Below, in pieces: positions 1 to 38,275 of a DNA stretch of 38,275 nucleotides. Under the pieces are notes generated by a model. That model was not told the DNA's origin and ran no database searches. It saw only the letters and a list, made by a program, of their open reading frames with translations. Origin of the DNA: a virus (lineage: Duplodnaviria; Caudoviricetes); IMG/VR virus record IMGVR_UViG_3300022719_000349, positions 1 to 38,275 of that record; one strand, written 5' to 3'. A program made the translations under genes and the position numbers. Position 1 is the stretch's first letter. The number at the start of each line of letters is the position of its first letter.

Positions 1-8
1 GACGACTG

Positions 9-45
9 AAAAAAAAGGCCCTGCCGCACGGTGCGAAGCAGGGCC
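9..45 (-). terminator. Rho-independent terminator-like hairpin for leftward transcription
   Basis: On the minus strand, stem GGCCCTGC/GCAGGGCC (17-24 with 38-45) is followed by 8 U (A-run at 9-16 on plus). Confidence 0.6.
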
Positions 46-63
46 GGAGCCGAGCGACTTCTA

Positions 64-702
64 GTGACCCAGCCCGCACACAAGCTCACGCCCACCACGG
101 GCGGCCCCAGACGGCCCACAGGGTCGCCGGGGCCGCCCCGGCCCGTACTGACACGAGACGAGGTACGCGCCCTCTGGCGAAGCCTCAGGGCCTCGGGACG
201 AAGGCACGCAGCACGAGACCACGCGCTCGCCGTCGTCACCTACTACGGCGGAATGCGAAGGTCCGAAGCCGTCCTGCTCGCGGTCGGCGGACTGGACGAG
301 GCGGCCGGTACGCTCACCTTCTGGCGACCCAAGGGCAGGGACTGGCACTGCGTCGGCCTGCCTGCCGAGGCCGTGGCCGTCCTGGCACGCTGGATCATGG
401 CCGAGCGTGCACGCCGAACCATGCACGCAGGCTCGCACCTGTTTTTGTCCCAGAAGGGCGGGCCGCTCTCCGGCGGACAGCTCGCCCGGTCGATTCGCAG
501 GGCCTGCCTCGAAGCGGGCATCCCGAGGGTCAAGGCGCACGCACACTGCCTGCGAAGGAGCCGCGCGACCCATCTTCTCGAAGCGAGCGACGGGGATTAC
601 CGGCTGGCGCAGGCCGCGCTCGGGCATCGGTCGGTGGCCACGACAGAGCGATACCTGTCGTCGAACCGGGAAGCCGAACTGATGCGGCGCCTCGGGCTCT
701 AG
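64..702 (+). CDS. Tyrosine recombinase, catalytic-domain only (FimB/FimE/XerC-like)
   Basis: Catalytic motifs GMRRSE (R), RPKG (K), HCLRRS (HxxR), LGH and TTERY (Y). Start uncertain: in-frame GTG at 64 after GGAG, or GTG at 31 inside the hairpin. Confidence 0.9.
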   Translation: MTQPAHKLTPTTGGPRRPTGSPGPPRPVLTRDEVRALWRSLRASGRRHAARDHALAVVTYYGGMRRSEAVLLAVGGLDEAAGTLTFWRPKGRDWHCVGLPAEAVAVLARWIMAERARRTMHAGSHLFLSQKGGPLSGGQLARSIRRACLEAGIPRVKAHAHCLRRSRATHLLEASDGDYRLAQAALGHRSVATTERYLSSNREAELMRRLGL

Positions 703-1151
703 CTCTTCCGGTAACCGTACTCCGCGATCAGCAGGGCATCGGCTACCGCGTGCGTGATCTTCACGCCCGGGAACAACTCCTGAGCGCGCGCCTTGTGCGC
801 GTTCTTCTTCATCGTTCCCGAGCCCGCAGACTTCAGCGTCGGCAGGTTGAAGGGGCGCTGCCAGGTTCCGGGCGCCACGGTGTCGAACGGGATACCGACG
901 GCGATCAACGCCATGCGTAGCGACCCGTAGTTTTGCCCGAACGTGAACGTGGACACGACGCCTTGCTTGGGCATGGACGCTACGCGCTCGATGATCGCGG
1001 TCGGATGACCGGGCGCGTCCAACTCGCGCAGGCTGGCCAACAGGTCGAGGATGTCGCGCTCGGTTGCGGGCATGGGATAGGCGACGGGCTTTTCCCAGCC
1101 GACGGCAGCGATGCCGCCCGACTTGCCGGGGTCGATGCCGATGACGGTCAT
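699..1151 (-). CDS. RuvC-like Holliday junction resolvase
   Basis: N-terminal VIGIDPGKSGGIA, IIERV, STFTFGQNYG, PGTWQ and C-terminal ADALLIAEYG. ATG overlaps the upstream stop (ATGA). Confidence 0.85.
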   Translation of the reverse strand: MTVIGIDPGKSGGIAAVGWEKPVAYPMPATERDILDLLASLRELDAPGHPTAIIERVASMPKQGVVSTFTFGQNYGSLRMALIAVGIPFDTVAPGTWQRPFNLPTLKSAGSGTMKKNAHKARAQELFPGVKITHAVADALLIAEYGYRKS

Positions 1152-1654
1152 CCGCTCAACGCCTCCTCCCAAATCTCGTCGTACCAGTCCTCGGGGTACA
1201 GCCAGCGAGAAAACGTCTCGGGGCAAAACGCCCACGACCCCGCGTCGTACCAGCCCGCATGGTGCCAGCCGCAATACTCGCCCGGCTCAAGCGACATCGC
1301 CACCGCAGGGTCCGGACAAGCGTCCGCGTTCGGCGTCCACGGCAACACGCGCGCAATACCCGGCCGGTCCTCCACCACGAACGCCCACGCCGCCACGTTG
1401 TGCAGCTCCCACGCAGCCATGCGGGCGAACTCTTCGGACGAAACGCTGCGACCGAGGATGCCGTGCAGCTTGCGCCGCGCGATCGGCTCGGCCTTGGGCG
1501 AACGGTACAACGCATCCATGTAGTGCATCTCGCGACCCGCCTGCTCACCGTGACTGACGGTGGCGTGTATGCGGATGTAGGGTGCGCCGTTCTTGTCGAG
1601 GGCGTCCTCGGTGTTGAGGATCACCGGCGTCCAGCCTTGCACGATGATCATCAC
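1148..1654 (-). CDS. Hypothetical protein
   Basis: 168-aa ORF with ATGA coupling at both ends and a GGAGG RBS. Confidence 0.7.
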   Translation of the reverse strand: MMIIVQGWTPVILNTEDALDKNGAPYIRIHATVSHGEQAGREMHYMDALYRSPKAEPIARRKLHGILGRSVSSEEFARMAAWELHNVAAWAFVVEDRPGIARVLPWTPNADACPDPAVAMSLEPGEYCGWHHAGWYDAGSWAFCPETFSRWLYPEDWYDEIWEEALSG

Positions 1655-1884
1655 TCATCCTCCTGCCGTGTATTCCATGACCCTTCGTATTCACGGCGCC
1701 ACTTGAGCGGCGGCGAAATCGGAGCAATCATGTGCCGGGTGATGTAGTCCGCACGCCGCACGTACTCGTCTGCCATGTCGGCGTGTTTGCTCTTTTCCGA
1801 GAGACGCAGAAGCCAGTCGCGCACCCACGTCATGCCCTCGATCTGCCCTTGCGTCCGGGCGTCCAGTGCTCGCTTGTCGCTCAT
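1651..1884 (-). CDS. Hypothetical protein
   Basis: 77-aa ORF with ATGA coupling at both ends. Confidence 0.7.
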   Translation of the reverse strand: MSDKRALDARTQGQIEGMTWVRDWLLRLSEKSKHADMADEYVRRADYITRHMIAPISPPLKWRREYEGSWNTRQEDE

Positions 1885-2111
1885 TTTTGTCTCCCCGCTC
1901 TCATCATTCTAATTTGATCGATCAGGGGAATGGACTCGACCTCGTACACGATCCTTCCCGCCTCGTTGTCGTAAACGTGCGACCACTGCTCCGAATTGTC
2001 AACGTCCTTGGCGATACCCACGGCCTCGTCAAGATCGTCGGTTCTATGGCACAAGTCGTACGCTCCCGGGCTCGGGTAGTAGGCGTACCCCACAAACACC
2101 AGATACCTCAT
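1881..2111 (-). CDS. Hypothetical protein
   Basis: 76-aa ORF, ATGA-coupled, locally lower GC by eye. Confidence 0.7.
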   Translation of the reverse strand: MRYLVFVGYAYYPSPGAYDLCHRTDDLDEAVGIAKDVDNSEQWSHVYDNEAGRIVYEVESIPLIDQIRMMRAGRQK

Positions 2112-2701
2112 GCCAACTCCCTCTTGCGCTTCGCCATCCGGTCCTTGAGCGCAGCCTTGGCTTGTGCGGGCATCTGCTGGAACAGGTCGCGCAGCTCGTC
2201 CACGCTGGAAGCGCCGTCAATCGCCGTCTCCCAGTCGTCGTACTGCGGCACCTGAGCATCCATTTGTGTCAACACGCGCTCGGGCTCGCGACGCGGCGGC
2301 GGCGTGCTCGCCGCGTGGCCGTCGTCGTCATCGCTCGGAGCAAGACCCAGCGCAGCCAGCAGCGAGTAGCGGCGCGCATAGGTAATGCACGAGCCAGCAC
2401 CCTGAGCATCGTCCTTGCGGTCCTTGAGGTACACCGCATCGCCCTCGATCCACTGACCGGACGAATGCAGGATCATGGTCCGGCACCCCGTACGCCCGTC
2501 CGACTCCCGCGTCTCGGTACTCTGGAACTGCGCCAGCCCGTTCGCCGCCATCTCCTTGCGGATGTGGATAAGCAGCGCATCGAGGCTGGTGTAGCGGTTT
2601 CGGTAGTGCGGGTTGGTGGCGTCCTTGCCGGGGTTGCCGACGCCTGCCTGGAATTTCACCAGTGCGGGCGCGATCTTGTCGAGGCTTTCACTGTGCCTCA
2701 T
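2108..2701 (-). CDS. erf: ERF-family single-strand annealing protein
   Basis: KDATNPHYRNRYTSLD, ILHSSGQWI and the ERF signature GAGSCITYARRYSLLAALGLAPSDDDDG. Start MRHSES at 2701 after AAAGGA. Confidence 0.9.
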   Translation of the reverse strand: MRHSESLDKIAPALVKFQAGVGNPGKDATNPHYRNRYTSLDALLIHIRKEMAANGLAQFQSTETRESDGRTGCRTMILHSSGQWIEGDAVYLKDRKDDAQGAGSCITYARRYSLLAALGLAPSDDDDGHAASTPPPRREPERVLTQMDAQVPQYDDWETAIDGASSVDELRDLFQQMPAQAKAALKDRMAKRKRELA

Positions 2702-3105
2702 GTTCGTTTGTCCTTTCTGTTCGAGTAGTCGCGCATCGCTTCGACGACGCGCTCGGTGTGGTCGTTCGCCGTGTCGGTGCCCCCGAACCTGTCCTGAATC
2801 CAACGACGGATCGAGTCCGACGCCTTGGCCCGCTCGTCCGGCTCGGGCTCGGGATGACGGACATACGTTCCCGTCGGAGCCACCGCAGCACGGACCGACT
2901 CGGCTATCTCAAGAGGCACGGGACGGATGCGACCCCGATACGTCTGCGCCGCCAGCAACTCGATTGCATCGCGAACCTTTGCAAACTCCAGCGACCCGAC
3001 CGCCTCCCACAGGCGAGCGACGTAGGCCGACTGGGCCAAGGACTCCGAGAAGGGCCAGCGCTCAACGACGATGGCCGTGATCGTGGCGAATTCCTGCTTC
3101 GTCAT
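2698..3105 (-). CDS. Hypothetical protein, possible replicative helicase loader/inhibitor
   Basis: 135-aa ORF directly downstream of the replication initiator. The MTKQEFATI..W..LW..V..L pattern resembles G39P-type loaders; the call is mostly positional. Confidence 0.45.
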   Translation of the reverse strand: MTKQEFATITAIVVERWPFSESLAQSAYVARLWEAVGSLEFAKVRDAIELLAAQTYRGRIRPVPLEIAESVRAAVAPTGTYVRHPEPEPDERAKASDSIRRWIQDRFGGTDTANDHTERVVEAMRDYSNRKDKRT

Positions 3106-4175
3106 CCGCTCTCTCCGTGATCGGGCAAGGCGTCTATGATCCGTTGAAGCTCGTCGGATTTCCGCTGCTTCGAGCAGTGCGGGGGCCTGCCGCGCTCGTC
3201 CCAGGTCTCGGCCTCGGTGAGGTAGTCCTTGACGTGGCTGGCCCGCAGAAAGGTCGGGAGCCCGTACGGCTCGCCGCTGTCCTTCGTCAGGCCCCGATCC
3301 ACAAACCAGCGGATGGCCAGCGTGATCTTGGGCCAGCGCCAGTCACCCCCCGACCGACCAACCGCCTTGAGCCAGCGCCGGATGCCGTCGGCGTGCCGTG
3401 TCGGGCTCGGGTTGATGGGTCGGATGTCGGTCCCGGTGACCAGACCCCGCCACAAGGACACGAACCGATCCATGTCCGCCCGCGTAACTGCCCCATTTCG
3501 TGCCTTCGATTCTGAGGGCCCTGACGCTCGCTGTACGGGCTTTTCGTTTCGCCCCCCCTCGGGAGGGGTGGAAGGCCCGACGTGCTCGCCTGCGGAGCGT
3601 GAGGCCGCTTCTCGCGGCTGCTTGGGCTGTTCGGCAGATACACGGTCGGTTCCGGCGATGAAATCGGCGGAAACCGACGAGGAGTCATCGCTAGATGACT
3701 CCGATATCTCATCTGTGGACTCGGGTGCGGGCTCGGGGTCGTGGGGTTCGGGTATCGGGACACGGGTCTCGGGGCGACTGTTTTGCCGAGCGTTTGCCGC
3801 GGCATTTGCCGGAGCACTTGCCGCGTCGTTTGCCGCGGCACTTGCCGCAGACCTCGCCCGGTTCGTTTTCTCCGCACCACGCTGTCCGGCCTCGGATCGG
3901 ACTTTTCGGAGGTGCAAAACGGTCTTCTTGCTGGGGTTCATGTCGAGGTAGTCGTGGACCCAGACGCTGCCGTCCTCGCCACGGTCCCAGACACCGGCGT
4001 CAAGAAGCTCTTGGCAGGCCGCTTGAGACTCGGCCAGCCGCTTCGGAATCAGGCCGTCCGTCAGCCTGCGAGCGCAGTAGCACAAGAACTCAACGTGGGT
4101 CCGAAAGGCGTCGTCGCTCAGGCCAGCGACTTTGGGGTGCTCGGGGAACCCGTCATCCAGTTTCACCCAGACCAC
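3102..4175 (-). CDS. Phage replication initiator / replisome organizer
   Basis: N-terminal WVKLDDGFPEHPKV...LCYC...TDG, WVHDYLDMNPS and SEAGQRG are typical of phage initiators. Low-complexity linker contains DNA repeats. GTG start after GGAGGAGG. Confidence 0.75.
   Translation of the reverse strand: MVWVKLDDGFPEHPKVAGLSDDAFRTHVEFLCYCARRLTDGLIPKRLAESQAACQELLDAGVWDRGEDGSVWVHDYLDMNPSKKTVLHLRKVRSEAGQRGAEKTNRARSAASAAANDAASAPANAAANARQNSRPETRVPIPEPHDPEPAPESTDEISESSSDDSSSVSADFIAGTDRVSAEQPKQPREAASRSAGEHVGPSTPPEGGRNEKPVQRASGPSESKARNGAVTRADMDRFVSLWRGLVTGTDIRPINPSPTRHADGIRRWLKAVGRSGGDWRWPKITLAIRWFVDRGLTKDSGEPYGLPTFLRASHVKDYLTEAETWDERGRPPHCSKQRKSDELQRIIDALPDHGESG
3783..3847. repeat. Iteron-like tandem repeats, putative replication origin
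   Basis: TTGCCG at 3783, 3794, 3806, 3818, 3830 and 3842 (spacing 11,12,12,12,12) inside the initiator gene. Confidence 0.6.
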
Positions 4176-4180
4176 GGTCG

Positions 4181-4294
4181 CCTCCTCCTGGAACCCGACC
4201 CCGAGAAGAACGGGAAGGCGTGCAACCCCTCGTCCGCAGTAGCGCCGGGGTCGGGTTCCAGAAGGGGGGCCACTGCCGGTAGAGGTTGCACGCC
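4181..4294 (-). ncRNA. Structured leader / antisense-loop RNA, copy A
   Basis: Stem 4281-4294 pairs with 4217-4230 plus an inner GCAGUGGC/GCUACUGC helix. Loop segment 4246-4261 is perfectly complementary to 4188-4203, next to the initiator RBS. G-U wobbles favour the minus strand. Confidence 0.7.
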
Positions 4295-4298
4295 CCCT

Positions 4299-4327
4299 AT
4301 TGTACACGGAGCACGGACAGAAGTCAT
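4299..4327 (-). promoter_or_regulatory. Sigma70-like promoter, copy A
   Basis: ATGACT-17 bp-TACAAT; near-identical to the element at 4676-4704. Confidence 0.6.
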
Positions 4328-4346
4328 CCACCACGCAGCGCGGAAC

Positions 4347-4547
4347 TCAGCCATCCCCGTCCTCGCGCCACTCGTAGATCTGCCCGCATCGCAAGCAGGC
4401 CGCGAAGTCCGCCCAGTGCATGACGAAGCCAAGGCAATCGTCTACATCGCAAGGGAATCCGCCTGATTCGAATTCGGACTCGGACCACAACCGCCGGAGC
4501 AGCTTCGCAGGCGTCAGACGATCTTCGCGGTGCCAGCTTTTAGCCAT
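4347..4547 (-). CDS. Small Cys-rich (Zn-ribbon-like) hypothetical protein
   Basis: 66 aa starting MAKSWHRED, with CDVDDC and CLRCG motifs and a GGGAGGG RBS. Confidence 0.65.
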   Translation of the reverse strand: MAKSWHREDRLTPAKLLRRLWSESEFESGGFPCDVDDCLGFVMHWADFAACLRCGQIYEWREDGDG

Positions 4548-4553
4548 GGCGCA

Positions 4554-4672
4554 CCCTCCCTGAAAGCCGCGGCCCCGTGAGTACAAGGGGGATCGTGACA
4601 GCCTCCAAGCACATCAGGGCCGGGGCCGGGCTCTCAGGAAGGGGGCTCCTGATGCGAGAGACTGTCACGCCC
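4554..4672 (-). ncRNA. Structured leader / antisense-loop RNA, copy B
   Basis: Stem CGUGACAGUCUC/GAGGCUGUCACG (4658-4669 with 4594-4605) plus an inner CAUCAGG/CCUGAUG helix. Loop 4621-4643 is complementary to 4554-4577, which covers the RBS of the gene starting at 4547. Confidence 0.7.
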
Positions 4673-4675
4673 CCC

Positions 4676-4704
4676 ATGGTACACGGCGCACAGACAGGAA
4701 TCAT
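4676..4704 (-). promoter_or_regulatory. Sigma70-like promoter, copy B
   Basis: ATGATT-17 bp-TACCAT; spacer highly similar to copy A. Confidence 0.6.
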
Positions 4705-4970
4705 GCCGCGCCCGAGTCCTTCCGCGAGATCGTGGAGCGGGCCGCCTCCCACTTCGCCAAGTCCTCCGCAGCACTGTGACGCTCGCCGGTGTCGGGGTCG
4801 ATCACGTCGTGCCGAAGCACCCCGTGGTGGTCGAACGCGCCCTCGCGCGTCAGTCGTTCCAGCCACGCGATGCGCGAGGATCGTCGGTCCTCCGTCTCTC
4901 GTGATCGTCCGTGCGACTCGCGCGCCGGGTACGAGCCCGCGACGATGATCTCGCCCCGGAAGTATCTCAT
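4701..4970 (-). CDS. Hypothetical protein
   Basis: 89-aa ORF, ATGA-coupled to the RNA ligase stop. Confidence 0.55.
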   Translation of the reverse strand: MRYFRGEIIVAGSYPARESHGRSRETEDRRSSRIAWLERLTREGAFDHHGVLRHDVIDPDTGERHSAAEDLAKWEAARSTISRKDSGAA

Positions 4971-5614
4971 GAGCGAAAATCCCGAATCTTCAGTTTTGCG
5001 ATCACTCGTTCTCCGTGCTGGTCTCGCAACTCAACGGACGGCCTCAAGACCACGCCTTCGGCTTGCCTCTGTGCCCCCGGGAGGCCCGAGGGAAAGCCGT
5101 CCGCACATAGCACCGCGGCCCCGGCAAGCGTCATGCGCCCGAGCGGAGGCGCGTGCGGTACACCCAAGGCATCCGCAATCGCATATACCTTTTCCCGATG
5201 CATCCATCGTCCGCGTTGCAGAACGTCGAACAGGCAAAAGCCAACGCCGTCCTCCTTGTAGCCGCCGCCGCCCTTCTGGATTCTCGCGCCGTATCCCTCG
5301 CCATAAAGGACGCATTCGCCCATCTCGATGCCCGGCACGGACGAGAGCGTGGCGGGGTCCAGACGTTCGCGCAGCATGTCGAGCAGGAACGGCGGAAGCT
5401 GCGCGTTGTCGGTCCGCCCCCGAAACTCGACTGCCGGCCCCGAGGCGGTAGGCCACGGCATCACGCGGACGTTGGTGCCATCGATCTTCTCCTCGGCAAT
5501 CCACCGGAGCCCTCTCAGCGCCCAGAACTCCGGTCGCGCATACTCGTCTAAAAACGTCTTGTGGTTCGTTGTGGGATCACGCATCCACACGCTCTGAATC
5601 TTCGGGTACTTCAC
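4967..5614 (-). CDS. RNA ligase family nucleotidyltransferase, paralog 1
   Basis: Motifs I EKIDG, III LYGEGYG, IIIa FCLFDV, IV EGVV and V AKLK. GTG start after GGAGGAGG, overlapping the upstream stop. Confidence 0.85.
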   Translation of the reverse strand: MKYPKIQSVWMRDPTTNHKTFLDEYARPEFWALRGLRWIAEEKIDGTNVRVMPWPTASGPAVEFRGRTDNAQLPPFLLDMLRERLDPATLSSVPGIEMGECVLYGEGYGARIQKGGGGYKEDGVGFCLFDVLQRGRWMHREKVYAIADALGVPHAPPLGRMTLAGAAVLCADGFPSGLPGAQRQAEGVVLRPSVELRDQHGERVIAKLKIRDFRS

Positions 5615-5892
5615 TGGTCCTCCTCCATCGCCTTGAGGGCGGCGCGGCCCGCGGGGGTCAATGTGACGCGGGCAGGGAGGCGGCAGCGCGATGCTCTGCG
5701 GCGACGGCCCCAAGTAACAAGGCCCCGCCCCCGCAGGGCGAGCATGGTGGACCTCCGCACGGCGTCCCCCTTCCTTGTGCTCCAGCGGAACCCGCCCGTG
5801 TCGGTCGGGCTCCTGTACCGATAGTGCTTGAGCGCATTCCCGAGCCCTAGGAGCGTCAAGACGTGTTCTTGCGTTTCACTCAGGCGCATCAT
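5611..5892 (-). CDS. Hypothetical basic protein, possibly winged-helix-like
   Basis: 93 aa; ALRGRGLV...TLTPAGRAAL pattern; GGAGG RBS. Confidence 0.6.
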   Translation of the reverse strand: MMRLSETQEHVLTLLGLGNALKHYRYRSPTDTGGFRWSTRKGDAVRRSTMLALRGRGLVTWGRRRRASRCRLPARVTLTPAGRAALKAMEEDQ

Positions 5893-6169
5893 CGTCCTCC
5901 ATCGCCTTGAGGGCGTTGCGGGCGATCCTGCCCGCCTCGCGCAAAGCCTCGGCGTCGGCTTGGCGGTCCGTCCGGACGTCTTCGTCCGGAACTAGGCCCG
6001 CCCGTTCGGCCACGCGGTCAACTTCCATCGCCGCCTTGATGGCGTTCCAGGCTGCGGAGGCGTCTTCCGCCTGCCTCGTCGCCGCTTCCCACGCGAGCCT
6101 CATGTCAGCGGCGCGGATTGCTTCGACGCCGCCCGGGAACTCGTCTTGGATCCATTCGTCAAAGCTCAT
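5876..6169 (-). CDS. Hypothetical protein
   Basis: Starts MSFDEW after a GGGAG RBS and overlaps its neighbours. Confidence 0.65.
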   Translation of the reverse strand: MSFDEWIQDEFPGGVEAIRAADMRLAWEAATRQAEDASAAWNAIKAAMEVDRVAERAGLVPDEDVRTDRQADAEALREAGRIARNALKAMEDDDAPE

Positions 6170-6470
6170 CGAGTCTCCCTTCCGCCTTCGCCGCGCGGTA
6201 ATGGCTGGCGATAGTCTCGGTGATGTCTCTCCAATGACACTCACGGCAATCAGCCCAAACCCTGTCCGCTGCCTCTTCGATCCACGCCGGAACGGGATCG
6301 GGGATTTCGACCTCGCGGACCTCGCGCGTGAGGATGGGCCAATATCTACTCCGACTTCCCGAGTAGTCGATATTGGCTATTTGAGGCTCCCCGTTCAAAA
6401 GGAACCACTCCCCCGCCTTCGGCGGCCGGACCTCGTTGGTCTCCGTGAACACGTACTGCTTGACGATCAT
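6159..6470 (-). CDS. Hypothetical protein
   Basis: Starts MIVKQYVFTETNEVRPPKAGEWFL after an AAGGAG RBS. Confidence 0.7.
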   Translation of the reverse strand: MIVKQYVFTETNEVRPPKAGEWFLLNGEPQIANIDYSGSRSRYWPILTREVREVEIPDPVPAWIEEAADRVWADCRECHWRDITETIASHYRAAKAEGRLDEL

Positions 6471-6678
6471 CGAGTCTCCTTCGTCGGTAAAGCGGCCGAG
6501 CCCGGCGCCGCCTGAGGCGACGACGCACGGACCCGACCAGCGGTGAGGCAAAGAGCGGCGGGGCGGTGTTTCATGGGATCGGCGGTGTGAAGGGCTACCG
6601 CCCGGGGGAGTTTCCTCGACCCCGTATTCGATCTGTCCCGGGTTCTCCCCGGGCACCATGCCGCCCGCGCCGCGTGTG

Positions 6679-6957
6679 TCATTCGTTGTTGCTCGTACGA
6701 CGGCATAGCGGCGTGCCTGCCTGCGTCTGCAGCGTCCACGTCTTCGCGTCGAGCAGGTCGCGGATGGCTGAGAGCTTGCGGTACGCCTCGCGTGCTCGCT
6801 GCGCATGTTCTGCTGCGATCTCGGCGTGCGCGTTGGCGACAACTCGTTCCTGTTCGATGTTGTCCGTGTGGATTTTTGCATCACGTACACAAGCCCACAG
6901 GAGGACGCCGCAGGTGACGCTGAGAATCGCGATGATGGCAATGGCGGCGGCGCTCAC
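6679..6957 (-). CDS. Small membrane-anchored hypothetical protein
   Basis: GTG start after AAGGAG; hydrophobic N-terminus AAAIAIIAILSVTCGVLLW followed by a helical segment. Confidence 0.65.
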   Translation of the reverse strand: MSAAAIAIIAILSVTCGVLLWACVRDAKIHTDNIEQERVVANAHAEIAAEHAQRAREAYRKLSAIRDLLDAKTWTLQTQAGTPLCRRTSNNE

Positions 6958-6989
6958 TGGTCGTCTCCTTCGGGGTACTGTCCCACGTC

Positions 6990-7199
6990 CTACTCCTCCC
7001 CGACCGCGTATCCCACGGTCACATTGAGCACGGCGCAGACGCGCTGTAGAGTGCCCATGTTCGGGGTACGTTCGTCGGCCTCGATCGCCCATAGTGTGCG
7101 CTCGGTGAGGTCTGCCTCGTGCGCGACGGCGCGCAGGGTCAGTCCTGCTTCTTCGCGCGCCGCGCGGATACGCTCCCCGAGTGTTTGTGTCTTTGCCAT
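6990..7199 (-). CDS. XRE/Cro-type helix-turn-helix regulator
   Basis: LGERIRAAREEAGLTLRAVA...TLWAIEADERTPNMGTLQRVCAVL is an HTH_3 pattern; 69 aa, first gene of the leftward operon. Confidence 0.9.
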   Translation of the reverse strand: MAKTQTLGERIRAAREEAGLTLRAVAHEADLTERTLWAIEADERTPNMGTLQRVCAVLNVTVGYAVGEE

Positions 7200-7209
7200 G
7201 TTTGGGGTG

Positions 7210-7238
7210 ATGGTAGCGGCCGGATCGCCGCCTGTCTA
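7210..7238 (-). promoter_or_regulatory. Leftward sigma70-like promoter
   Basis: TAGACA-17 bp-TACCAT with an upstream A-tract; -10 lies 10 nt before the HTH ATG with no RBS. Confidence 0.7.
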
Positions 7239-7248
7239 CTTTTTTTTC

Positions 7249-7278
7249 TTGACGCCCCCGTCTAGACGGGTGTAGGGT
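7249..7278 (+). promoter_or_regulatory. Rightward sigma70-like promoter with palindromic operator
   Basis: TTGACG-18 bp-TAGGGT; perfect 14-bp palindrome CCCGTCTAGACGGG (7257-7270) in the spacer. Confidence 0.65.
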
Positions 7279-7285
7279 GCGGGGC

Positions 7286-7585
7286 ATGAAGATCAAGGAC
7301 ATCAACGGCGAGGTGCTCTACACGAGCGAGACCGCCGAGTCGATGCGCGAGGCGGTCGAGGAGGCGGTGAGGGCGGATGTTGCCCTGCTCTATGCCGACC
7401 TGTACGGTGCTCGGTTGAACCGCGCCGACCTGCGGGGGGCCGACCTGCGCTACGCTGATCTGCGTGGGGCCGACCTGTCCGGAGCCGACCTGACCGACGC
7501 CGACCTGCGCCGCGCGGAGCTTCACGAGGCGCTGCTGACGCACGCGATCCTGACCGACGCCGACTTCCGAGACACGGAGTTTTGA
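7286..7585 (+). CDS. Pentapeptide repeat protein
   Basis: Tandem A(D/N/E)Lxx units ([40 protein letters not shown]). Confidence 0.9.
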
Positions 7586-7587
7586 CG

Positions 7588-7815
7588 ATGAACTACGACG
7601 AGAAGACCGCGTGGGAGATCACCCGGCTGCTCGTCTGGGACCGAAGCTTCCTGCACCACATTCGGCTGTACCTCAACGAGGAGGAGTCCATCAGGGAGTA
7701 CGGGAGCTTCCCGGGCGAGTGGCGTTTCAAGGCCAGGGAGCGCGCCGTGGATCTTCTCACGGGCCGCGCGGAGCAACGACCTGTCGATTCACCCGAGGAG
7801 AAAAGCGATGCGTAA
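7588..7815 (+). CDS. Hypothetical protein
   Basis: Starts MNYDEK after GGAG; tightly packed in the operon. Confidence 0.65.
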   Translation: MNYDEKTAWEITRLLVWDRSFLHHIRLYLNEEESIREYGSFPGEWRFKARERAVDLLTGRAEQRPVDSPEEKSDA

Positions 7816-8038
7816 ACATGTCCCCAACGATCCCGAGTGCGGTTGCATCGCGTGCATCGGCACGGAGGAAGACATCCTGACGGACCGGCTGAGGGCAGCG
7901 CTCGAACTGCTCGCAGCGTGCGAGTCGTTCATGAGCGGAACTATGATCCGCCGACGCTCAGGGCTTTCTTTGCAGGAGGAGGTGCGGGGCTTCCTACTTG
8001 ACCATCGCGAGTACTTCGAGGAGGCCACCGATGCGTAG
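7808..8038 (+). CDS. Hypothetical protein with CGCIAC motif
   Basis: 76 aa, GAGGAG RBS. Confidence 0.65.
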   Translation: MRKHVPNDPECGCIACIGTEEDILTDRLRAALELLAACESFMSGTMIRRRSGLSLQEEVRGFLLDHREYFEEATDA

Positions 8039-8180
8039 AGACGATGCCGTCCGCTCACTCGTGGAGCGCACGCCCGACGAGCTGGCGGACCCGGCCGAGG
8101 GTCGGGGCGCGATCCTGTGGCCGTTGCTCGGGACGCTGCTCGCGGGCCTCGCGATCCTGCTGCTGGGGCTGCTCGGATGA
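8031..8180 (+). CDS. Small membrane protein
   Basis: C-terminal hydrophobic helix ILWPLLGTLLAGLAILLLGLLG; GGAGG RBS. Confidence 0.6.
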   Translation: MRRDDAVRSLVERTPDELADPAEGRGAILWPLLGTLLAGLAILLLGLLG

Positions 8181-8362
8181 ACCCCACCATCCACCCCGAG
8201 CCGAGAGGCGTCCAGGTCCGCATCGACGATCCCGACGTGTACGTCGTCTCCACGGGCAGGAGCGCCGCGATGCTGTTGGAGATCAACGGCCGGACGTTCC
8301 TGCTCGAAGCGGTGACGGACGAGGACCGCCGCCGCCTGCGCGCGATGCTGGAGGCGGAGTGA
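8177..8362 (+). CDS. Hypothetical protein
   Basis: Starts MNPTIHPEP; ATGA-coupled upstream and TGATG-coupled downstream. Confidence 0.6.
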   Translation: MNPTIHPEPRGVQVRIDDPDVYVVSTGRSAAMLLEINGRTFLLEAVTDEDRRRLRAMLEAE

Positions 8363-8490
8363 TGACGAAAGGCCACTGCCCCGAGTGCGACGGGTGGGGC
8401 TACGTCGTCGGAGTATGCGGAGAGTGTGGCGCGGAGACAAGGACGACGTGTCCCGAGTGCCACGGCACCGGCCGTGCGGAGGAGGAGTGA
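8362..8490 (+). CDS. Mini DnaJ-type zinc-finger protein
   Basis: 42 aa with two CxxCxGxG motifs (CPECDGWG, CPECHGTG) plus CGEC. Confidence 0.6.
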   Translation: MTKGHCPECDGWGYVVGVCGECGAETRTTCPECHGTGRAEEE

Positions 8491-9041
8491 TGACGAATCA
8501 GGAAATCTTCGACACGGTGCTCGCCTTCATCCGCAAGCAGGGCAAGCCGTCCGGGGACGAGGATCAGTGCTACTACCAGCATCCGGACAACCCTGCCATC
8601 GGGTGCGCGATGCGCCCGCTAATCGACATGATCGAAGACCCCGACGCGAGGGAGGAAGCCTTGAGGGAGGTGAGTGTCGAGGTTTTGGTGGAGGAACAAG
8701 ACTTGTCGGGCTCGCCGCTGGCTTACGCCGACCTCGGCTTCCTGGCGGAACTGCAATCCGCCCACGACCTAGCAGCAACGAACGACGATTCCCTCTTCCG
8801 GGAGCGCTTCGAGGAGAACATGCGCGAGGCCGCGGAAAAATACAACCTGCACTACGCCGAGCAGTCGGGGCTGCGTTGTATCGCTCTGGCGGAGCGCGTG
8901 GTGGAAGCGGCGCGGGACGTCGCTTCCTCCGCCGTGGTGTTCGACGACGACCGGATCGCTTGGGTAGAGGCTCAGGTGAACCGTGAGGCCCTGACAGAGC
9001 TTCGCGCCGCGCTCGCCGCGCTGGAGGACAACGATGCATGA
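8490..9041 (+). CDS. Hypothetical protein, probably with a chimeric C-terminus
   Basis: Starts MTNQEIFDTV; has IGCAM and LAELQSAHD segments; carries copy 1 of a 43-bp direct repeat. Confidence 0.7.
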   Translation: MTNQEIFDTVLAFIRKQGKPSGDEDQCYYQHPDNPAIGCAMRPLIDMIEDPDAREEALREVSVEVLVEEQDLSGSPLAYADLGFLAELQSAHDLAATNDDSLFRERFEENMREAAEKYNLHYAEQSGLRCIALAERVVEAARDVASSAVVFDDDRIAWVEAQVNREALTELRAALAALEDNDA

Positions 9042-9132
9042 TCCGGAAAAGGCCGCGCTGATCGCGAGGCTCCAACGGGCAGAAGCGGAAGAACATGCGC
9101 GAGGCCGCGGAAAAATACAACCTGCACTACGC
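8815..9132 (+). repeat. 43-bp perfect direct repeat pair
   Basis: AGAACATGCGCGAGGCCGCGGAAAAATACAACCTGCACTACGC at 8815-8857 and 9090-9132. Confidence 0.95.
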
Positions 9133-9144
9133 GGAGGAGGAGTG

Positions 9145-9408
9145 ATGGCCTACGACGAGCCGGGCAAGCCCCGCCACCGACCCTGCCCCGAGTGCGACGG
9201 CACGGGAGAGTGCTACGAACGCGATCTGCTGTTCTGCCTCGACTGCGACGATTGTCGCGAGCTGGATTGTCCCGAGTGCGAGGGTACGGGCGAAGCCCCC
9301 GAGCTGCTACGGGTGCTCCACGGCCTGACCCCGGGAGGATTGATCGCGAGGCTGCGCGCGGACCTGGCGGACGCCGAGGCTGCGCGCCGCGCTGGAGGAC
9401 ACCCGTGA
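9145..9408 (+). CDS. DnaJ-type zinc-finger protein
   Basis: CPECDGTG and CPECEGTG motifs plus CLDCDDC; GGAGGAGG RBS. The frame is open upstream to an ATG at 9034. Confidence 0.6.
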   Translation: MAYDEPGKPRHRPCPECDGTGECYERDLLFCLDCDDCRELDCPECEGTGEAPELLRVLHGLTPGGLIARLRADLADAEAARRAGGHP

Positions 9409-9749
9409 GTGAAAAAGACCCGTTGGTTGCGTGCGCCCGCCGATTGCGGGACGTGGAGCGCGAGTTGGATGAACTACGGGCCGTAGCCCGGTATCGCGAT
9501 AGCATCGACACCTACCGAGCCTTCCGCGAGAAGCACCCGTACGCCAACGCCATCGATGCCGCCCTCGCCGCCGCCTACGAGCAGGGGCGGGAGGACGAGA
9601 ACAGGGCGTGCGAAGACATCGTGCGTCCGAAACCCGGACCGGAGCCCCTGGACTTCAACATGCACCGTGCTCTACAACGCCAGCGGCGCCGACTTTCCGC
9701 CGCCATCGCCGCGCGGCGCACGGCAGAGGAGGACAACGATGGGCAGTGA
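9405..9749 (+). CDS. Hypothetical protein
   Basis: GTG start overlapping the upstream stop, GGAGG RBS, helical composition. Confidence 0.6.
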   Translation: MSEKDPLVACARRLRDVERELDELRAVARYRDSIDTYRAFREKHPYANAIDAALAAAYEQGREDENRACEDIVRPKPGPEPLDFNMHRALQRQRRRLSAAIAARRTAEEDNDGQ

Positions 9750-9924
9750 GACCCCCACCCCCGGTAGCGCCGAGGCCATCGAGCAGGGCTGCACCTGCCC
9801 CGTGCTCGACAACGCGCACGGCCGCGGCGCGCGTGGGACGTCCGGGCCCGACGCGGTGTTCTGGATGTCGATGGACTGCCCCGTTCACCGGTACGCTCTT
9901 GACTTTCTCGAACAGGAGGGTTAG
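9739..9924 (+). CDS. Small Cys-containing phage protein
   Basis: PGSAEAIEQGCTCPVLDNAHGRG...DCPVH; GGAGG RBS. Confidence 0.7.
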   Translation: MGSETPTPGSAEAIEQGCTCPVLDNAHGRGARGTSGPDAVFWMSMDCPVHRYALDFLEQEG

Positions 9925-9925
9925 T

Positions 9926-10150
9926 ATGCAGGTTGCTCATGTGTGGTTCGTCGAGACGGACGTCCTCGTCCTTCGTGTTGTCGCATCGACTCCCGACGAA
10001 GCGGGCGGCATCGCCAGGAAGTACCTTCTGCACCATCACGGATCGCGGCCCGCGACCGCGCCGAGCCCGGTGGTGGGGCTGCCGGTGGGCAACATCGGGG
10101 CCGTCCGGGTTCTTTCGATCCGACGGGACCAGGCGGTGGTGGTGAAATGA
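9926..10150 (+). CDS. Hypothetical protein
   Basis: GGAGG RBS; ATGA-coupled to the ligase. Confidence 0.6.
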   Translation: MQVAHVWFVETDVLVLRVVASTPDEAGGIARKYLLHHHGSRPATAPSPVVGLPVGNIGAVRVLSIRRDQAVVVK

Positions 10151-11220
10151 AGATCAACTACGAGAGCCCGGTGCTCTACTCGCGCTCGAAGAGCGGCCAA
10201 CTGCGCTTCTGGCAGGTTTCAGCGACAAGCGACGGAAAGGTCAAGTTCTACTACGGGAACTATGGCACTCCCCGCCCGTCGCACCGCTCTTATCGGGCGC
10301 GGCCGACCAACGTCGGGCGCAGCAACAAGCGCACCGCTGCGGAACAGGCCGCGTTCGAGGCTCGTGCGGCCTGTGAGCACAAGCTCGCGCGCAAGTACAG
10401 CCTCACGCAGCAGGGAGCCCAAGAGCAGTTGGATTACCTCCCCATGCTGGCCAAGAGCTTTGTCGAAGGTAACCTCGGGTTCCCTGCGGCCATTCAGCCG
10501 AAACTCGATGGATTCCGCTGCCTCGCACGTTGGGAGGACGGTCAGGTTCTGCTCACGTCGAGACAGGGCAAGGAGTTCGAGCTGCCGCACATCGCCGAAG
10601 CGCTGGAACCCGTCCTGGGGCGCACAGACGTCATCCTCGACGGAGAGCTATACATTCACGGCGAGCCCCTTCAGCGCATCGCTTCGCTCATCCGGCGGCA
10701 TCAGGATGAGACGGAGCGCATCAAGTACTTCCCGTACGACATCGTCAACGGCGACGAGTTCCAGGTACGCTGGGACGCGTTGGAGGCCGTGCTGTCGCCG
10801 CTTGACGACCCCGCGGTGGAGATGTGCCCGACCTACCTTGTCGAATCGGAGGACCAGGCGCGCGAGTGGCAGGGCGTCTTCCTGTCCGAGGGCTTCGAGG
10901 GCGCGGTCCTGCGTTCGCTCACGGGCATCTACCGCCAGGGCCACCGGAGCGGCAGCCTGCTCAAGATGAAGCAGTTCATCGACGAGGAGTTCCTCATCAC
11001 CGGGGTCAAGGAGGGCAAGAACAAGATGGCTGTGCTAACCTGTCACGCGCCCGGGGGCGAGTTCGGTGTCACGTTCGGCTCGCACGAGGAGCGGCGGGAG
11101 CAACTTCGCCGCCCGGAGCTGTTCATCGGCCGCAAGCTGACCGTGCGGTTCTCCGGCTGGACACGAGACAAGAAACCCTTCCACCCGACCGGGGTGGTCA
11201 TTCGAGAGGACTGGGACTAG
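10147..11220 (+). CDS. ATP-dependent DNA ligase
   Basis: PMLAK, QPKLDGFRC (motif I), LDGELY, PYDIV, EGAVLR, LLKMK and a C-terminal OB-like segment GRKLTVRF...PFHP; N-terminal extension of about 95 aa. Confidence 0.93.
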   Translation: MKINYESPVLYSRSKSGQLRFWQVSATSDGKVKFYYGNYGTPRPSHRSYRARPTNVGRSNKRTAAEQAAFEARAACEHKLARKYSLTQQGAQEQLDYLPMLAKSFVEGNLGFPAAIQPKLDGFRCLARWEDGQVLLTSRQGKEFELPHIAEALEPVLGRTDVILDGELYIHGEPLQRIASLIRRHQDETERIKYFPYDIVNGDEFQVRWDALEAVLSPLDDPAVEMCPTYLVESEDQAREWQGVFLSEGFEGAVLRSLTGIYRQGHRSGSLLKMKQFIDEEFLITGVKEGKNKMAVLTCHAPGGEFGVTFGSHEERREQLRRPELFIGRKLTVRFSGWTRDKKPFHPTGVVIREDWD

Positions 11221-12048
11221 GTGTGGCTGATCCCCGACCGACTATTCTCTCTCTCTTCAGCGGAATCGGAGGGCTGGAAATGGGCCTCGCCCGTGCCCTC
11301 GGAGGAGCGCGTCTTCTGGGCTGTTGTGAGCGGGACGCCTTCGCCGCGTCCGTCCTCCTGGCACGCATGGAGGAGGAGACCATGGAGTCGGCTCCTGTTT
11401 GGTGCGGCAGCCTTGAAGACGCTGACTTCGGTGCCTTCGAGGGCCGCGTCGATTGGATCGCCGCCGGATTCCCCTGCCAGCCGTGGAGTGCGGCCGGGAA
11501 GCGCAAAGGTACCGAGGACGACCGCTGGCTCTGGCCCGCCCTTGAGCGCGTGCTTCGGGCGGTTCGACCGCGAGGGGTCTTTCTGGAAAATGTCCCCCAA
11601 CTCGCCCGAGGAGGACTCGGGTACGTGCTCCGCGATCTTTCCCTACTCGGGTTCGATGCGGAGTGGGCGACTGTTTCAGCAGCCGAAGTCGGCGCGCCGC
11701 ACCTCCGGAAGCGACTCTTCGTGCTGGCCCACCGCACAGGCGCACGACGTGCATGCGCCGAAGACTCCGGAGCAGATTTCGCGGATGCGGGCACGGGGAT
11801 ACGGAGTCACGAACCTGACCGACAGGGCGACGATGTGGTCAACGCCGACGGCGAGGGACTACAAGGACGGGGCCTCGACGCCGGATCAGTGGGGGACGAA
11901 AGGCGTCAACTCCCTGCTTGGCCGCCTGGTCCTGACGACGCCGAAGGCTGGGCCCGAGTCCTCGAAACCCGACCCGACCTCGCACCGGCTCTCCCCCCGG
12001 TTCGTGGAGTGGCTGATGGGGTTCATGGAGGACTGGACGCTGCCATGA
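11221..12048 (+). CDS. Overlapping +1-frame ORF: putative beta chain of the C5 methyltransferase (TRD-like region and motif IX)
   Basis: 275-codon stop-free frame with WPTAQAHD and WSTPTARDYKD segments and RLSPRFVEWLMGF..DWT (motif IX-like). The real start could be internal, e.g. ATG at 11656. Confidence 0.7.
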   Translation: MWLIPDRLFSLSSAESEGWKWASPVPSEERVFWAVVSGTPSPRPSSWHAWRRRPWSRLLFGAAALKTLTSVPSRAASIGSPPDSPASRGVRPGSAKVPRTTAGSGPPLSACFGRFDREGSFWKMSPNSPEEDSGTCSAIFPYSGSMRSGRLFQQPKSARRTSGSDSSCWPTAQAHDVHAPKTPEQISRMRARGYGVTNLTDRATMWSTPTARDYKDGASTPDQWGTKGVNSLLGRLVLTTPKAGPESSKPDPTSHRLSPRFVEWLMGFMEDWTLP

Positions 12049-12143
12049 CGAATCGCACCGACCGCCTGCGCAGCCTCGGCAACGCTGTCGTACCCGCCCA
12101 AGCCGAGTACGCCTTCCGACTTCTTGCAAGGAGAATCACATGA
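11223..12143 (+). CDS. DNA (cytosine-5) methyltransferase, main (alpha-type) chain
   Basis: Motifs I FSGIGG, IV GFPCQ, VI ENV, VIII PHLRKRLF and X RLRSLGNAVVP; motif IX not evident in this frame. Confidence 0.9.
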   Translation: MADPRPTILSLFSGIGGLEMGLARALGGARLLGCCERDAFAASVLLARMEEETMESAPVWCGSLEDADFGAFEGRVDWIAAGFPCQPWSAAGKRKGTEDDRWLWPALERVLRAVRPRGVFLENVPQLARGGLGYVLRDLSLLGFDAEWATVSAAEVGAPHLRKRLFVLAHRTGARRACAEDSGADFADAGTGIRSHEPDRQGDDVVNADGEGLQGRGLDAGSVGDERRQLPAWPPGPDDAEGWARVLETRPDLAPALPPVRGVADGVHGGLDAAMTNRTDRLRSLGNAVVPAQAEYAFRLLARRIT

Positions 12144-12787
12144 GATACCACAAGATCTACGGACCCTTCAAGCGCGACGACCAGGGCATCCTGATGACGC
12201 ACGTCTGGCACCGGCCGGAGTTCGGAGCGCTCCTCGACGTGCCGATCTGGAACGCAACGGAGAAGCTGGACGGCATGAACATCCGTGTGATCTGGGACGG
12301 GCGCGATGTCACCTTCGCGGGCAAGTCGGACCACGCGAACCTGCCGCCCGCCCTCGTGAAGGTGCTTGTAGACACCTTCCCCCCGTACCGACTGGCTGCG
12401 ACGTTCGACGATATCCCGGCCACCCTGTACGGCGAAGGCTACGGGGGCAAGATCCAGCGCGGTGGTCGCTACCGCCCTGATCCGAGTTTTGCGCTGTTCG
12501 ACGTGCGCGCCGGAGGCTTGTGGCTGCGTCGTGCTGCCGTGGCGCAGATCGCGGCGGACCTGGATGCAGCGGTGGTTCCCACGACATACGCCTACCGCAC
12601 GCTCCGCTGGCTCATCGAGCGCGCCAGCGATGGCATGAAGAGCCTGTTCGGGGACACCCCCTCCGAAGGGCTCGTCGCGCGAACGGAACTGGAGCTCCGC
12701 GACCGGCGCGGGGACCGGATCATCTGCAAGCTTCGCACCCGCGACATGGGCAGCTCTGCCGTGCGGGCGTGGTTGGGTCGCCTATGA
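12140..12787 (+). CDS. RNA ligase family nucleotidyltransferase, paralog 2
   Basis: EKLDG, LYGEGYG, FALFDV, EGLV and CKLR; colinear similarity to 4967-5614; AAGGAG RBS. Confidence 0.85.
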   Translation: MRYHKIYGPFKRDDQGILMTHVWHRPEFGALLDVPIWNATEKLDGMNIRVIWDGRDVTFAGKSDHANLPPALVKVLVDTFPPYRLAATFDDIPATLYGEGYGGKIQRGGRYRPDPSFALFDVRAGGLWLRRAAVAQIAADLDAAVVPTTYAYRTLRWLIERASDGMKSLFGDTPSEGLVARTELELRDRRGDRIICKLRTRDMGSSAVRAWLGRL

Positions 12788-13053
12788 GCTGGTACGATAT
12801 GATCATGGCCTTGCCCGACCCCGACGAGCGCATCCTCGAAGGGGAGGAAGACGAGCACGCGCGGTGCGTGGCGCTCCAGATGGAGTTCGACAGCCCGTCA
12901 GACGCGCTGAAGGTGTTGTCGGATGCCGAGAGGCAGCGGCTGCTCGGACTGCGCCGCGCGGAGCTGAACTGGCGCCTCGGGATGGGCAGGGCCATGCGCA
13001 AGGAGGTAGAGGAGGCCCAATGCCGCAGAGAAAGTACAAGATCAAGCGAGTAG
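12784..13053 (+). CDS. Hypothetical protein
   Basis: Starts MSWYDMI; ATGA-coupled. Confidence 0.55.
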   Translation: MSWYDMIMALPDPDERILEGEEDEHARCVALQMEFDSPSDALKVLSDAERQRLLGLRRAELNWRLGMGRAMRKEVEEAQCRRESTRSSE

Positions 13054-13391
13054 CCCCCGGGCTCTACGACGTTCTCGCCAACGACGGCCCGCGCACAAGG
13101 TATTCCAAGGTCGCCGAGGTCGCGAAGGACGGGACGAAGTGGTTGCTCGGGGGCGAAAGCTTCCGCACGAAGAAGGAGGCCTACGAGCAGGCCATCATCG
13201 ACCGCGAGGCCTCCCTGTGGCCCTCTGACGCCGCCTTCCAAGAGGGGCAGGAGCTGCGCCACAACGAGATAGGGAGCACCGGCAGGTGCGTAGGCGTCTG
13301 CGTCCGCGGGGGCCAGTACCCGTACACGGTCAAGGTGGCGGACAAGAGCTTCATCAACGGACGCGCCGAGGCATTCTCGGAGGTGCAATGA
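13020..13391 (+). CDS. Hypothetical protein
   Basis: Starts MPQRKYKIK after a GGAGG RBS. Confidence 0.7.
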   Translation: MPQRKYKIKRVAPGLYDVLANDGPRTRYSKVAEVAKDGTKWLLGGESFRTKKEAYEQAIIDREASLWPSDAAFQEGQELRHNEIGSTGRCVGVCVRGGQYPYTVKVADKSFINGRAEAFSEVQ

Positions 13392-13669
13392 CGCGCATAT
13401 ATCGCAAGCTGGCTGCGCGCGATCCTGCGACCGGCCGCGCACGCGACCCCGATGCCAAGGTGCTCACCCCGGAAGGGCCCTACTACTCGAAGCCGTATGG
13501 CGTCTGGCCGTTCCGCAGGCGGCGCATGTGGACGGGCGGCGCAGTCGTCGCCACGGTGTTCGGGCTCCGCATCGTTTCTCCGGAACCGATGTGGGCATCG
13601 AGCTCGATCCCGGACCGCAAGTACCACAGGATGAGGGCACTATGCTCGGCTGCGCCGCGGTCGCGCTGA
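13388..13669 (+). CDS. Hypothetical protein
   Basis: Starts MTRIYRK after GGAGGT; ATGA-coupled. Confidence 0.6.
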   Translation: MTRIYRKLAARDPATGRARDPDAKVLTPEGPYYSKPYGVWPFRRRRMWTGGAVVATVFGLRIVSPEPMWASSSIPDRKYHRMRALCSAAPRSR

Positions 13670-14115
13670 CCGTCGCCGGGGTGTACGCCCTGATCCGTTC
13701 GAAGCCGTGGGGCTTCCTGGCGTTCTTGCCGGTGAACGCCCTGACCGCGTATCAAGCCTACCAGAGCGGGCTCTGGGCGATCAGCGTTGCGCAGGTGCTG
13801 TTGTTCAGCATGGGCGCCTACGGGTGGTGGGCGTGGTGGATGGCCGCTCAGGAGGAGCCTGAGCCCCGCTCCGACGGCTTCTGCTGTCCCGTGCGCGCGA
13901 AGTACGTTTGCGGGATCGTCGGGACGCGCTCTGACCAGCCCGCGCCCGTTGAGCTGGTAAATTACATCTCCGACTGGCACCCGAACGAAGATCGAATCGC
14001 GCAAGCGCGCTGTGGGCCCGAGCCGATCCCGACGCAGTATGGCCCTGAGGGCGCACCAATCACGATCTCGTTTTGGTACTGCCCATTCTGCGGCGCTCGC
14101 ACTCCCGTTGAATGA
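13642..14115 (+). CDS. PnuC-like small membrane protein with a C-terminal Cys-rich domain
   Basis: Three hydrophobic helices with KPWGF..N and YGWWAW pattern, then FCCP...YCPFCG. Confidence 0.55.
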   Translation: MLGCAAVALTVAGVYALIRSKPWGFLAFLPVNALTAYQAYQSGLWAISVAQVLLFSMGAYGWWAWWMAAQEEPEPRSDGFCCPVRAKYVCGIVGTRSDQPAPVELVNYISDWHPNEDRIAQARCGPEPIPTQYGPEGAPITISFWYCPFCGARTPVE

Positions 14116-14154
14116 CGCTCGCGCCAGCTTGTGGTACTCTGGCTACATCTAGCC

Positions 14155-14847
14155 ATGATTCCCGCTGCGACGCCTCCCGATCAGGAATGGTCCTCGGTAG
14201 ACGACGAGCGCGAACGGGCCGACATCATCCACCGCCTGTTCGGCAGCGGCCGCCAAGCTGCCATCAATCGCTTCCGGGATGCGCAGGCCCTTCAGCCGCT
14301 GCCGGGGGCGCGGGTGATGACGGACGACGTAGAGCGGCGCCACCTGTTCCTCTGTGAGGTCGGGACCAAGCTCACCGCCAAAGGCACGGAGTGGACGGTG
14401 AAATGGCTCTGGCGCGTCTACCGCATCTCCCGCAATGCCGCCCGGATGATCGTTTCCGAGGCGCGCAGAGAGCTCGCCGACCAGCACCGGGGCACCGTGC
14501 AGGAGCTCCGGGGGCTCGCGAGCGCCCGGCTGGAGGATGCCCTTCGGCGCGCGCGCCTCGCCTGCGACATCAACGAAGAAATCAAGATATTGAAGGAGTG
14601 GATGCGCTTGCACGGCCTCTATGCTGCCGAGGACCAGGGCGCACTCGACATCGCCGCCATCATCCGCAAGATCAGCGCCTCCGAGGGCCCGAACAAGGTG
14701 TCCGCAGGCCCCGTCATGGAAGCCGAGTACGAGTTGCTCGACAGCGGCGGCAGCAAGGAGGAGAGCTGGAGTCTGCCCGCCAATTGGGAGCCGGTCATCG
14801 ACGCCGAGGAGCGCGCCGACGAGGAGGATCTGGACTATGAGGGTTGA
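14155..14847 (+). CDS. Probable terminase small subunit
   Basis: Directly upstream of and overlapping the large terminase gene; helical core and acidic tail. Positional call; start may be 14131. Confidence 0.55.
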   Translation: MIPAATPPDQEWSSVDDERERADIIHRLFGSGRQAAINRFRDAQALQPLPGARVMTDDVERRHLFLCEVGTKLTAKGTEWTVKWLWRVYRISRNAARMIVSEARRELADQHRGTVQELRGLASARLEDALRRARLACDINEEIKILKEWMRLHGLYAAEDQGALDIAAIIRKISASEGPNKVSAGPVMEAEYELLDSGGSKEESWSLPANWEPVIDAEERADEEDLDYEG

Positions 14848-16279
14848 GTTGTTCCGGAGGATGTTTCGTATCCTGAGGCACGACGTGTTTGCCTTCGGCA
14901 AGGCGTTCGGCTTCCCCGAGCCGACTTGGCAACAAAAGAAGGTGCTGACGAAGGTCAACGAGACCCAAGGCGATCCGACCTACCTCGCGGTCAAATCGGG
15001 ACAGGGGGTGGGGAAGACCACCACGGAAGCGTGGATCGCTGCATGGCGCACCTTCCGCACCTACGGAGCCCCGACCTACGTCACGGCTCCGACGATGCGG
15101 CAGGTGAAGGACGTGTTCATCAAGGAGCTGCGGGTCAACCTCGACAATGCCGAGCCCGGGCTCGCCGACTTCTGGGACGTGCAAACGACGCGCGCCCTGC
15201 TGTTCGGACACAAGGACTGGGGCGTGATCGGGCTGTCCGCCTCCCGCGCGGAGAACTTCCAGGGTTACCACCACCAGAACATGAGCTTCGTGGTGGACGA
15301 GGCGTCGGGCGTCGATGCCGATATCATCGAGACCATCATGGGCACGCTTTCCCAGAGGAAGCCGGACGGGTCGCCGGGTGATCGTTTTTGCATGCTCTGC
15401 GGCAACCCCAACACGCGCGACTGCGCTTTCTTCCTCTGCTTCACGTACGACCGCGAGAGCTGGACCGGTTTCACCTTCAATTCGGAGGATTCGCCCCTCG
15501 TCGATCAGGAAAACATCCGGCGCATGGCCGAACTCTACGGCCGGGACAGCGACGTGTACCGAGTGCGCGTGCTCGGAGAGTTTCCGTTGCAGGATCCTCG
15601 GTGCGTGATGAACTCCGACGACCTCGAAGCATGCACCCGCAACGATCCCGTGGACTGCGCCGCCAGCCAGCGCTATCTCGACCTGATGCACCGGTTCATG
15701 CCCCGCAAGGCGATCTCACTCGATTTCGCCCGCTATGGCGACGACCGCAGCATCATCATGCGCCGCAGCGGGCTTGCCGTCGTGGAGATGCACGGCTTTG
15801 CGAAGACCGAACCCGACGTCGTCGTGGCACGGGCATTCGAATCGCAGAAGCGCGCCAACTGGAAAAACAAGGACATGGTCTACATCGCCGATGCGGACGG
15901 TTTGGGCCAGGGTGTTATGCACATCTTCCATCGCGGCCGGAAGGAAGTGATGGAGTTCCATAATGGCGGGCGGCCGCACGACGGACAGACCTACTATGAT
16001 GCCGCCACGGAAGCGATGTTCGAGATGGCCCATCTCGTCAAACAGCGGGCCATTTACATCCCGGATGACAAGCAACTCATCCGTGAGCTTTCGACGCGCC
16101 AATACGCGACCGCGTCAGGTGTGAGAGGCGCCGGGCGGATCAAGCTGGAGAGCAAGGAGGACTTCATCCGCCGCACGGGCGAGTCCTCGCCGGACAAAGG
16201 GGATGCGGCCATGATGTTGTTCTACCCGTACGCCAATCCGAGCGTGAGTGTGGCCATGCGTCGCAGGAGGAAGCGATGA
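14837..16279 (+). CDS. terL: Terminase large subunit
   Basis: Walker A SGQGVGKT, Walker B VVDEA, coupling motif GNP, and nuclease acidic motifs DFARYGDD, DADGLG and SPDKGDA. Confidence 0.95.
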   Translation: MRVELFRRMFRILRHDVFAFGKAFGFPEPTWQQKKVLTKVNETQGDPTYLAVKSGQGVGKTTTEAWIAAWRTFRTYGAPTYVTAPTMRQVKDVFIKELRVNLDNAEPGLADFWDVQTTRALLFGHKDWGVIGLSASRAENFQGYHHQNMSFVVDEASGVDADIIETIMGTLSQRKPDGSPGDRFCMLCGNPNTRDCAFFLCFTYDRESWTGFTFNSEDSPLVDQENIRRMAELYGRDSDVYRVRVLGEFPLQDPRCVMNSDDLEACTRNDPVDCAASQRYLDLMHRFMPRKAISLDFARYGDDRSIIMRRSGLAVVEMHGFAKTEPDVVVARAFESQKRANWKNKDMVYIADADGLGQGVMHIFHRGRKEVMEFHNGGRPHDGQTYYDAATEAMFEMAHLVKQRAIYIPDDKQLIRELSTRQYATASGVRGAGRIKLESKEDFIRRTGESSPDKGDAAMMLFYPYANPSVSVAMRRRRKR

Positions 16280-16461
16280 AGTGCATCCGACCGAACTGCA
16301 CTGGGAGCATGCGCGTGCTTCGCACGGCCACAGGGGAGGGGATGGCCCTCCAGGACCGCCAGTGTGACCGGTGCGCGGCTCGAAAGGTGTTCGTGGTGCG
16401 GCCGCACGAGGGTGAGGCGGGCGACGTGCGGGCCATGTTGCGCCGGTTGGCGCGGAAGTGA
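16276..16461 (+). CDS. Small zinc-ribbon protein, possible Ogr/Delta-like late regulator
   Basis: MKCIRPNC...MRVLRT...RQCDRC; AGGAGG RBS, ATGA-coupled. Confidence 0.55.
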   Translation: MKCIRPNCTGSMRVLRTATGEGMALQDRQCDRCAARKVFVVRPHEGEAGDVRAMLRRLARK

Positions 16462-16463
16462 TG

Positions 16464-16536
16464 AGGCGGGGGACGGATTCGAACCGCCGACCTTCTGCTT
16501 ATGAGGCAGACGAGCTGTCCACTGCTCTACCCCGCC
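16464..16536 (-). tRNA. tRNA with CAU anticodon (Met; Ile2 not excluded), CCA not encoded
   Basis: Full cloverleaf: acceptor GGCGGGG/CCCCGCC, D stem GAGC/GCTC, anticodon arm TCTGC-CTCATAA-GCAGA, T arm GGCGG-TTCGAAT-CCGTC. Confidence 0.95.
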
Positions 16537-16543
16537 GAGGTCC

Positions 16544-16571
16544 ATCCTAACGCGACACGGCCGAAGGTCAA
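16544..16571 (-). promoter_or_regulatory. Sigma70-like promoter for the tRNA
   Basis: TTGACC-16 bp-TAGGAT, ending 7 nt before tRNA position 1. Confidence 0.65.
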
Positions 16572-16640
16572 GAAAATGGGGCCGCCTGCCGGAGCGGCCC
16601 CGAAGGAGAGAGAGGACATGCGGCCTCAACCATTGTAGCA

Positions 16641-16676
16641 GAAAACGAGCCCCCGACCACAAAGGGCCGAGGGCTC
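16641..16676 (-). terminator. Terminator closing the tail operon
   Basis: Stem GAGCCCUCGGCC/GGUCGGGGGCUC followed by GUUUUC, about 40 nt after the last tail-block stop codon. Confidence 0.6.
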
Positions 16677-16716
16677 TAAGGAGGAGGCAGCCCGCGCGGT
16701 GCGCGGGATGAGGTGA

Positions 16717-17655
16717 CTAGGACTGGTAGTGAGAGCCCTCGATGCTCGGCACGAGCAGGTTGGCCTGAAGGACGACCACGCCACCGACGTTGGTCAGTCC
16801 GTTGCGGGTCAGGACGCCGACCAGCTTGCGGTCTGCCGCCAGCGGGTTCGTGGCGTCGCCGTGGGGCAGGTCGAGAAGCACGCGCTGGATGTCGCCGTCT
16901 GCGAACCCGGCGCCCATCGCGGGCTGGGCTTCGGTGGCGTTGGTAGTCGATCCGCCGTGCCCGCCCGTGCCGATCAGCGCGGTGGTGTAGTCCATCTGCA
17001 TGTCCACGGTGTCGCCGCTCGATTCCCCTTGGTCGAGGGCTACGAGGAGCTCCAGCTTCGCGTCCTGCCCGCCGATGTACCCGGTCGGGATCGGGCGCGA
17101 GCGGACGCGCAGTTCCTTGGTGCCGTTGTCCAGCAGCCAACCGAGCTCGCCGTTTTTGTTCTTCGTCCCTGCCGGGGTCGCGAGGCCATCCGTATCGAGG
17201 TCGCAAGGAACACGCACGAAGTCGCCGCCGTCCACGTTCCAGACGCCGAGGTAGTTCCGGCGGGTGTCGCCGCCTACGACGACCTTCTGCTTCATCGAGT
17301 CGAACTGGAAGACCCCCAGGTTGGCCACGTCCAACGGGAGCAGGGAGCCGGTTGCGACCGACTCCAGGATGAACTTCACAAGGGCCTTCTTGTCGCAGTC
17401 GAGCGCCTCCCGCAGCTTGTAGATGCCCGCGAGCGCCTCGACTTGGGAGTTGTCCGGCAGCGTGACCCGGAAGTGGATATTGCCGTCGCCGGGATCGTAC
17501 GCCTTCAGCATTCCGGGCACCGGGGTGGAGATCGTGTCTCCGAGGGTGTTCCGCTTCAGGATGTCAACATCCTCGATGATCTTCAAGCCGAACACGCGCG
17601 GCTTCTCGGGGCCCGACTTGTCGTCACTGGTGTCGTACGTTGCGAAATCGCTCAT
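16717..17655 (-). CDS. Virion/tail-associated hypothetical protein
   Basis: 312 aa, last gene of the tail block, GGGAG RBS, beta-rich composition. Confidence 0.6.
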   Translation of the reverse strand: MSDFATYDTSDDKSGPEKPRVFGLKIIEDVDILKRNTLGDTISTPVPGMLKAYDPGDGNIHFRVTLPDNSQVEALAGIYKLREALDCDKKALVKFILESVATGSLLPLDVANLGVFQFDSMKQKVVVGGDTRRNYLGVWNVDGGDFVRVPCDLDTDGLATPAGTKNKNGELGWLLDNGTKELRVRSRPIPTGYIGGQDAKLELLVALDQGESSGDTVDMQMDYTTALIGTGGHGGSTTNATEAQPAMGAGFADGDIQRVLLDLPHGDATNPLAADRKLVGVLTRNGLTNVGGVVVLQANLLVPSIEGSHYQS

Positions 17656-17657
17656 GC

Positions 17658-19487
17658 CTATGCTCCCATGATTTCGATGGCCAATTTCAGGGTACCACCG
17701 CCTGCCGCAGCCACGGGGCTGCCGCGCGCGATGTAATCAACCGAACCGGCGCCGGGGCCGCCGGAGAATCTCAGGTAGCCCCCGCTGATGCTGCTTGCCG
17801 ACACGCTGCCAAACCCGGCGTAGGACTCGTTGGTTGCGTCGCTGGGCCCTACCGCCACCTGGGGCGCGGCGGCGAAGGCCTTCGCAAAGGTTGCAGTCCA
17901 CGAGCCCGAAGGGGCGCTTTCTTGCCCCCTGACGGTCTGCTCCACGTAGATGTGGACCTCGCCCGCGACGGCGGAGTCGTCGATATGCACGTCGAACCCC
18001 ACTCCGTTGGCGGGCGCGGTATCCATCACGGTGACGTTGACTTTCGGGTCGGAGAAGACAGTCAAAACCTCGCTCGGGATCGAGAAGATGTGGGCCGCTC
18101 CCGCGCTGGCGGGGGCGAAATCCTCGCAGTATTCCCACTTTCGGTTCCGGCGACGTCGACGCCACCAGAAGCGACGCAACCGCGGCGCGCGGAGCCCCCG
18201 GTGGGAAAGCACGGTGATGCGCGGCGTTACGAACCGGCAAAGCAGAGCCCTGGACGGGTCGCGCAGAACCTCGTAGGGCCCGTATGCTCCCCCGTCCGGC
18301 TTACATTTCACCTCATGGAGGACACGTATCGGCGAGCCGTCGCTGATACTCCCAAACATCGACAGGTCGCGCGAGGCTCCGGTGACGCGTCGGATGCCGG
18401 TCCCGGCTTGCTGCTGCTGGATTTCCTGAGCTTCATGCTGCCGGAACATGGCGTAGCACTCGGCGAAGATGCTTCGCTCCGGAATGCGATCCATGTCCTC
18501 GACAGAAGGCACCGCCTGCACGGTGAAGTCGGCATCCTTGCCGTTGTCCTGCTCGAGGAGCTCCGCCCTCCCGTAGGGGAAGATGTCCTCCATCGACCAG
18601 AACGAAGCGCCGTTCTCCATGCTGAACACGCTGTCCGGGAATCCCCCGGCGCCTGCACTTGCGAACATGCTCGGCATCTCGGCGTTCACGAGTTCGCTAC
18701 CGACCACCTCCATCGTGTCCAGCCCGTACATCTGTTCGATGGTGACCGAGCCCCACGCGTCCTCGAAATCGAACCCGGTGGTCGGCCCCGCCATGCCGGG
18801 AGGGTCATGCACGAAGGTGGTTTTGGACTTCCAGCCGGTCTCTGCGTCGCTGTTGGGGTCGTAGGTCCGGAAAAACACGACCTGCTGGGTTTCGCCCGGG
18901 ATGACGGGCACCTTGATGCGAGTGCCGATCAAGGAGATGTCATCGGTGCGGAAGTGGCCGACCTCGATGGCGTTGGCGGGGTCGGTCTCGCCCTGCGGGG
19001 CGGTACGGACCTCCAACACCACCTCGCTGCGCGGCAAGGGAACCCCGGGCGCCGCCTCGGTGCCGCCCTCGGAGGACGGCTGCGGCTGCACATCGTCGCC
19101 TGACGTGTCAGGCACAGGGAGGGCGCCGCCGTCTTCGGTTGTTTTGGGTTGATCTGCCGTGGTCACAGGAACGACGTCGAGCACATCGCCTTCTTGGCCG
19201 ACTTCCACGTCCTCGACCCCGGCGATGGGCTTGTCGGGAGCCCTGCGTGTCGTAGGACGGAACGTGTAGGTGGTTTTGCTCCGTGCGAGGCGGCTGCCGT
19301 TGCTATCAATCGTCCAGACGCCGAACACACTGGGACGGGCGTCGAAGGCCCGAAGCTCGACCACCGGCTTGCGCGTGCTCTCCAGTAGCACTTCTTCCGT
19401 CTCCGGACGCCCCTGCTCGGCGATGGTCAACTGCCGCGAGAGCGTCGGATCGGGAAGCGGCGAGAACTTGATGCGGACGAACGGCAC
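17658..19487 (-). CDS. Tail tip / fibre-associated protein
   Basis: 609 aa downstream of the tail-tip gene; C-terminal ATFAKAFAAAPQVAV repeat type seen in fibre domains; GGAGGAGG RBS. Confidence 0.6.
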   Translation of the reverse strand: MPFVRIKFSPLPDPTLSRQLTIAEQGRPETEEVLLESTRKPVVELRAFDARPSVFGVWTIDSNGSRLARSKTTYTFRPTTRRAPDKPIAGVEDVEVGQEGDVLDVVPVTTADQPKTTEDGGALPVPDTSGDDVQPQPSSEGGTEAAPGVPLPRSEVVLEVRTAPQGETDPANAIEVGHFRTDDISLIGTRIKVPVIPGETQQVVFFRTYDPNSDAETGWKSKTTFVHDPPGMAGPTTGFDFEDAWGSVTIEQMYGLDTMEVVGSELVNAEMPSMFASAGAGGFPDSVFSMENGASFWSMEDIFPYGRAELLEQDNGKDADFTVQAVPSVEDMDRIPERSIFAECYAMFRQHEAQEIQQQQAGTGIRRVTGASRDLSMFGSISDGSPIRVLHEVKCKPDGGAYGPYEVLRDPSRALLCRFVTPRITVLSHRGLRAPRLRRFWWRRRRRNRKWEYCEDFAPASAGAAHIFSIPSEVLTVFSDPKVNVTVMDTAPANGVGFDVHIDDSAVAGEVHIYVEQTVRGQESAPSGSWTATFAKAFAAAPQVAVGPSDATNESYAGFGSVSASSISGGYLRFSGGPGAGSVDYIARGSPVAAAGGGTLKLAIEIMGA

Positions 19488-22237
19488 TAGACCTCCTCCA
19501 CATCCACGATAAACGATTTCGGCACCGGCACATTCGCGAAGCCTCCCGCATTGCCACCGGTCGGAGGGGGTCGCACGCCGGGCGGGACTCCGCCGTTCGG
19601 GCCCGAGAAGGAGACCTGCTTCGCCTGCCCTCCCAGTAACGAGACTTGGAGTTCAAGGCGCAGGTTGGATCCCATCTGGCGGTGGACGATCATCGCTTTT
19701 CGGCCATTCAGCTCGCTCGACGGCGACTGCAAGACGACGATGTCGCCGGGGTCGAGGATGTACGGATAGAGGTTGTTGCAGCGGATCGTGGCGACCCGCT
19801 GATTGGCAAGCTCGTTCGCGGCCTGCTTGCTCCCAACCCGGTTGACCTGCCAGCGCCTGCGCACGGCCGGGAACTCCAACCTGCGTGTGATGCGCCGCGC
19901 CGGGTCGTCCTCGATGGCCGGAATGAACACGGGGTCGGCACGCTGGTCGAAGCCCGCCTCCTCGTCCGGGAACGAAATCACGAAATCGGTGGCCACCTGT
20001 TCGAGGCTCTTCTGCGTCGTTTGCAGGCCGTCCACGATGCTGACTTCGCCGCCCTCGCCGATCTCCGCATCGAGGATGTCGAAATCCGTGATGGTGAAAT
20101 CGGTGCCGGTTCGCGGATCGAGTGTGGGATCGGGGTCTTCCTCGTCCACATCGAAAGGGAAGAACCACTGCCCGCGGGACAGCACGGCGCTGCACTCGCT
20201 GCCTGCGAGGATGCGCGTGACGGCGCTGTAGAGGGACGTGCGCTTGGCGAGGACGATGTCCGCCTCTGCGGCCGTTCGCGTTTCGCCTCCGAAAGACACC
20301 TGCCGCTCGCAGAAGTTGGCCGCGGCGAGTGCGCTCGCCCAGTCGATGTGCAGGTTCGAGTCGAAGCCGACGACGCCTCCCCCGGCCAGGTCGTCCAGGA
20401 TCAGGTTCACGGCCAACCACACGGGGTTGCGCGTCCATTCGTTGTCGAAGACCGGCTCGGTCAGATCGGGGTCAAACACGAACTCGGAGATGTCTACGAA
20501 TCCCCCATCGGTGGTCACTCCGGGCGGCAGGTTCGTGCCCTTCTGGGCAAGGAAGCGTCCGAGTTGCTCGGCGTGTGAGACCTTTTGGATGCCCTTGAAC
20601 ACCTTGCAGATGCGCGCGCGGAGCTGCACCTCGACTTCGGGCTCCTGCTTGAGGCCTTCGTCCTCGGTGAAGCGCACAAGGAGGAGCGCGCGGCGGGGGA
20701 ACGAGAACTGGCGGTCCTCGATCTCCGTGACTGACTCGAAGAACATCTCCCGTTGGCCGTTGCCGGGCGTGTCCGGACCGAGGCGAGTGACCTCGATAGC
20801 GTACTGCTGGCGCTTGAGCTTTGCGACGCCGAGGCCGTCCGAGGCACGGAATTGCCAGCGGGCTATGCCGCCCTGAATCTTGCCGTGCAGGGGCAGTTCA
20901 CGCTTGCGGGCGAACTCCAACTCGACCCATCCATCGTCGGGGTCGCGCGACGACGTCGGGGCGGGGGCGTCGGGCGCGGAGACAGCGCGCACGCGGATGC
21001 GCACGGGCACCGTCGTGCCCCGAATGCCGGTGCTGCCGAGCCCGTGGAATCCGCCTTGGCCGGAGGCGATGCTCACGTCGAGATCGGAAACCTCACGCGA
21101 CGTAGTGAACGTCCGGCGCAGCCCTTGCGTCAATTCGAGCCCCACCGGGCGCGAGTTTTTCGCACCCTCTTCCAGCGGCAGCGGCTCCTGGTCGAGGGCG
21201 CCGGTGCGGAGGAAGGTCTCCACTTCGAACCCGAAGGGCAGAGACGAGAACGTCGCCGAGACGAGTCCCGCAGGCACGTCGTCGTCGAAGACCGCGCGCG
21301 AGTTGCCCGTGTCTGTGACCTTCAGATCGAAAAAGACCGGTGCGGCCCCGCTTGCGTTCTTGAAGATCTTGGCGCAAACGCTCAGGGTATCCAACTCGCG
21401 ACGCGGCCCGGTGAGGTTGTCGTCGATGATCCGCACGAACTTGCGGCCCTGTTTGTCGGTTTCGATTTTCCACTGCGAGGGCTGGAGGTTGATTTCCTCC
21501 CAGTCTCCGACAGCGAAGCAGAAGAAGCCGAAGCACCGCAGTTTGCGCGACCGCAGGGTCAGCGTGTCTATCGTCTCCTCGTCGAGGGCGGAGTCGATCA
21601 AGTAGCCCGTTACCGTCTCGGTGCGGTTGATCCAGAAGAACACGGGGTCTTTCTTCTCGACCTGGAACTTGCTGGGCCGTACCTTGTCGGCGATTTCTGT
21701 CACTGCCCAAGCGGTCCTGTCGAGCGGCGCCCCTCGGGCCGCGCCGTAGGGCTCGTCGTCCAGAAAGACCGTTACGCTATCGCGCTGGACGTGCTCCTTG
21801 GGGAAGAACCACTCCTTGCGGCCGGATGTGCCCCGAGCGAGGGCACGCTCACTGAACGACGAGTCCTTCGTGACTTCCTCGAAGACGGGGGTCTTGTCGA
21901 GCCACACGCCCAGCCCGCCTCCGTCGAACGGCCCGACTCCGAGGTCGAGCAACAGCCCCACCTGGGCCTTGCTGTTGCCGACACTGCCAAAGGAGTTCAG
22001 GTTCGGCACGCGAATCCAACGAGACAGCAGGGGCGGCCGGTAGCGCGGGCGCCCGCCGACCCAAGGGCTGGGGTCTTGCGGATCGGCCTTGTTGTCCCGG
22101 AGCCCGAAACGTGCTCCCTCCGCACCGCCGTCGCTTTTGGTGTTGGCCGCGAGGACGAACGATGCGACCGACGAGACGATGGCGACGGTGGCGAGGATCG
22201 CCGTGGCGCCGAAGTCGGCCAGCAGGTGCAAGCTCAT
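19487..22237 (-). CDS. Central tail tip / host-specificity protein (lambda gpJ-like)
   Basis: QYAIEVTRL, SFPRRALL, EWTRNPVW and IDWAS...AANFC are motifs of J-like hubs; hydrophobic N-terminus; start MSLHLL is ATGA-coupled. Confidence 0.75.
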   Translation of the reverse strand: MSLHLLADFGATAILATVAIVSSVASFVLAANTKSDGGAEGARFGLRDNKADPQDPSPWVGGRPRYRPPLLSRWIRVPNLNSFGSVGNSKAQVGLLLDLGVGPFDGGGLGVWLDKTPVFEEVTKDSSFSERALARGTSGRKEWFFPKEHVQRDSVTVFLDDEPYGAARGAPLDRTAWAVTEIADKVRPSKFQVEKKDPVFFWINRTETVTGYLIDSALDEETIDTLTLRSRKLRCFGFFCFAVGDWEEINLQPSQWKIETDKQGRKFVRIIDDNLTGPRRELDTLSVCAKIFKNASGAAPVFFDLKVTDTGNSRAVFDDDVPAGLVSATFSSLPFGFEVETFLRTGALDQEPLPLEEGAKNSRPVGLELTQGLRRTFTTSREVSDLDVSIASGQGGFHGLGSTGIRGTTVPVRIRVRAVSAPDAPAPTSSRDPDDGWVELEFARKRELPLHGKIQGGIARWQFRASDGLGVAKLKRQQYAIEVTRLGPDTPGNGQREMFFESVTEIEDRQFSFPRRALLLVRFTEDEGLKQEPEVEVQLRARICKVFKGIQKVSHAEQLGRFLAQKGTNLPPGVTTDGGFVDISEFVFDPDLTEPVFDNEWTRNPVWLAVNLILDDLAGGGVVGFDSNLHIDWASALAAANFCERQVSFGGETRTAAEADIVLAKRTSLYSAVTRILAGSECSAVLSRGQWFFPFDVDEEDPDPTLDPRTGTDFTITDFDILDAEIGEGGEVSIVDGLQTTQKSLEQVATDFVISFPDEEAGFDQRADPVFIPAIEDDPARRITRRLEFPAVRRRWQVNRVGSKQAANELANQRVATIRCNNLYPYILDPGDIVVLQSPSSELNGRKAMIVHRQMGSNLRLELQVSLLGGQAKQVSFSGPNGGVPPGVRPPPTGGNAGGFANVPVPKSFIVDVEEV

Positions 22238-22863
22238 ATCACCCTCGTATCGGAAAACGGCCACGAGGAGAAGCGCAGGATGACGTGCCGTTCCGTGCAG
22301 CCGTCCACTGTAAAGGGGCAGGACGGCAACGGGGACTCGCTCTTGCAGAACTTCCCCTTGTAGGCGAATTGGCAGCGTCGGGAGCGGGCGAGCAGAGCGC
22401 TAACCTGAAACTTGAGCGCATCGAACGCCGTGGTGAACTCGAACTCCGCCGCGGAGTCGTTCATGGTCCCGCCGGAGATTGTCCACGGGCCCTCCCTGAT
22501 ACGGAAGGCGTTGGCGTCTTGCCCCTCGCCGGGCTCGATGCTCAAAAACATGAGGTAGATCGAGAACAGCACTCCGTTGAGGTTCTCTCGGTTCTTGTTG
22601 AGCCGCGTCGTCCACTCCTGCGACAGGTTGGAGAATGCTACGCTGCCCCCGCCCGGTTCGGAGTCGAGCACGGAGCGGATCGTGCTGAAGGTGCCGTCCA
22701 CCGACGCCCAAGCCTGCCCGCCCCACACGAACGACGGGAAGCCCAAGCTCAGGTGCTCGGTGGGCAGCTCGCGGTGCTCCAGCGTTGCCCCGAGGACCAG
22801 ATCATCGAAGGCATCGCGAGCGAGCGCGTCGTAGAAGGAGGAATCGAGCAGGTCAAGGACCAC
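22234..22863 (-). CDS. Tail tip protein, lambda gpL-like
   Basis: C-terminal four-Cys cluster RRCQFAYKGKFC...SCPFTVDGC..R..RF; located between the distal tail and J-like genes. Start approximate. Confidence 0.7.
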   Translation of the reverse strand: MVLDLLDSSFYDALARDAFDDLVLGATLEHRELPTEHLSLGFPSFVWGGQAWASVDGTFSTIRSVLDSEPGGGSVAFSNLSQEWTTRLNKNRENLNGVLFSIYLMFLSIEPGEGQDANAFRIREGPWTISGGTMNDSAAEFEFTTAFDALKFQVSALLARSRRCQFAYKGKFCKSESPLPSCPFTVDGCTERHVILRFSSWPFSDTRVI

Positions 22864-23497
22864 TGGAGGCCGCCTTTTTGTCCACGAACCGGGCACCGGG
22901 CTCGGTCTCCACCAGCTCGATGCTGACGGAGCGCGGTGCGTTCTCATGCGCAGCGCTGACCTGTGCCAGCCCCTCGCCTTCCCGCAGGGGGTTCGTGACG
23001 AAGTGAACCGGCACGTAGAAGTTTGCCACGAGGTCTACGGTTGCCCCCGCGCCCGGCGCAGTGTCGAATCGGATGAGCGGCGCGGTGTTGTTGTCTACGA
23101 CGGACCACCCGCTGACCTGCGGCACCCCGTCCACGGAGACCCGGACGGAACCTGCGTCGATGTAGCGGTGCTCGAATGCGAAATCCGTCTGCCCCGCTGC
23201 CGCTGCGTGTTGGGTGACTTCCTCGCGCATGAACTTCCCGGTGTAGGGCATCACGAGGAAGGCCTCGGCGGAGTGCGCGTGCGCGAAGATCACGAATTGG
23301 GGGAACTGCTCGGAATGGCTGCCGGGCTGGGGGAAGGCGATTTCGCACAAGAGGCGATATTCCAATTGCGACCCGCGCACGAGGACGAACTTTGAGCCGC
23401 CCCGACTGGCGTTCACGCGCCGCTGCGCCGGGGCGTAGGTCTCGTACGGCTGCTCGTCGTTGGCGATGTGGAAACGGAAGACGTCCGTCGTGGCCAC
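22853..23497 (-). CDS. Distal tail protein (DUF2460-like)
   Basis: Directly after the tape measure; VRVSVDGV...LIRFDTAPGAGATV...NFYVPVHF...SIELVE pattern. Confidence 0.7.
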   Translation of the reverse strand: MATTDVFRFHIANDEQPYETYAPAQRRVNASRGGSKFVLVRGSQLEYRLLCEIAFPQPGSHSEQFPQFVIFAHAHSAEAFLVMPYTGKFMREEVTQHAAAAGQTDFAFEHRYIDAGSVRVSVDGVPQVSGWSVVDNNTAPLIRFDTAPGAGATVDLVANFYVPVHFVTNPLREGEGLAQVSAAHENAPRSVSIELVETEPGARFVDKKAASSGP

Positions 23498-26400
23498 TAG
23501 AACATCCCCTTCTGCTCGGCAACGTTGCGCGGCTGCTTGATCCCGGGAGACACAACACGCAGCGTGTCGCCAGAGAGGCCATCGTCCACGACCTCCCGCG
23601 AGTTGATCCGGATATTTGTCGAGGGCGCTCGCCGTCCCGTTGTGCGGACGGACGTAACGCTGCCGCCCTCGCGCATGCCGAGTGCTCCCAACCGCGGCCG
23701 CGGCAGGTTCGCTCCTCCGGTTGCCAGCATGCGCAGGATGCCGGGGTGGATCATCCGCTGGCGGATCGCCTCCATCACGTCCGCGCCGTAGGCGGCGACG
23801 GCCTTGACCGGCTGCACGTACTCCCCCGGCTGGAGCCACGCGGGCACGGTGTCCGCCGGGTGGAGCCCCCGGGGGCGGTGGCTGTGCGGGCCTGCGACGT
23901 TGCCTCCGTCGTGGAAGCCCTCTGCGCGCACGAGCCCGCCCTCGTGTCCTCCGCCCGCGCCCGCGGACACGAGCAATTTCGCGATTTGCAGGCGCAACAA
24001 CTCCTTCAGAATCGTCTCGGCCAGCCCCCGGAAGAAGTCCTGAAGGGCCTCCCCGACGCTCTTGGTGCCCTCCAGCACGGAGAAGAGGTTATCCACGAAC
24101 GAATCGACTGCCTGCTGCGCTACGTCGAACGCCAGCTCGAACTCATCGAAGTTGTCGATGATGTCCTGCATTCCGGCGATGAAACCATCCGCGAACCCGC
24201 CGGACCCGAGACGCTGGAGCAGCGCTTGGGTGTCAACAAGCCGCAGGTTGAACTCCTCAGCGATGAGGTTCCTCTGCTCCAGCAGCTCGTTGATCTGCGC
24301 GGTGAGAAGCTTGCCCTCCTGGGAGTCGGGCTCGAACTCGGGTTGCCGCGCTCGAAGCCCTTCGATGGCGTTGTCGAACGGCTCCACGGCCAGCGCTTGG
24401 CGCTCCCTCAAGATGCGTTGCTCTGCTTCGAGCGCTTCGATCCGCGCCCGCGTTGCGCCGATTTCACGGGTTCGATTCAGCTCACGCAGCCTGGCGACGC
24501 GCTCTTCGATGTTCAGGATGCGCGAGGGCGAGAGCAGGATGCCGCTTGTGTCTTCGATGGCGCGCAGCACTTTGATCTGCGACTCCGCGGCTTTCTCGGC
24601 GCCCTTTTCCAGTGCCTTGCGGATGCTCGCCACGAGCGCATCCACGTCTACGGCGTCGCCATCGATGATGCCTTTGATCTTGTCGCGCAGGTTGTCCAGT
24701 GCATCGATGCCACCTTCTGCGACCTCTTGCAGGAGATCCTTGAGCCCGACGCCCGCGTTCTCGAAGGCGTCCTGAACGCCCTCCGGCAGGGAGTCCCTCA
24801 GGGACGAGACGGCATTGCTGATCGCGTTCTCGATCAGCTCCGCGATGCCGGGGGCGTTCCTGTCCTGCTGGAGGATCCCGGCGATGCTGTCCGTGAACTC
24901 CTTTTGGAGGCGCCGGAGCTTGTCCACCTGCTCCTGCACGTTCTGCTCGCCGCGCGCCAGGACCGCCTCCAGCGTGCTCTGTGTCCCGGCGAGCACTCCT
25001 GCCGCGCGGCGCACGGCATCTCCGCTGGCGAACGGCAGCAGGTCGAGCCCCGCTGCGATCTTGCGCAGGACAAACTCCACCTGCCCCAGCATGAAATTGA
25101 ACGTGTTGATGACGAGACGGGTAATGACCAACGCCACCTGCGAGAAGAACACGAGGATGGCCTGCCCCGCCACCTTGGCGCCGGTGGTCACGCTCTCCTT
25201 CAGGATGCGGGCAATCGAAACCAGCTTGAGTTCCGTGTCGGTGAGTCGATCCACAATGAGCTTGAAGATCGCCAAGACGCCCGCGACGAGCGCGGGGATC
25301 AGCAGGAACTTGGCAAGAAACGCCGCGGCACGAAGCACGATACGCGCCAGGAAGAGCGACATTCGGGCGAGCAGGGGCACGATGACCGCGAGCCCTCGGA
25401 CGAGGGTGACGGCGAACACGCGCGCGACGATGGCGGCCTGCCGCAGTATTCGCAGCACGGGACCGAGTGCGACCGAGATGAGCCCGAAGGTCAGCCGCAG
25501 CCCCACCGCCACGGTGGCCACCGCGGTGAGGGTAACGAGGATCTCCGTCAGCTTGGAGCCGTCGATGTCGTCGATGCCCTGCTGGAACTGGCGCACGCCC
25601 GTTGCGAAGAGCGTGATGCCCTGCACGACGCCACGGAAGAACCCCACGGCAACCAGCGCCAAGGTCCGGATGGCTTGGCCCAGCGCCTGCGCAGTGACGA
25701 TGGCCTCTTCGAAGGAAACTTCGAGCAACTGCTCGCGGACGTCCTGTACCGCTCCGCGGATGCCGTCCATGATCGGGAACAGGACAGCCGCGGCGTCGGC
25801 GTTGGCTTCGATGAAGTCGCCGCTGTCGTCCGTCAGGATGTCGAAGATCTCGCGCAGCGTGATCTTCAGCTCGTCGAACAGCCCGACCGCGGCCCCTCCC
25901 GCCGCGAGGCCGACCGCATCTCGCACGCGCTGCTGCAAGCCGCTGAACGTGTTCGCAGCCTCGCTGGCAGCCGCGGCGAACGGGGTCAGTCGGTCTCGGA
26001 GGAAGTCGAACAGCCTTCCGGCGTCTCGCGCCTGGCGGATGCTCTCGTTCAGGTTCGCGGCGTTGGTGCCAAAGGCAGCCACAAGCCGGGTCGTTTGCTG
26101 ACGGGTCGTACCGGAGAGGACGGAGCGGATTTCCTCGCCCAACTGGTTCTGAGGGACGCGCAGCGCCGTAGCCGCCTGCGAGATCAGGACCGCGATGTCT
26201 TCGACCTCGGAAAGGTCGAGCCCGGCCGAGAGGCCGGGACCAATCGCGATCTGCACCGCGTCGAGCAGCTCGGTCGTGGTCGCCGTCGTCTCCAGCGCGC
26301 GCGTCCGGATGCGATTGACGGTCCCCTCGGCCACCTCAAGGGCACCGGCGTATGCCTCGGCCCCGCGCAGGAGAGGCTCTTGCCCTCTGCGGAGGAGGCC

Positions 26401-27009
26401 GGTCGCGGAGATGAGCCCCGCGATGCCGATGCGGGCGTTCTCGATCTGGTCGTTGAACTGGACGCCCGAACGGACCAGCCCCTGGAAGCCCTGAATGCCG
26501 AGGCGCGCGGCCTGGAAGGCGAACAGGATGCCGAACAAGCGGCGGAAGGTGAACGACGCCCGGTTGGCGGAGCGCGCCGCTCGGTCGGTGCTGCGACGGA
26601 AGCGATCCACGCCCCGCGCGCCGCGGCGCCCTGCCCGCCCCGCACTGGTAGTGCTTGTCGCCTGCGCGCGGGCCGTGGCAGCCGCTCTCGCTTGCGCTGC
26701 GGCCGTCCGTGCCACGGCCGCGGCATACCGGGCCTGCGAAGAGAGCGTGGCGTTGGTGGCTTGCCTGAGCCGCTCGCGCGCGGTGGCGAGGCGCGTTTCC
26801 TCGATGCGTGTCTTGATGACCGAGCGCCGGATGCGCTCGTTCGCCTCTGCCACCTGCGCGCTGCGGCGTGCGTTCTGGACTTGCTGCGCGCTGGTCTGTC
26901 GGTTGAGCCGGGTGGTGGCGCGCAGTTCGGTGCGAAACGCCCGCAGGGCCCGGAGATTGCGTACGACAACGTCAATCTCGTACCGAAGGCCGCCGCGGTC
27001 AATCGCCAT
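23497..27009 (-). CDS. Tail tape measure protein
   Basis: 1170-aa Ala/Leu-rich helical protein with a central hydrophobic region and C-terminal FHDGG..V.G...DTVPAWLQPGEYV; follows the chaperone genes. Confidence 0.93.
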   Translation of the reverse strand: MAIDRGGLRYEIDVVVRNLRALRAFRTELRATTRLNRQTSAQQVQNARRSAQVAEANERIRRSVIKTRIEETRLATARERLRQATNATLSSQARYAAAVARTAAAQARAAATARAQATSTTSAGRAGRRGARGVDRFRRSTDRAARSANRASFTFRRLFGILFAFQAARLGIQGFQGLVRSGVQFNDQIENARIGIAGLISATGLLRRGQEPLLRGAEAYAGALEVAEGTVNRIRTRALETTATTTELLDAVQIAIGPGLSAGLDLSEVEDIAVLISQAATALRVPQNQLGEEIRSVLSGTTRQQTTRLVAAFGTNAANLNESIRQARDAGRLFDFLRDRLTPFAAAASEAANTFSGLQQRVRDAVGLAAGGAAVGLFDELKITLREIFDILTDDSGDFIEANADAAAVLFPIMDGIRGAVQDVREQLLEVSFEEAIVTAQALGQAIRTLALVAVGFFRGVVQGITLFATGVRQFQQGIDDIDGSKLTEILVTLTAVATVAVGLRLTFGLISVALGPVLRILRQAAIVARVFAVTLVRGLAVIVPLLARMSLFLARIVLRAAAFLAKFLLIPALVAGVLAIFKLIVDRLTDTELKLVSIARILKESVTTGAKVAGQAILVFFSQVALVITRLVINTFNFMLGQVEFVLRKIAAGLDLLPFASGDAVRRAAGVLAGTQSTLEAVLARGEQNVQEQVDKLRRLQKEFTDSIAGILQQDRNAPGIAELIENAISNAVSSLRDSLPEGVQDAFENAGVGLKDLLQEVAEGGIDALDNLRDKIKGIIDGDAVDVDALVASIRKALEKGAEKAAESQIKVLRAIEDTSGILLSPSRILNIEERVARLRELNRTREIGATRARIEALEAEQRILRERQALAVEPFDNAIEGLRARQPEFEPDSQEGKLLTAQINELLEQRNLIAEEFNLRLVDTQALLQRLGSGGFADGFIAGMQDIIDNFDEFELAFDVAQQAVDSFVDNLFSVLEGTKSVGEALQDFFRGLAETILKELLRLQIAKLLVSAGAGGGHEGGLVRAEGFHDGGNVAGPHSHRPRGLHPADTVPAWLQPGEYVQPVKAVAAYGADVMEAIRQRMIHPGILRMLATGGANLPRPRLGALGMREGGSVTSVRTTGRRAPSTNIRINSREVVDDGLSGDTLRVVSPGIKQPRNVAEQKGMF

Positions 27010-27012
27010 GCT

Positions 27013-27306
27013 CTAGAATCCACTTCCTGCGAACGTCAGGAACTCGTCGGGGCCTCGCGTGCCTGGCGCGCGCTCGCCCTCTCTAGTGTACTGCTTCAAG
27101 AACTTCTTGAAGCCCTTTTCGTCGGCTTGGGCCGCGCGTAGGCGGTACAGGTGTTCCCGGTCCCTGCGGATGCGGCAGCGGTTCATCACGAGCGCCGCCA
27201 GATCGAACTCGACGAGGGTCAAATCCAGTACCTCTTCCGAGCGGAAGCCCCATGCGACGAGGTCAAAGCACAGCTCCCGGAACTCTAGCCAGTCGGACTC
27301 TCCCCC
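27013..27306 (-). CDS. Tail assembly chaperone GT-like extension (via probable -1 frameshift)
   Basis: The -1 frame from GGGGGAG (27300-27306) reads GESDWLEFRELCFDLVAWGFRSEEVLDLTLVEF... to the stop at 27013. Confidence 0.65.
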   Translation of the reverse strand, partial: GGESDWLEFRELCFDLVAWGFRSEEVLDLTLVEFDLAALVMNRCRIRRDREHLYRLRAAQADEKGFKKFLKQYTREGERAPGTRGPDEFLTFAGSGF

Positions 27307-27884
27307 TTGCTCTCCGGCCCGGGCGACTCGTCGCTGTCGTCCTCCGGCATCGCCTCGGCCATTTTCTCCCTGAGGATCGCTCCGACTTTTCCCCGCACTC
27401 CCGCGAAGACAGCGAGGTTGGCCTCGATCATCTGCCGCACGAACCAGACGAGCTCATGGACGCTCAGGTCGTTGAGAAACTCCTCGGGGCCGAGGGTCTC
27501 CTCCCGCAAGGAGTCGAGGACGAGCAGGGCGACCTTTTCGACCTGCTCTTCGCTGAGGAGCGCGTCGATGGCCCTCTGGATGCCTTCGCCCTGCTGCTTC
27601 AGGCGCTGTTTCGCGACAACCGGCGAGATGGCGTCGATCACCGTCGTCTGCGCGGGCTCCTTCGTTTCCGGGTCGGTGTCGTTCACGACCGTCTGCTTCA
27701 CGTAGTTGCGCGCGGACGGGTCGAACAAGGAGCTGGCCGCCTGCGCGACCTCGTGAACCACGTCGCGGGCCTCGATCAGCGCCGAGACGCGCAGGTGGTG
27801 GAACTCGAACTCGCTGCCGTCGAGCGTCGCCGAGTAGGGCGCCTCGCGGGTCGCCTTGGCCGCGAGGAACTTCTTCAGGCTCAT
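27285..27884 (-). CDS. Tail assembly chaperone (gpG-like)
   Basis: 199 aa between tail tube and tape measure; AAAGGAGG RBS. Confidence 0.75.
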   Translation of the reverse strand: MSLKKFLAAKATREAPYSATLDGSEFEFHHLRVSALIEARDVVHEVAQAASSLFDPSARNYVKQTVVNDTDPETKEPAQTTVIDAISPVVAKQRLKQQGEGIQRAIDALLSEEQVEKVALLVLDSLREETLGPEEFLNDLSVHELVWFVRQMIEANLAVFAGVRGKVGAILREKMAEAMPEDDSDESPGPESKGESPTG

Positions 27885-27907
27885 ATCTGCCTCCTTTGCT
27901 ATAGCCC

Positions 27908-27936
27908 GAAGCGGGGAGCCCTCGCAGGCTCCCCGC
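27908..27936 (-). terminator. Hairpin / weak terminator after the tail tube gene
   Basis: Stem GCGGGGAGCC/GGCUCCCCGC around a GCGA loop, followed by only a short UUC. Confidence 0.55.
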
Positions 27937-27956
27937 CGTTTCAGTTGATGGTCTCG

Positions 27957-28811
27957 TTAGGCCGACAGGCGACGGATCGTGACGGTCGGGCTGTCCGGGT
28001 AGGCGGTGGCGTTCTCGCCCGCCTCGCCCGTGAGGGACAGCGTCGCGAACTCGTCGCCGATCAGGGCGAAGTCACCCTCGGCGCGCAGCGACACGGAGTG
28101 GAACTGGTACTCGATCTCCTTGCTCGCGTCGTTCGCGTTGATCGACACGAACTTGAGCACGCCCGTGAGTGACGCCTGCTTCAGGCCCCGGACCTCGTCG
28201 ATGGTCAGGGTGGCGAAGTCGAAGTCCACGAGCAGGCTGTCCGTCGCGCCGATGCTGCCACCCTCGCGGATGAAGATGCGGCCGAGCTCGGCGTCGAGAT
28301 CGTAGTCGGTCCCCTCGACGTAGGTCGTGGTGTCGGTCGCGTCCTTCACGACCACGCTGGTGAGGCGGTAGACCCGCTCGGCGCTGTCCGCGGCAACCGG
28401 GGGATATGTGGACGGCGAGGCGTTGTCGTACAGGTCGTACCACCGCCCGAGACCCGAGACGATCAGGTTCGGGTTGCCGCCCGGCGTGGCGTCCACGCTG
28501 GCGCCGGTGACGGCGGTCTGCGTGTTCTCGCCCGCGAGGAACAGCCGCAGGTTCTCCACGTCGATTTCCGCAAGCTCCATCGAGACGCCGAGCGCCTGCG
28601 AGAGGATGACGTTGCGGTCGCGCTTCTTGAGCCCCTCCAGCGTCGAGAAGTGCTCCAGGTTCTCGGTCTCGACGTTGACGGTGAACGCCTCGGCGTTACC
28701 GAGGTGCCGGAAGTTCTTCGGGCGACCGTCCGTGTCGAGGTCGTCGGAAAAGTACAGGGCGCCGCGACCGAGGAGATAGTCGCGTGCGTCGGGGATACCA
28801 TTTCGAGCCAT
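27957..28811 (-). CDS. Major tail tube protein
   Basis: YLLGRGALYF, RHLGNA and ALIGDEFATLSLTG pattern, with an inserted TYVEGTDYDLD..LGRI domain; upstream of the chaperones. Confidence 0.85.
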   Translation of the reverse strand: MARNGIPDARDYLLGRGALYFSDDLDTDGRPKNFRHLGNAEAFTVNVETENLEHFSTLEGLKKRDRNVILSQALGVSMELAEIDVENLRLFLAGENTQTAVTGASVDATPGGNPNLIVSGLGRWYDLYDNASPSTYPPVAADSAERVYRLTSVVVKDATDTTTYVEGTDYDLDAELGRIFIREGGSIGATDSLLVDFDFATLTIDEVRGLKQASLTGVLKFVSINANDASKEIEYQFHSVSLRAEGDFALIGDEFATLSLTGEAGENATAYPDSPTVTIRRLSA

Positions 28812-28842
28812 CGGGGAATCTCCTTGGGTTCGTGGATCAATT

Positions 28843-29298
28843 CTACCTCGGACTGACAGGCGCGGGCTGCGCCTCGACTGTCAGAAGGAGGAAGGTGCCG
28901 TTGGCGGGCTCGTTGCGCGGCGGGTGGCTCACTTCGGCCTCTTCGAGCACGAGATCGAACTGCCGCCGGTCGGCATTGGCATTGATGGTGCGCGAGAACG
29001 CCTCCAGGAAGTCCTCGGGGGCGATCTGACGGTCGAATCCTATGTGGACTTCCCACCGCACGGATTGCAGGACTCGGTCGCGTCCGCCCGTCATCTTCTC
29101 TCTGGCCTCGACCAGAGAGAAGGAGACCTCGTTGGCCTCGAACTGCTTGGGCTTGGCGAGATTGGTCCTGTCCACACGCATGCGCGGGAACAGCTGCCCT
29201 CCTTGGGGGCGGTCGTACTCCACAGTCGGGAATGCGCCCGTCTCGACGATAGTCAACAGGGCCTGATGGACTTCCTGCTTGAACGTATCCGCCATCAC
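28843..29298 (-). CDS. Probable tail terminator / completion protein
   Basis: 151 aa immediately upstream of the tail tube; positional call. Confidence 0.5.
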   Translation of the reverse strand: MMADTFKQEVHQALLTIVETGAFPTVEYDRPQGGQLFPRMRVDRTNLAKPKQFEANEVSFSLVEAREKMTGGRDRVLQSVRWEVHIGFDRQIAPEDFLEAFSRTINANADRRQFDLVLEEAEVSHPPRNEPANGTFLLLTVEAQPAPVSPR

Positions 29299-29870
29299 GA
29301 ATCGTTGCTGCTGTCGAGCGCGAAGCAGAACAGGTAACCGGCGTGGATGCTGTAGCCCACCACGCGGAACTTGTCGGCGTTCTTGCTGCCGACCGCCATC
29401 GCCTTGATGCCGGTGACCTGCCCGGCCTTGCTGGTGCCGGAGAGGATTTCGAAGGCCCTGCTGATCTCCTCTTCGAGGCGCTCGGCCTCGTCGCGGACTT
29501 CACGAGGGCTCATGTCGCGGAACGCGCCCACGTCGTTCCACTCCTCGATGACGTTCGTGTTGCCGCCGTCCTTGACCATCTGCGTGAGCCAGCGCAGCAG
29601 GGTGCGCCGCACAAGGCGCTGCTCGGTGGCTCGCGCAAGGAGCCACTTGTGGTGGTTCTCGGTTGTGGGCGGATCGGGCGGCTCGCTAAGGGCGGTGAGC
29701 TCCGCAACCTTAGCGAGCCCCAGTCGCATGTAGAATTCGTTGCGGGCGTCGTCGATGGCCACGCCGAGCACGCGCTCCAGCGTCGTGTCGGTGTTGCTCT
29801 CGTCGAGGCGCTGGGCCTTCTTCAAGTCGGCGAGCGTCTTGAACAACGGAGCGCGCGGCTCGTCGGCCAT
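29295..29870 (-). CDS. Probable head-tail adaptor
   Basis: 191-aa helical protein starting LFKTLADLK, downstream of the capsid gene; positional call. Confidence 0.55.
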   Translation of the reverse strand: MADEPRAPLFKTLADLKKAQRLDESNTDTTLERVLGVAIDDARNEFYMRLGLAKVAELTALSEPPDPPTTENHHKWLLARATEQRLVRRTLLRWLTQMVKDGGNTNVIEEWNDVGAFRDMSPREVRDEAERLEEEISRAFEILSGTSKAGQVTGIKAMAVGSKNADKFRVVGYSIHAGYLFCFALDSSNDS

Positions 29871-29873
29871 CGA

Positions 29874-30470
<597 letters not shown>

Positions 30471-30493
30471 TTTTTTGCCTCCTGCGGCCTGTG

Positions 30494-30526
30494 AAAAAGC
30501 CCGCGCGCCATGGAGAGCGCGCGGGC
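30494..30526 (-). terminator. Rho-independent terminator after the major capsid gene
   Basis: Stem GCCCGCGCGC/GCGCGCGGGC followed by UUUUU. Confidence 0.8.
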
Positions 30527-30560
30527 CTATAGGTCACTGCGAAGATGCCCCCGTTGTCAA

Positions 30561-31628
30561 CTAGGCGAGCACCGTGTACTCGACGACCGCCTCCGGGTAC
30601 CGCATCAGCGGGAAGGGGCGCGAGTGGGTGAGCGCGAAGACCACGGACGGGTCGGGCTGGACCCAGGACTTGGAGAACCGCTCGGCCTCCAGCAGGCCGC
30701 CCTCGAAGGCGTCCATGTCCGGAATCGCGCCGTACTCCAGCGAGAAGCCCGCGCCGGGCGCGGCCGCGACGAAGTATGCCTTCTTCGCGCCGATGAGCTG
30801 GTGCGTCGTGCCGCCGTGATCGACCACGGTACGGTTGTATTCCCACCAGTCCACGCCGAAGATGCGGCCCATGAAGTAGGCGCCGTCCGGCCGGAAGTCG
30901 CCGCCCAGACGCTGGGGCGTGTCGTCCTCGGGGCGACGCCGGTCGATGATCGACCGGACTTCATCGTTGTTGAGGAACGCGTTGGCGGCGTCCTTGCCGC
31001 AGATGACGTCGGTGACGTTGAAGCCCGGGCCCTCGCTCACGAGGCGCTTGGCCTCGCGCACGTCTCCGGCGATGTCCGCCGTGGATTCGTTCCAGCGCGA
31101 GCCCGCGCCGAGCGTGATGTCGTTCGCCGCGTCGCGCGTGTAGTCGAACTGGAACGCCTCGGCCTCCAGGTCGTCGAGCTCCGAGTAGTCGATGACGCCG
31201 GTGAGCGCCTGCGCGCACATCCACTCGATTCGGTTCGTGATCTGGTCGGCCATGTACTGCATGTCGAGGGCGATGTGCCGCTGGACCTCGGAGACCTGCG
31301 ACTCGCCGCCGCGCAGGAAGACGCGCGAGCCCGGCGTGCGGCCGAAGAGCAGCGGCGACGGGTTGAACGCGATCTTGACGCGGATGTTGGGGGCCTCGAC
31401 GGAACGGAAGCTCGTGGTCACGCCGTCGATGGGGAACGCCTCGGCGCCCTTCTTGACGAACGGGACCATCTTGCGGGCGCCCAGCCACTTCCCGATTTCG
31501 AGGCTCTCGGTCGGGTGCGTGTTGCTGGCGCGGAACAGAAGCTGCTGGAGGAACGTGTTCGGCGACTTGATGTCGTTGATCGTCTCCGTGAGCGACTGCC
31601 AGTTGAGTTCGGGAACAAGCTGGGGCAT
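30561..31628 (-). CDS. Major capsid protein (lambda gpE family)
   Basis: FLQQLLF, MVPFV, ITNRIEWMCAQALTG and SKSWVQPDPS...THSRPFP are gpE-family patterns; 355 aa. Confidence 0.9.
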   Translation of the reverse strand: MPQLVPELNWQSLTETINDIKSPNTFLQQLLFRASNTHPTESLEIGKWLGARKMVPFVKKGAEAFPIDGVTTSFRSVEAPNIRVKIAFNPSPLLFGRTPGSRVFLRGGESQVSEVQRHIALDMQYMADQITNRIEWMCAQALTGVIDYSELDDLEAEAFQFDYTRDAANDITLGAGSRWNESTADIAGDVREAKRLVSEGPGFNVTDVICGKDAANAFLNNDEVRSIIDRRRPEDDTPQRLGGDFRPDGAYFMGRIFGVDWWEYNRTVVDHGGTTHQLIGAKKAYFVAAAPGAGFSLEYGAIPDMDAFEGGLLEAERFSKSWVQPDPSVVFALTHSRPFPLMRYPEAVVEYTVLA

Positions 31629-31665
31629 CTTGTGCTCCTATTGGTGCCTGAAAATCGGGTTCGGA

Positions 31666-32064
31666 TCAGCGCACGTCGGCGAGGCCGCGCACGAAGATGC
31701 CGCGCTCTCGCGCCTGCGCCGCGAGCGCCGCGTCGAGCTGGGTGGCCGTGCCGCCGTCGCTGACGAGGTCGGCGCGGTGCGCTTCGCCTTCCAGCATGAT
31801 CGTTCCGGCGACCTCGCCGGACGTGAGCACGGTGACCGGGTCCGGATGCACGATGCCCCGAATCTGGCCGGTGTCGTCGGAGCCGCCGTTGGCCCACTCG
31901 GTGTAGCCGTTCGAGGACGTGTTGAACGCCACGACAGTGCCGACCGGAAGCTCCTTGTCGGCACCCGCGACGGCGAACACGGCGGACGCGGCCTTCTTGG
32001 GGTAGATACGCGGCTCGGCGCCTTCGGAGCGGTCCGAGATCTTCGCGGTCTTGTCGAGAACCAT
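31666..32064 (-). CDS. Head decoration protein (lambda gpD-like)
   Basis: 132 aa directly upstream of the gpE-type capsid gene; LPVGTVV...GI...EG...RERGIFVR pattern. Confidence 0.7.
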   Translation of the reverse strand: MVLDKTAKISDRSEGAEPRIYPKKAASAVFAVAGADKELPVGTVVAFNTSSNGYTEWANGGSDDTGQIRGIVHPDPVTVLTSGEVAGTIMLEGEAHRADLVSDGGTATQLDAALAAQARERGIFVRGLADVR

Positions 32065-32119
32065 GTGTCAGTCTCCCTGATTCGGGGATCATTGTCGCAC
32101 AGTTTGCCCCACGGTGGGG

Positions 32120-33292
32120 CTACTTTGCGACGATGTACCCTCGGCCCTTGTTGATGTGCTCCGCGAGGCTCTTGCCGGACTTGACGGCGTCGAACGACTC
32201 GCCGCCCGCTGCCGGAGTGTCGCCCGGCTTGGCGTTCGACTTGGCCGCCTTGCGGCCCTCGTCGTCGTCGCCGTCGCCGTACGCCTTCTGGATGTCCGCA
32301 AGCTTCTCGTTGTACTGCTTGATGCTCTCGGGGTCGGCCCAGTCGGTGGCCTCGGCCAGGTTGGCGATCTCGGTATCGCGCGCGTGCGCCTGCACGGCCG
32401 CGGGATCCTTGAAGTCCACACCCTCCGGGATGTTCGACTTCTTCGCGGGCTCGGGCTTGGGCTCGGGCGCCGGGGGAGCGGCGGGGGCGGCGGTGGCGAG
32501 CGCCTCGGCGACGGACGCCTTGACCATCTCGCCGATCTCGGCCTTCTGCTCGTCGGTCAGCTTCATCTCGTTCTCCTTGTTCAGATTCGCAACGAAGCGC
32601 CGTGCGAGTTCGTCGGCCTTCGCTTTTTCGATGGAAAGCTCCGTCGTCAGGAACTCCGAGACCGACACATGCAGCCGGTCGCCCTCGAAATTCGTGTGTG
32701 CGGAGATGGAAAGTTCGCCGGGCTGCTCGGCCTGCTCGAACAGGCGCTTGAGGGAGGCTACGACCTCCTGCATGTCCGCCTTCTGGAGCGGTTCGTCCTT
32801 GAGCTTGGCGGGACCGTACATCGACACGCCCTGCCACTCCCCCTCGCGGTACGCCTTGCGCAGGTCGGGGTCTTCGACCTTGACGACGACTCCCCAGCCG
32901 CCGGTCACGTCCACCGGTTCGCCCTCGTAGTCGGTCATGCCGGAGAAGCGCGGGTCGTCCTTCTGGATGATGAACGACTCGGCTACGTAGGCCGCCTCCT
33001 TCGGCAGGGTCTCGCAGTTGTGGACGATGTCGAGCGGCGCCGAGTTGCGCATGAACGAGTGCGCCAGTTTGACGACCGTCTCCTCGTCGCAGAAGTCCTT
33101 GTCCGCGTCGAGCCGATTGGGAGCCCACACGCACGCGACCAGCTCGCCGCGCTCGTCGAAGTCGGGGAGCTCCTTGGTCACGGACTGGAACTCGACCTGC
33201 TGGTCGTCCGACTTGTACAGGGTCCGCAGGCCGTTCTTGCCCAGCGGGCACAGGCTCAGGAACTGGATGTCTGCGTCGATGATTCTGCGCAT
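32120..33292 (-). CDS. XkdF-like putative prohead protease with C-terminal scaffold
   Basis: VWAPNRLDADKDF, FM..LDIVH, VAESFI and GGWGVVVKVED...EGEWQGVSMYG, then an Ala/Pro/acidic scaffold-like tail. Confidence 0.8.
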   Translation of the reverse strand: MRRIIDADIQFLSLCPLGKNGLRTLYKSDDQQVEFQSVTKELPDFDERGELVACVWAPNRLDADKDFCDEETVVKLAHSFMRNSAPLDIVHNCETLPKEAAYVAESFIIQKDDPRFSGMTDYEGEPVDVTGGWGVVVKVEDPDLRKAYREGEWQGVSMYGPAKLKDEPLQKADMQEVVASLKRLFEQAEQPGELSISAHTNFEGDRLHVSVSEFLTTELSIEKAKADELARRFVANLNKENEMKLTDEQKAEIGEMVKASVAEALATAAPAAPPAPEPKPEPAKKSNIPEGVDFKDPAAVQAHARDTEIANLAEATDWADPESIKQYNEKLADIQKAYGDGDDDEGRKAAKSNAKPGDTPAAGGESFDAVKSGKSLAEHINKGRGYIVAK

Positions 33293-33353
33293 ATGGCTAC
33301 CTGGATCATAAGCTGAGTTGCCGCGGGCGGGTAGAATCGAAACGGAGGATTTC

Positions 33354-34766
33354 ATGTCCGATAGTAACACGGCTCGCCAAGTGGTTGTGCGGCGCGCGTC
33401 GAAGGCCCTTTTCCCCGGTCCCGCCAGTGATTCCGACCTCTCTTGGGCCGATTATATCGCCAAGGGCGTCCAACCCGAGGCCGCGCGCTCGAACCGCAAA
33501 AGCAACCGCGGGCGCGTCCAGCATCCGACGGATTGGACGGCGCTGAAGCGGTTTCGCGACTGCGACCCGTACCACAGCGCCTGCATCGAGGCCAAGATCA
33601 ACTCGACGGTCGGGCTGGGGTTCGAGGACACGACGGTCGAGGACACGTTGGATGTCCTCTGCGAGCGCTCGTGGCAGGATGTGCTCTCGGCGGCGACCGA
33701 GGACTACTGGATCGTCGGCAACTTCTTCATCGAAGTCGTCCGCGAGGGCGGCAGGATCGTTGGCCTGCATCACCTGCCTGCCGAGTGCGTGTGGACCTAC
33801 GTAGAGAACGACGACCTCGATTTCCACTACGTGGTCAAGCCCGAGCGAGGGCCGGACAAGCACTTCGCCGCCTTCGGCGACCTCGATCAGTTCATCGAGC
33901 GCTGGGGCGCCCAGCTCCAAGGGCGTGACATCGCCCGGGATTCCATCTCCGAGATCATCCACATCCGCAGGCCGTCTGCGTTGTCGCGCTGGTACGGTAC
34001 CCCCGACTGGCTGGCGGCGGTGGCGCAGATCGAGCTGGCGCACAGCATCACGCAGTACAACTACGACTTCTTCTTGAACTCCGGCGTACCGGAGTTCGTG
34101 CTGATGATCTCGGGGGCGCCCCTCGGCGACGACTGGGAGAAGGTCATCAAGCCTGCGCTGGAGGACATGACCGGGGTGGGCAACCATCACAAGACGCTCG
34201 CGCTCAATGTCCCGGGCAGAGAGGTCAACCTCCAGGTCGAGAAGCTCGGCGAGCAGATGGCCGAGGGCTGGTTCGAGAGCATGCTCGATACGATCTCGGC
34301 GCGCATCGTGTCCGCGCACCGGGTGCCTCCGCTCGTGGCCGGAATCCAGACGCCGGGCAAGCTCGGGGCGAACAACGAGTTCGTCAACGCCATGTGGATG
34401 TTCCAGTCGTTGGTCATCGCCCCGGCGCAGCAGGTGCTCGAAAAGGCACTCGGCAAGACGCTGGGATCGAGCGACGGCGTGGACGGCCTGGGCAGCGAGT
34501 CCTTCGAGTTCAAGGAGGTCACGTCCGAGGTGCCCGTGGCGCAGTTCGAGGCCCCGGGATCGGTGGACGAGCCTGCCAAGACGCGCGGTGACCGGGAAGA
34601 CGTGCCCGGCACGAGCCTGTCCGGCAAGGAAGGGCGGTCGCGACAAAACGCCATCGAGAAGATCGAGAAGATGATCGAAGACGGCGATGTCGAGCGCGAT
34701 GTCGCCGAACAGATTGTTCGGCGGATGTTCGATTCGGTCGTCGCGAAGCTGTCCGAGGGCGCCTGA
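33354..34766 (+). CDS. Portal protein (PBSX/P2 Q-like)
   Basis: YHSACIEAK, GNFFIEVVR, EIIHIR...WYGTPDW, FFLNSGVPEF and IVSAHRVPP; GGAGG RBS. Confidence 0.9.
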   Translation: MSDSNTARQVVVRRASKALFPGPASDSDLSWADYIAKGVQPEAARSNRKSNRGRVQHPTDWTALKRFRDCDPYHSACIEAKINSTVGLGFEDTTVEDTLDVLCERSWQDVLSAATEDYWIVGNFFIEVVREGGRIVGLHHLPAECVWTYVENDDLDFHYVVKPERGPDKHFAAFGDLDQFIERWGAQLQGRDIARDSISEIIHIRRPSALSRWYGTPDWLAAVAQIELAHSITQYNYDFFLNSGVPEFVLMISGAPLGDDWEKVIKPALEDMTGVGNHHKTLALNVPGREVNLQVEKLGEQMAEGWFESMLDTISARIVSAHRVPPLVAGIQTPGKLGANNEFVNAMWMFQSLVIAPAQQVLEKALGKTLGSSDGVDGLGSESFEFKEVTSEVPVAQFEAPGSVDEPAKTRGDREDVPGTSLSGKEGRSRQNAIEKIEKMIEDGDVERDVAEQIVRRMFDSVVAKLSEGA

Positions 34767-35293
34767 TGGTCAGGCTGACCGACGCCGAGTTCGCGCGGCG
34801 TGTCACGCGCAATCTTGCACGGGAGGCGTTCCGGCGCGTGCGCGCCGCGGTGCAGAGCGAGACGCTGCGCGCCGCGCTGCGCGTACAGCAAGGCAGGCGC
34901 GGAGGGCAGATGTGGCTGGGGGTTCCGCACTACTGGGCGGTCTTCTACCACGACGGCAGGCGGGGCTTCGGGCCGAGGAGATCGCGCGTGCTCGTCTGGT
35001 TCAAGAACCCCAACGACGATCCGCGGGCACCGAACCGGCAATACCCGGTGCGGCGCTCGCAGATCAAGCGACTCACCCGCGAGCAGTTCTACAGCGCTCT
35101 GCGCGAAGGCAAGCTGATCGTGGCACGAAGGACCGGCCCCGCCCGCGCGCAGCCGTTCTTCCGCATCGGCCTGAGGGCCTTCTTCCAAAACGGCGGCTCA
35201 GGTATTGCGCAGCGGACCTTCCGCCGCACGGTGCGCGAGCTGGTTCCGGAGGCGTTCCAGCGTGCTACAATCCACCAAACCGTCCGCCTTTAA
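34766..35293 (+). CDS. Basic neck / tail-completion-like protein
   Basis: YWAVFYHDG...GPARAQPFF pattern resembles HK97 gp10-like proteins; TGATG-coupled to the portal. Confidence 0.55.
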   Translation: MVRLTDAEFARRVTRNLAREAFRRVRAAVQSETLRAALRVQQGRRGGQMWLGVPHYWAVFYHDGRRGFGPRRSRVLVWFKNPNDDPRAPNRQYPVRRSQIKRLTREQFYSALREGKLIVARRTGPARAQPFFRIGLRAFFQNGGSGIAQRTFRRTVRELVPEAFQRATIHQTVRL

Positions 35294-35302
35294 GGAGAAC
35301 CC

Positions 35303-35959
35303 ATGAGTCTCGCCAAGTCCGACTACCTCGAAGAAGAGGTAATGAAACACGTCTTCCGCACCGGATCGTTCACGAAGCCCTCTGCGCTTTGGGTGGGCCT
35401 CCTGAGCGCCCTGCCGTCCGACGACGCAGGCACAGGGCTCTCGTTGGTCTCGGGCGTCTCGGCCGTCCAGCGCGACCCGCTCGACGCCAACTGGTCGGAC
35501 CCGTCCGCGGGCACGCAGGGCGAGGTGGACAACGTTGCCGATCTCGATTTCGGTTCCCATTCCGGCGCCGACGAACGCTACATCGGCGTGGTGATCGCCG
35601 ACGCCGACCCGGCGGGCGCGCACAACAAGCTCTATATGGGCCCGCTCGCCAACAACTGGCGCGGCGCGGTGGTCAAGGCGTCCACCGACACGCTCACCGC
35701 CCCGGGGCACGGGCTCTCCAACGGCAACCGCGTGTTCCTCCGCGGGTCGGCCATCCCGGCCGGGCTCGACGAGACGGTCGAGTACTTCGTTGTCGGCGTC
35801 TCCGGCGACGACTTCCAGCTCTCGCTCACGCAGGGCGGCGCGGCCGTGAACGTGACCGCGGACGGCGCTGTCGATGTCGGCGACAGCCAGGCGCAGGACG
35901 TGAGCGACGGCAACCCCGTCAAGATCCTCGCGGGCAGTCTCGACATCTCCGAGGACTAG
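35303..35959 (+). CDS. Virion structural protein, fibre/appendage-like, with an inserted beta domain
   Basis: SDYLEEEVMKHVF...LWVGL and C-terminal VKILAGSLDISED frame a TDTLTAPGHGLSNG...PAGL...YFVV...FQLSLT module; TAAGGAG RBS. Confidence 0.65.
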   Translation: MSLAKSDYLEEEVMKHVFRTGSFTKPSALWVGLLSALPSDDAGTGLSLVSGVSAVQRDPLDANWSDPSAGTQGEVDNVADLDFGSHSGADERYIGVVIADADPAGAHNKLYMGPLANNWRGAVVKASTDTLTAPGHGLSNGNRVFLRGSAIPAGLDETVEYFVVGVSGDDFQLSLTQGGAAVNVTADGAVDVGDSQAQDVSDGNPVKILAGSLDISED

Positions 35960-35962
35960 GCA

Positions 35963-36454
35963 GTGGCCTCGATTCTCGTCAGGCTCGATCCCGGAGAACA
36001 GCAGGGACGCGTCGTGGATGTTCGGTGGGACAGTTTCGACTGGAACATCGAAGCCATGAACAAAGACCCTCGTTCTCCGGCCCAGTTCGGCGTGGTCATC
36101 CTCGACACGGGGGCTGCGGACACCGTCGAGGACATCAAACGCGCACGTCGGGTGTTTCAGGAGAGACTGCCGATCCGCGAGGAAGAAACGCGGGACAAGC
36201 GGGGTGCGTTCCGGTTGACTGTGACTCGACCGGTCCGCGATCTCTTCTCCGCTCGCGACGGCGTCCTCCGAGTGCCGCAAGACGTCGGGCGCAAGCAGCT
36301 CTTCCAGTCGTTCCGGCATCGCGACAGCCGCAAAGACCTTGTGCGTCACGTCATGGACGAGGAGCAGCAGCGCGGCGTGGCGCTGGACGAAGACACCGTG
36401 GTCGAGCGTCTCTTCGAAGAGGATCGGAGCAAGCCGAAGGGGAAGGGCCGGTAA
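35963..36454 (+). CDS. Hypothetical protein
   Basis: 163 aa, GAGGA RBS, TAATG-coupled to the next gene. Confidence 0.65.
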   Translation: MASILVRLDPGEQQGRVVDVRWDSFDWNIEAMNKDPRSPAQFGVVILDTGAADTVEDIKRARRVFQERLPIREEETRDKRGAFRLTVTRPVRDLFSARDGVLRVPQDVGRKQLFQSFRHRDSRKDLVRHVMDEEQQRGVALDEDTVVERLFEEDRSKPKGKGR

Positions 36455-37491
36455 TGCCGACGATCAACACCTACGACGTTGGCCATGGCAAGACCTACGC
36501 GACTATCGCGGCGGCCGAGAGCGCGACCGCGTCCATCGACCACGTCACCGATGACGAGATTAGCCTGGTCCGCATCTATCGCGAGGGTGCATCGGATTTC
36601 GTTTGGGCTGAGTCCCCGACGTTCCTGATCGACGACCAGGATTTCGTTGACGCGACACGCTACCGGCAGGTCGTAGCGGCTGAGTCAGGCCTCACGTTCA
36701 CCGGCGTCTGGACAATCGGTGACCGGGACCAGTACTTCGAGAAGTTCCTTCGGATCGGCACCGATCAAGAGATTGACGGAGCGCTCTACTACGCGCTGGA
36801 GTTCACCGGCGCCGGGAAGATCCGCCTCCCTGACCAGTTCCGCAACCTCGAAGGCAATCACTTCTGCGGGCTGATCGGAAATGGCGTGGAAAACGGGCTG
36901 ATCGACTGCTTCTCGCAGGGCGGTGTCAAAGTCGGTGATGACCTTGTTATCCGGTCCAATGTCATCTTCGACTTTGGGCTGAACGGCGAGGACGCGATCT
37001 TTTTCGAGGAGCGCACCTTCGGCGGAACCTGCGAGATCGCGTTCAACACGGTCTACAACTACGTTGGCGGCAACTCCTTCCGGGGCGGGTTCCTCTTTGA
37101 AGGAGGAGGGACAATCGCCATCGTCCGAGGCAACGTAGCCATCGACGCAAATGGCGGTGCTGCACAGACGGCCGACATGATCTTTGATCCGACGATCACG
37201 ACGGCCGAGTACAATGTCTCCTCGGACACGAGCGCGCCGACCGGGAACGAGACTCACAACGAAGACGACACGATCTTCGAGGACGCCGCCAACGACGACC
37301 TGACGCCCGCGGACGCCGACACGCTGCACAACCAGGTCAGCAACGGCATCCCCGCGTTTGACATGTTCAATCGCCGGTCGCGTCCACAGGGCGCGACGGC
37401 GGATATCGGCGGGATCGAGCGCGAGGCCGCAGGCGGGGGCGCAACCCCCGCATTCCCCTTCCTCATCTACTACCAGCAGGGGCTCGTCTGA
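36454..37491 (+). CDS. Right-handed parallel beta-helix protein (spike/fibre-like)
   Basis: Repeats IRSNVIFD, IAFNTVYN, VRGNVAID, YNVSSD; ends FEDAANDDL...RPQGATADIGGIE. Confidence 0.7.
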   Translation: MPTINTYDVGHGKTYATIAAAESATASIDHVTDDEISLVRIYREGASDFVWAESPTFLIDDQDFVDATRYRQVVAAESGLTFTGVWTIGDRDQYFEKFLRIGTDQEIDGALYYALEFTGAGKIRLPDQFRNLEGNHFCGLIGNGVENGLIDCFSQGGVKVGDDLVIRSNVIFDFGLNGEDAIFFEERTFGGTCEIAFNTVYNYVGGNSFRGGFLFEGGGTIAIVRGNVAIDANGGAAQTADMIFDPTITTAEYNVSSDTSAPTGNETHNEDDTIFEDAANDDLTPADADTLHNQVSNGIPAFDMFNRRSRPQGATADIGGIEREAAGGGATPAFPFLIYYQQGLV

Positions 37492-38275
37492 TGCTGTTCA
37501 AAAACACCGCCTCACAAAAGATCCGCGTCTTCGCCTTCGCCGACGCAGGGCACGCTACGCTCGATCCGGGCGAGCCCGTCACCGGCGACGCCGCCAACAT
37601 CAGCGCCCAAACCGCGCTCGACAATGCCGCGCTCGGCGCATCCAACGACGCCGCCCCGACCGAGGTGGACGCCACCAACGCCCCGGGCTACTACGAGTTC
37701 GACCCCACACAGGCCGAGACCAACGGCGACGTGATCGAGTGGTACGCCAAGTCCTCCACCGCCGGGGTGCAGGTCGTCACTGTCGGCGGAGCATCGCAGA
37801 TGCTGGTCCCGCCCAACTTCCCCGACCTCGGCATCGCGGCAGCCGGCGACCTGGTCAAGGTCAACACGCTGGACGGCCACACGGCCCAGACCGGCGACAA
37901 CTTCGCCCGCCTCGGCGCCCCCGCGGGCGCGTCCATCGCCGCAGACATCGCCGACAAGGTCAGCATCGTCGCATCGGGCACCGCGCAGGCCGGGGACACC
38001 AGCACGATCACGCTCGCGTCCGGAGAGTCCTCCACCGATGACATCTTCCTCGGGTCGCGCATCCTCCTCACCGGGGGCACGGGCGCGGGACAAGTGAGGC
38101 AGATCCAAGACTACAACGGCACATCGAAGGTGCTGACCGTGGATCGTCCTTGGGTAACCACCCCCGACGCCACAACGACCTACGAGATTCAGGGCGCGGT
38201 CTCGCCCCTGTCTGACGGGAGCGGGTTCGGGCAGCTCAACTACTCGGGCGGAATCGTCAACTCCAATCTGGAGAA
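37491..38275 (+). CDS. Virion structural / fibre-like protein, truncated by the window end
   Basis: My own translation: MLFKNTASQKIRVFAFAD...GDAANISA...APGYYEFDPTQAETNGD...SGTAQAG...TITLAS...GTGAGQVRQIQDYNGTSKVLTVDRPW. TGATG-coupled; I saw no stop. Absent from the ORF track, consistent with running off the end. Confidence 0.75.
   Translation, partial: MLFKNTASQKIRVFAFADAGHATLDPGEPVTGDAANISAQTALDNAALGASNDAAPTEVDATNAPGYYEFDPTQAETNGDVIEWYAKSSTAGVQVVTVGGASQMLVPPNFPDLGIAAAGDLVKVNTLDGHTAQTGDNFARLGAPAGASIAADIADKVSIVASGTAQAGDTSTITLASGESSTDDIFLGSRILLTGGTGAGQVRQIQDYNGTSKVLTVDRPWVTTPDATTTYEIQGAVSPLSDGSGFGQLNYSGGIVNSNLE

Follow-up and report, generated by a model that had tools for sequence, protein, structure and literature searches.

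Two paralogous modules on the minus strand of a phage DNA, module A (4327-4173) in front of the replication initiator gene and module B (4704-4545) in front of a small gene with a cysteine motif, each combine a promoter-like sequence with a predicted leader RNA that has two mutually exclusive folds. In one fold a 5′ hairpin keeps, in its closed loop, a segment complementary to the ribosome binding site (RBS) of the next gene, and in the other that segment is paired with the RBS. Fold modelling and comparison of the copies point to a real two-state leader RNA, with a mechanism of known type but uncatalogued in Rfam, and each module probably serves in cis as a timed translational lock, that of module A being on the initiator.

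The window, meaning the whole stretch of DNA analysed, is an entire virus record of 38,275 nt with a G+C content of 65%, and encodes an integrase, RuvC, Erf, an HTH regulator, a terminase and the major head protein. The modules lie in a leftward run that starts with the HTH gene (7199-6990), followed by an RNA ligase gene, an 89-aa ORF and module B, and ends with a 66-aa Cys-motif ORF, module A, the replication initiator, a 135-aa ORF and Erf. The two genes directly downstream of modules are:

3102-4175, minus strand: replication initiator gene, GTG start, 357 aa, matching phrog_3926 (E 1.3e-24) and phrog_2447 (E 1.1e-23)
4347-4547, minus strand: 66-aa orphan gene downstream of module B, with a CxxxxC/CxxC motif

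A reading made earlier from the letters alone (the sequence-only reading) had named the gene after module A as a replication initiator, and the phrog_3926 match, at an E of about 1e-24, bears this out. Its 'Zn-ribbon' label for the gene after module B holds for the CxxxxC/CxxC motif but gains nothing from Pfam or PHROG, where the gene has zero matches, and a homolog search with it returned itself alone. The initiator frame is also open upstream across all of module A (4334-4175, minus strand) from a GTG at 4334 that has no clear Shine-Dalgarno (SD) sequence, and a nested initiator start like that of eta/kil is possible. Inside the initiator gene, at 3791-3862, four repeats with a 12-nt period are either iterons or merely an Ala-rich linker.

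The promoters and hairpins of the modules are as follows:

4299-4327, minus strand: predicted sigma-70 promoter A, −35 ATGACT, 17 nt, −10 TACAAT; 9/12 match
4676-4704, minus strand: predicted promoter B, −35 ATGATT, 17 nt, −10 TACCAT; weak −35
4217-4293, minus strand: hairpin A, 13-bp lower stem, 3′ bulge, 10-bp upper stem and ~25-nt loop; its 5′ end is at the predicted transcription start
4594-4669, minus strand: hairpin B, 13-bp lower stem, 3-nt 3′ bulge, 9+3-bp upper stem and loop

Both of the homologous promoter and hairpin modules described in the sequence-only reading were located where it had placed them, on the minus strand. The promoters, which it had called near-identical, share 24 of 29 letters, but only that of A reaches the scanner threshold of 9/12, and the −35 of B (ATGATT) is weak. 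The interrupted hairpins, put at ~80 nt, are ~77 nt long in both modules and have predicted energies of −46.8 (A) and −45.0 (B) kcal/mol with z of −3.7 and −4.2, none of 200 shuffles being as good for either. A covariance model made from A alone finds B at 60.7 bits, the rest of the window scoring at most 12.2 bits. In both copies the minus strand folds better than the plus strand as RNA, the hairpins are predicted to be undisturbed by upstream sequence in read-through RNA, and a pyrimidine-rich linker follows the hairpin. The tRNA promoter of the same phage (16571-16537, minus strand; TTGACC-16-TAGGAT) has its −10 ending 7 nt before the first tRNA base, so that, judging from spacing, the tRNA transcript may have hardly any 5′ leader; by analogy, transcription of each module could plausibly begin at the foot of the hairpin, 5-7 nt after the −10.

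Pairing analysis places the loop segments and their targets as follows:

4246-4268, minus strand: loop A, anti-RBS segment
4181-4203, minus strand: target A, ending in the SD GGAGGAGG (4188-4181)
4621-4645, minus strand: loop B, anti-RBS segment
4554-4577, minus strand: target B, including the SD region

In both modules the loop/target helix is of 22-23 bp and covers the SD of the next gene. The 16-bp Watson-Crick core that had been read between 4246-4261 of loop A and 4188-4203 is correct, and loop B pairs over 23 bp with 4577-4554, with one bulged C. Between hairpins A and B, with the register of the upper stem set by hand, nine of 21 aligned pairs are the same, four have one-sided and eight two-sided changes, and none is broken even though 20 of 42 paired letters differ; on permuting the 3′ letters of the 12 changed pairs, all still paired in 4 of 100,000 trials. 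The loop/target helix has 15 identical pairs among 23 aligned, with three one-sided and three two-sided changes, two pairs broken at its outer end, and an extra A-U pair, a paired insertion, in B only. The claim that pairing is kept despite divergence thus stands, save for those two outer pairs. The further claim that the differences read as G-U only on the minus strand is right for eight G-U pairs, but the four helices also have one C-A mismatch and one bulge. The comparison, one of two paralogs rather than a phylogenetic covariation test, indicates that both folds are under selection in these two copies.

A structure acting at the DNA level, or a by-product of duplication with no role as RNA, is a very improbable explanation. 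Both pairings are inverted repeats in the DNA and the modules are a duplication, yet the transcribed strand has the eight G-U pairs against one C-A, RNA folding favours the transcribed strand in A and B whereas DNA folding is nearly symmetric for hairpin A, there are matched changes in both folds, and four cases of the element sit between a −10 box and an SD.

The hairpin and the loop/RBS helix are mutually exclusive. The sequence-only reading had considered a long duplex through a closed loop topologically hard and alternative folding or action in trans likely, and from geometry the full helix should indeed be unable to coexist with the hairpin. What that reading lacked is that the minimum-energy fold of the whole leader is the loop/RBS helix and not the hairpin. 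With stepwise minimum-energy folding of growing prefixes the hairpin comes first and the loop/RBS helix takes over from ~4186 (A) and ~4557 (B). For leaders reaching 15 nt past the start codon the loop/RBS fold has −73.7 kcal/mol against −56.4 with the hairpin kept in A, and −71.8 against −61.8 in B, an advantage of 17 and 10 kcal/mol respectively, and for leaders ending at the start codon the ensemble-energy advantage of the helix is about 9 (A) and 13 (B) kcal/mol. Nested refolding paths have barriers of 36 (A) and 49 (B) kcal/mol; as the model leaves pseudoknots out, these values are upper bounds. A seed of 8-12 bp made with the 3′ end of the loop has a predicted energy of −17 to −26 kcal/mol, and by its geometry the linker of 15-16 nt could span the stem and permit such a seed. 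The mean unpaired probability of the SD window is 0.17 (A) and 0.08 (B) at equilibrium, and 0.41 and 0.39 with the hairpin held; that the SD is only ~40% unpaired in the hairpin state is due to formation of a weak local hairpin.

For the timed lock, the computed folds suggest that the 5′ hairpin would be completed first during transcription, trapping the anti-RBS in its closed loop with the SD partly free, and that once the target is made the 22-23-bp loop/RBS helix, about 8-13 kcal/mol more stable, would bury the SD. Only fresh message would then be translated, in the delay before refolding, for which the GC-rich 3′ end of the loop is the probable nucleation site, by way of a pseudoknot of 8-12 bp.

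Such a mechanism appears closest to that of the MS2 maturation-gene leader, for which PMC4615214 describes a metastable co-transcriptional hairpin that traps the anti-SD, and a final fold that buries the SD after a brief translation window. Both features of such a trap come out of the predictions here: in stepwise folding the hairpin sequesters the anti-SD before the SD is made, and the final fold buries the SD. The likeness to MS2 and Levivirus is thus an upstream anti-SD in a metastable hairpin together with a final fold over the SD. However, in MS2, an RNA phage, the SD pairing is of 7 nt and the trap hairpin is small (PMC4615214), whereas the modules are promoter leaders of a DNA phage with a 22-23-bp helix and a trap stem of 22-25 bp that shows the anti-SD in its loop, before a DNA replication initiator. 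The metastable hairpins of AapA3, as reported in PMC6733600, are opposite in sign, the SD being hidden during transcription.

Across each module, too, runs a predicted ORF that bridges the gap between the neighboring genes:

4163-4354, minus strand: bridging ORF A, 63 codons, ATG with GAGG upstream, overlapping the previous stop and crossing module A
4540-4704, minus strand: bridging ORF B, 54 codons, ATGA overlap with the stop of the upstream gene, crossing module B

The stop of ORF A is 10 nt inside the initiator and that of ORF B 5 nt inside the gene after module B. In both the frame stays open although five letters are inserted and the peptides encoded over the leader are unrelated; the other two frames are closed across module B, and in A all three are open. 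Each has an in-frame GTG, at 4291 (A) and 4668 (B), 7 nt after the −10, which from its position could serve leaderless initiation; 5′-GUG starts are among those reported in mycobacteria (bioRxiv 10.1101/834739). One of two candidate leaders in other phages (L009, described below) also has a bridging ORF, starting at the stop of the previous gene, crossing promoter and leader, and stopping 1 nt past the next start. The second (L040) is different in having an SD-led uORF of 37 codons that ends in an ATGA overlap. The rates expected by chance are high (0.28 for A, 0.36 for B and 0.11 for L009), and a bridging ORF is likewise present in 38 of 120 gaps picked automatically in fetched phage DNA, so these ORFs are weak evidence and a lead only. 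More speculatively, ribosomes coupled from the upstream gene would cross the bridging ORF and melt the lock, letting the hairpin re-form, in which case transcripts from the upstream promoter would be translated and those from the internal promoters mostly silent.

Ribosomes on a leader ORF also figure in a different and rather improbable reading, in which the module is an activating pseudoknot like that of IncI repZ: the 3′ 8-12 loop nucleotides would pair and open the local SD hairpin after passage of a leader-peptide ribosome, full pairing being a later dead end. The repZ precedent itself (PMC8053102), the stability of 8-12-bp partial helices (−17 to −26 kcal/mol) formed by the most conserved, GC-rich letters, the local SD hairpin predicted in the hairpin-kept state, and, in A, B and L040, uORFs whose ends fall at the start of the downstream gene all speak for it. 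However, in A, B and L009 the complementarity covers the SD itself and is kept by matched changes, which activation does not need. In IncI1/IncB repZ/repA, according to PMC8053102, a leader-hairpin loop likewise pairs beside the initiator start and a leader ORF may be involved; in contrast to the modules, where pairing extends over the SD and no antisense promoter was found in two stretches scanned for TANNNT, the repZ pseudoknot is described as activating translation and as being blocked by an antisense RNA (PMC8053102).

Antisense control of initiators is common in plasmids, and the large predicted barrier could keep the hairpin long-lived unless something triggers refolding. A triggered switch, in which the hairpin state would be ON and stable and the choice of state would fall to an antisense RNA or to a protein opening or clamping the stem, is nevertheless less probable still: scanning the plus strand for TANNNT −10 hexamers yields none in 4001-4260 or 4401-4640, there is no third or antisense copy of the module elsewhere in the 38-kb contig, and no candidate RNA-binding protein was identified on this possibly incomplete contig.

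Whether the modules would act in cis or in trans is addressed by target specificity. Loop A binds target A with −46.6 and target B with −28.4, and loop B binds target B with −50.4 and target A with −42.7, so the best target of each loop is its own adjacent gene. Among 239 candidate starts the best site outside 4100-4700 was matched by 16 (A) and 11 (B) of 60 shuffled loops. A loop-B-like site at 16657-16688 was set aside, being no translation start but apparently a hairpin arm between convergent genes. For a free short hairpin RNA, invasion is predicted at its own target alone, with a ddG of about −12 against 0 to −1.4 at the other. No RNase P-like cloverleaf or countertranscript promoter able to release or trigger a free RNA was found, nor any convincing intrinsic terminator after either hairpin, there being one weak terminator-like site in A only. 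That each loop has one adjacent gene and that no other start beats chance favors the cis lock over a trans guide. The sequence-only reading had proposed a translational switch or a trans-acting guide with interchangeable loop specificity; an RNA element that has two alternative folds and is aimed at the initiator RBS is supported, whereas the trans guide with interchangeable loops is weakly if at all supported, the loops being diverged paralogs rather than swapped cassettes. The design appears to match each loop to a single adjacent gene, in contrast to a one-to-many sRNA, and cross-talk from B to A is possible.

The main rival to the cis lock is a processed, trans-acting immunity RNA like CI of P4 or C4 of P1, and it is considered unlikely, though an RNA-based immunity role is possible. 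Constitutive internal promoters would yield a transcript that is cut or trimmed to the stable ~77-nt hairpin and binds the initiator RBS in trans, on nascent or incoming mRNA. Here the P4 layout is suggestive: in the account of PMC10111431 a constitutive promoter lies inside eta, eta is coupled upstream, and translating eta overcomes the block imposed by the RNA. The start of the hairpin coincides with the predicted +1, the pyrimidine-rich linker comes after it, the predicted ddG of about −12 kcal/mol would let the short RNA bind its own target, loop B also pairs with target A, and the phage carries an integrase. Set against this are the single long loop in place of two short seeds, the lack of a second target site among the 239 starts, the lack of a convincing terminator beyond the weak site of A, and the failure of the Rfam C4 and isrK models to match even at E up to 10; moreover, a cis target 15 nt away should outcompete trans binding, and full pairing in trans would still require the stem to open.

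In gene layout the modules do appear closest to P4 eta/CI. As with CI, seqA/seqC and eta-kil, there is an internal promoter, a ~77-nt leader RNA and a nearby target (PMC10111431; PMC4825925), and replication genes lie downstream; the ORF coupled to the upstream gene that PMC10111431 describes for P4 may have a counterpart in the predicted bridging ORFs, given their high chance rates. However, CI is described as processed, acting in trans on two targets and causing termination (PMC10111431; PMC4825925), while each module pairs with one adjacent downstream target, over the SD, matches no Rfam family and shows no sign of processing. The two-target feature of P4, with seqA upstream and seqC downstream, is absent, no other site being above chance. 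P1/P7 C4 similarly shows an anti-RBS in the loop of a ~77-nt phage RNA, but C4 is described as having three stem-loops, two short seeds and a 5′ end made by RNase P (PMC5320573) in contrast to a single long hairpin with one long seed. IsrK of the Gifsy-1 prophage is like the modules in being the 5′ part of an mRNA with two folds, one of them silent, long-range pairing of ~30 nt and translational coupling, and in that it could act on its own message; its terminator, however, makes a short RNA that activates in trans (PMC4825925), and the modules have neither a convincing terminator nor an Rfam isrK match. As far as these accounts go, the modules lack a defining feature of each of C4, IsrK and the repZ pseudoknot.

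A scan of the kind proposed in the sequence-only reading shows that the modules match no Rfam family: with Rfam 15 the window gives only a tRNA at the gathering threshold, with weak miRNA and snoRNA hairpin matches far below it at E up to 10. The covariance-model search for relatives that it also proposed found no orthologous module in 81 and 80 loci, 79 whole records or genomes and two samples of 151 genomes, the genome searches being weak, with just 19-123 candidates scored per bacterial genome. Exact patterns for the module found no stretches of viral contigs in one search and 98 in another, none with the layout; a further pattern search gave none that is convincing among 120 of ~310 stretches listed, the model being run on 100 of the 120. 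A metagenome pattern gave four stretches, none of them a module; one is a chance match and the other three look like cobalamin riboswitches by their motif. With blastn there was no homolog among cultured phages for the modules or for the L009 leader. An RNA-ligase query found no related locus, and three relatives found through the capsid (62-64% identity) were fragments without the initiator. The literature searched, largely outside subscription papers, held no description of the element.

Homologs of the initiator offer another route. The set, 62 viral and 18 genomic loci, the best 80 of 279 from another scan of viral DNA, which added 74 new ones, and 8 of 81 records of cultured phages, comes to 162 distinct contigs, not dereplicated and a few with little upstream DNA. 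A detector of the layout called for a −10 hexamer, a stem of at least 11 bp and a free loop pairing next to an SD-led start; it was tuned after L009 and L040 had already been seen, a first generic version being too loose. It gave eight matches in 409 sequences (1.40 Mb), corresponding to five elements, A (−47.7), B (−51.5), L009 (−47.4), L040 (−20.6) and L302 (−19.5), against 13 matches in 7.0 Mb of shuffled sequence, the best at −24.4; 48 further loci (0.73 Mb) gave zero. The layout, with unrelated letters, thus occurs upstream of the initiator family in two of 162 contigs, clearly in L009 and borderline in L040, whose score falls within the shuffle range:

902-1042 of L009: leader with TAGAAT, 15-bp stem and 31-bp loop/RBS duplex of −47 kcal/mol
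1366-1503 of L040: leader with 13-bp stem and 13-bp core, directly before the initiator

Its absence from the other 160 shows that the layout is neither needed for the initiator family nor general in it. In L009 the leader comes before an HNH gene that overlaps the initiator start with its stop codon, and the leader loop has one target among 167 starts. Neither leader has an Rfam match at E of 0.1 or below. Holding the hairpin gives no gain in SD accessibility in either (0.18 against 0.22 in L009, 0.42 against 0.40 in L040), which leaves an ON state unsupported there. The element at 902-1042 is an uncatalogued anti-RBS leader with an extra small hairpin inside its loop, while the L040 leader hairpin also hides the SD and ATG of the 37-codon uORF, and a tmRNA end is present at the start of that locus. 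Partial look-alikes in L157, L197, L275 and L302 are at about chance level and were not counted; L275 has, at 283-393 of its plus strand, a hairpin with partial loop complementarity before an SD that reached −32.6 in a scan with no promoter requirement.

It is a tentative suggestion that these leaders belong to a recurrent, sequence-independent phage class that rations an initiator with no repressor protein, a hairpin with a gene-specific anti-RBS loop of 22-31 nt acting as a folding timer that ribosomes on a peptide-neutral bridging ORF reset, and that the hairpin, once trimmed, may also serve in sequence-specific RNA immunity. Being defined by layout and not by sequence, such a class would be missed by Rfam-type searches. 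On the usual view, protein repressors acting at promoters control the initiators of lambda-type phages. A lock made of RNA only, with its gene-specific helix of 23 bp, would, if real, be an added post-transcriptional layer over initiators, one that has been copied and re-tuned in front of another gene and that recurs in other phages with letters unrelated to these. The A/B pair is in effect a natural experiment for loop swaps, and the element a compact natural timer or riboregulator scaffold.

A variant from the same study differs twice within 4163-4704, in linker B and at 4704, where GTG replaces ATG; these changes are too few to weigh as evidence. A variant contig (run X2) has its changes clustered in the 89-aa ORF (4788-4948), with a different sequence upstream of the ORF start, which marks the gene preceding module B as exchangeable. 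Near-identical duplications occur among the small early genes, of 50 nt (8815-8864 and 9090-9139) and 31 nt (9011-9041 and 9382-9412), and suggest gene shuffling via short homology. A pentapeptide-repeat protein (PF00805; 7277-7585, plus strand) is encoded divergently from the HTH regulator, with a promoter-like site at 7238-7210 between them. The phage also has two PF09414 RNA-ligase genes (4967-5617, minus strand; 12140-12787, plus strand), an ATP-dependent DNA ligase (10147-11220) and a Met tRNA (16536-16464), a combination possibly serving tRNA-repair counter-defence.
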